A stretch of 64,000 nt of DNA from Eledone cirrhosa (taxonomy: Eukaryota). This document shows, one piece after another, positions 1 through 64,000 of this stretch. Made by a program: the position numbers and the translations under genes. The notes below the pieces were generated by a model that had not been told where the DNA came from, searched no databases, and was given only the letters and a program-made list of their open reading frames with translations. The DNA lies in assembly GCA_964016885.1 (NCBI GenBank), contig OZ024743.1:26288001-26352000 (forward strand). Direction: 5' to 3'. The first letter of the stretch is position 1. Each line of letters opens with the position of its first letter.

Positions 1-36
1 ATTATTCTGTCCTTTCTTTTGATAATTTCATTTCAG

Positions 37-108
37 AATCATTTACATTTAAACAACTTCAAACTTGCATCACAATCTCTTGAATTTGGACTCAGCCATA
101 ACTTTCAG
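37..108 (+). CDS. TTC21B: TTC21B exon (window exon 1)
   Basis: AG/GT flanked; [24 protein letters not shown]. Confidence 0.85.
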
Positions 109-3100
109 GTTAGTTATCATTTCATTATTTTCATGAATAGTTAAGGTACGTGGCTTTGTAGTTAGGGAATTTTGCTCACAATCATAAGGTTGTGAGTTCA
201 ATTCCCAGCGGCACATTGTGTCCTTCAGCAAGACTCTTTATTTCATATTACTCTAGTTCACTCAGCTGGCATAAATGAGTTGTACTTGTAATTCGAAAGG
301 CCAGCCTTGTCACATTCTATGTCATGCCGAGAACTATGTTAAGGGTACATGTGTTTGTGGAATGCTCAGCCACTTGCATGTTAATTTCACGAGCAGGCTA
401 TTCCATTGATCGGATTAACTGGAACACTCGTCTTTGTAATCGATGGAGTGACTTCCATTTTCATTAATGGCCATACTTTATCATACTCATTAATTTTTAT
501 TATAAAAATATCCTGTCTAACTTAATTTAATGATAAATAGTTGTTGTTATGATTTTAAACAAAACTGTATTTCTTTTTAAATCTTTATTTTACTGTTCTC
601 TTATAGGTTCGAGATCATCCTATATATCATTTGATTAGAGCACGAATACAGAAAAAGCAAGGAGAGTTGTCTGATGCTTTGCAGACATTGAAATTTGCTA
701 TGAATCTTCCAGGAATGAAGATATCTGGTTAGAATAGTGTTTTGTTTTGTTTTGTCGTTGATGTTTTTTTGGGGTTTTTTTGCGGCAAGATTTTTGCATC
801 TTATTAAAAATCAAGGAAAACTTACATATTTCCTAAAGATATTCAACAACTGTTTAGTGTCGTGTTTGGTAGATAACATAGATTAGGGATAATGAATGAA
901 AAGGTGGCAGGAGCCAAATAACTTTTCTTACTCCTTCCACATATTTTTCTCACCAACAGAGATCCAAGCTAAACAAACAAAATATTTATATTAAATACTT
1001 CATCATCTGCTTAAGATAACATCGCTAATATTAATATAAATAAAATTATTTGCTAAAGCAAATTTCATATTATTGTGATACTATTTTCTATACAAAAGAA
1101 AATATAAGCAGCTATTGAAATAGAATAAAAACAGACTTTCTAGCATCAGTTCATCCACTGTAGTTCCTGGAATCATATATTTCTCCGGAATTCATATTCA
1201 AAGACAAAGCCACTATTAATTAGATTCTTTTTATTTTTCATTTGTCTGTCTGTTAATGTGAATTGTTATTAATATTTTCTTGTTATTGTATCATTCTAAA
1301 GACAAAATGACCAATAAGGAGAAGAACCAGATTTCTGTAAATGATAAAGTATCTGTCTATCTGGAACTTGCTGACTCACATAAACTTCTTGGGGAACAGG
1401 TAAGGATGTATAAAGCTTGATTCTCAAAAATATCCTTTCATAAAATGTGCTTATATGACACAGAACCAAAAACAAGTCTCCAGTGGGACTATTGCCAACT
1501 TCTAGTTGATACTTTGATGCTACATACCTACACACACATTACCTGAATTGATGTTGCTCCAATTGTATTTTTTCATTCAAGTGTACATATGTTGTTTTAG
1601 TTGTTTGTTTATGATCATCAATCTTAGAGTTTCAATCAACAACTCTATTTCCTATCCCTTGTTCTAGAATGATATCATCCAATTTGTGTAGGTCATTTTA
1701 AAGAACATAGTAATAGACTCATCATTATCATCACCACCACTGCCACCCTCACTACCACTCTGTTTATCAGACTTATACAGACAGAAACAACAGTTGTAAA
1801 ACTACCAAACTGAAAACAAAGCTTTGTTTCAGATAGGTTATTAAATGAAAAATCAATTTATTGATAAATTTTGCAATCAATTAAATCCATCCTTAATTGC
1901 TCTTTTCAATTTTTAGCACGAAGCAGCTAAAGTAATGCAGGATGCAATAAATGAATTTCAAGGCACACCTGAAGAAATAAGAATCACAATTGCTAACGTA
2001 GACCTGGCATTGGCTCGTGGAGATGTTGAAATGGCACTTGGTACTCTCAGAAATGTTAGTTCTGAACAGCCATACTTCATACAAGCCAGAGAGAAAATGG
2101 CAGATATCTATCTGAACTACAGGAAGAACAAGACACTTTATGCCAACTGTTATCAGTATGAACTCTTTTGAAAATTTTTATCGGGGAGATGGTTATATGT
2201 TTTAAAAATCTCAATAGAAATTGTGTTATGTATATAAATATTATTAGTAAGTTCCTGTGGGTAATTTTATGAAAGTCCTCACCCAGTCCTCACTGTAAAG
2301 TGGTCATGTAGGTGTCACAACAAAAAGCACCCAGTCCACACTGTAAATGTGGTTGGTGTTAAGAAGGGCATTGAGCTGTAGAACCAAGCCAAAATCAGTT
2401 CTATGTGAGCGAAACATGTTCCTCCGACCTGATCTCTCACAAAGAGACAGCCCATCCTATCCATGCTAGCGTGGAAAATGGACATTAACCGATGATGAGG
2501 ATGATGATTGTTTTTAGGCAGTATAGACAACTTATTACAAGATATTATTATCATATGCATCCAGTACATTCTATAAAGAGGTTGACATTAGGAAAGATAT
2601 ATAAAAGTACAAACCCTGCCAAAATAAGGAATGTTTAGCACAGCATGATATTCAGACCATTTTGTCTATTTTTATTCATAGGTACATTTCACTTCAGTAT
2701 GTTTTATTACTCCCATCACACACAAAAAGAATATTATAAACAACTCTTATTAACCTGATATAAAATATCATTGGTGTGATCCTAGAATGTAGAGGAGCAG
2801 GACACCATCTGGTGTTTGGACTAGAAGTTGTTAACAAATATTTGTTTGACTTGGAAGTGATGATTGAAGCAGGTCTCATGTACCAGATATGGAACAGTAT
2901 CTAGGTCAAGAAGTTTCAGGACCTTTTCAAAGGAAACTAAGCATTTAAGGTTTAGAAAAGAAGATCTAGTCTTCCAATGCTCTTATGGATATGATTTTGT
3001 TTACTATTGTGATTTTTTAGTTGTGAATCATCCATGAGCTGAGGGAAGTGTCATGATTCTATTTTTTAGAAGTCCACCATAAAATGCATTGGTGGTATTT

Positions 3101-6100
3101 CTGATCTTTTACAAACATTTTAAGATCCAATTTATGTACCTAGTGCAGCTCAAATTTCCACTTTGGTGTGTAGTTTTCCCCCCTTTAAATACAGTGCTAA
3201 TGTTGTTCTTTTATTATATTTCAGAGAATTGGCTGATAGAAAGCCTAGTGTCCATACTTCATTATTACTGGGAGATGCATACATGAGTATTCAAGAGGTC
3301 AGTTGATTATTTGAAAGTTTAGATATGACATCAATAAATATTCAGTTCATCTTTAGGCCCCACAACCCCATAAGTGAAAATAGTAGAATAAGCTTTCTAC
3401 ATCCTTTTCCCAAAAAAAGATTTTTAAGATTGTCACAAATAAATACCTTTTATGGATAAACATTCCCCAATGCTTCAAGTTTATCAAACATCTTAAACAG
3501 TATTTATTCTATATTTATTGTTGAGACAATTGCCACAGATATGTATGAGCCAACTAGGTAGCCTATACATGGTATTTCAAAATGGTAGAAATAGCAGCCA
3601 AACTTCTCTCAAACCACACCCCCCTATCTTATGTAGATCATTCATGAGTGAAGGGGGTCTACAGTATTGTGCTTGAGTCTCATTGTGGAATATATATTTC
3701 TCTCTCATATAGTTGAGAATATAGTGAAGCAATTGTTTTCTTTGTTGATGAAGGTAATAATGATGCTCTGTATATGACATGTTTAATTTCTTTTCCTTTT
3801 TTTAATATTGTCAGCCTGACAAAGCTATAGACATTTATGAAGAGGCACTGAAAATGAATCCAAAGGACACAACCCTTGCACATAAGATTGGCAAAGCTTT
3901 GGTGAAAACTCATCAGTATGGAAAGGTAACTGCTGCTAATATATTTTTGATTTTACATTATTTTCCATCTAATTGGATTGACCAATTGCTTTTTTTTTTA
4001 TCATGGTTATTATCTGTTGGTGATCTATATTTACTTAGGCTAAAGATGATAATAATGAGGAGGGTGCTGTAGAGAGAGAGAGGAGAAAAATGGTGAGGGT
4101 GGAGAGCAAAATAAGGATGTTATTAATGTTATCATCATCTACAATTGTGGACTCAGGCATTGTTGTTTGGTTGAGAAGTTGGCTTCACAATCATATGGTT
4201 TTGAATTCAATCCCTATACACACCACTTTTTCTACCATAACCTCAGACTGACCCCAACTTTGGAATTCAAATGTGAAAGCATGCTGTATGAACTGTACTT
4301 GTTCTTAGGTAACAGACCTAATAAATAACTCAGCTTACCACCATCACCTAACCTTCGAGTCCACTCCATTGTAAGCACTGAGACCAGATCTCCAGTCTAA
4401 GGTTTAGTTATGTTGATGTACTTCTTACTGCAATAACTCATGAATAGTGGTTTCTTCCTCCATTTCCTTCTTAAGACCCAGCAGGAAAGGTCATGGAGGC
4501 TGCTCTCCCTTGTCTGACTAAGCCATCAAAAGATTGTTAGAACATTACAAATCCTCATCATTTATTACACCTTCCATTCCATCTGCATTTGTATCTAGCC
4601 CATTTCTTTATCATCGTGGCTGATTTGCTTGATCAGAATGATCTGGAATACTACAGTAATAGCATTCACTTCTATGTTATTTTAATTTTCCAGGCTGTGA
4701 CTTACTATGAAGCTGCTATCCGATCTGGAAATCAGAGTCAATTTTGGTAAGAATAATCTTTGATTTTCTTCAATATTTTAGATTCAATGTTGGGTCTACA
4801 TTTATTTCTCTAATTTTTTTTTGATGGTATGGTTTGAAGGAATAGGCTGTCTCTTAGGCTCTTTGAGGCTAGTAAAACCAACTTTGTTAATGTTCTGCTT
4901 GAACAACTACAATTTGATAGCTATTGAAAGAAAACAAAGGTAGGGAAGCAATTCCAGAGAGTTATAGTCCTTGGAGGAGGGACTAGAGTAAACAGTTAGT
5001 GCAGGGTCTGAGGGTAAAGGAAAAGGAAACAATATGGGTGGTGAGAGAAGGAGAGACACGTGAATCACTAATGCCTAAGTGGTGGGAACTCAAGATTGGC
5101 TAGCTCCAAGGAATAGCAGCAAGAGTTGGGCAATGTGAGAGAACACAATGAGGGCCTTATGGTTGAAAAGTGGTAGTGACACAATAAAATGCACCCAGCC
5201 CACTCTGTAAAGTGGTAGCACTTGTACCACAACAAAATCCACCTATCTCACTCTGTAAACTGGTAGTAATGGTGCCACTATAAAAGGCACCCAATCCACT
5301 TTGTCAGTTGGTAGTGTTGGTGTCACGATAAAATACACCTAGTATATGCCATGAAGTGGTTGGCATTAGGAAGGGTATCCAGCCTTAGAAACCATGCCAG
5401 AATGGAATGTATGGGGGAGATGTAGTCATCTGATCTATCTAGTCATAGAACGTAAGAATCTGTCTAACTCATGTGAGTATGGAAAATAGAAGTAAAATGG
5501 TGATGATATATATATCTATACATATATATAAAATTGAAGTTGTCTCTGAGGGTGTGTGTCCTAATTTTGGCAAAGTCTATACAAATCCACATTTCTACCC
5601 CGATTGACTTCAAACTTGCATTTATATATTCCTTGCGGTCTAAAGATATTAACTGCAGCTTTTATTTTTCAATTTTCTGTTGTTAAAGGCATTTTTTTTC
5701 ACTAAAACTTTAAGCCCTTTTTGTCAGATAGTTCGGAAATTTTGTCTACAATGTTCAAGAGAGACAACTCTTTAGTATTTTGAAAGAGTTACCTCTCTTT
5801 ATAGACTATATTATCCCTACTTAACTGTACATCCCTTGAAATTGTTGATGGTGACCCCAATAGTAACTCCGAAGCGTTCGGCATTCGATATAACCGTTCG
5901 GTTTATATCAGATTGTGTAGATTTTTGTAACCTTAAAAGTATCCAACTAAATTCCTTCATGCTCTCCACCACTGCAGTCCCACATGCTTACTGCTCTGTA
6001 ACTATTGCTTTCATCGTACCATAGCACAACAAATACAAGTGCGGTTTGTCGAATGCCTTTTTACTTAACCCTATCGTCTTGGCTTTCGTGGGTTGAACAT

Positions 6101-9100
6101 TTTACTCTCAGGCACCCAATTAAGTTAAACCCCTGGTAATCTATAACAAATTTTTTTTATAAGCACAAAATGTAGACACCATCCCCAGGCCGAGGTATTC
6201 CGTACTTCTCTGTACTGTTTCAGAAAGGAGGGATAAACATGCCAATCTATGTTTAGAAGCCCGATCAACGCCGGGCCATTCTGCTAGTATATATACACAC
6301 AAAGATATTAATTGCACACACACGCACATATTTCAAGACATACACAAACACAATCTCTTACATACTCAATAAGTTATTTACACATTTTATTTATTTATAC
6401 AAACTGAGGCACATGGCTTAGTGGTTAGAGCATTGGCCTTGCAATCGAAAGGTTGTGAGTTCAATTCTCAGACCGGGTGATGTGTTGTTTCCTTGAGCAA
6501 GACACTTTATTTGACATTGCTCCAGTTTACTCAGCTGTAGAAATGAGATGATAGGGACTGGGTCTCTATCATTCCACTACAAAGTGGTCGTGGAGGTGCC
6601 ACGGCAAAAAAATCACCCAGCACTCACTGTAAATGAGGTTGGTGTTAGGAAGAGCATAAAAGCTGTAGAAATCAAGCCAGAATGAGTTCCCATCCCACCC
6701 TTGCAAACAGGGAAAAGCGGACGTAAAATGATGATGATGTACTGTTTTTGTTTGTTTTAGTGTGGATCTTGCTGAACTGCTGTTTCGTTTAAAACAATAT
6801 GACAAGTCAGAGAAAATATTAAAGCATGTGTTAGAAGAAGATATATTATGTGAGTTGATGACAGACTTTAGTAGTTTCTTTTCCTGTTTCTAACTGGTCA
6901 TGAATTTTGGGTAATGACTGAAAGATTACAATTGCGATCATATTCTTTCAGTCATTACCCATGATTCATGACCATAGGTAAGGGTTGGATATAATTGACT
7001 AATTAATTTAGTCTATTGGTATTGTATCTCCCTTAATAAAAATGTTTGATGAATGTTGAAATAAAGGATTTTAACTGAGTAAAGCCTTTGGTTACTTCCT
7101 CTGAAATGTATATATATATATTGTGTGTGTGTCTGTGTGTATGTATAATATACTAAACACCCTTTAAAGGTCTGTGAAAAAAGAAAATGAATATTATTTA
7201 TTCCATCTGTAAAATAATGAGTTATTTACTAGTATATGTAAAGATTATATATAATAAATCCTATACTTTTTTGCCTCTATTTATTTCCATTGCAATTATC
7301 CCCATTTTTTTATTCACTAATTGTTATTAGATTCTGATTTGGATACTATGATAGTCCATGTTAACTGCATGGCTCTCTTGGCCAGACTGTATCAACAAAT
7401 ACACTGCAATGAAGCTGCAATGCTATATTTCTCTAAAGCTAAAGAGCTGCAAATAAAGTAAGTGGTCTTCTGTCATAAAATGGAATATGGTTCTTTTAAA
7501 TTAATTTTCACGCATATTATTTCACTCATTGAATTAAATTTCACACACCCTTAACCCTTTAGTATTTAAACCAGCCGTATCCAGCCAGAATTCTCTGACC
7601 TCTTTCTGTTCAAACTGGCCATAACTGGTCACTCATACTGATGTTAAGGTATTGTTCTCAAAATAAATAACATCAAAATTTTGTAGAATTGATATTCATC
7701 ATCACCGTCATCATCATCACCGTTTTACGTCCATTCTTCCACGCTAGCATGGGTTAGACGGGTTGTCCTGTTGTGGGCAGTGTCTGGTCGGCTGACCATA
7801 CCTTGCTCATACAGGAACTGATTTGGCTTGATTTCTACAGCTGAATGCCCTTCCTAACACCAACCTCATTTACAGTGAGTGCTGGGTGCTTTTTCCGTGG
7901 CACCTACACGTCCACTTTACAGTGTGGGCTGGGTGCTTTTTTGCCGTGGCACCTCCACGACCACCTTGCAGTGCGAGGATCATCATCATCATCACCGTTT
8001 TACGTCCGTTCTTCCACGCTAGCATGGGTTAGACGGGTTGTCCTGTTGTGGGCAGTGTCTGGTCGGCTGACCATGCCTTGCTCATACAGGAACTGATTTG
8101 GCTTGATTTCTACAGCTGGATGCCCTTCCTAACACCAACCTCATTTACAGTGAGTGCTGGGTGCTTTTTTGTGGCGCCTACACGTCCACTTTACAGTGTG
8201 GGCTGGGTGCTTTTTTGCCGTGGCACCTCCACGACCACCTTGCGGTGGGGGGTGTGGGGGCATATTGTCTATATGCTTCAGCTTGTACCCATGGGAGGTC
8301 GGGTACTCTGTATTACTGCATGACGCCAGAGGTCACGGTCGTGTGTCATTGCCTTTGAGAGGTGTAATTGGGTAAGGTCGGCTTTTACCACCTCATCCCA
8401 GGTCATCTTGGGTCTCCCCACTCCGCGGTTTCCATCGACTTCTAGTGCTCTGCACCTTTTTATGCAGCTGTCATCCTTCATACGCATCACATGTTCATAC
8501 CAGCACAACCGCCTCTCCTGCACACAGCATTTGATTCCTCTTATGCTCAGTCTCTCTCTCAATTCATTTATGCTTTGTCGTTCACGTATATTACTGTTAC
8601 ACATCCATCGGAGCATGCAGGCTTCGTTTCTCTCTAATCTACGTAAGTCTTCCACCTTCAGCGCCCAGGTCTCACTACCATGCAACATCGCTGTTCGGAT
8701 ACACGCATCATACAGTCTGCCTTTCATTCTGAGGGAGAAGCCTTTTGCAGCTAGCAGTGGTAGTAGTTCCCTAAACTTCTTCCATCCCGTTCTTACCCTA
8801 GTTATTGTACTTTCTGAACACCCACCTCTGCTGCTAATTCGGTCACCTAGGTAGCAGAAGCTGTCTACTGTTTCTACAGAGCCCTCCCAGAGATTGGTGG
8901 TACTTGTTTCCTGTGGCTGTTTGCTGCTTGCTGCTTGCTGCTTGCTGTCCCAGCACAGCTGCTGCATGTGAAGCCTACATTCTTAATTAAGCTTCCTGAG
9001 ATCCCACTACATCTCTTGTGTACCCATTGTTTGCATTTTGGGCAGAGAATGGAGTTCCTACCTATACCTTTCCTACATACTGAGCAAGGCCATTTCCCTG

Positions 9101-12100
9101 AGGGGATCTGGGTTCTGTTTTCTCATCTACTTACAAGGACCTTAGTCTTTGTCATGTTGACTTTCAGACCCTTTCTTTCTAGTCCCTGCTTCCAAGTTTG
9201 GAATTTCTTCTCTAGTTTTACCATAGATTCAGCTATAAGTGCGAGGTCATCAGCATACAGGAGTTCCCATGGGCATCCAGTCTTAAACTCCTCCGTTATT
9301 GCCTGCAGGACTATGATGAACAGGAGAGGGCTAAGAACAGAGCCCTGGTGAACACCAACCTGTACGCTAAATTCCTCGCTAATGAATTGAGAGAAAGACT
9401 GAGCATAAGAGGAATCAAATGCTGTGTGCAAGAGAGGCGGTTGCGCTGGTATGGACATGTGATGCGTATGAAGGATGACAGCTGCATAAAAAGGTGCAGA
9501 GCACTAGAAGTCGATGGAAACCGCGGAGTGGGGAGACCCAAGATGACATGGGATGAGGTGATAAAAGCCGACCTTACCCAATTACACCTCTCAAAAGCAA
9601 TGACACACGACCGTGACCTCTGGCGTCACGCAGTAATACAGAGTACCTGACCTCCCATGGGTACAAGCTGAAGCATATAGACAATATGCCCCCACACCCA
9701 CCACCACAAGGTGGTCGTGGAGGTGCCACGGCAAAAAGCACCCAGTCCACACTGTATAGTGGACGTGTAGGCGCCACGAAAAAGCACCCAGCACTCACTG
9801 TAAATGAGGTTGGTGTTAGGAAGGGCATCCAGCTGTAGAAATCGAGCCAAATCAGTTCCTGTATGAGCAAGGCATGGTCAGCCGACCAGACACTGCCCAC
9901 AACAGGACAACCCGTCTAACCCATGCTAGCGTGGAAGAACGGACGTAAAACGGTGATGATGATGATGATGATACTCATTGCTAATCCTAACTTTGCTGAC
10001 TGCTCCTCTATACATGGCTTGTACAGCTTTCACAAGCCATTCATCTACTCCTAGTTTTCTAAGAACCCACCAGATTACAGCACGTGGAACTCTGTCAAAG
10101 GCTTTCTCGAGATCGACGAATGCCAGGTAGAGTGGCTTACTTTTAGCTAGGTACTTTTCCTGTAACTGCCTCACAAGGAAGAGGGCATCAGTGGTGCCTC
10201 TTCCTGGTACAAACCCAAATTGCATCTCATTTAGTTTCACCCGGTCCCTAATCAACTGTGCTATAACTCTTTCTGTTACTTTCATGACCTGGTCCATCAG
10301 CTTTATACCTCTATAGTTTCCTCTATCTAGTGCATCACCTTTACCTTTGTAGCAGTTGACAATGATGTTACTGCACCAATCTTTTGGTATGACACCTTCT
10401 AGTATTACCTGGTTAACAATACGTGTGGTTATAGTGTGACCTACAGACCCAGATGCTTTCATCATCTCGGCAGCTATACCCGAAGCACCAGTTGCCTTTC
10501 CCATCGTCATATCTTTGATTGCCTTACTTACTACGCTGCTGCTGACTTGTACTGCTGGCCCCTCTATAGGGTCTACTTGGGGTAGGGTTTCTTCTTCCCA
10601 TGCATTCTCCTCATTTAGTAATCTATCATAATGGCTCTTCCATGCATCTTTCTTCTCAGCACTTGTGAGGGCAAGCTCACCTTTATCATTCCGGATACAC
10701 TTCTCTCCAATTCTCTCTGACACACTGCCTCGCAATCTTGAACACCTCCTGTTTCTGGTCCTCATGTTGCAAAACATGCTTGAATTTTCTATCCTCTGCT
10801 TCCTTCGTAGCTAAGTATACTTGTCGCCTAGCTTCCCTCTTGGTCTCTATGTAATGTACCCTGCTCCCCCCGTTCTTCCATTCTTTCCATGCCTGTCACT
10901 TGGCCTTAACTGCCTCATCTACCTTATTGTTCCACCACCAAGTCACTCTCCTCCTGCATGTGGTCTTACTCCAGCCACAGACCTCATCCGTCACCTCTAG
11001 TAAGTTATTTTTTAGGAACTCCCAGTGCTCTTCTACATTGAATGTCTCTATCTGTTCTTCTTTACTGTTGTAGGCGTTGAGTAAAATATCTTTAAATCTG
11101 TTACTGGCTGAGGGGTCTTTCAGCTTCCAGATCTTTCTTCAGGTTGGCCTCTGTTTCCAGGTTCGTCTAGTTCTGAGCGTGAGGTCACTGACAACTAAGC
11201 TATGTTGGGAGGTACATATATTATGAGATAATTATGAAGATAAAGCCTTTACCACAAAAATACAATAGTATATATAGAGTAATGTAAATGCTAAAGGGTT
11301 AATTCAAGCTAATGAAGAAGCCTTTGATATGCGACTCGACCTGCTAGAAGTAGCAACCAATTCTTCTTCAAATTACACCCAATCACCTTAAAAAAAAGAT
11401 AATCTAGCCCTTGATACACACTAGCTGATTCTTAAATTAAAAATAGTATGTATGCCATCATCATCGTCATCATTTAATGTCTGTTCTAAGCCGAAGGTGT
11501 TAAGCAACTGAGAGTACAAGACTTTCCCTGAACAGGACACCAGTCTATCTGGTATTATAAATTTATCAGCATAGAAACAGTACAGGATTTAGCCAAAGCT
11601 ATGAGAAAAGTATATGTAAACACACATATTTCAATATGTAAATATGTTTTATTTATGCCCAAAAATGATGAGAAACTTGATCCAAGTTTCTTACAGTGCT
11701 GGGTTACTTTAATTATATATTTTCATTGTGCACAAAGCAGCTGAAGTACACTATAATTCGATTATGTACAGAAACATTACATGATTTAACTGATATCATG
11801 TTTATATATTTACATGTTTAAAAGTGTGTTTGAATGCACATTTCTCACATCACCAAAGGATAGTTTTCTTTAGGTTGATATTATAGTAGTTTTCTGGATG
11901 TTATAAGGAACTGTGTCATTTGAAGCTTCATATATCCAAGTATTTTTTAATATTTTCTTCTTGAGTCAGCCCTCTATTGAAGGTGAAGCATTTATTTAGC
12001 TTTTTTTAATGGCTAGAATACATATGGCTCGTCACACCTGCTAACTCATAGATTTATCCACTAACTGGAGCAGTTGTGCCAACCCATTGTCGAATTAATA

Positions 12101-15100
12101 GCCGATCATCTGCAAAGCCACTGGTGTTCATAATGCCAAGGTCATCTAATTAAACTGATTATCATCGCATGAGCTACTGCTTACTATGAGACATGAGACA
12201 AGTAGGATTTTTATCAAGGTTTACTGTTCTACTAGACTATCCTATGATAATAATAATAATAATGAAATTATTGTGCACAGTGCTCAGGTGCACTACAACT
12301 CATCAAAGGTGCATGTATAGTACATAGAATAATATACAAATGTCAGGGAAGTGAATAGTGTATGAGTCATGATATACATGTGTGCGTGTGTATGGAGGGG
12401 GAATATTAGGTGTAATATATGATAGCCATATCAGAGGCACCTCGTGTAGGATGTGATTTTTTAAATATATTCATGAAATACATTTCCTAGTAAAATAAAT
12501 TTCCTAAGATGTTACCCTCACATATACACTGCTTCACAGCTACAAATGATATATGTCCTTCATATTTCTGAATCAGTGTTTAATGATTGTTAATGTATTT
12601 TTCTTAGAATCTATCAGAGGATTCAAACTGAGCAACCTGATGCAGTAGCTTCTCAAAGGCAGACTATTACAAAGTAAATATTCCTTTATTTACCTCTTCC
12701 TATATGTTAATATATATATACTTTGTTTCTATTTTCATTGTAACTCATTACTATCACTTTACAACTTACAACACTTCTGTAAAATAACCAATAGGAGATA
12801 TACTAGCAACTGTAAACTTAAACCTTTTGTTATCATATTTCTCATAAAAGACACTGCCTATGATTTTCTATTAATTTTGAAAATAACTACGAACTTTTAT
12901 GGATTTTGTATCATAACTAACATTTTCATTAAGCAGGTGTTTGAAACAAAGTTTCTCACATAAAATCAGGATGGAAAGCTTGGATTTGAATATGAACATG
13001 TTAAAATGAACAGCTTTTAATAATAGAACTAGAGGCAGTTTGGTTTCAAAAGGGTTAAATCATATGTATTCCACTCAGAAAAATGTAAGCTTCAGTTCAT
13101 GAAACATAATTGAAGACTATCAGTTCCAATATATTATATACAGTCTTTGTTATATGCTATAATGTTATGCATTGGTTTAGTGCTATCGAAAAAATACATC
13201 CATGTATTTGATTGACACCTTAATGTTCATCACTAGATGTCTCTGTCCTATGCTCTTAGGCTTTGCTCTTGCACTATTTCATGCCATCCACTCCTTGACA
13301 TGGCTGAGGATTCTCAGTTTCTGAACCAACATCATTTGATGTCTTGCTACCCTTTCTCTCATCATATAGCAAAGCTTCAAAACTCAGATTTCAACATGTT
13401 TCAGATGTGTAGAGCTAACTAACTAATAACAGACATCTTGATCTGCCCAACTGAATGTCAACACAATATAGCTTTCCCCTCTGGTGCTAATCTCTCTCAG
13501 AAGGAGTGGATGTCTCTGAATCTACTATGCACAGGTGTTGGCTGATTCAGTGCAATCATGGACTACTGGGGGCTGTGTCCAACTGCTGCTTGCCAGTGTG
13601 GCTAGACAGAGTAGACTGATGAACATATATACCAGATCTCCACCTGCCTGATAGTGTGGACTTCACTCACCCTAATCCCACTACCATGATCTGGTTACAG
13701 TGCCTGTGGGATGTCACATGATTTCAAGCCATTAAGGAAGTCTTTCATATGGGACTTGACCTGCTATAACTAGCAACCAATTCTTCCTCAATCATCATAA
13801 AAAAAGATAATCTAGTCCTTGGTACTCCTAATTCTTGTGATCATGTGCCTGCTCAATCAGGGTTGACCTGGGGTTAAACGACAACAACAATCATTGTATT
13901 TTTTTCTTTGTCAGTAAACTAGATAGATACATTCATTGCAAGAACAGCAGTATCCATTTTTTGCAACATTTGTATTTGCTATTTGAAATTACAACTTATA
14001 TTTTCCTATATTCTTAATTAATTTACTACAATTTAATCCTACATTTGAATAGAAATATCTTTTACATTTTTTTAAAGTAAAAAAGCAAGTGAATTATATT
14101 TGAATTTTAAAGAAGAAGAATAAAACCCTGAATATTCCATTGATTTAGCAAAGTAATAATTTCTCTTTCAGAATTTGTTGTGAATTAGCTAAGCATGCAT
14201 TTGTGATGCAGGAGAATGACAGAGCAATGTCATTTTATAATGAAGCACTCGCATATAATGATGAAGATTCAGAGGTATGTCTGAAAAGCTTTTCTTTATG
14301 TGATTTTAAAAGATATATACACACACATACAAACATTTTTTTTTACCTGAATTATAGTTTGTAATAATTTAATTGATAATTGATTTCTTTCCATTTTGTT
14401 GTTGCTGTCCTTTTCATGTAAGGGAATATTAATACTTTCATTAAATATCATGCCCAACCATGACTACATGGTTAAGAAGTTTACTTTGAAACCTTGTGGT
14501 TCCTGGTTTAATCCCACGGTGCTGAATCTCAGACCTGTCAACTCTCCCTGTCCGATGGGGAGATCTCTCACCCACTTTGGGGTGGATGAGAGATGTCTTC
14601 TCTTGTGAAAATGGGTATAGCTTTCCTTATATAAAATCTCCCCATTTTGCCTCATTTCTTCCCGTATTGGGGCACTTTTTTTCATGGTACTCTCCCTTTG
14701 GGTTTTTAAAAGTTGGCAGGTCTGGTATCTATAACTAGGTATAGACACATGTACATATGTATGTATATTCAATATGTAAATTCTGAGAATTCTTTATTCA
14801 CATGTAGGCTATGTTGGAGTTAGCTAAAGTTTATCTTATGTCTGGAGACCTGGATAGCTGTCAGTCACAGTGTTTATCATTGTTAAAGAAAGACCAGGAA
14901 AATGTTGCAGCAACCATAGTGAGTATTTATATTCTCTTAGTATTGTATCATTCTGATGAAATATATCATCAGTACCATTAAAATATATATGATGTTTGTG
15001 CAAGGTTAGATTAATCATTAAGAAAAATAGGTACATGTTTTGGGTAATTAAAATGTATTTGTTACTCCTAAAAGCTAAACAAAATTGGGAGGGACAGGCT

Positions 15101-18100
15101 TTATATATGGAGTGTAGTGACCATAATCTTGTAAGTGCTTGGTACCTCAAAATGACTTAATCCAGCTCTGTATTTGTAATAATAAAGAAGCGTAGACTCT
15201 GCTAATACAGTAAATAACATGGAAAAAAATCGAAATTTTCATGTTAATATATATGTTTGAAGGAAATTTAATGAAGGATTTATATTAGAATGTCTTATAT
15301 GTTTACATGAATGTGAATATGTATGTATTTTGTTGTTTTTTCTTGCTAACCCTAATCTTAGCAGTGGTCAGCAGCAAAAATCATGGACCAATGGTCGTGC
15401 CTGATTAATTTCTCTTGGGGCTCTAAACACTTAAAGAATTATATATGAAGCCTGCAATTTTTTTATTAACAAATACATTTGAATAAAATGGTGCCCTTCA
15501 TCTCTTGACACCCTAAATATATGCTTATTTTCCTAAATGGTTAATCCAACTTTGAAGAGTGGGATGTTTATGGGCAATTGCCTGCTGGAAATCTTTTTAA
15601 TTCATGCTATTATAGTGATTTTAAAAAAAGGTTGTATATTACATGTTGGGAGATGGAGGAGTGTATTTATATGGCTTTGGTTTGTGGTGGGGTGTACAAA
15701 TGTGAAGGATAGTAGTTTAATGAATGCTTAATGTGAATGATAATTGAAAAGTGATGAATTGTTCTATTGATCATAATTTACAGTGTCCAGGATGAGATTA
15801 TTTTTACTAAGGCTGTGGAAAGTTTATACAGAAATAGAATCTGTTTGAAATTATTTACTTAGCCTCTTTTTTCCTGATTAGGAAATAAAGCTTCAATGAC
15901 TCAACATCAGTCATGTGTAAGATGTATTTCTCTCAGCTCACTTTCAACTGTTTTATGCCAGATATTCTTTGGCTGCTATTTCTAGCAGGTTAAGTAACCA
16001 CATAGAGGCTCCCTTCTGTGCTTGAGTACTATGATGTTGTGATTGTTGGTCAAGGAGAACCTGCTGATTGAAAAGAAGAATGTCTTAGAATGACACATGG
16101 AATGAATTTATTAATATAATTCTAAATATAATTGTTTCTACTTTTGGCACAAGGCCAGCAATTATCCAGTACATTACTGGTACTTTATAATTCTAAATAT
16201 AATGATTTAATTTTCTAATATTTCAGATGCTTTCAAATGTATATTTTTATAAAAATGCTTTTGAAGATGCCATTAAACATTATAAGCAGCTGTTAGAAAA
16301 GAAACCAGGTGAGATTCGTCTTATAGATTTTAAACACTATCAACACAGGAAGCTGAGCAAACACAAACACTTCCATATAGTCCTCACTTGGTAGAAATAG
16401 CAGTCAAATCTTTTTTATAACACACCCTATCATTTTCAGATTGGAAGGACACATTGGATACATTAAGTCTTGGAGTTAAATGACAACAACTTAGGGAGGT
16501 AGATCTAGGGACATGTGTGAGGGGCAGAGTGTTATGGCATAGGTGGAGTGTTAGGACATGAATGGAGTGTTGGACGTGGGTGGGGTGTTTGGATGTGGGA
16601 GGGACATGGACGAAGGGAGAGGTGTTAGGACGTAGAGGTGTATGGAAGGGGATTTCATTTAATAATTCAAATAAGAGCTACAATGTTATGTTTAATAAGA
16701 TAGTGGTGACCCAGTATGGATGACCTCAACCCACATTTAACAGAACACAGGTAAGACAATTGTTGATGGAATGGGGGAGTTACTTTTCAGGTAATCATGA
16801 CCGTTGTCTGTTAACTAACATATACTAACATTAATACCATTGCAATCACAAGCACTAATATATTACACAGCAATTGTCACAACGAAAGTAAAAAATTTCT
16901 GACAATAACATGAAACTCGAGAGGAATGATAGACAGCAATATTCATGCATTTCTTTTATAAATAAAGTGAAATAATTTCAACTTGGTAAAAGTAAAGCAT
17001 CTTTTCACAAAGAAGTTGTACTTTAATTATGTTTAATTTATAATGGAAGTAGTGTTTGTGAAATAACAATTGCAATATGTTAAAAGTTCAGAGAGCTTAT
17101 ACCACTATTAGCCGCTAAAGGGTTCTCCCTAAAAATGAAAGGCAGGTTGTAGGATGCCTGCATACGAACAGCAATGTTGCATGGCAGTGAGACCAGGGCA
17201 TTGTGTGCAGTGGATATACGCAGACTAGAGAGGAACGAAGCTTGCATGCTCCGCTGGATGTGTAATAGTAATATACGTGAACAGCAAAGCATAAACGAAC
17301 TAAGGAAAAAATTAGAAATAAGAGGGATCAGATGTTGTTTACTCGAGAGAAGGCTACGTTGGTATGGTCACATGATGCGCATGAAAGACGACAGCTGTAT
17401 AACAAAGTGCAGGGCAATAAAGATAGACGGTAGCTACGGAGTAGGCAAACCCAGAAAAAGCTGGGACGAGCTGATAAATTCCGACCTCACACACTTACAC
17501 CTCTCCAAGACAATGTCACTGGACCGAGACCTTTGGCGGTACTCAGTAATAGAGAAGACCCGCCTTACCTAAATACAAAGTAAAACCTACTACAGTCAGT
17601 AGGCATCTCTAACAAAATACACCCCGTCCCACCACTCCCACCCCATCCACACCGCCCCTTTCAATGTAAAGTTATGTTGGTGCCACAACATCCAGGCCGA
17701 AACAAATGAGATCGTGTAGGTGTCACGACAAAAAAACACACAGTCCACGCTGTAATGTGGCCGTGTAGGCAACACGGTAAAAACCTCCCAGACCCACACT
17801 GTAAATGTGGTTGGTGTTAGGAAGGGCATCCAGCTGTAGAAAACCCGCCAGACAGTCCTATGCGAGCAAGACAATCACTCTTGCCTCAAGTGGGAAAACT
17901 CCCGTCCAGACCCATGCAAGCGTGGAACACGGACGTTAAACGATGATGATGATGATGATGATATTCAGTAAGTGTGCCAATCAGCTGAATGACCATTTTT
18001 TGTTGTTATTATATTACCATAAATAATGTACTGGGTAATTGCTGGCCTTGTGCCTAAAGTAGAAACAATTATATTACCATTACAACGTGAGGACCAAAAA

Positions 18101-21100
18101 CGTGAGGTGTTCAGGATTGCTAGGCAATGTGTCAAGGAAAACAGTGATATTGTCGGGGAGAAGTGTGTACTTAACGATGACGGCGTACTTGCCATCACCG
18201 ACGCCGATAAGAAGGTAGCTTGGAAGTGTCACTATGAAAGGCTACTAAATGAGGGGAATAAATGGGAGAAAGACAGTCTCCCCCACATCGACCCAATAGA
18301 GGGACCAGCAGTGTTAGTCGAGGGTAGTGTAATAAGTAAGGCAATCAAAGATATGAAGACAGGCAAGGCGGCTGGGCCTTCGGAAATAGTTGCCGAGATG
18401 CTGAAGGCATCTGGTACGGTGGGACACACCATGGTCACCCGGATAGTCAACCAAGTCATACAGAATGGGGTTCTTCCAAAGGACTGGCGTAGCAGCATTA
18501 TCGTTAACTGTTATAAGGGTAAAGGAGATGCCCTAGATAGGAGTAACTATAGAGGCATTAAATTAATCGACCAGGTCATGAAGGTCACGGAAAAAGTAAT
18601 AGCGCAACTAATCAGAGAGCGAATTGATCTAGATGAAATGCAGTTCGGGTTTGTGTCAGGAAAAAGTACCACAGACGCTCTTTTCATTGTACGACAACTA
18701 CAGGAGAAGTACCTAGCTAAAAGTAAACCCCTATACTTAGCTTTCGTCGACTTGGAGAAGGCCTTCGACAGAGTCCCCCGTTCCATTATCTGGTGGGCTC
18801 TTAGAAAACTAGGTGTTGATGAATGGCTTGTGAGAGCTATACAAACCATGTATAAAGAAACAGTCAGCAAGGTTAGAATTAACAACGAATATAGTGAAGA
18901 GTTTAGTGTAAAAGTTGGTGTTCATCAGGGCTCTGTTCTTAGCCCCCCTACTATTTATTATTGCCCTCCAGGCTATAACAGTGGAGTTCAAGACCGGCTG
19001 CCCATGGGAACTCCTATACGCAGACGATCTAACGCTCATAGCTGAATCAATGGCCGAGCTAGAGAAGAAATTCCAAACATAGAAGCACGGCCTAGAATCA
19101 AAAGGCCTTAAAATTAACCTGGCTAAGACTAAAGTTCTAGTTTGTAAGAAAGAAAATAAGGCGGCGGTCCCCTCCGGGAAGTGGCCATGCGCAGAGTGTA
19201 GGAAAGGCGTAGGTAGAAATTCCATTTTGTGTCCCAAATGCAAAGTTTGGGTGCATAAAAGATGTAGTGGGATCACAGGTAAGCTAACTAAGAACATAGA
19301 TTTTACATGTGGCCGGTGTTCTGGGGCAATAAGTAGCAGCAAGTGCCCACAAAATACTAGCTCTTTCAACTGTGCAGAGGGTTCTATAGAAATAGTGGAC
19401 AGCTTCCGTTACCTGGGTGACAAAATCAGCAGTGGGGGAGGGTGCTCTGAAAGTACAGTAGCTAGAGTCAGAACTGGGTGGAAAAAGTTCAGAGAGCTTA
19501 TACCACTATTAGCCGCTAAAGGGTTCTCCCTAAAAATGAAAGGCAGGCTGTACGATGCCTGCATACGAACAGCAATGTTGCATGGCAGTGAGACCTGGGC
19601 ATTGTGTGCAGAGGATATACGCAGACTAGAGAGAAACGAAGCTTGCATGCTCCGCTGGATGTGTAATAGTAATATACGTGAACGACAAAGCATAAACGAA
19701 CTAAGGAAAAAATTAGAAATAAGAGGATCAGTTGTTGTTTACTAGAGAGAAGGCTACGTTGGTATGGTCACGTGATGCGCATGAAGGACGATAGCTGTAT
19801 AACAAAGTGCAGGGCAATAAAGATAGATGGTAGCCACGGAATAGGCAGACCCAGAAAAACCTGGGACGAGCTGATAAACTCCGACCTCACACACTTACAC
19901 CTCACCAAGACAATGTCACTGGACCGAGACCTTTGGCGGTACTCAGTAATAGAGAAGACCCACCTTACCTAAATACAAAGTAAAACCTACTACAGTCAGT
20001 AGGCATCTCTAACAAAATACACCCCGTCCCACCACCCCCACCCCATCCACACCGCCCCCTTCTATGTAAAGTTATGTTGGTGCCACACCATCCAGGCCGA
20101 AACAAATGAGATCGTGTAGGTGTCACGACAAAAAAACACACAGTCCACGCTGTAATGTGGCCGTGTAGGCAACACGGTAAAAACCTCCCAGACCCACACT
20201 GTAAATGTGGTTGGTGTTAGGAAGGGCATCCAACTGTAGAAAACCTGCCAGACAGTCCTATGCGAGCAAGACAATCACTCTTGCCTCAAGTGGGAAAACC
20301 CATGCAAGCGTGGAACACGGACGTTAAACGTTGATGATGATGATGATGATGAAATAATAAACTTGCCCCTAAAACCAATTTACAACTCTGTAAATTTAAA
20401 GATTAATCTTTAAAGAAGTTGTATATACCTGTACACTATGTTTAAAATTTTTCTTAAATTCAATTTGTTGTCCTTGTTTAGGTAAGTTCAGAATGAGCAG
20501 ACCTATGACCTAAGATATTCTTGCAATGACCATCTTATTTTTATTTCAGTTATAGTCTATCTAGGACTAAATTATCCAATATAGCCAAATTATATAAAAT
20601 AGTAGAAAAATTTGGCTGCTATTTCTAGTAGCTCAAGTGCCCACTTAAAGGTTTTCTCAATAAACTCATTTTTATATTTTCTTTTTTCTATACATATTTT
20701 CTTGATGTTTCCCAGTTTGCATAAATAATTTTATGTCTTACAAATGAAAATTTCTTAAATATTTGCAGATAATTATGAAGTTCTCGCCAAACTCATTGAT
20801 GCTATGAAATGCAATGGGCAGCTTGATGAAGTACCAAAGTTCCTGGAGTCTGTAAAAGAGGCATTGACCTGTGCAAAAATGGAAGCTGGTTACTATTTTT
20901 GTCATGGTCTATATAATCGGTAAGCAATGTCACTATTTATAATCTGCCTTCACCACTTCTTCTCATGTTTCCCCTTCTTCCTCTTTCAAAAAGTCTTAAT
21001 CATTCCATTTGGATGCCCTGGCACCTCTATATTCAACTGTCATTCTTCATATGGAACATATGTCCATACCAGCACAGCCACCTTTTTTGTACACTGCATC

Positions 21101-24100
21101 TAATTCAGTTTTTCTCTAAGCTCATTTATACTCCATTATTGTGCTCCATTTATCTTCCATCATGTATACATTTCATAGAGCATATTCATCTCATTTCTTT
21201 CCAACTTTTGCACGTCCTTCACCTTTAATGCCCATGTTTCGCTGCCGTGAACATAAGTGTCATACACTCTGCTCTTCACTCTGAGAGAAAATTCCCCCCT
21301 TGTTAGCAGAGGTAATAGATCCCAAAGCATGTTTCATCATATTCTTACTCAGGGTACACTGATTTTGGAGCACCTTTATCCACTGCTAATTGAGTCACCT
21401 AGGTCACAGAAGCTATCAGCTAGTTCTATAGTGCTTCCAGAGTGTTTAAAAGAATATATTTCAGAAGTAGTCATACTGCTGACTACTCTGCACCTGCTAC
21501 TTACAAAATCTACCTCCTTTGCTGCCTACCTTACCCTTTATGCACCCATAATCTACAATAGGTAAACTATAGAATTCCTACCTACTCCTTTACCGAAAGA
21601 ATTCAAATGACAGTAGAGTCCTATCTTCCTTGCTACTAACTAAAACTTTAGTCATTGCTAGGTTTACTTTACTTACATTTTGAATTTCTTTAAATTTTCA
21701 AAAGATTCAACTTTGAAAGATATATCAACAGAATACAGAAGTTCCCTTAAACAGCTGATGTTAAGCTTTCCTGCTACAGCCTGAGAAACTATACTAAACA
21801 GAAAGTGGCTGAAAACTGAGCCTTTATGGACACCTTCCTACACACTAAATTCATGACTGAAATCATTGCCAATTCTCATCCTGTTGGGCTTGCATACCTC
21901 TCACAAACTACTTAGCCACACCTAGTTTTTGCCAGAATACATAGAATACAAATGATTGCTTTATAAGTAACTATTCCTAAAATATTATAATGTCATCTGT
22001 TGATAAAAGCTGCTACTTTACTGGTTTGTATTTTCAGATTAATCAGCTCCTCTACAGCTGCTCTGAAAAGTTTCAACATGACTCGAAAGGATGCAACATG
22101 GAGTAATGCTGCCCTTTACAACATGGTGGAGATATGCCTGAATCCTGACAGTGAAACAATTGGTGGAGAAGTTTTTGAGTCTGTGGACACTAATAATGGG
22201 TTAGACTTTTGACATTTCTTTTTAACGGAATGTTTGTTTTTGTTTGTTTTTTTGTTTTTTTTTTGGCAGGGGAACTCTTAGTTTTGTTTTCTGCAATGAC
22301 AAGTTTATTTATAAGGTATGAGCAATAAAATTGTGATTAGTTAGTTCACAAATTTGTGTGAATATTATTCTGTGATTTAACCCCTTCATGACCATATTTC
22401 TAATGAAATCTTGGTTGTCCATCGTGAACAATGATGACATCTTCTTTATTTTAGTTCCCGTCTGCCGTGGGCACAAAGGCGGCTGTAGAGGCCGATCCTT
22501 GACTTGCAGGTCCGGGGACAGTGGGGGCAGGGGAAGAGACCGGAGTCACTTGAGGCAGCTGTTGATGCCTTTCTCCTCCTTTCACGAGCCTCAGTGACTG
22601 CCAAGAATCAAGTTCTTCTTTCTATTATGTTGGTTTCGACTGCTTGGAAGGGTAAAACCGCCAACCGCGGTATACTGGCCGGCTTTGTGTGGGACGAGCA
22701 TTTGGTTAGGGCTCCTTTTATCGCCCCTCCCCTCATGCGAGGGTGAGCAGTGCTCCCCTGAAAAGGGCTGCTCAGTCGCCCGGTGGAACACTTGATCTCC
22801 TCTGACATCGAATCGCTGCAGAGCTTTGGGAGTGCATGCTCAAGAAGAAACCTGTGCAGGAAAGGTTTATAGTGGGAGGGCTAGTGCACAGTGATGGTCC
22901 CACTCACTTGGCCGCAGAAGCCAGAATCCGGTGGTATGGAGGACCGTCACGACCAGGGACTTCCTTGGCTGCAGTGGATGGCCATGACATCTGTAGTGCC
23001 TTGCCGTGCCCTAGCGCTCCACACCACTTGCTGTCGCCGCCTTTGTGACCGTTGGGACAATGTTGTCCTCCTCCACTCACTCCGCCGGGTCCCGTCTTCG
23101 CATGCAGGGGCAGGCATCCCCTATTTAACTCACCGGGGAGTTTCAGACCCGTCCGGCTACCCTCAACCTGGTTCGGCCCGCCAGCCAAGGCGGTTTACCA
23201 AGGTGTGGTTGCTGTCGCATGCTACAGCTTCTCGGGGCCACAAGTGAGAGCTGAGTGTCAGGTGGGACCCAATGCAGAACGAGCTCTCCTGAAAAGGGCA
23301 TGGCTAGCCCCCCTACAGAGGTACATGCCCCTCCCTGACACCCCAGGCAAATACACACGTATATACATACACATACATACGTACACTCACTCTAATTCAA
23401 TTAATTAGTGAAAACATTTGAGAGATTTACTAAAATTAATTATTTCATTACTAAGATAGTAACTTAACAAAAAATGGTTGTATAAAATAATGTACTTGTA
23501 CAGCTGTTGCTTGTCTTTTTATGTCAAGTATTGTGTGCTGAGTTCCATTCTGTTGTTAATTTGTGGGTTGAGTCTACATATAAGCAAGACTTATAAGTAA
23601 TTTGTTGTGTATTATATACTGAAAATTATGATAGGGAAAATGTTGCATTGTGATGAGTTTACATAAACACTTTAAATGTTATTTTGTCTACTTATTGAGG
23701 GTTGGGTAATGTTATGTTGAAATAGATGTTAAATATATTATTTTTTTTTTAAATCTTAGTTACGATCAACAGAGAACAAACAATGAGCAAGTGGCTCTCA
23801 GGACTGCTGAAAAGCTTCTGAAGGTATGATGCATTGTCTTCTTCATTGACATTATGGCCACCACCATCAGCATCACCACTACCACCACCTCCTTTATCAT
23901 CGTCATCATCATCACCATTGCCATTATCATCATCACCACTATCATCATCATCATTATCATTACCACCACCAGGGTGTTGAAACTGAATCAGACTTCAGTC
24001 CAGCAACAAATATTAACCAGCATAGGCATGGTAACTTAGTCTCAAGACCAATACTTGACTGGTGTCTCTTTTATTGAAATCCAGAGGATGAAAATATTTA

Positions 24101-27100
24101 TAATAATAAGCATAATCATTAAGAAGAAATATCTTGCTCTGTCACTACAGAAGGTATACCAATAGGGATGACAAAAGAGGAACTATCATTTACAAGAAGT
24201 ACTGAAATATGCAACTACAAGCCTATCACATGATCACTCCTGATGTAGAAACTACAGATGGGCCTAATAGCTAATGAGATGTACATTTTCATGGAAGTGA
24301 ACACCTACTCTTTAAAGAACAGAAAGGATGCTAAAAATCATTATGAGCACTAATCTCAAAACACTATTCCATTGACACAATCAACATGGAAATATAAGCT
24401 AAATTAACAAGAGACCTTTATTGTATGAGCAACTAATCAATGTTAACTTTACAGGTAGTTTTTCCGAAAAAATCACCCACTTGGATACTAGCTGTAAAAC
24501 ATGCTAGCCCAGAAGGATTACAAATGTTACCATGTCAAGATATGTTCCTATTTCCATTAGAACCTTTGCTGGAAATATGGAGTTCAAATATCTGCAGAGG
24601 TAGCAGGATGAGACCAAAAAGCTTCAGAAAACAAACAAGTACCAATAAAACAATAATCAGTATCTTACAAAAATCTACATTAACCCTTTCATTTCTATAT
24701 TTCTGATGAAATGCACTGCTTGTGATTTTCCTATAATTTTTAAAATAATGAAGAATTTGGAGAGATTTAGTAATATAACTAACTTTCTCATTATTAAGTT
24801 AATGTTTGGAGCATATTATAACAAAATTTATTACATAAAAGTATAATTGTTTCTACTTTTGGCACAAGGCCAGAAATTATCCCAGTGCATTGCTGGTACT
24901 TTATTTTATCGACCCCATAAGGATGAAAGGCAAAGTTTACCTCCACGGGATTTGAACTCACACCGTAAAGGGGCGTAACTCTATGCTGGAAAGCATGGCG
25001 TCCAACCCCCTACCGATACATTACATAAAAGTATAATGTAAGGATTTTAGATAAATATAGAATAAACATGTTTTAAATCATAAAACCAAGCATGGTTTCT
25101 AGCAGTTTGGTGTCAAAGTGTTTAATTGGAGCTGCTAGTGACCTGAGACAAATTCTTTTTTTTCTAAAATTTCTTAGCCTGGTGGAAAAAGAAGCAGAAT
25201 ATTTAGTAATGTGTCTCCAACTACAATTCAAATTTCTTTTAAAATTAAAATTTTTCCTTTTGTTTACTTCAAGAAATATTTCTTTTAAGGATTATGTGAA
25301 ATATATTCAATAAAATCAAACTTTTAGTTTAAATTAAATTTACAAAAGTGCTTAATTTTGTTGTTTAATTTTCACTCAAAGAGTTTCTTTTAAATTTTTA
25401 TTTACAATCTTTTCCAATAATATAGAAAATATTATTGATCATTTCAGGAAATAATTTTTTTAAAGTTTTATTGAAAGCATATCTTAGAATCTCACAGAAT
25501 CTGGAATTTCTCGTATATGGAAAATATTTAGCAAATAGTGTCTAGAAGCTTCATTTGAACAGCAGCAGCAAGTGTTTTAAAGTCATTTTCTCCTATTTAA
25601 ACAGAGGTTAGCCATGAAGGCTTCATGCTCATAATGGAGTTATTTTTGAAGCAGTGTTTTATGGTCAGTGGCCTTTCTTTGTGCCAACCCTTTTAGTTAC
25701 TTCATATGATATATAAGGATAACTGAGAGGATTCTGTGCTCTCAGCTGAGCATCAAATTGAAAATGAGTAACTCAATACAAAACAAGTTAAAAACAAAAA
25801 TAAAAGTTGCATGTTTTCAAGAAATTCTAAATGCCCCTTTTTTCTATTGAATAGGAGGTGAAACCACAGGAAAATAATGTTCAGTTACAGATATTGAAGA
25901 ATATGGTGCTAGTGAGCACCAAAAATAAACCAAATGTTGAGAAAGCTTTAATAAATTTAATGGAGATTGTCTCCGCCAATGTAAGTTTAACATTTGCATT
26001 GTAATATTCTTCTTCTCCTCCTCCCACATATTCTTGAGAGGGTCAAAGGGACAAAGTCCTCAAACTTTTTCTAGTGAGTCCTGTTAGAAGCAACCATCTC
26101 CAATTGATTCAGCTGGATCCTCAAGTGAGACCAGTCAAGCTCATGGATATTATCCAACCATCTTGCTCAGGGTCAACCACTGGGCAGTAGCGCAGCTAGA
26201 AGGAGGTGAGAGTGAGGGGCGTCCGCCACAGGCGACACTTTTATGGGGTAGGTACTTTTGGGTCTGCTGTCGTCTATAAGCGTTCTTTTAATGCTGTGGC
26301 ATAATATTATAATTGGACACAGACTAGTTAATATATATATATAACTTTAAGAGTGAGTCACTGAGCAATATGTATTTTTTGTGGAGGCCTGAGGGCATCA
26401 AACTAAAGGGCTTTCCCAGGCGGCACACACTCTAACTATGTCACTGCCCCTGGGTCTCATGCCAGTAGGTTTTTCCTGTAAGATCTGTTAAGCGATTCTT
26501 TCTTGAGACATTCTAACCACATAACCATAAAATTGGAGCTGTGATCTCTAAATTTGGAGAAGTAGCAGCTGTATCTGGAGCAACTCTGATCTCCAATCTA
26601 CACACTCTATCAAGTAACGTTACTCACATGAGATAATTTCATATCTACTTTAAATTTTGAAATATATTGTTAAAATATATGCTTTTTTTGAAGTGTAAGA
26701 AAGCAAATATTTATGAAAAAATATATTCAGCACTCAAGCATTAAACTGGTAACCTTCATCATACCATGTTCCTTCATCATACCATGTTCCTTCCATATAG
26801 TTTAGGAACTGTTTTCTGGCTGTTGTTGATCTTGCTCTCTATTTGAGACATTCGTTTCTTTTTTTAACAAACATGAAACTAATATGACTGTGTAATTATA
26901 TCCTTGTATTTGTTTTGTTTTTTTTAATCTGGCATCATATTTTAAATATTTACAAGGAAATCTACCTGGCATCTTGCTACTTTACTTTTGGATTACTGCA
27001 TGTTTTAACTACTCCTGCTCTGCTCAAATCTTCTGACTAACCCTCTCTTTTGTTTACTTGTTTCCATCATCTTGTCTTCCTCCTTTTTCACTCCCATTTG

Positions 27101-29286
27101 CTTCTTTCCTCACCATACCCAACCAAAAAGACCTCCTCTTTCTCTTAATTTTATCTTGCTGAGACATTTCTTTTCCTTTTCCAGCAAGTGTGAAACTAAT
27201 AAGTCTTTGTGTAACTGTATCTGTGTTTGTTTTTCTTTATCTTGAACAATATATATAAATATATATATCCATTATCTGGTGGGCTCTTAGAAAACTAGGA
27301 ATAGATGAGTGGCTTGTGAAAGCTATACAAGATATATATAGAGGAACAGTCAGCAAGGTTAGAATTAACAATGAATATAGTGAAGAATTTAGCGTACAAG
27401 TAGGTGTTCATCAAGGCTCCGTCCTTAGCCCCCTCCTGTTTATTATTGCCCTACAGTCTTTAACAGAAGAGCTTAAAATTGGCTGCCCATGGGAATTTCT
27501 ATATGCAGATGATCTAACTATCATAGCTGAATCTAGAGAAGAAATTCCCAAACTGGAAGCATGGCCTGGAATCAAAAGGTCTTAAAGATTAAGTTAGCTA
27601 CAAAAGGTTTTTCCCTAAAAATGAAAGTCAGATTGTACAATGCTTTGTATATCAACAGTAATGTTACATGGTAGTGAGACCTGGGCACTGTGCACAGATT
27701 TCCTGCGAAGATTGGAAAGAAATGAAGCATGCATGCTCCAGTGGATGTGTTATAGTAATATACATGAACAGCAAAGCGTAAATGAACTAAGTGTGAAATT
27801 AGGCATAAGAGGGATCAGGTGCAGTATACTAGAGAAGTCACTGTATTGGTATGGTCATGTGATGCATATGAAGGACGACAGCTGTATAAAAAGGTGCAGT
27901 GCGATCAAAATTGATGGAAGCTATGGAGTAGGAAGACCTGGGACAAGGTGATAAAAGCTGACTTTGCACAATTGCACCTCTCAAAGACAATGACACAGGA
28001 TCGAGATCTTTGGTGTTATGCAGTAATAACAGAAGACCTACCTTCCCTTGCACAGACTCAAACATACCTCCAGTAGGAACCTTTTAACCTCTTTACCACT
28101 TAATTCACTATAACACCTTCCATAAATCCCCCACACCCTCCTACTTCTGTCCACACCACCCTTACATTGTTAATAGTATCACAAAAACATCCTGTCCACA
28201 CTGTAAAGTGGTCGTGTAGGAGTCACGACAAAAGGCACCTAGCACACACTGTAAATATGGTTGGCATTAGGAAGAGAATCTAGCCAGAAACAGTCTTGTA
28301 TGAGCAAGACATGGTCACCTGACCCAATTTGTCTCTAATGGGAGAACCTGTCTAACCCATGCTAGTGTGGAAAATTGATGTTAAACGATGATGATGATAA
28401 TTGTTTCTACTTTTGACACAAGGCCAGCAATTAACCAGTACATTACTGGTACTTTATTTTATCGACCCTGTAAGGATGAAAGGCAAAGTTAACCTTGGTG
28501 GGATTTGAACTCAGTCCGTAAAGGGACGTAACTGTGCTGCAAAGCATGGCGTTAAACCCTCTACCGATACTGCCAATCCAGATGATAATGATGCTCAACT
28601 TCACTTAGCTTAACTTAGCTCTGTCCAGTTCAATTTGGTTTGGCTCAACTTAGCTCTCTTTGGCTTGGCTTAGCTTAGCTCTGTCCAGCTTGGGGATCCA
28701 GGATCAGATTGGAGATCAGGGATCCAATATCAGATTGGGATCCAGCATCAGGTTGTGTATCCAGTATTGAATCAGTGATCTGTGTTGAACCAAGTATTGA
28801 GTCGGTGATCCAGTATCGGATCAGGGTTCCAGGATCATATCGAATGAACACAGCTCTGTCTAGCTCAGCTTGGCTTGGTCTAGCTTTGTTCTCTCCACAT
28901 TATCAATATTATCCATGGGCAAAGCAAAAGCTAATACAACTTGGCACCATTGTTGTTGCAGCCTTTGTATTTTCCAGCTGAGTGGATTATGAATATTGTG
29001 AAAGTAAAGTGTCTTGTTCAAGGAATCGAACTCACAACCTCTGTCACGACCCTACTAACCTTACAACTGAGATTTAAGAGAATTGTCATCACTTTGCTAT
29101 ATTTATAGCAAAGAAGTAGAATCTAGACCATAAGCCCTGTGGTTTCCGCTTGTTTCTCAAGATTTCTCAGTACCCTTAAGAAAAGAAGCTGAAACCACAG
29201 GGCTTGTGGTTGGAATTCTACTCTTCAATACACCCACCCTGCATCTCATCATCCATCGAGTACTACTCTGATTTCACAGACATTCC

Positions 29287-29320
<34 letters not shown>

Positions 29321-32300
29321 ATACCTAAAGTGCCATAAAATTGGATCAAAATCCAGAACTTTATGGATGAAAAGTAAACTTCTCAACTACTTAGCCATCC
29401 CTAATTTAATAAGGAGGAAATCAAAAAATATAATGTATTATTTTTTAAATTTCTCAATTTACCTTTTTTTTTTTCTATTTTCAGAATGATAATGTTGGTG
29501 CTCTCTATGGAATGGCAACTGCTTACATGGTTCAAAAGCAAGTCCCAAAAGCTAGGAACCAATTAAAACGTATTGCAAAATTAAACTGGACTTGTGAAGT
29601 GAGTAGTTACATAAAATATCATCTCTTAAAGTTTGCTACAATTCTTCAAATGGTTTTAACCTAAAGTCAGTCCTGTTTAAGCAGACATGATCCAAAATAT
29701 TCCTGCTCTAACCATCCTGTTTTTGTTTTTATGACAAAGTTTCTAAATGTGTTTTTTTAATAAGGTATAATTTTAGATTTGGTTGCTTTTTATAGTAGAT
29801 TAGGCAACTAGATTAGATACATTTTAAAGCTATGTTATCCAATGTGTCCTTCCTTTTATAATATGGTGAGATGTAATTTTGGTAGATTTGGCTGTTATTT
29901 TTAGTAGATTAGGCAACCCGATTAGATATAATCTATTCTTATTTGTTGTTATTGTCTACATTATGATTATTCAAACCTACTTATAATACAATTGTCCATA
30001 TATATTATGTGTTTTCTAATTTAAGAATGCTGAAATCATGGAAAAAAGCTGGCTTCTTCTTGCAGATATCCACATTCAGGTAACACTTCTCTTTACAATT
30101 TATGAAGTACTATCAGGTCTTGAATAATCCCCCACCCCTTGCAAGGGTATATATATACACACACACATATATACATATGTGGGAGATGGCGAATTGGCAG
30201 AGTCATTAGAAGGTAAGATATAATGCTTTGTGGTATCCATTTTGGTTCTCTGCTCTCTGAGTTCAAATCCCACCAAAGTCGGCATTGCCTTTCATTCATT
30301 CGAGGTTGATAAAAAAAGTACCAGTCTAGTACTGGGGTCGATTCTTTCTTTATATCTCTATCTCACTTCCATTCTCTAACTCTCTATTCTTCTCTGGAAG
30401 AAATCTGCTGTAATCAGACCTGAAGAGGAGATAGGCTCTGCCAGGTTTTAAAATGCCCTAGAAACACTGTATGTGCCCTTACAACTCTCTCAGGAGTTTC
30501 GGGACCATACATGCATACATCTGTGTGTGTGTGGCAAGTAAGGGAAAAAAATAGACTCCTTGCTATTACTAGAAAAAGGAGAAGACTGCTACGACTTGAG
30601 CTGGTGCAAGATTTTTGGAATATTTTTAACCAATGCAAAGGGAGTTGACCTTCTCTATAAGTCAAGAGACACGTTTCAATTTTATTAGATCTCCTCGGTG
30701 AAGCATATTTACTTAGCAAGTTGGCAAGACTAGAATACAGTCAAATATATATAAGTGCCTGATGGAGTTGCTTTGCATAAAACATATGCATAAAAATAAA
30801 GTCTTGCATTCTGATTATAATGAGTTGGCGAAAAACTTTAATCAACTAAGATCATGTGCAGGTAGGGGGACATTTGCAGCATTATAAGAACCAATATCAC
30901 AAATCTAAGAAATTACCATTCATATATAATTGTTTCTACTTTTGGCACAAGGCCAGCAATTGCCCAGTGCAATAAAGTACCAGTAATGCACTGGGTTATT
31001 GCTGACCTTGTGCCAAAAGTAGAAATAATTATATATGAATGGTAATTTCTTAGATTTGTGATATTGGTTCTATATTTTTGTCATTTTACTACAAAACATA
31101 ATTGTCCTTTTTCAGTCTGGCAAATATGATATGGCACAGGAGTTACTGAAGAAATGTTTGCTGCATAATAAAGTAAACAACTTTTTTTTTTATTTGTGTA
31201 CATATGTGTCTATATGTATATGCTTATGTGTCTATTTGTGTATATCATGGGTTTTATGGAGGTGTGTTTCTGTCAACGTTTCAAGGAGTTTGTGTAATTT
31301 GTATATTAGTGTGTATTAAAGCAATACTTTTAGAATGTTTTTTTTTTTATATTTTATCCTTTTTCTCTTTCGAGAATGTGATAAAATCCTCGGGGAACTT
31401 CTAGAATTGCAATTTTTAGATGAAGTTAGAACAAGGAACCTTTTTGATATCAAACTATCTGCATTTGCCTCAGGTTTTACAATATGAAACTGTTTTATAG
31501 TTATCTAAAAACCTTTCATCATAACTTTACGTAAGAACTTTTAATAAGTTATCATTAGCTTAATAATGAGAAAATTAAATGAAGGCTGTGTCTTTTATAA
31601 GAATCTGTCCCTCTTCATACCGATGCCATCCAGTTTCACACTGTAAATGTGGATGCGGCTCCCAAACTATGGTTCCACTGTAAGCAGGGTTCAGTGTGGC
31701 CAACTGATATAAACAAGATGTAAATATATATAGAGAGACAGTGGAGTGGAACTATTGTGAGGCAAAGCCAAAGGGAAAGAATGGTTTTCAGAAACAGGGA
31801 GAAAATACTTGATCAGAATGGAGTATGATTTCAGTTGCATAGTTATAGACATCTAATTATATGTAAAAAGAGAGAGATGTAACTAGATAACATACTTTCT
31901 TATCCTTAGAGCTGTTGTAAAGCCTATGAATATTCTGGCTTCATTATGGAGAAAGAACAATCTCATAAAGATGCTGCAGAATACTATGAGAAGGCCTGGA
32001 CCCATGGCCGGAAAAACAACCCTGTCATTGGTATGTAGTATTTTGCTCTGGATTACCTCAAACTTAGTGTGTATATATGTGTATAACTCCTGTGCATTTG
32101 TAAGCAAGTGTGTATATATATATATATATATATTTAAAAATAAAATCTATACTATATATTGAGTGCTCATTTATTTAATGTTTGACTATTTCTATACACA
32201 CAATAGAATTACAAGAAAACATGTTCCGTTATTAAGAAAATACATTTCGAAAGAATTATTAAATTATCTAAAACTCTGTTCATTCTTATGGAAATTCTTA

Positions 32301-35300
32301 TATATATATACAATGATTGGAGGCACATGGCTTAGTGGTTAGAGCATTGGCCTTGCAATCGAAAGGTTGTGAGTTCAATTCTCAGACCAGGTGATGTGTT
32401 GTTTCCTTGAGCAAGACACTTTATTTCACATTGCTCCAGTTTACTCAGCTGTAGAAATGAGATGATAGGGACTGGGGTCCCTATCATTCCACTGCAAAGT
32501 GGTCGTGGAGGTGCCACGGCAAAAAAGCACCTAGCACTCACTGTAAATGAGGTTGGTGTTAGGAAGGGCATCCAGCTGTAGAAATCAAGCCAGAATCAGT
32601 TCCCGTCCCACCCTTGCAAGCAGGGAAAAAGCGGACGTAAAATGAAATGATGATGAATGAATGATATTAAATAAATGGAAACTATATTTATAAAACCATA
32701 TTTATTCTATTATATATATTTCAAGGGTACCAAAACTTTGGTACGCTATCATCAGATAAAATACGAAGTGTGTTTTATAAATTTTAACATAACCAAGGAA
32801 AATATACCTTAACGGTTAAAGTTTTCCTTGGAAGTTTTCCTTGAACCGTTTAGGTATATTTTCCTTGGTTATGTCAAAATTTATAAAACACACTTCGTAT
32901 TTTATCTGATGATAGCGTACCAAAGCTTTGGTACCCTTGAAATATATATAATAGAATAAATATGGTTTTATAAATATAGTTTCCATTTATTTAATATCAT
33001 TGAATATTATACTCTAGAAAATTTGTCGAGTGCTCTGAATCAGTTATAAACATTTATATTTGTTGAATTACCAACAAATTGAATATCCCTTCTGCTTATA
33101 TATCATCATCATCATCATCATCACCGTTTTACGTCCGTTCTTCCACGCTAGCATGGGTTAGACGGGTTGTCCTGTTGTGGGCAGTGTCTGGTCGGCTGAC
33201 CATGCCTTGCTCATACAGGAACTGATCTGGCTTGATTTCTACAGCTGGATGCCCTTCCTAACACCAACCTCATTTACAGTGAGTGCTGGGTGCTTTTTCG
33301 TGGCGCCTACACGTCCACTTTACAGTGTGGGCTGGGTGCTTTTTTGCCGTGGCACCTCCACGACCACCTTGCGGTGGGGGGGGGGGGGCATATTGTTTAT
33401 ATGCTTCAGCATGTACCCATGGGAGGTCGGGTACCCTGTATTACTGCGTGACGCCAGAAGTCACGGTCGTGTGTCATTGACTTTGAGAGGTGTAGTTGGG
33501 TAAGGTCGGCTTTTATCACCTCATCCCAAGTCATCTTGGGTCTCCCCACTCCGCGGTTTCCATCAACTTCTAGTGCTCTGCACCTTTTTATGCAGCTGTC
33601 ATCCTTCTAAATATATAAATATCCTATATATTGGATGGCCGTTATGAGTTCTTCCACCCTTTTGTCAGGTTTTGTTTTTTGTCCTGTGGGGTGTCCAAAA
33701 TCACCCTTTAGTCGCCGACGACCCGACAGGTTGTACTGGGTTACATGTTACCAGTAGCACTCAAGAGTGACCCGACACATACATACATCGAAACCTAGTC
33801 AGTAGGCACCTCTTAACAAAAATACACCCCCGTCCCACTACCCCCACCCCATCCACACCACCCCTTTCAATGTAAAGTTATGTTGGTACCATAACATCCA
33901 GTCCGAAATAAATGAGGTCGTGTAGGTGTCACGACAAAAAAATACACAGTCCACGCTGTAATGTGGCCGTGTAGGTAACACGGTAAAAACCTCCCAGTCC
34001 ACACTGTAAACGTGGTTGGTGTTAGGAAGGGCATCCAGCCGTAGAAAACCAGCCAGACAGTCCTATACGAGCAAGACAACCAATCTTGCCTCAAGTGGGA
34101 AAATTCCCGTCCAAACCCATGCGATGATGATGATGATGATGATATATATATAGTGCGCGCACACACACACACACACACATATATAAAGAGAGAAAGAAAT
34201 TAGGAAAATCGCAATGCTTACAGGCCAGCTGGAACAAAATGGGTCCTCTTTTCAGATTTTACTAATTACTATACCTCAACGGACATCCTGTACCTAAACA
34301 GACATCAAATTCTACCTTGATCTATGGTCTTCCCAGTATGCATACATTAAATATTTCATATATATTGAGCAAGATTTTTGAAATCATGACCCTTTCTATC
34401 AGACAAACATTAAATGATGATGATGATCTTTTTTTTAGGATACAAGCTTGCCTTCAACTATCTTAAAGCCAAACGCTACACAGATGCCATTGATATTTGT
34501 AATTTGGTATGTACTTCCCAGTTTAACACCTCGTTATGTTTGGTTATAATTGAATTCTAAAAGGCAGTTTGTCGTCTTTGTTCTTTGTGCTGGTGTTTTG
34601 AATAATTTTTTTATTTGCTTTATTGTGAAAATTTTGGACCAATTATATACAAATTACTACTTGCCAAATATATTTGTAGTATTTGAATTCTTTTATTTTT
34701 AATACATATGAAAAAAATCTTTGTTATTCATTGTTGTCACCTTGCCTAACAAAGATTAAATCCCTTAGGCTTATATATTCATTCTATGAAATATATTCTT
34801 GTCATCGTTGGCGACTCACCTTACTGAAGTGTCAGGTGATGCCTGTGAGGGTGCCTGGTTGTTTCAGCGCCTTCTCCTCGCCATCACCCGTGGTAATGTT
34901 GTGAGCATATTGGCTTGCCTCAAAATATTCCATTGACCCTTGTGATGTGCAGCTGATTGTCAGGTGAATTGATGGTCAATTTTGTTTTTGTTTCCTTTTT
35001 TTTTCTCTCTCGCTCTGGTCGTATATTCTGATGCATTATATTTGTGAGGTTCCTAGCAATAGTTAATTGTATTTATTATATGGGTTTATATTTGTGTTTA
35101 CATTTTCATTCTGAAAGAATTGTAAGCAATTTGTTACTAAGAGTTATTAATAAACATATCCTCGATTTCTTGAAATTATCTCCCTTTTCCTTTGAAAGCT
35201 GCTCACAATTACCACTAGGTTTTTTTTTATGGGAAAAGCATTCACTGTTATACTGAGTTGTACTGCAGATGGAGGGAAACTATCACTATACATCATCTTC

Positions 35301-35670
35301 AAGAGAAAGACTCTACCTAAAGAAGACTTCCCAAAGGATGTCATCATATGGGTGCAAGTGGCTGAGTAGGTGTCACAACAAAAAGCACCCAGCACACACT
35401 GTAAATATGGTTGGCTTTATTAAGAGCATCCAGCTGTAGAAACCAAGCCAAAATCAGTCCATGCTAGGGTGGAAAATGGACATTAAGCGAGGCTGCTTAT
35501 GATGATGATGATGATAATATATATGTATGCATGTATTATGCTCTGTTATTTATACATAATTTTATATTTATTTTATTTTTTTACCATCTTAGGTATTGGC
35601 TACTCATCCAAATTATCCAAAAATACAAAAAGAAATCCTCACCAAAGCAAGATGTAACTGGCGCATATAG
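37..35670 (+). CDS. TTC21B: Tetratricopeptide repeat protein 21B / IFT139 (IFT-A subunit), 3' portion, 23 exons; 5' exons lie upstream of the window
   Basis: Manually spliced GT-AG exons: 37-108, 607-727, 1302-1399, 1917-2155, 3225-3297, 3815-3925, 4694-4746, 6761-6849, 7331-7457, 12608-12673, 14172-14274, 14808-14918, 16227-16308, 20769-20919, 22038-22199, 23760-23823, 25855-25980, 29485-29598, 30026-30079, 31116-31172, 31910-32030, 34439-34506, 35593-35670. Total 2340 nt, phases consistent, ends in TAG. Translation is collinear with vertebrate TTC21B as I recall it (e.g. [64 protein letters not shown]). Confidence 0.95.
146..452 (+). mobile_element. Older tRNA-derived SINE (same head and core as 6407, different tail)
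   Basis: tRNA-like head, CTTCAGCAAGACTCTTT...CACTCAGCTG core. Confidence 0.65.
607..727 (+). CDS. TTC21B: TTC21B exon 2
   Basis: [40 protein letters not shown]. Confidence 0.9.
1302..1399 (+). CDS. TTC21B: TTC21B exon 3
   Basis: [33 protein letters not shown]; acceptor AAG at 1299-1301. Confidence 0.8.
1917..2155 (+). CDS. TTC21B: TTC21B exon 4
   Basis: [36 protein letters not shown]...LYANCY. Confidence 0.93.
3225..3297 (+). CDS. TTC21B: TTC21B exon 5
   Basis: [24 protein letters not shown]. Confidence 0.9.
3815..3925 (+). CDS. TTC21B: TTC21B exon 6
   Basis: [37 protein letters not shown]. Confidence 0.92.
4694..4746 (+). CDS. TTC21B: TTC21B exon 7
   Basis: [17 protein letters not shown]. 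Confidence 0.88.
5515..6287 (+). mobile_element. Non-autonomous Helitron
   Basis: A|TCTATAC...5' end; subterminal hairpin CCCGATCAACGCCGGG; CTAG|T 3' end; no TSD. Confidence 0.75.
6407..6739 (+). mobile_element. tRNA-derived SINE with an RTE-derived 3' tail
   Basis: A box TGGCTTAGTGG, B-box-like GAGTTCAATTC; tail matches the local RTE 3' UTR; twin at 32320-32656. Confidence 0.85.
6761..6849 (+). CDS. TTC21B: TTC21B exon 8
   Basis: [29 protein letters not shown]. Confidence 0.9.
7331..7457 (+). CDS. TTC21B: TTC21B exon 9
   Basis: [41 protein letters not shown]. Confidence 0.85.
7551..11302. mobile_element. piggyBac-like MITE split by the RTE insertion (halves 7551-7696 and ~11216-11302)
   Basis: TTAA-CCCTTTAG ... 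CTAAAGGG-TTAA termini; joined halves match the intact copy at 55937-56163 in reverse. Confidence 0.75.
7697..11215 (-). mobile_element. 5'-truncated RTE-clade LINE with a duplicated 3' UTR and a nested opposite-strand copy (9380-9971)
   Basis: RT motifs [28 protein letters not shown]; (GAT)n tail; ORFs 8278-8967 and 9926-10777. Confidence 0.92.
12608..12673 (+). CDS. TTC21B: TTC21B exon 10
   Basis: [21 protein letters not shown]. Confidence 0.88.
12818..13058. mobile_element. piggyBac-like MITE, second family (related copy 24680-25126, interrupted by a SINE)
   Basis: TTAAACCTTTTG ... CAAAAGGGTTAA termini; internal similarity between the two copies. Confidence 0.6.
14172..14274 (+). CDS. TTC21B: TTC21B exon 11
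   Basis: [34 protein letters not shown]. Confidence 0.88.
14530..14724. mobile_element. MITE with CAGACCTG(C/T)CAAC TIRs
   Basis: 13-bp TIR; flanks GAATCT/GTATCT; second copy in reverse at 63258-63441. Confidence 0.75.
14808..14918 (+). CDS. TTC21B: TTC21B exon 12
   Basis: [37 protein letters not shown]. Confidence 0.9.
16227..16308 (+). CDS. TTC21B: TTC21B exon 13
   Basis: [27 protein letters not shown]. Confidence 0.88.
17082..17962 (+). mobile_element. RTE LINE 3' fragment
   Basis: MLHGSET...RRLRWYGH...; 3' UTR; (GAT)n tail. Confidence 0.9.
18083..20351 (+). mobile_element. 5'-truncated RTE LINE (RT with PHD-like insertion; frameshifts and stops)
   Basis: ORFs 18026-19045, 19227-19745, 19772-19972; YADD; (GAT)n tail. 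Confidence 0.93.
20769..20919 (+). CDS. TTC21B: TTC21B exon 14
   Basis: [26 protein letters not shown]...[15 protein letters not shown]. Confidence 0.9.
20960..21930 (-). mobile_element. Old degenerate RTE LINE fragment
   Basis: Decayed similarity to the RTE RT/thumb region of neighbouring copies. Confidence 0.65.
22038..22199 (+). CDS. TTC21B: TTC21B exon 15
   Basis: [53 protein letters not shown]. Confidence 0.92.
22408..23345 (-). mobile_element. Internally deleted (bipartite) RTE/BovB-like element
   Basis: GC-rich 5' UTR, ORF start ...[13 protein letters not shown] fused at ~22598 to the C-terminal zinc finger [16 protein letters not shown]...*, then a short 3' tail. Confidence 0.7.
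23760..23823 (+). CDS. TTC21B: TTC21B exon 16
   Basis: [21 protein letters not shown]. Confidence 0.9.
25855..25980 (+). CDS. TTC21B: TTC21B exon 17
   Basis: [42 protein letters not shown]. Confidence 0.88.
26185..26446. mobile_element. hAT-like MITE inserted in a LINE 3' fragment (~26030-26630)
   Basis: CAGTAGCGCAGCTAG ... CTAACTATGTCACTG termini; 8-bp TSD CCACTGGG/CCCCTGGG. Confidence 0.65.
27268..28398 (+). mobile_element. RTE LINE 3' fragment with an internal deletion
   Basis: ORFs 27316-27585 (YADD) and 27640-27951; PHD-like segment missing; (GAT)n tail. Confidence 0.88.
29485..29598 (+). CDS. TTC21B: TTC21B exon 18
   Basis: [38 protein letters not shown]. Confidence 0.92.
30026..30079 (+). 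CDS. TTC21B: TTC21B exon 19
   Basis: [18 protein letters not shown]. Confidence 0.92.
30887..31071. repeat. 85-bp-arm inverted repeat built from a SINE 3' end plus flanking DNA
   Basis: Arms 30887-30971 / 30987-31071. Confidence 0.85.
31116..31172 (+). CDS. TTC21B: TTC21B exon 20
   Basis: [19 protein letters not shown]. Confidence 0.92.
31910..32030 (+). CDS. TTC21B: TTC21B exon 21
   Basis: [40 protein letters not shown]. Confidence 0.93.
32320..32656 (+). mobile_element. tRNA-derived SINE with an RTE-derived 3' tail
   Basis: Near-identical to 6407-6739. Confidence 0.85.
32660..33095. mobile_element. Palindromic hammerhead-bearing element A (probable Penelope-like inverted pLTR)
   Basis: Inverted arms 32660-32820 / 32841-33001, 20-nt loop, ~95-nt unpaired 3' extension ending at a TATA tract. 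Confidence 0.65.
32898..32958 (+). ncRNA. Minimal type I hammerhead ribozyme motif (mirror copy on the - strand at ~32703-32763)
   Basis: TATTTTAT | CTGATGA | stem II T-AGCGTACCAAAG/CTTTGGTACCCT-T | GAAA | palindromic TATATA | TA | ATAGAATA. Confidence 0.75.
33103..33606 (-). mobile_element. RTE LINE 3' end
   Basis: Near-identical to 7978-8480. Confidence 0.9.
33789..34143 (+). mobile_element. RTE LINE 3' UTR fragment
   Basis: Matches 17590-17962; (GAT)n tail. Confidence 0.85.
34439..34506 (+). CDS. TTC21B: TTC21B exon 22
   Basis: [22 protein letters not shown]. Confidence 0.93.
34811..35045 (+). mobile_element. 3' fragment of a CRE-clade-like non-LTR retrotransposon
   Basis: Frame from 34811 reads [36 protein letters not shown], resembling the FQRLS.AI.RGN C-terminus of CRE elements. 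Confidence 0.55.
35593..35670 (+). CDS. TTC21B: TTC21B terminal coding exon
   Basis: [25 protein letters not shown]; AATAAA candidates at 35728 and 35957. Confidence 0.92.
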   Translation, partial: VLATHPNYPKIQKEILTKARCNWRI

Positions 35671-36725
35671 AAATTGAACTGTTAAATGATCCAGTCTGAA
35701 AATATGTGCCTTTGTTTAACAGGTGTTAATAAATCTAGTCTATTTTTACTTGTAATCTGGTCAATTTCTTCAGCTTTTTTTAAATTTTTTCTCTATATTT
35801 TTCCTGTTGCTAATTTGAAGTTCTATGCTCTCCCTGGGGGACTCACTCTATAAATAATTTTCTTATAAATTAATATTTTCTTATTGATGCATCTAACATT
35901 AGGCTTATTACAAAAGAAAGGATTTTCCATTCTACTTTTAATTGGCACTGAATTAAAATAAAGGAATACCAGCAAGTCAATAGACGGGTGCAATCAAAAC
36001 AAAACAACATCCTGCTGGAAAAAATAAGATGTAGCAAACATTTGAAAAATATTCCTCAAATAATTTGATCCTGCACTATCATTATCTGTACAGAATCTAC
36101 CAGAACATTGTCATGGGTCACTTAGGCGACTAAGCTGGAATTCAAGAGATGCAAAGTTCAAATCTCCGTAGCAACTGCTGACCACTTTTTCCAGTCTTAG
36201 GGGTATTTTATCCAATTTTCTAATCTATTATATATTGCAATCAACTCTTATTACAATCTTTTCTGCATTTGGAATTCTTACATCTTTTAAAAACAATTTC
36301 ATATTACCCAGTGCTTTGATAGTTTATATAGAATCTATCTGTCTCTCTCTCTCTCTAAATATATATATATATATAGTTAAAGAAATGATAACATAAATAC
36401 AGAGATGCAAAAACACAGTCTTATTAGTATCACGCTTAGGAGGAAGTAGAGGAGGGTTGGGTGCTTTCGATGGAAGTCCTTCTTCAGGAAATGGAGAGTT
36501 CAAAGACAGAGAGAGAACAGGTTGGAACATCGTAGTTTGGAAAAAAGTTCTTAAGAAGTTTGAGGGTGGTAGGCGAGTAGACAGTCATTTGGGAGTTAGG
36601 GCCAAGGTGGAGAGTTTCATTGTGTCATGTGTGTCAATGGGGTGAATTTTGTAGGTGTGCATTATTGCTTCTATGTGTGTGTACGTGTACATGTCTGTGA
36701 GTCTTTTATATAGTTTGTGTGTGCA

Positions 36726-36758
<33 letters not shown>

Positions 36759-36759
<1 letters not shown>

Positions 36760-38677
36760 GGTGGGACACACTACGGTCACCCGTATAGTTAACCAAGTAA
36801 TATAGAATGGGGTCATACTGAAAGACTGGCGTAGCAGCATCATCATTAACTGCTACAAGGGTAAAGGGGATGCTCTAGATAGGGGAAACTATAGAGGCAT
36901 TAAGTTAGTTGACCAGGTCATGAAGGTCACAGAAAGAGTTATAGCGCAACTAATCAGAGAACGAATTGATCTAGATGAAATGCAGTTTGGGTTTGTGTCA
37001 GGTAAAAGTACCACAGACACTCTTTTCCTTGTACGAAACTACAAGAGAAGTACCTAGCTAAAAGTAAACCCCTCTACTTAGCTTTTGTAGACCTGGAGAA
37101 AGCCTTTGACAGAGTCCCCTGCTCCATTATCTGGTGGGCTCTTAGAAAACTAGGTGTAGATGAATGGCTTGTGAGAGCTATACAAGCTATGTATAATGAA
37201 ACAGTCAGTAAGGTTAGAGTTAACAATGAATATTGTGAAGAATTTAGTGTAAAAGTTGGCGTTCATCAAGGCTCTGTCCTTAGCCCCCTCCTATTTATTA
37301 TTGCCCTTCAGGCTATAACAGAGGAGTTCAAGACCGGCTGCCCATGGGAACTCCTATATGCAGATGATCTAATGCTCATAGCTGAATCAATGGCTGAACT
37401 ATAGAAGAAATTCCAAACATGGAAGCATGGCCTAGAATCAAAAGGCCTTAAAATTAACTTGTCTAAGACTAAAGTTCTAGTTTGTAGAAAGGAAAATAGG
37501 GCACAGGTGCCCTCAGGGAAATGGCCATGCTCACTGTGTAGGAAAAGAGTAGGCAGAAATTCCATTTTATGTCCCAAATGCAAAGTATGGGTACATAAAA
37601 GGTGTAGTGGGATCACAGGTAAACTATCTAAGAACGTAGACTTTATATGTGGCCAATGCTCAGGTGCAATAAGTAGCAAGTGTACAAAGGATACTAGCTC
37701 CTATTGCCCAGATGGTTCTATAGAAATAGTAGACACTTTCCGTTACCTGGGTGACGAAATCAGCAGTGGTGGAGGGTGTTCTGAAAGTACAGTAGCCAGA
37801 GTCAGAACGGGATGGAAAAAGTTCAGAGAGCTTATACCGCTGTTGGCCACAAAAGGTTTCTCTAAAAATAAAATGAAAGGCAGATTGTATGATGCCTGTA
37901 TACGAACAGCAATACTATATCACAGTGAGACATGGGCATTATGTGCAGAGGACCTGTGTAGACTGGAAAGGAACGAAGCATGCATGCTCCGATGTGTAAT
38001 AGTAATATACGTGAACGGCAAAGCATAAATGAACTAAGTGAAAAATTAGGAATAAGAGAGATCAGATGCTGTTTACTTGAGAGAAGACTACGTTGGTATG
38101 GTCACGTGATGCGCATGAAAGACGACAGCTGTATAAGAAAGGGCAGGGCGATCAAAATTGATGGTAGTTACGGAGTAGGTAGACCCAGAAAGCCCTGGGA
38201 TGATCTGATAAATTCCGACCTCACACACTTACATCTCTCTAAGACAATGTCACTGGACCGAGATCTTTGGCGCTACACAGTAATACAGAAGACCCACCTT
38301 GCCTAAGTACAAAGCGAAACCTACAGTCAGTAGGCACCTCTTAACCAAATATACACCCCAATCCACTACCCCTACCCTATCCTCCCACTCCCACCAACAG
38401 CACAAGAAAATGAGATCGAGATCGTGTAGGTGTCACAACAAAAAACACACAGTCCACACTGTAATGTGGTCGTGTAGGTAACACGGTAAAAAGTTCCCAG
38501 TTCCACACTGTAAATGTGGTTGGTGTTAGGAAGGGCATCCAGCCGTAGAAAACCCGCCAGATAGTCCTATATGAGCGAGACACGGTCACCCGACCAGCCT
38601 TCCCTCAAGTGGGACAACTACCGTCTAACCCATGCTAGCGTGGAAAATGGACGTTAAACGAAGATGATGATGATGAT
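36759..38677 (+). mobile_element. 5'-truncated RTE LINE, intergenic
   Basis: ORFs 37171-37404, 37459-38028, 37980-38306; (GAT)n tail. Confidence 0.92.
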
Positions 38678-38765
38678 ATGTAAAAGGTAAACAGAAATAA
38701 CAACACAATCGGTACAGTATATGGAAGCTATATATTAGGTTAATGCTTGAAATAGCAGGAAGAGG

Positions 38766-38803
38766 TTCTTAACGTTTCGGACGCTAGTCCTTCATCAGAA
38801 GAA
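38766..38803 (-). ncRNA. Minimal type I hammerhead ribozyme motif in a probable Penelope-like pLTR remnant (~38680-38880)
   Basis: Minus strand reads TTCTT CTGATGA A GGAC-tagc-GTCC GAAA CGT TA AGAA. Confidence 0.75.
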
Positions 38804-40699
38804 AGAATGAGAAATAATAGCCACCGGTGGATTCACAAAAGATACAGTATGGAAAGCCAGTAGAAGTTGACTGGGGTTAGTGGGTCGTTAGCTCTGTAAG
38901 GAAGTTAGGACCTTTGTAGTTGTACCTGACTAAATAGAACAGCAATGTTAGGCAACCCAAAGATAAGTAATATCAATTATTGTGGCCTCTAGCAATGGAA
39001 AATTCATCCATCTATCCTAAAAAAACGTGTACTAATAACTGATATTCACTAACATATGCAGTATAGTCAACAATGAACTATGTAAATGCAAAGAGGTTTC
39101 CTGGTCAACGTGCTGTGTTAAAAAAATATTGACTCCAACAGGCTGATTATTGAGAAATATAACAAATTATAATAAATCCCCTTACATTGTTTTTAACAAT
39201 TTACACTGACAGTAATTGGAAAACATCATGTGATCATATGGCATACCCATCACAATTGTAATAGCAATCAGTCAGATGTATGCCAATTTAAAGTGCTGAG
39301 TCAGAACTGAAATTGGTTGGATATTTTGGTCAAGGTTTACTAGAGATTCTTACTGTCACCTTCCATGTTTGCAGAGTTCATTTTAGATACTTAAGAAAGC
39401 TACTCAAAGAATATACAATGAATACACTTGATTTCCAATGGTGTTGATGCTCTGGCAAAGCATACCTAAATTGTACCATCCATCATTGATGATTATCTAG
39501 ATGTCTTTAAAATTGAGGATTTTGTTCAATGATAGCGAACATAGCTTTGGCAGTTAAGTATAAGCACTATAGCTATGGAAATGTGACTATTTAGGTCTTA
39601 GTGCCCCAATGCCTCATTCTAATAAGGATGGTGAGATAGGTTTTTTTTCTTGTGGCTGTTACAAAGCAGAGTGATATGATTAATAAGCTGAAAAATGATA
39701 TCAATAGATTAAAGCAAAAGAGGCATGTTTGATGTGTGTTTCACTCAACCCTTCCATTTTATCTCAAAACAAAAGTGAGTAGTACATTTTCCCAGTATCA
39801 AATACAACCGAGGTTTAAGATTTGATGCTACTTTCTCACAATATATAAATATTTCTGTATTTATATACAACTTATTTTAGTTTTCTTTGTATTCATTTCA
39901 ATTACTGTGATGTGTCAGAATCAATTTCAACCCTACTTGGTGGTTCTAAAAGATTAATGTGATGTAGAAACAATCATTTCAATCTTCATTTTTTAATCAT
40001 CATCATCATAATTTAACATCAGTTAGATGATCCTGACATTTTTCTTTAATTCTTTTATCAGTTTTAACTTAGTCATTGAGAGTTGGTGAGAGTTTTTGAA
40101 AATGCTGTTCAGGGTTTTTATTTGTTTTGATTTATTAGTGAGTGTTTACATATTGCTTTGTAGACATAACTATTTACTTATTTCTACCTACATATGAACA
40201 TTCTGCTTTGTTAAAAATTGAACAACCCAACACAACAGAGATAATTGTGTACTAGCTCTTGTTTTCAACTTAGCTGGTTGATTATATTTTTTCCAGGTAG
40301 ATTTATTTTTTCAAAATTCTGGTTTTATTCTAATGTTTTCTACTTTAAACGATTATTTCTAATGTGTTTTTATGATTTCCTTTCATATTTCCTGAGCTCC
40401 TGAGCACAACATGATTTTTTTTGTTTTAGTTTTTCTCAAACCATATCTACCAGTTTTTGTAGTGTTTCATATACACCCCAACACTTCTAGCTTCCATTTC
40501 ATTTGTAAAGTAAACTTTGTGTTTCTATCAAGATTCAAGAGAAGCTGAAGGCCATTCCAGATGTACAGCACATCATTGTACTCTAATATCATTATCATAT
40601 TCAAAGGAAAACATTACATTTGAATACCATCTCACATTTGAAACAAAATCTTTATTATGTTTAAGTTTTACATCTTATTTACCTTTACATGGATTTGCT

Positions 40700-40812
40700 T
40701 CAGTTGCAAACTTTACATGACATTTTACAATAGAAAAGCATATATTCTGGGTTAGAACTGCATTCACCATTTTTTTCCCAAATGTTACAGTTGTTGTTCT
40801 CATCAGTACAAG
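40700..40812 (-). CDS. ShK domain exon 5 (terminal)
   Basis: CTDENNNCNIWEKNGECSSNPEYMLFYCKMSCKVCN*. Confidence 0.9.
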
Positions 40813-43800
40813 CTGGAATGAAAGAAGTAAAAACACAAATTAAACAAAAAGCATGGCCAAAATAAAATATAGTGTGAGTGTTAGTTAATATCTTGAACAA
40901 TATTTTCCATGGAATAAATTGCAGTGGACTATTAATTACCAATAATTGCTCATGGGAAGGCAGTGGGGGAGCTCTAGCACCAAGGAACCTTGGTTCACCA
41001 ACTTAATTCATTCCTGAAGGCCGTTCGTCACCCAAAATATTTGTAAACCGAAACTATTTTTCCCATACGAAATGTTGAAAGAGAGACTGTGTGTGAAAGA
41101 CAGATAAATACCACCATAGTAACTAACTACAGAGCAAGTGATGTTTTCCCATCAATACTTCCAGCTTGTTGCTAACCATTGTTGTCGGCTTGCGTGTTCA
41201 TTACTCGATACACCATTCATCACCTGAGATGTTTTATGTTCGTAAAAAATTGTTCATGAACCGAGGTGCCACTGTATAGATATAACTTATAAGTAAATCA
41301 TTTAAAATGTCATATTTTAATACTTGGTGCTTGTTTCTAATGAAACTGTAAGATTTCCACTGTGTCAGCTAATATTAATATATTATCGATTACATAACAG
41401 GCTCCTTAGACAAAAATGTAGTTCCTAGCCCTCCAGTCCAATCAGCAATCATGTTTTTATTTATATCAAGAAATTTTTTTAACAATAAAAAACAATTTCA
41501 TTAGCTAATGTGAATAAATTATGCCTATTATAAATTTAAATCTAATATGGTTAATGTCATATGTAAAGTATATTTCCGACGCTTTGAAAAAATTCATGCT
41601 ACTTACGTTCAGCACCTATGATTTTGGTATTATTTCCACAAACATTACAGGATTTTTTGCAGTGTTTTAGCATATAGCTTGGGTTTATATTACAGTGATC
41701 AGCATTTGCCCAATCTTTACAGTGATTATTTGCATCAGAACAATCTGGAAAAATATATTAGAAATAAACAAATTTTTTCATTGACCACAGTGATACTTAA
41801 CTGATTTTTTTACAGCATTAAGTAGATAAGACATAAATCTTGTTGAGAAAGCTGGTGTATGTAGATTAGATTTTAGGTCAAGTACATTTTGTGCAGTTTG
41901 TTAAACTGAGACAGCATACTGTTAATTAATATGCCTTGTGAGACCTTAAAATATCTGCAGTGTAATATAAATATACACTTGCAGCCCATGAGCTGGTTGT
42001 CTAATACATAAACTTCAGAGCTGTTTCCCATCTGGATTAGTATAAGATTTACATCAAAACCACAAACATATGATTTATAAAGCTAACAATTATTTGTCAA
42101 GAGAACCCATAAGAGAAGGGTTTCTCAGTTACATTAGTCTGAAGCTTATACATATCTAATGTTCCTCTCAAAAAAGATTTTCAGTACCTTTAGATTTTGA
42201 AAGGAAAATGAAAATATCAAAAGATCAATCAGAGTGTATTTTCTTACCATACCACATTGGATAGTCCTAGTACACTATGTCTGGAAAAAATCAGAGCTGA
42301 AACATCTTTACTCATAGGTCTGCTCAATTAGGACTGAGCTGGGGCTAAACAACCTCTAATCAGATAAGATTGCACTAAAATAAAACAAAAGTATCCACCT
42401 CAGACAAGGAAGGATATAAATTTCATAGGAATTATAAGTTGATGATGAGATCAGGGAGCCATTCCATTGTCATTTGGCCTGCTAAAGCAGCCAAATCTCC
42501 TTCAAATTATGCCTTACCACATTGGAAAGGAAAGTACACATTGCCTAATGTAGTTGCATATATGTAACACCAAAGAAGAAGACGACCAGATTGTTATGAC
42601 TAGAAAGCCTTTGATCATAGGTCTACTCAGTCAGACAGCAGCAGCAATAACAAGAACTAAGGATTTTATTCATACCTTCTGAGACACTGACACACTAAAC
42701 CAATATTACTTGTGAAATCAACTCAAACTTAATGATTGCTTTACCTTCATTAGCTTCATTAACTTTGCATTCATTACAGGATAGTTTGCAGTTTTTCAAC
42801 ATGTATAAAGGATTTTTCTTGCATTCACCATAATCTGCCCACACTTTACAGTTTGTTTCCATATCTTTACACTCTGAAATAGATACATAGACGAAAATAG
42901 TTTAGATAGTATGAAAAGGAACAATTTACTTGTATCAAAGACATTTTGGATATTTTGGTTGCTTCTCAGTAATTTCCTTAAACTTTGATTTTTCTGTCTA
43001 TGATATTTATTGGTGGATTGGCAGTATCGGTAGAGGGTCGGACGCCATGCTTTCCAGCATAGTTACGTCCCTTTACGATCTGAGTTCAAATCCCGCCGAG
43101 GTTAACTTTGCCTTTCATCCTTACGGGGTCGATAAAATAAAGTACCAGTAATGCACTGGGTGATTGCTGGCCTTGTGCCTAAAGTAGAAACAATTATGAT
43201 TTACATTCTATGTTCAAATCCCGTTGAGGTTAGCTTTGCTTTTCATCCTTACGGGTTGATAAAATAAAGTACCAGTAATGCAGTGGGGTCGATGTAATCG
43301 ACTTTCCCATCCCCCTTCAAATTGCTGGCCTTGTGCCTAAAGTAGAAACAATTATTATTATGATAGTTAAGATATCCTTTTAATTGATTTATCATTATTA
43401 GTAGATGGCCATTATACATAAATTATTAATATACAGAAAAAAATTAGTGGAAAAAATAGAGTGGATTGGCAGAATCGGTAGAGCGTCAGACAACATGCTA
43501 TATGGCATTGGGTTACACACATTTACGATCTGAGTTCAAATCCTGTTGAGGTTAGCTTTGCCTTTCATCCTTACGAGGTCGATAAAATAAAGCACCAGTA
43601 ATGCACTGGGGTCGATTTAATCAACTTTCCTCTCCCAAAAAATTGTTGGCCTTGTGTCTAAATCAGAAAGTGTTATTATTGCTATAGTTGGATTGGCAAT
43701 ATCGGTAGAGGGCCGGACGCCAAGTTTTGCAGCATAGAGTTACAGCCCTTGACGTTCTGAGTTCAAATCCCACCGAGGTTAACTTTGCCTTTCATCTTTA

Positions 43801-46800
43801 CGGGGTTAAAAAAATAAAGTACCAGTAATGCACTGGGGTGATTGCTGGCCTTGTGCCAAAAGTAGAAACAATTATTATTGCTATAGTTATTGATTTTTAT
43901 CCTCGTTGACATCATTTTTGTTGATTACTAGTCTGGCAGAGCAGAATGGTTATATCCAAAAAGGGACAATGAAATATTTCAAATACTTTTTCTGACTTAA
44001 ATCACAAAGATATTTCCCCAAACTCTCTCAACATCAATAACATGTGTAATTGTAAATGCAAGCCATCCAGATAAGTTCAGTTATGTTGTTCTGTATAAAC
44101 CAGATCTTGTAATTTAGCAAATATTTTCCTCAATTAAGAATTCTGTCAATTAATTTCATTTTTACCATTTCAATTACATTTCTCAAAAAACATCACATTT
44201 ACACTGTTAATGTTCTTCAGAGGGGTATGAATGTCACAAAATGCCTTTTTTAGCAGCCCTGCATGTCTGAGTCTTTGTCACAAATAAGTCTAGTGTGTGT
44301 GTGCATGCATGTATGTCTATGAGGCTTATTCAAATAGACTGTTTCAATAACTTGTGTCAAAATATTTTTCTTTACCTTCAACTTTTTCTTCTTCTTTAAC
44401 GTCAACCTTTTCTTTTTCTTTTTCTTTTTCTTTTTCTTTTTCAACTTTACATACACCACAGGATTTTTCACAATTCACTAGCATATAGTTTGAATTTTTT
44501 TGGCATTCACCGCGCTTAGCCCATGTGGGACACATCTCGTGTTTGTCTTCACAAACTGTATCAACAAAAATATAACCTTTATAATGTAATTCATTTTCAT
44601 TCCCTTGAGTTGTAAACAAAGAATTGCAGCTTGTTAGGCCAATAAGATGCCAGTCTCTCATCTTGTATGGAGCCAGTGCATATCTTATCATCAGCAGTGT
44701 CTTTGGCAAAGTGGGAAACAATAGACTCTATTGCAGTCACTTTGTTGACTTCTGTAAACAATTTGCCTTTCTGAAAAGTACTTTTATATATTTACAACAC
44801 CAAGTTCAAACCTTCCCATGAACAGCCTTACAATATAGTGTGCTTGAGTAAAGCTGCTCTAAATTACTCATTACCTTAAAAGCTTATATAAAATTTAGTA
44901 ACAGTGGTCGTGTAGGTGTCACGACAAAAGGCACCCAGTCCTCACTGTAAATGAAGTTGGCATTAAGAAGGGCATCCAGTTGTAGAAAACAAGCCAAAAT
45001 CAGTTCTGTATGAGCAAGACATGGTCACCTGACCTAGTATTGCCTACAATATGACAACAACTCATCAACCCATGCCAGCATGGAAAAATGGGCATGAAAC
45101 GGTGATGATGATGAAGTGCATACAAAAGAAAAACATCAAAACAGCTGTGAATTTAAGTATGAAACTGAAAATGCATGAACGCTATTTTCAAGATCACCGC
45201 AAGTGGAAAATTAAATCAAATACAGATAAAATTCCGTTATATAACGAATACCATTATAACCAATTTTTCAGTATAATAACATTTTTTCAATCCCGAGGTA
45301 ATAAAAAACAAACGCTCGATATATTTCGGTCAATCTCGTTATAAAGAATTTTTCGTTCGTTACAACAAATTTTTTTTATACCCCATGAATTTCGTTATAA
45401 TGGAATTTCACTGTATATTAAATCTTCTAAACTTGGTAAATATTTCAATTTCAAAGAATTTGCTTACCCAATTCTTCTCCAGATTCACCTTCACCACATG
45501 GATCTGTAATAATAAATTATAACAAAAATTATTAGATAGTCAGAAACAACCAAATTGGTGATGGTGGTGGTAGTAGTAGTAGGAGTAGTAGTAGTAGTAG
45601 TTCTTGTTGTATGTATGTATGTATGTTTGTATATATATGAGTGTGTTAACTACAACTTCAAGTTTTACTTTTTAAGGTTTATTCAAATAGTCTGTTTGAA
45701 TAATTTGTGTCAAATATTTTTAGCAGCCCTGCATGTCTGAGTCTTTGTCCGGAATATGTCTAGTGTGTGCATGCATGTATATATGTAAGTATGTATACAT
45801 GTATATGAGTGTGTTGATTAACTACGACTTCAAATTTTACTTTTTAAGACTTATTCAAATAGACTGTTTGAATAATTTGTGTCAAAATATTTTTCTTTAC
45901 CTTCGACCTTTTTTTTTTCGCCAACTTTACATACACCACAGGATTTTTCACAATTCACTAACATATAGTCTGGATTTTCTTTGCATTCACCAAGTTTAGC
46001 CCATGTGGGACACATCTCGTGTTTGTCTTCACAAACTGTATCAACAAAAATATAACCTTTATAATGTAATTCATTTTCATTCTCTTGAGCTGTAAACAAA
46101 GAATTGCAGCTTGTTAGGCCAATAAGATGCCAGTCTCTCATCTTGTATGGAGCCAGTGCATATCTTATCATCAGCAGTGTCTTTGGCAAAGTGGGAAACA
46201 GTAGATTCTATTGCAGTCACTTTGTTGACTTCTGTAAACAATTTGCCTTTCTGAAAAGTACTTTTATATATTTACAACACCAAGTTCAAACCTTCCCATG
46301 AACAACCTTACAATATAGTGTGCTTGAGTAAAGCTATCTTGCCAACAACAACCTTGAGCATCTTTTTGAATTCCATGTGTCTAACACCCATGAACATGCC
46401 TACAAAGTCAGAAAACAGCACAGCTCACATGACTTTTGGAATTATTTTTTTTCATGCTCAGAGTTGCTGAAGCATAGAAAAAACTACCAGCATCAGTTGT
46501 TAGCTGTCAGGACACTGCATCCTTCAAAACATCCATGCTTCCCGAAATTCACCAATACTACACCTGATATTCCCCCTCCATACACACGCATGCATGTATC
46601 TGTGTATATAACATGACTCATACACTGTTCACTTTCCTGACATTTGTACATTATTCTATGTACTATATATGCACCTTTAATGAGTTGTAGTGCACCTGAG
46701 CACTGTACACAATAATTTTCATTATTATTATTATTAATTACTCATTACCTTAAAAGATTATATAAAATTTAGTAACAGTGTGCATATAAAAGAAAAATAT

Positions 46801-49800
46801 CAAAACAGCTGTTAATTTAAGTATGAAACTTTGAAAATACATGAAGGTTATTTTCGAGATCAACAGATGATGATGATGACCACAAGAGGAAGATTATATC
46901 AAATATATCAAGACCGTGATGGCGACATGACAAAAAGCGCCTAGCCCACACTGTAAAGTGGTTATATAGGTGTTATGGCAAAAAGCACCCAGTCCACGCT
47001 GTAAAATGGTCATGTATAGTAAAAGCGCCCAGCCTACGCTGGAATGTGGCCATGTAGGTGTCACAACAAAAAGCACCCAGTACTCACTGTAAATGAGGTT
47101 GGCGCTAGGAAGGGCATCCACCTGTAGAAATCAAGCCAAAATCGGTCTGTATGAGTATGGCATGCTCACCTGGCCTAGCATTGCTCACAACAAGATAACT
47201 CAGCTAATCCATACCAGCGTGGAAAAATTGATGTTAAACGGTGATGATGATATCAAACCCTCCAAACTTGGTAAATATTTCAATTTGAAAGAATTTGCTT
47301 ACCCACTTCTTCAGTTTCAACAGCACCACATGGATCTGTGATAATAAATAGTAACAAAAATTATTATATAGCAGCAGCTGCTGTGAGATAGTTGTAGAGT
47401 TCAGCAATAAGCAATCAAACACTGCCATAAAGATTCTTGCCATCATTGAAACAATGCAGACTTAACAGAACATGGTGGAGCTACAGACCTTTCTTTCTGA
47501 TAACCTACAACACATCCTTTCCTTTTTTACTTACCAAGCAAGTAAAAATACTTACCCCATTGCCAACAGAGAGATAAAGAAAAAATGACAGACTCGTAAA
47601 TTGGTTTATAGCTGTTACTTCAGTTATGATTATTAACATCATGTCTCTTCAGACATAACAAGGACATGACAAATTCACTTGTGCTGGTGCCACAATAAAA
47701 TGCACCCAGTACACTCTGTTGTGTGTGCTAACATGTGTAAGTGAGATTCATTCCCCAGCCTGTAAGAGATGTCAGTAACTTTAAGTATTGTCTTGATCTG
47801 TGATGATCCATCTAAAGCTTGCTGGCAAAGAAGAGAGAAGTTCTTCTTCGCCTACTTATTCCTGAGAGAGTCATGGGGGCAGAGTCCTCAAACACTCCTT
47901 CCAGCAGGTCCTATCAGAAGCAATCATTTCCAACTAACCTGGCTGGACACCCAAGCAATACAAGCCAAGCTTATGGATGTTATCCAACCATCTTGCTCGG
48001 GGTCTACCCCTGGGTCACCTGCTGGTTGGTTTTGCCAATAAAATCTGTCCAATGATTCTTTCCTGAGATATCCTAACCACATGTCCATAGTATCAGAGCC
48101 GTGATCTCTCAATTCGGAGAAGTAGCGTCTCTACCTGTGCACTCTATCGAATAATGTTACTCCAAAGGCACTTCAGAGGAACCCCATTTCGGCCGCTTGT
48201 ATTCGAAATTGTATTCTTTCAGTCATTACCCAAGATTTATAACCATAGGTAAGGGTTAACACAAATGCAAAATTGAAGGTAGTAAGTTTGGCTTTTACAG
48301 CTACCTCCCTTTTTCTGATTATTGAATGCTGAAGCTGGTGCATTACTACACCAGCTCCTGCAATTCTTGCATTTAATTCAGCCTCCTGCCTTCTATCACT
48401 CGTGAACAAGGCCCGAAAATACTTGAGCTTCTTCACCTGCTTCAGTGGAACTTCATTCACATGTAGAGTGCATTTGCACAGGCTTCTTTGAGAGGATGAG
48501 TGTCTCAGTTTTCACAGCACTGATTTTGATTCCAGCCATGCAACACTTGGTATCAAACCTATCGAATGCAAGTAGATCACCTTCTGTCAAGTTAACAGAA
48601 GTTAAACAAAAAAATTCAAATATAATAATTTATTTACCTGGGCGATAAAATCAGCAGTGGGGGAGGGTGCTCTGAAAGTACTGTAGCTAGAGTCAGAACT
48701 GGTTGGAAAAAGTTCAGAGAGCTTATACCACTATTAGCTGCTAAAGGGTTCTCACTAAAAATGAAAGGCAGGTTGTACGATGCCTGCATACGAACAGCAA
48801 TGCTGCATGGCAGTGAGACCTGGGCATTGTGTGCAGAGGATATACGCAGACTAGAGAGGAACGAAGCTTGCATGCTCCGCTGGATGTGTAACAGTAATAT
48901 ACGTGAACGGCAAAGCATAAACGAACTAAGGAAAAAATTAGAGATAAGAGGGATCAGATGTTGTTTACTCGAGAGAAGGCTACGTTGGTATGGACACGTA
49001 ATGCGCATGAAAGTCGATAGCTGTATAACAAAGTGCAGGGCAATAAAGATAGACGGTAGTCACGGAATAGGCAGACCTAGAAAAACCTGGGACGAGCTGA
49101 TAAACTCCGACATCACACACTTACACCTCTCCAAGACAATGTCACTGGACCGAGACCTTTGGCGGTACTCAGTAACAGAGAAGACCCGCCTTACCTAAAT
49201 ATATAGTAAAACCTACTCCAGCCAGTAGGCATCTCTAACAAAATACACCCCGTCCCACCACCACCACCCCCACCCGATCCACACCACCCCGTTCTATGTA
49301 AAGTTATGTTGGTGCCGCGCCATCGAGGCCGAAACAAATGAGATCGTGTAGGTGTCACGACAAAAAAACACACAGTCCACGCTGTAATGTGGCCGTGTAG
49401 GCAACACGGTAAAAACCTCCCAGACCCACACTGTAAATGTGGTTGGTGTTAGGAAGGGCATCCAACTGTAGAAAACCTGCCAGACAGTCCTATGCGAGCA
49501 AGACAATCACTCTTGCCTCAAGTGGGACTACCCCCGTCCAAACCCATGCAAGCGTGGAACACGGACGTTAAACGTTGATGATGATGATGATGATGATGAA
49601 TGGAGTAAAACTGCAAGATAGAGCCTCTGGCCATTTCTGGGCTGGAGAAGCAGATCCCTTAACCTCTTAAGGCTTGGTACTCTACCTCATTGGACCTTGA
49701 TGATACCTAGAATGAGACAATTCCACTTGTTTTTGCTTCAACTCTGGTTATCCTTGTAGCTGTGATCATTTGTGCTCTGGAAATGGCAGTCACAACAGAT

Positions 49801-52800
49801 ACAACCATGGTCTTCACTGCAGGGACCAGCAGTTTGTGTCACCTTTATGGCTGTCTATTGCCACCATTTATTTTTCCTGTATTTTAAAGCTTATTTTTGG
49901 CAGAAATCACTCAATTAGCCTTTACTACCATACATGTAGCAACTGGTCCTTCTGCTCTAAACCACCAATCTGATTGGTCTTCTCTTGACTTCCACAATGG
50001 GATAGTCCTGGAGTCATCAGGATCTGGAGGTTCTTGCAGACCCTACTCAAACATATGTTGTGTAGGCATTTGCACTCACCATGTGGCTATATGGTTGCAC
50101 AAAGGTGATTTCAGTAAATGGTCAACATTTATAATAGTATCTCTGGATCTGATCCTCATATTTCTGAGTTCCTTGTTGTATAGTAACTTGTGATCAGGTG
50201 TGGGGCACACCCATTCTGTCTATCTCCTCATTTGATCATCATTATTAAAAACCAGGCGGTGGATTGGCAGTATCAGTAGAGGGTCGGACGCCATGCTTTC
50301 CAGCATAGTTACGTCCCTTTACGATCTGAGTTCAAATCCCGCCGAGGTTGACTTTGCCTTTCATCCTTACGGGGTCGATAAAATAAAGTACGAGTAATGC
50401 TGGCCTTGTGCCTAAAGTAGAAACAATTATTAAAGACCAGGCTCGTACTTCCATACTTTGCCTCAGTAAAGAGAGCACATATCCTACCACATATCTGTCT
50501 AGGCTGCCGCCATCTGTTCTTTTGATGGAATGTGAAAAACATCCTTATTGAGAAAAAGCAGTATATCACCATTTTTCTTGTTCTTTCTTGAATAAATTTC
50601 TTGGATAATGAACCATTCATTTTATGACATATTTCTTCCTTACTTTATCTTTTGCCTGGAGTTGATGTTTTTATTTCTTTTTGGCATGCAAGGCTAGCAA
50701 AAGACAAGTTTGTGTTTTGTTGTTGATGAGGCTTTTGTTATTGACATTGAAGTTTGCCTTTTCTCTACCTTTTTCTTTTGTGCTCATCAAATTGTTTATG
50801 TTTTAATCTGATATTTTGCTTTAAAAAATGTTGGAGTCATATTCATTGCTACCACCATTGTTACTAGCACCTCCTGCTCTTCTAGATACACCCAAAGTGA
50901 ACTATTAACAAACAAAGCAAAGGCACTCCCATTAAACAATAAAAATGTTTAATGGGAGTGGACATTCAAATATTCTGAAATTTTTGTCAGTAAAGAGAAC
51001 CAAGAGAAAAAAAAAACGTTTTTTCCACGTCAACTTTGGCATGGTTTGAACTCAGAACATAAAGAGCTGGAATAAATACCACAAAGCATTTTGTCAATCC
51101 ACAATCTAATAGTAATAATTGTTTCTACTTTAGGCACAAGGCCAGCAATTTGAAGGGGAAAGGAAAATCAATTAAATCGACCCCAGTGCATTGCTTTATT
51201 TTATTGACCCTGTAAGGCTGAAAGTCAATGTTAACCTTGGCGGGATTTGAACTCAGAACGTAAAGGGCCATAACTCTATGCTGCGAAGCATGGTGTCCAA
51301 CGCTATACTGATACTGCCAATCCACTGCCCTATAAAAATGATAATAATTGCACTGGCATCAATCACGACCCTTCTCAGGAAGTTTCCCTTCTTCCTGCCC
51401 TAGGTCTCTGGTTGAAACCCAGCCAAAAAATGAAATAAAATGGAAATCAAACGAAAAACGAAATAATAATACTAATATACTTAGAACTTGAAAAACACAA
51501 ACCTGAACATTTTCTAACTGATTTTTTTATATCAAGACAGTAACATTCACAGTCCTTTCCAACATAACCATTTCTGGGACAGGTCTTTTTAGGACAATGA
51601 TCTAGAAATAAATATATATTTCAGTTTTACTCCTGCTCATATAAATCAATATTATATAGATCACTTTCAAGTACAATAGCTTTCTTTTTATTGTACACTT
51701 TATGTAATAAAATACCTATCAATGGTGATCTTGTTCAGCCACATTTGTTCATGCAAATGTTTATTTTACCCAAAGTTGATAGAATACACACTAGTATTAA
51801 AATACACAATTTCAGAATACATACTAGTACAGGATTACATAATAGTATGAGATTACATACAAAGTAGGTTGAAAAATACAACAAGTTAGCTTGAACTTCT
51901 CAACCTGCTTCAGTCATGTTACACTCTACCATCGTATAAATAAATGAATACTTTGGGCAATATAATCCACTGCCTAAAATTCTGCAATGAATGTATAAGC
52001 CCCCAAAACTTTTCATGGCAACCCAGCTTCAAGATTACACTCCAAAAGGCTTACCTATTGATTCTGTCAAATGCCTTCATGGGATCAATAAAACAATTGT
52101 ACAGATCAAACTGTTGCTCTTTACACTTCTCCTGCATCTGCCATGCAGTGAAGATCATATCTGTAGTGCCCTAATATGGATGGAAACTACAGAGATTCCG
52201 ATAGAATACTAGGTGCAACGTGCAGCAGCAGATGATTAAGAAGAATCATGGCAAAGATTTGACCAACAACTTATAGTAAAGAAGTCTCACGATAGTTGTC
52301 ACAAATATCTTTGGGATCCTTCTTGAAGTAGAAGATGAGAATTGCACCCTTCCAATCCTGTAGGACCACATCCTTCAACCACATCTGGTGGTATATGTTA
52401 TGCAGCAGATTGTTTACTTTAGGACCACTTTGTTGCAATATTTCCATCACTATACCATCCTTCCCAGATGCTTTACCAGTGTTCATTTGTCTCACTGCAG
52501 TCTTAACCTCTTCCAATGTGAGAGGATCATCAAGTTTGTTAATGACATAAACCTACTCGATAACCTCAATCATGCTGAGATTAATGAGAGATGTGTGGCT
52601 TAGGAGGTCATGGGGTAAAGACTGTAGTAGGTGGACTATATACTGCAGTTCATCATATAATGATTTAGCATCTCATATTTCTGCTGAGGATTATATATGA
52701 TGTGCTTTATTGTGCCACCATGAATCTTTTGCTGTTCAGGGTTCATGCTGCACCTGCACCTTACATTTGAAAGCCTTCTCCAACTGAGATTGACTTTTCT

Positions 52801-55800
52801 GCTCCTGGCTTTGAGCATGACAAGTAATTGTCCAGACATGTTTTATTTTCCCCTAGTGGTTTATTGTAGAAAACCAGTCCTAATGTTTTTCCTCTGCATA
52901 ACCCAAAGTAGTGGCTGAACACTAATTGCAACGGCCCCAAATAACTAAGACCTACAACAACCATTAGCATGGTCTCTCCTCCTACAGATAAATCATAGAA
53001 ACCATATTACAAGAAACAACAATGAGAATCAATTTACTTACCTGAACAGTTATACATTATGTTAACAAGTTTAACATCATTAAAACTGAGAATATTAGAT
53101 TTTCCAATAATATGTTGGTATTTTTTATTTAATGTTTTGATGGTCATTTCTCCATTCACAGAAAATTCCTATGAATATCAATAGTACATTTAATAACATT
53201 TTGTTTAAATTGGTAAAAGGAATTTGTAGAGTGGAGCCAGTCCATTATATCAGCCCTAGAACTTGACTGGTATTATATTTTATCAATTTTGGGCTAGGAT
53301 TTAAACTCGGAATGTAAAGAGTCTGAAAACTTGACAAAGTATTGTTGAGGATAGGAAGATAAACAAATGATTTGGGAATACTTGAATGGTGTGACATGAA
53401 GCAATCTAGTTCCATGAGACAGGGTTCACTATTGCAGCAGTAGAAAATTCAGAGAGAGGACTCAGCATTTATGTAAATCAGAGGCTGGAGATTGTTGGTG
53501 AACAACTGCATTACAAACCAGGTGGCTTTTCATTTGATGCAATCTGGAAAGTCTGTATGCGTGTATGTGTATTGCAGAAGCCCCGTACTAGATGTCGGAG
53601 CAGTTCTCCATTGTGAAACTCACCTAGACTTTATAGAGAGTTAGAACTTTATGAAAGACAAGTATATTTGAACCCTAAAGAAGAAGGCAAATCTTTTTGA
53701 TACAGTCTTCAATATGCTGGATATGTGCATTGGCCAAGAGAGATTCTCAGTGATAGTGAGATCTAGTATTTGCAGTGATCTTGAATGTTCTTTCTGTGTA
53801 TTGTTCATGCTTAAGGGTGGAAGGGTGTCTTCTTGATGTGTAATGATTGTGTTTTTGTGATGTTGGGTATTTCTGAGTTTCTCTTCATATAGTCAGAGCA
53901 GGTTTAGTGTGAGATGTCTAGGTTGTATGTGGGTGACATTTGGTTTTGGTCTAAGGAGAAATGAAGGGTAGTAACATTTATATTAAAGAGGATGTTGATG
54001 GAGCTTGCACATAGGGCTTTGGTGTATAGAATGAAGAGTGTAGGTGAAAAACTGAATCTTAGGGCACACTAGGGCTGAAATAATGTGATTCAGCACATGT
54101 CATGATGATAACAAAAGAAAAACACAGATCTAAAAGACAAGAGATGAGTGGAGTCAATAGGTGGATAGATTAAGATGCAGATTTGATAAGTTTAGTGAGA
54201 ACTTTTGACAAGTTTTGATTTTCTTGACCCTACTCACACAAGCTTAATTTTATATATATTTTCATTCAAAATTTCTATCCCATTCGTCATTCTCAGGTCT
54301 GGTAAAAATATGTAAAACCACACTTCAGTGAGTAGGCCTAATAAGATTGAAACTTATCCAAAGTTCTCACTAAACTTACAAATCTTCTAGCAAAAATTAC
54401 CACCATTATCAAGGCATATGCCGATAGAAGATTTTTTTACTTACATTTTCTGACTCCACTAGACAAACAATCTAAAAATGTAATTAATATTATCTGCATG
54501 AAGAAGTAACTTTTGTGAGCTCAGAAAATTGATTTTGATTCTGGCTTAATGCAATTGGATTTATTTATATATAGTTTAGTCAGAGAATGAAGGAAAAGTG
54601 AACTTTGTGCCAGAAATCTGACCTAAATATTTGGATCAAAATCAGGGCTGGGTTGACTATCAAGCATAATAAATATATGCTTAGAATATCAAGAGATGGA
54701 GAACACCATTTTATTCAAATTAATTGTAACAGTCACTCCAATTTTTTTTTTCTTTTGCAGATTAGGGCCTCAAGAGGACTTAATCTGGCCCTGAACAGAA
54801 AGCACTTTGCTAAAGGAGTTACCTAAAGGCTAGGGGATAGATTAGTCCCATGTTCATAAGAAAGCATGAAATTCATAATTTTTGAATTCTACATTTGTAA
54901 AAATATGCTGCATTGTTTTCAGTTGAAAAACAACTATTTTAGATATCGATATCTAAAATATTTGTTATTTTCATTAGGAACAATACACATTTTAGGGATG
55001 AAAGAAAGCAATTGAAATTTGCTGTCTGAATTTCAAGTTTATATATACTACAGGGAAAAGTGTAATTTATATATGGACCTTATCTGTTCGTCTTGAAAGA
55101 CGGGTGGATGGAGCATATACAAATCTGCTCAGAAGAATCAAAAACATAAGATGGAGATCACACACGCAACAATTGAAACTATATATGGAAATTTGATTCC
55201 AATATCCTTCAGACTCAAGCAAAAACAAAAAAGACTACAGTTTGCTGGTCACTGTCATCAAGCTGACAAAGAAATCATTTCATCTCTCCTTCTGTGACAT
55301 CCCTCTGGATGTGTTTATTCACGAAAACTGTCTTTCCCAGACACCATAGCTCGGGACTCAGGGTTGGACATAAGGGATCTAGGGACAGCAATGCAAAACC
55401 AAAAGTGTGGAAAGGGATTGTCAAGAGAGTTCTGACTGCCCACTGAGGAGTCAAAGGATGATGATGATGATGATAATTTATAATATATACACTTTTATTA
55501 TCTATTTTATTATCTAGGCAGTGGATTGGCAGTATCAGTAGAGGGTCGGACGCCATGCTCTCCAGCATAGTTACGTCCCTTTACGATCTGAGTTCAAATC
55601 CCGCCGAGGTTGACTTTGCCTTTCATCCTTACGGGGTCGATAAAATGAAGTACCAGTAATGCACTGGGTAATTGCTGGTCTTGTGCCTAAAGTAGAAACA
55701 ATTATCTATGATAGAAATTCTTACTTAAATATTAATTTCTAATTTAGGCACAATCCAGCAAATTTGGTGAAAGGGAAAAGCTGATTAAATCAACTCCAAT

Positions 55801-58800
55801 ACTTGATTGGTACTTTATTTTAGACCCTGGAAGGATGAAATGCAAAGTTGACTTCAACAGGATTTTAACTCACAAGAACAAATACCACAATGGCATTTTG
55901 TTTTATGTTCTGCCAATTCTGCCAGTCAACCACACTTAACCCTTTAGCACTTACATTACTCTATATTTACCATTGTATTTTTGTGGTAAAGGCTTTACCT
56001 CACATAATTATCTCACATAATATTGAATCTACGAGATTTTTATATTATCTATTTTGAGAACAATACCTTAACATAAGTATGAGTGGCCAGTTACAATCAG
56101 TTTGAACAGAAAGAATTGAGAGAATTATGGCTGGTTACAGCCGGTTTAAATGCTAAAGGGTTACTTATTACTTAAATATTAATATACTTACGTAGGAGCC
56201 ATAATGCATTATACTTCTATAGTCATAGGGAACATTATACAAGTTCATCGCTTTAAATGGCTGTTTCTTGAAATTGTAGAAAAGACTATCGATGACATTA
56301 CTTTTTACGATATTGACATACTTATCACGGTCATATCGGGTCTGCTCATGGAAAAGGCCAATAGCATGACCAAGTTCGTGCAATACAACACTTTTCTGTT
56401 ATGAAAAATAAAAGAAAACGTCAGATTAATTACATACATCAAATAAAATATGTGAAAGTCAACCCAACGATTCAAATACTGGTATGACTAGTTTATTTTA
56501 ATAAAAACTGTTCCTCAACATTTTTTCTGGTTACAATTCCTAAAATGTATGCTAACTTGTTAAGAGACAATGGTAGAGCCTCTACTTAGACAGTTGCTCA
56601 GCTAGAAATACTAGTCAGAAATCTGGTTGGAGAGGTTAGAACTTAACTAGAACTTTATTTTATCAACTCTAGAAGGATGAAATGCAAAGTTGACCGTGGT
56701 GGAATTTGAACTTAGAACATAAAAAGTCAGAATAAACACTTTATGGCATCTTGTCCTACTTTCTAACAATTCTGAAAAGCAATTTATAATGGGGAGAGGG
56801 TTGAATTGAATAAAAGATCACGTATCACCATCGATGGTCTACCCTGCTATGTTTAAACTAGATATTTTCAAATTGAAACATTCCAGAATAATTAGGAAAT
56901 GCTGCAAAACTTACCACTCGGCAATTCTTTGCAAGTAAAATGTTCTGAGAATTGGTCTGCATTCCAATGAAAGAACTACACCTTTTAAAGAAATATATTT
57001 TTGGCGTAAAAATGTTGTCAGCAGTAAAAGAAATTGCATACAGTGAGGTGTAAAACATTCCATGGTACGAGAAGTGTACATGGTATTCACCTCAGTGAAA
57101 GGTACATGAATATGGTATGGTATGGTGTCGTGTCGTATGGTATGGTGTGGTATGGTGTGGTATGGTATGGTATGGCATGGTATGGTATGGTATGGTATGG
57201 TGTGGTATGGTGTGGTATGGTATGGTATGGTGTGGTATGGTATGGTGTGGTATGGTGTGGTGTGGTATGGTATGGTGTCGTGTCGTATGGTATGGTGTGG
57301 TATGGTGTGGTATGGTATGGTATGGTATGGTGTGGTATGGTATGGTATGGTATGGTGTGGTATGGTATGGTATGGTGTGGTATGGTGTGGTGTGGTATGG
57401 TATGGTGTGGTATGGTGTGGTATGGTATGGTATGGTATGGTATGGTATGGTGTGGTATGGTGTGGTATGGTATGGTATGGTGTGGTATGGTGTGGTGTGG
57501 TATGGTATGGTGTGGTGTGGTATGGTATGGTGTGGTATGGTATGGTGTGGTATGGTATGGTGTGGTATGGTGTGGTGTGGTATGGTATGGTGTGGTATGG
57601 TGTGGTATGGTATGGAATGGTATGGTATGGTATGGTGTGGTATGGTGTGGTATGGTATGGTATGGTGTGGTATGGTGTGGTGTGGTATGGTATGGTGTGG
57701 TGTGGTATGGTATGGTGTGGTATGGTATGGTGTGGTATGGTGTGGTATGGTATGGTATGGTATGGTGTGGTATGGTATGGTGTGGTATGGTGTGGTATGG
57801 TATGGTATGGTATGGTGTGGTATGGTGTGGTATGGTATGGTGTGGTATGGTGTGGTATGGTATGGTGTGGTATGGTATGGTGTGGTATGGTATAGTATGG
57901 TGTGGTATGGTGTGGTATGGTGTGGTATGGTGTGGTGTGGTATGGTGTGGTATGGTGTGGTATGGTATGGTGTGGTATGGTATGGTGTGGTATGGTGTGG
58001 TCTGGTGTGGTGTGGTATGGTATAGTATGGTGTGGTATGGTGTGGTATGGTATAGTGTGGTGTGCTGTGGTATGGTGTGGTGTGCTGTGGTATGGTATGG
58101 TATGGTGTGGTGTGGTATGGTGTGGTATGGTGTGGTATGGTATGGTGTGGTGTGGTATGGTGTGGTATGGTATGGTGTGGTATGGTATGGTATGGTGTGG
58201 TATGGTGTTGTATGGTATGGTGTGGTATGGTGTGGTATGGTATGGTGTGGTATAGTATGGTGTGGTGTGGTATAGTATGATATGGTATGGTATGGTGTGG
58301 TATGGTATGGTATGGTATGGTGTGGTATGGTATGGTGTGGTATGGTGTGGTATGGTGTGGTATGGTATGGTGTGGTATGGTGTGGTATGGTATGGTATGG
58401 TATGGTATGGTATGGTGTGGTATGGTATGGTGTGGTATGGTGTGGTATGGTATGGTATTGTATGGTATGGTATGGTATGGTGTGGTATGGTATGGTGTGG
58501 TATGGTATGGTGTGGTATGGTGTGGTATGGTGTGGTATGGTGTGGTATGGTATGGTGTGGTATGGTGTGGTATGGTATGGTGTGGTATGGTATGGTGTGG
58601 TATGGTATGGTATAGTATGGTGTGGTATGGTGTGGTATGGTATGGTATGGTGTGGTGTGGTATGGTGTGGTGTGGTGTGGTATGGTGTGGTATGGTATGG
58701 TGTGGTATGGTATGGTGTGGTATGGTATGGTATGGTGTGGTGTGGTATGGTATAGTATGGTGTGGTATGGTGTGGTATGGTATGGTATGGTGTGGTATGG

Positions 58801-61800
58801 TGTGGTATGGTATAGTGTGGTGTGCTGTGCTGTGGTATGGTGTGGTGTGCTGTGGTATGGTATGGTGTGGTGTGGTATGGTGTGGTATGGTATGGTGTGG
58901 TATGGTATGGTGTGGTATGGTGTGGTATGGTTTGGTATGGTATTGTGTGGTATGGTGTGGTATGGTATGGTATGGTGTGGTGTGGTGTGGTATGGTATGG
59001 TGTGGTATGGTATGGTATGGTATGGTGTGGTGTGGTATGGTATAGTATGGTGTGGTATGGTATGGTGTGGTATGGTATGGTGTGGTGTGCTGTGGTATGG
59101 TATGGTGTGGTGTGGTATGGTGTGGTGTGGTATGGTGTGGTATGGTATGGTATGGTATGGTATGGTGTGGTGTGGTATGGTATAGTATGGTGTGGTATGG
59201 TGTGGTATGGTATGGTATGGTGTGGTATGTTGTGGTGTGGTATGGTGTGGTATGGTATGGTGTGGTATGGTATGGTGTGGTGTGCTGTGGTATGGTATGG
59301 TGTGGTGTGGTATGGTGTGGTGTGGTATGGTGTGGTATGGTATGGTATGGTGTGGTACGGTACGGTGCGGTGTGGTATGGTGTGGTGTGGTATGGTGTGG
59401 TATGGTGTGATGTGCTGTGGTATGGTATGGTGTGGTATGGTGTGGTGTGGTATGGTGTGGTATGGTGTGGTGTGCTGTGGTATGGTATGGTGTGGTAAGG
59501 CATGGTATGGTAAAGCATGGTATGGCATGGTTTGTTGTGGTGTGGTATGCTATGGTATGGTATGGTACAATATGGTGTGGTATGGTGTGGTATGATGTGG
59601 TATGGTGTGGTATGGTATGGTGTGGTACGGTGCAGTGTGGTACGGTGCGATGTGATATGGTGTGGTATGGCATGGCATGGTATGGTATGGTACAGTATGG
59701 TATGGTATGATATGGTATTGTATTGTATCGTGTGGTATGGTATGGTATGGTACGGTGTGGTATGGTATGGTACGGTATGGTGTGCTACGGTATGGTTTAG
59801 TATGGTATGGTGTGGTATGGTTTAGTATGGTATGGTGTGGTATCGTATGGTGTGGTATGGTATGATTTGGTACGGTGTGGTATGGTGTGGTATGGTATGG
59901 TATGGTGTGGTATGGTATGGTATGGTGTGGTACGGTGTGGTATGGTATGGTATGGTACGGTGTGGTACGGTGTGGTATGGTATGGTATGGTGTGGTATGG
60001 TATGATGTGGAATGGTATGGTATGGTACGGTGTGGTATGGTGTGGTATTGTACGGTGTGGTATGGTACGGTGTGGTGTGGTATGGTACGGTGTGGTATGG
60101 TGTGGTATTGTACGGTGTGGTATGGTACGGTGTGGTGTGGTATGGTACGGTGTGGTATGGTATGGTGTGGTGTGGTAGGGTATGATGTGGAATGGTATGG
60201 TATGGTATGGTGTGGTATGGTATGGTACGGTGTGGTGTGGTATGGTACGGTGTGGTGTGGTATGGTATGGTACGGTGTGGTGTGGTATGGTATGGTATGG
60301 TATGATGTGGTGTGGTATGGTATGGTATGGTGTGGTATGGTGTGGCATGGTATGGTACGGTATGGTACGGTGTGGTATGGTACGGTATTGTGTGGTACGG
60401 TGTGGTATGGTATGGTATGGTGTGGTATGGTGTGGTATGGTTTGGTGTGGTATGGTGTGGTATGGTATGGTATGGTATGGTGTGGTATGGTGTGGTATGG
60501 TATGGTATGGTATGGTACGGTATGGTACGGTGTAGTATGGTACGGTATTGTGTGGTACGGTGTGGTATGGTATGGTATGGTATGGTATGGTATGGTATGG
60601 TATGGTATGGTATGGTATGGTGTGGTATGGTATGGTATGATGTGGTATGGTATGGTGTGGTGTGGTATGGTATGGTACGGTATGGTATGGTACAGTATGG
60701 TATGGTATGGTGTGGTGTGGTGTGGTAAGGCATGGTATGGTAAAGCATGGTACAGTATGGTATGGTGTGGACCTGTAACTCCCAAGGGTGTTTCTAGGGC
60801 ATTTTATTTTAAACCTGGCAAAGCCCATCTCTTCTCCAGGTCTGAATACAGCAGATATCTTCCAGAGAGAAGATAGAGAGGGTGAGAGAATGGAAGTGAG
60901 AAAGAGATATAGAGGAAGAATTGACCCCAGTATTTGACTTTTAAATATACCCGAGTAAGTATCATCATCATCATCATGTTTAAAATATTCCATACAATAA
61001 GAGATATGTAAATATACACTACAGTGGAGGACATATATATGAAGCGGTGTAGAGGAAGGCCACGAAAAACATGGGTGGAGAAGGTGAGAGCTGACCTCAG
61101 ATCACTGAAGCTCACAGAGATGATGAAGGACTGTAACGAATGGAGAGAGGTTGTGCTGAAGAGAACCCATCCCACCCTTGCAAGCAAGGAAAAGCGGATG
61201 TAAAGTACCAGTCAAAGGTAGTGATCTGGCGAACTTGTTAGTTCCGTTAGCCCAGCTTCAGTCAATTGTTGACATGCTGCTTTGCATATTTCTTAGTCCT
61301 CTCTATTCTATTGATCCCTTGAGATTATATTTAAATCTACTCTACATTTAACGAGGTACATTTACAGTCTTCTTCTTACCCAGTTCCCCTTGAGATTATA
61401 TTTAAATCTACTCTACATTTAACGAGGTACATCTACAGTCTTCTTCTTACCCAGTTCCAAACAAATTTTTCAGATGAGAAAATATTATTTATTTATGCAG
61501 TATTGTCGTTGCTATGTCCAGGTTTTGTCTATATTTAAAAATCTTCTGCAAATAAAACAGATCTGCTACATTTAAATAATCTAAATTAGCAAAGAAGAAG
61601 AAGAAGAAGAAAAAGAAAAAGAAAAAGAAAAAGAAAAAGAAAAAGAAAAAGAAAAAGAAAAAGAAAAAGAAAAAGAAAAAGATAAATATTTGCAATAGCA
61701 CTTTAAAAAAAACGTTTAAAAAATAGAATAGTTTCGGTGGTTGAGTGTTACAACTGCTGGTTATATAACTTCTAATTTTAAATGGCACAGACTTTCAGAG

Positions 61801-61961
61801 TTCAATCCCCAACGAAAAAAATGTAGTTTCAACTTACCCATTACCATTTCTAAATGTAATCTTGTTTTTATCACTTGAAGTAGCTTTCCGGAATTTAATA
61901 CACGTTAAAGCATTCCACTCGTCCATAGATTTCTGTATTTCAAGTTTCTGTTCGTCAGTGA
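40700..61961 (-). CDS. Astacin-family (M12A) zinc metalloprotease with EGF-like module and five C-terminal ShK (ShKT) domains; 12 exons visible, N-terminus outside the window
   Basis: Minus-strand GT-AG exons in transcript order: 61838-61961, 56915-56981, 56192-56395, 53042-53168, 51503-51601, 47303-47335, 45901-46035, 45468-45503, 44376-44555, 42745-42873, 41607-41744, 40700-40812; phases consistent. Zinc motif HELGHAIGLFHEQTRYDRD and Met-turn SIMHY are present. ShK pattern CxD...CxxW...C...YM...CxxSCxxC occurs five times. Confidence 0.92.
40985..41277. mobile_element. Tigger/pogo-like MITE (left end eroded)
   Basis: GGAACCTTGGTTCACCAAC ... GTTCATGAACCGAGGTGCCACTG-TA inverted termini. Confidence 0.55.
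41607..41744 (-). CDS. ShK domain exon 4
   Basis: DCSDANNHCKDWANADHCNINPSYMLKHCKKSCNVCGNNTKIIGAE. Confidence 0.9.
42745..42873 (-). CDS. ShK domain exon 3
   Basis: ECKDMETNCKVWADYGECKKNPLYMLKNCKLSCNECKVNEANE. Confidence 0.9.
43012..43872 (+). mobile_element. Cluster of four head-to-tail tRNA-SINE copies (family ending ...GTGCCTAAAGTAGAAACA)
   Basis: Units at ~43012, ~43205, ~43460, ~43688; other copies at 24848-25020(-), 28400-28580(-), 30185-30340, 50255-50425, 51120-51328(-), 55517-55700. Confidence 0.85.
44376..44555 (-). CDS. ShK domain exon 2 with (KE)n linker
   Basis: VCEDKHEMCPTWAKRGECQKNSNYMLVNCEKSCGVCKVEKEKEKEKEKEKVDVKEEEKVE. Confidence 0.88.
45221..45415. mobile_element. Tigger/pogo-like MITE
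   Basis: TA-CAGATAAATTCCGTTAT ... ATAATGGAATTTCACTG-TA; absent from the duplicated intron copy. Confidence 0.6.
45468..45503 (-). CDS. Astacin gene 36-nt linker mini-exon (copy B)
   Basis: DPCGEGESGEEL; same splice context as copy A. Confidence 0.75.
45901..46035 (-). CDS. ShK domain exon 1
   Basis: VCEDKHEMCPTWAKLGECKENPDYMLVNCEKSCGVCKVGEKKKVE. Confidence 0.88.
47303..47335 (-). CDS. Astacin gene 33-nt linker mini-exon (copy A)
   Basis: DPCGAVETEEV; CAG acceptor, GTAAGC donor, phase 1-1. Confidence 0.75.
47840..48590 (-). mobile_element. Degenerate LINE 3' fragment (second RTE-like family; related piece at ~26030-26630)
   Basis: ORF 48173-48460: LKQVKKLKY...LTYGYKSW...RIQAAEM. Confidence 0.75.
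48634..49598 (+). mobile_element. RTE LINE 3' fragment
   Basis: ORF 48761-49198; near-identical to 19410-20351. Confidence 0.92.
51503..51601 (-). CDS. Astacin gene exon: six-cysteine EGF-like module
   Basis: DHCPKKTCPRNGYVGKDCECYCLDIKKSVRKCS. Confidence 0.88.
51900..52620 (-). mobile_element. Degenerate RTE-like RT fragment
   Basis: EEVKTAVRQMNTGKASGKDGI...DWKGA...CDNYRETSLL. Confidence 0.75.
53042..53168 (-). CDS. Astacin gene exon: end of the catalytic domain
   Basis: EFSVNGEMTIKTLNKKYQHIIGKSNILSFNDVKLVNIMYNCS. Confidence 0.92.
55060..55475 (+). mobile_element. Degenerate LINE 3' fragment with (GAT)n tail
   Basis: DGAYTNLLRRIKNIRW...LQFAGHC remnant. Confidence 0.55.
55937..56163. mobile_element. 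piggyBac-like MITE, intact copy
   Basis: TTAACCCTTTAGCA ... TGCTAAAGGGTTA termini. Confidence 0.75.
56192..56395 (-). CDS. Astacin gene exon: zinc-binding motif and Met-turn
   Basis: KSVVLHELGHAIGLFHEQTRYDRD...YDYRSIMHYGSY. Confidence 0.95.
56915..56981 (-). CDS. Astacin gene exon
   Basis: (G)CSSFIGMQTNSQNILLAKNCRV. Confidence 0.88.
57111..60770. repeat. ~3.66-kb pentanucleotide satellite (TATGG/TGTGG)n inside an astacin intron
   Basis: Directly visible; accounts for all the long HTIPY/MVWYG ORFs. Confidence 0.98.
61316..61457. repeat. Two-copy 71-bp tandem duplication
   Basis: CCCTTGAGATTATATTTAAATC...CTTACCCAGTTC twice. Confidence 0.9.
61594..61681. repeat. (GAA)n/(GAAAAA)n microsatellite
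   Basis: Directly visible. Confidence 0.9.
61838..61961 (-). CDS. Astacin gene exon: N-terminal part of the catalytic domain
   Basis: TDEQKLEIQKSMDEWNALTCIKFRKATSSDKNKITFRNGN. Confidence 0.88.
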
Positions 61962-62587
61962 CTGGAAATGGTTGGAGAAATAGAATAGAAACGAAGATGA
62001 TACAATAATTTAGAAACTACCAAATTCAATAATATTTTCTTGAAGAAATATCCCCAATCAAAAGCTCTGACTCCATTCTTCTTAGGAAAGTTGTGACTAT
62101 ATACTCATTTATATGGATAAACATTATATATTTATTTCGTTTATTCTAGAATTACCTATAGATATTTTTTTAAACCTTCATTAAAATTTTATTTGTCAAT
62201 ATAACCGTCATCATAATATTAGAAATAAAAAGAGAGAAAAAGAAAGAAAAGGGAAAGGAAAAAAGAAAAAAACACACAAGTAGGTAATACACACATTTAG
62301 GACTACATACAACAAAAGGCAGCCGAAAGGGGTGGGTGGACAAACGAACCGCCGCCAGAGCAAAATATAACGATATTACCTATATATATATACTGCAAAC
62401 TTGACTGTCACCACTGAATATGAAGCTGAAGATTGCGAAAGCATGAAAGTACTTGTTCAATTAACACTTAACATTTAATATTCTACCATACTATTTCATT
62501 ATAATTTTAAAGGATTGTAAATAAAACGAGTAAATCAGACAAAGTTAGTTGGAATTCCTTTTTATTAATATATATATATATATATAT

Positions 62588-63020
62588 ATAATATAAGATC
62601 AAAAGATGGTTAAAAGAGTTCCAAGTATTTTATTATGCGCATTTCAAAAACAAATATCATCATGAGATGATATCTGCGTTTTCATCAGATAAAATAGGGA
62701 TACATGATATGAAGGTTAAAAAACACTTGTGAATAGTGAAGTTTTAAATCATTAAATTATTTTTCATATGTTCATTTAAAACTTCACTATTCACAAGTGT
62801 TTTTTAACCTTCATATCATGTATCCCTATTTTATCTGATGAAAACGCAGATATCATCTCATGATGATATTTGTTTTTTGAAATGCGCATAATAAAATACT
62901 TGGAACTCTTTTAACCATCTTTTGATCTTATATTATTTATACTCCAGTCCTACAAACTAGAATGCTACTTATCCGATATTTGCATTGCTTTATTGTGCTA
63001 CAATAAAACTCACCTCCTAC
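62588..63020. mobile_element. Palindromic hammerhead-bearing element B (probable Penelope-like inverted pLTR)
   Basis: Inverted arms 62588-62749 / 62774-62936, 24-nt loop, ~85-nt extension; (TA)n on both sides. Confidence 0.65.
62827..62898 (+). ncRNA. Minimal type I hammerhead ribozyme motif (mirror copy on the - strand at ~62626-62696)
   Basis: TATTTTAT | CTGATGA | stem II GCAGATATCATC-tcat-GATGATATTTGT | GAAA | palindromic TGCGCA | TA | ATAAAATA. Confidence 0.78.
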
Positions 63021-63257
63021 ATATATATATATATATATATTGTGTTCGATGAAACAGCCTACTGACAAAAACAAGGAAAAAACACAGGAATAAAATATTC
63101 CAACCTAGCCATGGAATACCGTGAATTAAAAATTAATGAACAGTCATTACAAATTTATGGGGATGTATTTAGCTGTTATAAGGAAACTAGAAAAAACGTT
63201 CCTGGTCGACTGTTTAATTTTGTGGATGGAAATATTTTATAAATTACCATCTAATTA

Positions 63258-63441
63258 CAGACCTGCCAACCTCTAAAACCCGAAACGGGTAGTACCATAA
63301 AAAAGATGCCGGAAAACGGGGAGAAATGGAGCAAAATGGGGAGGTTTTACATAATAAAAGCTATACCCATTTTCACAAGAGAAGACATCTCGCCCACCCC
63401 AAAGTGGGTGGGAGATCTCCCTGTCGGACGGGGAGAGTCTG
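63258..63441. mobile_element. MITE, same family as 14530-14724
   Basis: CAGACCTGCCAAC left TIR, shortened right TIR, TAATTA on both flanks. Confidence 0.75.
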
Positions 63442-63827
63442 TAATTATAACCAGCCAAATTCACACTATGCAAATGAGCATTCCCAGCCGATGTTTTCTA
63501 TTTGCTATATGCAAGTATCCCCTGAAAATATTCAATATGAAAACTTCATAAGAGGCTCAAGTCTATTTTCATCTCAGCACCGGTTGAATGAATGATTAAC
63601 AAATTTTGAAGCAGCTAACTGGCATTCTTAACGGCTACTGAAATATTTGTCATGTTCACGGGGCAAAAGAGAGGGGGAAATAATGTTTTCATAACGAAAA
63701 TATTCTTTTTTCTTTGACAGCGCGGCTCTCATATGTTTATTGTATATAAACATATATTATAAACTTTCAGATAAACCCTTATTATACTTAACGATATGTT
63801 AGTAATGCTGCCAATTATCTCTCTCTC

Positions 63828-64000
<173 letters not shown>

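Follow-up and report, generated by a model that had tools for sequence, protein, structure and literature searches.

A palindrome with paired hammerhead motifs in an astacin intron of Eledone cirrhosa, probably left by a single Penelope-like insertion

The 64,000-nucleotide stretch of Eledone cirrhosa DNA analysed here (the window) contains a long palindrome, element B, with a hammerhead ribozyme motif on each strand. Such a structure could be a mobile unit in its own right, an RNA switch within its host gene, or the trace of another element's insertion. The evidence points strongly to the last of these: element B is very probably a single insertion of a Penelope-like element (PLE), consisting of two 5'-truncated, hammerhead-bearing terminal repeats that lie head to head within the (TA)n of an astacin intron.

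If one extra T is ignored, every one of the 162 positions of the left arm is matched by its complement in the inverted stretch 62774-62936; this T sits in the T-run of the right arm that ends at 62878, so that the arms measure 162 and 163 bp (Table 1). A centre of 24 nt separates the arms, an extension of 85 nt follows the right one, and (TA)n flanks both sides. The coordinates 62588-63021 thus confirm the preliminary description, which had reported inverted arms of about 162 bp, a 24-nt loop and an extension of about 85 nt within (TA)n. The length of the loop stands, but not its status as a separate sequence, since it is mostly element sequence into which the right arm continues in the 5' direction to about 62752. 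The centre also contains position 62766, a 5'-truncation hot spot of the family.

Table 1. Positions in the window of element B, its hammerhead motifs and the adjoining features
Feature	Position	Strand	Description
Left (TA)n target	62570..62587		Common to the neighbouring hammerhead-bearing repeat
Tail-less short-end (S) arm	62588..62749	-	Inverted, 5'-truncated copy of the PLE 3' end/pLTR
Second hammerhead motif	62626..62696	-	CTGATGA from 62688 on the - strand
Centre, head-to-head junction	62750..62773		AATC microhomology with one additional A (reading by eye)
Tailed long-end (L) arm	62752..63021	+	5'-truncated PLE 3' end
Hammerhead motif, type I	62827..62898	+	CTGATGA 62835, GAAA 62879, self-complementary ATGCGCAT, predicted cut after 62890
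PLE tail	62937..63021	+	85 nt, between the two family 3' ends
Right (TA)n target	63022..63040
Astacin exon downstream of B	61836..61961	-	Spliced to an exon 7.4 kb upstream

When the whole window was scanned with a descriptor, a type I hammerhead emerged on both arms, in agreement with the claim that each strand carries an intact core. On the plus strand, stem I is formed by TATTTTAT (62827-34) and ATAAAATA (62891-98), and CTGATGA, a 12-bp stem II hairpin, GAAA, TGCGCA and the UA cleavage site follow in this order, giving the type I core CUGANGA / GAAA / UH together with stems I and II. Stem II opens with an A-U pair in place of the usual G10.1-C11.1. The minimal hammerheads of metazoan PLEs, as set out in the available text of PMC4209133, share with B the long stem II, an extra unpaired base after A9 and a palindromic stem III, but have G10.1-C11.1 and a shorter stem I than the 8-bp stem of B. 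The free 6-mer of stem III is palindromic in 129 of 151 contexts, and folding predictions give -46.3 kcal/mol for the dimer of a single-arm hammerhead versus 2 x -16.6 kcal/mol for the monomers, both of which support the proposed dimer type. The motif is a genuine type I hammerhead of the dimer type, with a predicted cleavage site. The Rfam search that the preliminary description had proposed returned no hammerhead family at E<=10 over 58000-64000, only sub-threshold matches to miRNA hairpins.

A relaxed hammerhead pattern matches the genome 40,735 times, across several sister groups with different stem II sequences, versus 0 for a reversed control, and is thus not a product of chance. The available text of PMC4209133 quotes about 2,000-9,000 motifs per genome, compared with the roughly 40,000 obtained here for one pattern. 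Among 78 arms picked by an anchor outside the hammerhead core, variation amounts to 0.8% in the core, 1.1% in stem III, 7.5% in stem II and 5.7-10.4% in the flanks, much of the flank variation lying between subfamilies and the events not being independent. Stem II pairing is kept in 629 of 648 cells within the B clan, exclusively via Watson-Crick/G-U shifts and with no two-sided compensatory change in these 648 cells; groups outside the clan carry different sequences at this place that are also able to fold as stem II. The low variation of the core and the retained pairing suggest that the parent element's ribozyme is likely under selection. Core conservation, one part of the test proposed earlier, was accordingly found, whereas two-sided covariation of stem II inside the clan was not.

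A search of the 3.0-Gb genome with the right arm of B gave 1,221 candidates, 40 of which were scored. The 30 loci fetched share a constant 3' end, with (TA)n next to it in almost every case, and differ in their 5' ends. Longer copies continue from the arm across a 3' UTR (about 1.3 kb) and enter an ORF; in L021 and L031 this ORF lies directly 3' of the arm. Three copies (L031, L034 and L061) have the order pLTR-ORF-pLTR, with broken frames and pLTRs that are 95-97% identical to B. Tandem copies of a sister subfamily (L057 and L058; pLTRs 87-88% identical to B) contain intact ORFs of 800 aa, and the tandem period of L057 is 3,896 bp, i.e. a unit of 3.9 kb. Within the 64-kb window itself, no PLE ORF fragment was found.

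The 800-aa ORF contains the reverse transcriptase (RT) motifs QFDI and YRDD along with a GIY-YIG motif at the C-terminus (LIY...YFG). A Pfam scan of the ORF gave no family at E<=0.1; a protein search retrieved 37 homologues of 30-39% identity among 8,000 scored candidates, and 821-codon open frames hold 24 of 150 scored protein matches. Its look-alikes in the Atlas carry GIY-YIG, RVT_1 or HTH_animal in some of their members. Judged by its motifs, the 37 homologues and the Atlas look-alikes, the ORF encodes an RT joined to a GIY-YIG endonuclease (EN). With this ORF, tandem or partial-tandem pLTRs, truncated inverted copies with a tail and a hammerhead in the pLTR, the parent is a PLE of the EN+ type. 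The suggested link to Penelope pLTRs is borne out by the B-type pLTRs flanking the ORF in L031, L034 and L061, and the proposed search for further copies and adjacent RT/GIY-YIG ORFs was successful on both counts.

Its motifs make the parent a likely member of the Hydra clade, for which the available text of PMC8557442 lists DKT, CxCX5C, CxxC/CxH, the lack of CCHH, RWK, (TA)n targets and a hammerhead near the 3' end as diagnostics. In the 800-aa ORF, DKG is modified to DKT (residue 123), the CxCX5C linker is present (CNCRIKNKC at 659), and CxxC and CxH flank the conserved E and N (CNLC at 759, CLH at 787); no match to CX2-5CxxC and no CCHH in EN were found in it, and the GIY-YIG core contains one Cys. 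All but two of 98 terminal ends, read by eye, run into TA-type repeats. DKT, CxCX5C, the lack of CCHH, CxxC/CxH, (TA)n and the hammerhead near the 3' end are thereby common to the B parent and to Hydra-1_Obim of Octopus bimaculoides and Penelope-13_HM (Craig et al. 2021, PMC8557442, available text). The same source lists Penelope-13_HM with a 5'-truncated inverted copy and a hammerhead on each strand, as in B. The Hydra-1_Obim protein resembles the B-parent ORF in a comparison by eye, and its hammerhead likewise departs from G-C at the 10.1-11.1 pair, but differs from that of B in sequence. Differences from the clade as described there are the unit length (3.9 kb versus "generally <3 kb"), an N-terminal RW followed by T or I (RWT/RWI) instead of RWK, an Asn-rich stretch before EN, and a very high copy number with intact tandem copies. 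In the L057 ORF, the Asn-rich stretch (25%) occupies residues 575-660 between RT and the EN linker and is reminiscent of the N-rich inserts of rotifer Penelopes (PMC3846280, available text).

How the inverted arrangement arises can be read from the ends of many copies. The family was sampled by way of a 22-mer located downstream of the hammerhead, which has 19,891 sites; the first 100 of these were used, and every one lies on contig C1. The 3' ends fall at two positions, S (equivalent to 62936-62941; 54 sites) and L (equivalent to 63021, 85 nt further 3'; 44 sites), and two sites read into the ORF. Sixty-four of the 100 sites make up 32 head-to-head pairs within 7 kb, of which 29 are L+S, two S+S and one L+L. 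Exactly one tail is therefore present in 29 of 32 pairs, a share for which random pairing predicts 49% (p about 1e-6), and three pairs violate the rule. At the 5' side, stops cluster within 7 nt around the 62766 equivalent (32 of 100 copies), and only one copy in the 100 ends at a distance of 6 nt or less from the hammerhead cut. Thirty-five reach over 200 nt in the 5' direction, although many of these values are alignment limits and not true ends. The two 3' ends, the common stop site, the near absence of stops at the cut and the single tail per pair together fit priming at two sites without ribozyme cleavage.

The preliminary description had taken the palindrome for a self-standing non-coding mobile unit, of the retrozyme or MITE kind, that moves as a whole. 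The high frequency of short palindromes in the family would fit such a unit, as would the fused CATATG centre shared by three of 15 of them. However, these 15 have 13 different centres, the junction at the centre of B occurs once in the 3-Gb genome, arm lengths range from less than 50 nt to kilobases, running on into the 3' UTR and the ORF, and no head-to-tail array was found. As the arms form the end of an element with an ORF and the junction is unique, the claim does not hold, and independent mobility of B is highly improbable. The unique junction indicates that the palindrome was made at insertion. Arms differ in 24 pairs by a median of 0.5 of 118 nt within a pair versus about 8 between loci, and this identity, together with the 13 centres, indicates that the mirror image is built anew at each insertion. 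Two specific forms of mobile unit were also rejected. For a MITE or fold-back DNA transposon, no unit with a fixed interior and symmetric ends was seen copied across loci. Animal non-LTR retrozymes (Li et al., bioRxiv 10.64898/2026.07.22.740005, available text) resemble B in being non-coding and in their type I hammerhead derived from a PLE pLTR, but they are head-to-tail arrays with a hammerhead in each unit, whereas B is a one-off inverted pair with two inverted arms and a unique junction.

The preferred PLE insertion may be envisaged as follows. The endonuclease would cut both strands of the (TA)n tract, and RT would prime from each broken end at an internal start, S or L, on the element RNA. 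Both cDNAs would end early, in B after about 160 and 270 nt, and would then be joined by microhomology, leaving a palindrome with one tail. The parent hammerhead would likely be used in tandem element RNA, as a dimer or with the help of protein. From the DNA, combined with the two-start-site model of another PLE, we infer this twin priming at S and L. In that other element, PAc, both target strands are cut, two internal RT starts delimit the tail, and the hammerhead is dispensable for insertion in vitro and cleaves only with protein (Frangieh et al., PMC11167929, available text). Palindromic junctions have been described for Penelope/Poseidon insertions (Arkhipova et al., PMC3846280, available text), and an inverted 5'-truncated copy with a tail is given as typical of PLE insertions in the available text of PMC8557442. 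According to the available texts of PMC3846280 and PMC11167929, Penelope/Poseidon and PAc have in common with the B family the head-to-head pLTRs, the tail at one end, two 3' end positions, AT-rich targets and palindromes at the junction. Their tails are 30-40 nt long and end inside the ORF. The B family differs in both respects: its 85-nt tail stops short of the ORF, 79 nt ahead of the ATG. An alternative to twin priming would be that the endonuclease trims the AT-rich S site, as suggested in the available text of PMC8557442.

A PLE origin could also be combined with a different last step, in which one cDNA folds back and primes itself and the endonuclease resolves the product into a tail-less end. 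Self-priming has been proposed in PMC3846280 (available text), and it would account for the near identity of the arms within each pair and for the many centres that lie on small palindromes such as CATATG and GATATC. A single L-primed cDNA folding back would not, however, leave either arm free to be the longer one, and among the 29 L+S pairs this is clearly the tail-less arm in at least six and the tailed arm in six. Unpaired copies have S ends as well (21 of 36), and the two RT starts seen in vitro for another PLE (PMC11167929, available text) argue in the same direction. Fold-back is consequently rather unlikely, though it deserves more weight than independent mobility.

Further details of priming and termination come from the tail and the truncation hot spot. 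A hairpin, ACTC-CAG...CTG-NN-GAGT, lies directly 3' of S in 93 of 113 arms classed as tailed; mutated copies and misclassified arms are among the 20 that lack it, and the outer stem is partly required by the search pattern. Of these 93 arms, 86 have all 3 bp of the unconstrained inner stem paired, and no true compensatory change was seen among the 93. About five sister groups have the hairpin, its loop measuring 4-13 nt, and the copy in B (ACTC-CAG/CTG-GAGT) is damaged by the loss of 2 nt. As a guess, it may be an RT-binding element. In six loci (L015, L016, L018, L020, L024 and L025), (CA)n prolongs the terminal ...CCTACA of the L end ahead of (TA)n, possibly through RT stuttering at initiation or through insertion at a compound microsatellite.

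The 5'-truncation hot spot, TC|ATATG at the 62766 equivalent, is joined straight to TA repeats in 578 copies. It is possibly a transcript start or an RT pause site. Its TCA is what we take to be an initiator-like motif, and a leader starting there would contain eight ATG triplets. A cap-derived G was not supported. A G is present in nine of 26 stopping arms, but in several of these the opposite arm or an internal CATATCATG accounts for it, and it is present in only two of the first 100 of the 578 TA-joined copies. Transcription initiation at 62766 therefore stays conjectural.

Taken jointly, the tens of thousands of young Hydra-clade insertions may record integration in vivo. Priming would have taken place twice in each, once from either end of a double-strand cut and at two set positions on the RNA that bracket the 85-nt tail; the hairpin just 3' of the first site would be an RT-binding or template-boundary element, the shortest arms would be strong-stop cDNAs ending at the transcript 5' end (62766), and ribozyme-cut RNA would almost never serve as template. 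For this reading as a whole, the chances appear evenly balanced.

What element B does within its host gene is a separate matter. Astacin and ShK-like exons lie on the minus strand at 40700-62016 of the window, and in L032. A 1,184-nt contig of run X4 (library type unrecorded; the four runs are assembled contigs, on which the two exons were placed separately) joins the exon downstream of B directly to the upstream exon at window-equivalent 69374-69462. The intervening intron has GT-AG ends and contains B, and the suspected position in an astacin intron is thereby verified as a spliced intron of 7.4 kb. The best homologues of one astacin exon are Octopus metalloproteases (3 matches among 67 candidates, 71-74%). 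Elsewhere in the gene, the stretches near 44344-44791 and 45851-46271 look duplicated.

The intact core on both strands, and a splicing event from which transcription of the minus strand through B is likely, had made it conceivable that B acts as an RNA switch, regulating the astacin transcript by changing from a long hairpin to a self-cleaving ribozyme and back. In folding predictions, however, the full B RNA forms one hairpin (MFE -262/-272 kcal/mol), and forcing stem I, i.e. the ribozyme fold, upon it costs 89-90 kcal/mol. The antisense arm is transcribed ahead of the ribozyme arm in either direction, and a single transcript carries only one ribozyme. Since stem III forms only between two molecules, a cis dimer is impossible in B. 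Even in an isolated arm, free of the opposite one, stem I is not favoured (probability 0.02-0.03). Monomers of related metazoan minimal hammerheads showed no cleavage in vitro according to the available text of PMC4209133, and B is one young copy among tens of thousands. The switch postulated earlier thus founders on the folding cost of about 89 kcal/mol, the order of synthesis and the lack of a cis dimer; toggling in B is very unlikely on these models, and regulation of the astacin transcript by such a switch is the least probable of the readings considered. The hammerhead of B is predicted instead to be a passenger, buried in a 162-bp intronic dsRNA hairpin that would keep the ribozyme off.

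Several other repeats accompany element B. Element A (32660-33086) is a second head-to-head palindrome, from a sister group, with one tailed and one tail-less arm and a hammerhead pair at 32755/32906 in the descriptor scan; its stem I is that of B, its stem II is different (GGTACC type) and its stem III is TATATA. Directly left of B, at 62392-62570, lies a different high-copy repeat with a hammerhead of its own (CTGAAGA at 62426, a short stem II, a GTAC palindrome and a UU site), which also forms inverted pairs. This copy has G at 62425 versus C in the family, breaking the closing pair of stem I, and no PLE protein or ORF was found within 1.5 kb in 12 of 12 loci of the repeat. A second, imperfect hammerhead-like motif is present in L184, L186, L188 and L189 in the same orientation, about 280 nt upstream of the repeat's hammerhead, and the family may carry two such motifs per unit. 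An array of short TGGTA/TGGTG-like units with extreme G skew extends over about 4 kb (56900-60880), and another high-copy repeat, judged by contig depth, lies right of B at 63270-63460.

The literature already contains inverted pLTRs, tails and hammerheads paired across opposite strands; pairs of minimal hammerheads on opposite strands, 100-700 bp apart and derived from truncated PLEs, have already been reported (Cervera & de la Pena 2014, PMC4209133, available text). A literature search of partial coverage found no paper on the B-parent family or on the count of one tail per pair. Element B is thus a real but ordinary insertion of a known kind and at most a new family member, which corresponds to the outcome, real but not novel, that the preliminary description had allowed for.

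The palindrome itself is ordinary, but the parent family is useful, since PLE integration is still poorly understood. The genome-scale counts, which give one tail per pair and show no peak of truncations where the hammerhead would cut, are consistent with the two-start-site model derived in vitro, here in a different clade. The intact natural ORFs of the family are usable for biochemistry, and an intact family of high copy number makes the joint reading of integration directly testable. The host belongs to a lineage known for heavy A-to-I editing. If intronic palindromes of this kind are widely transcribed, they would represent a large source of long dsRNA in such a lineage.
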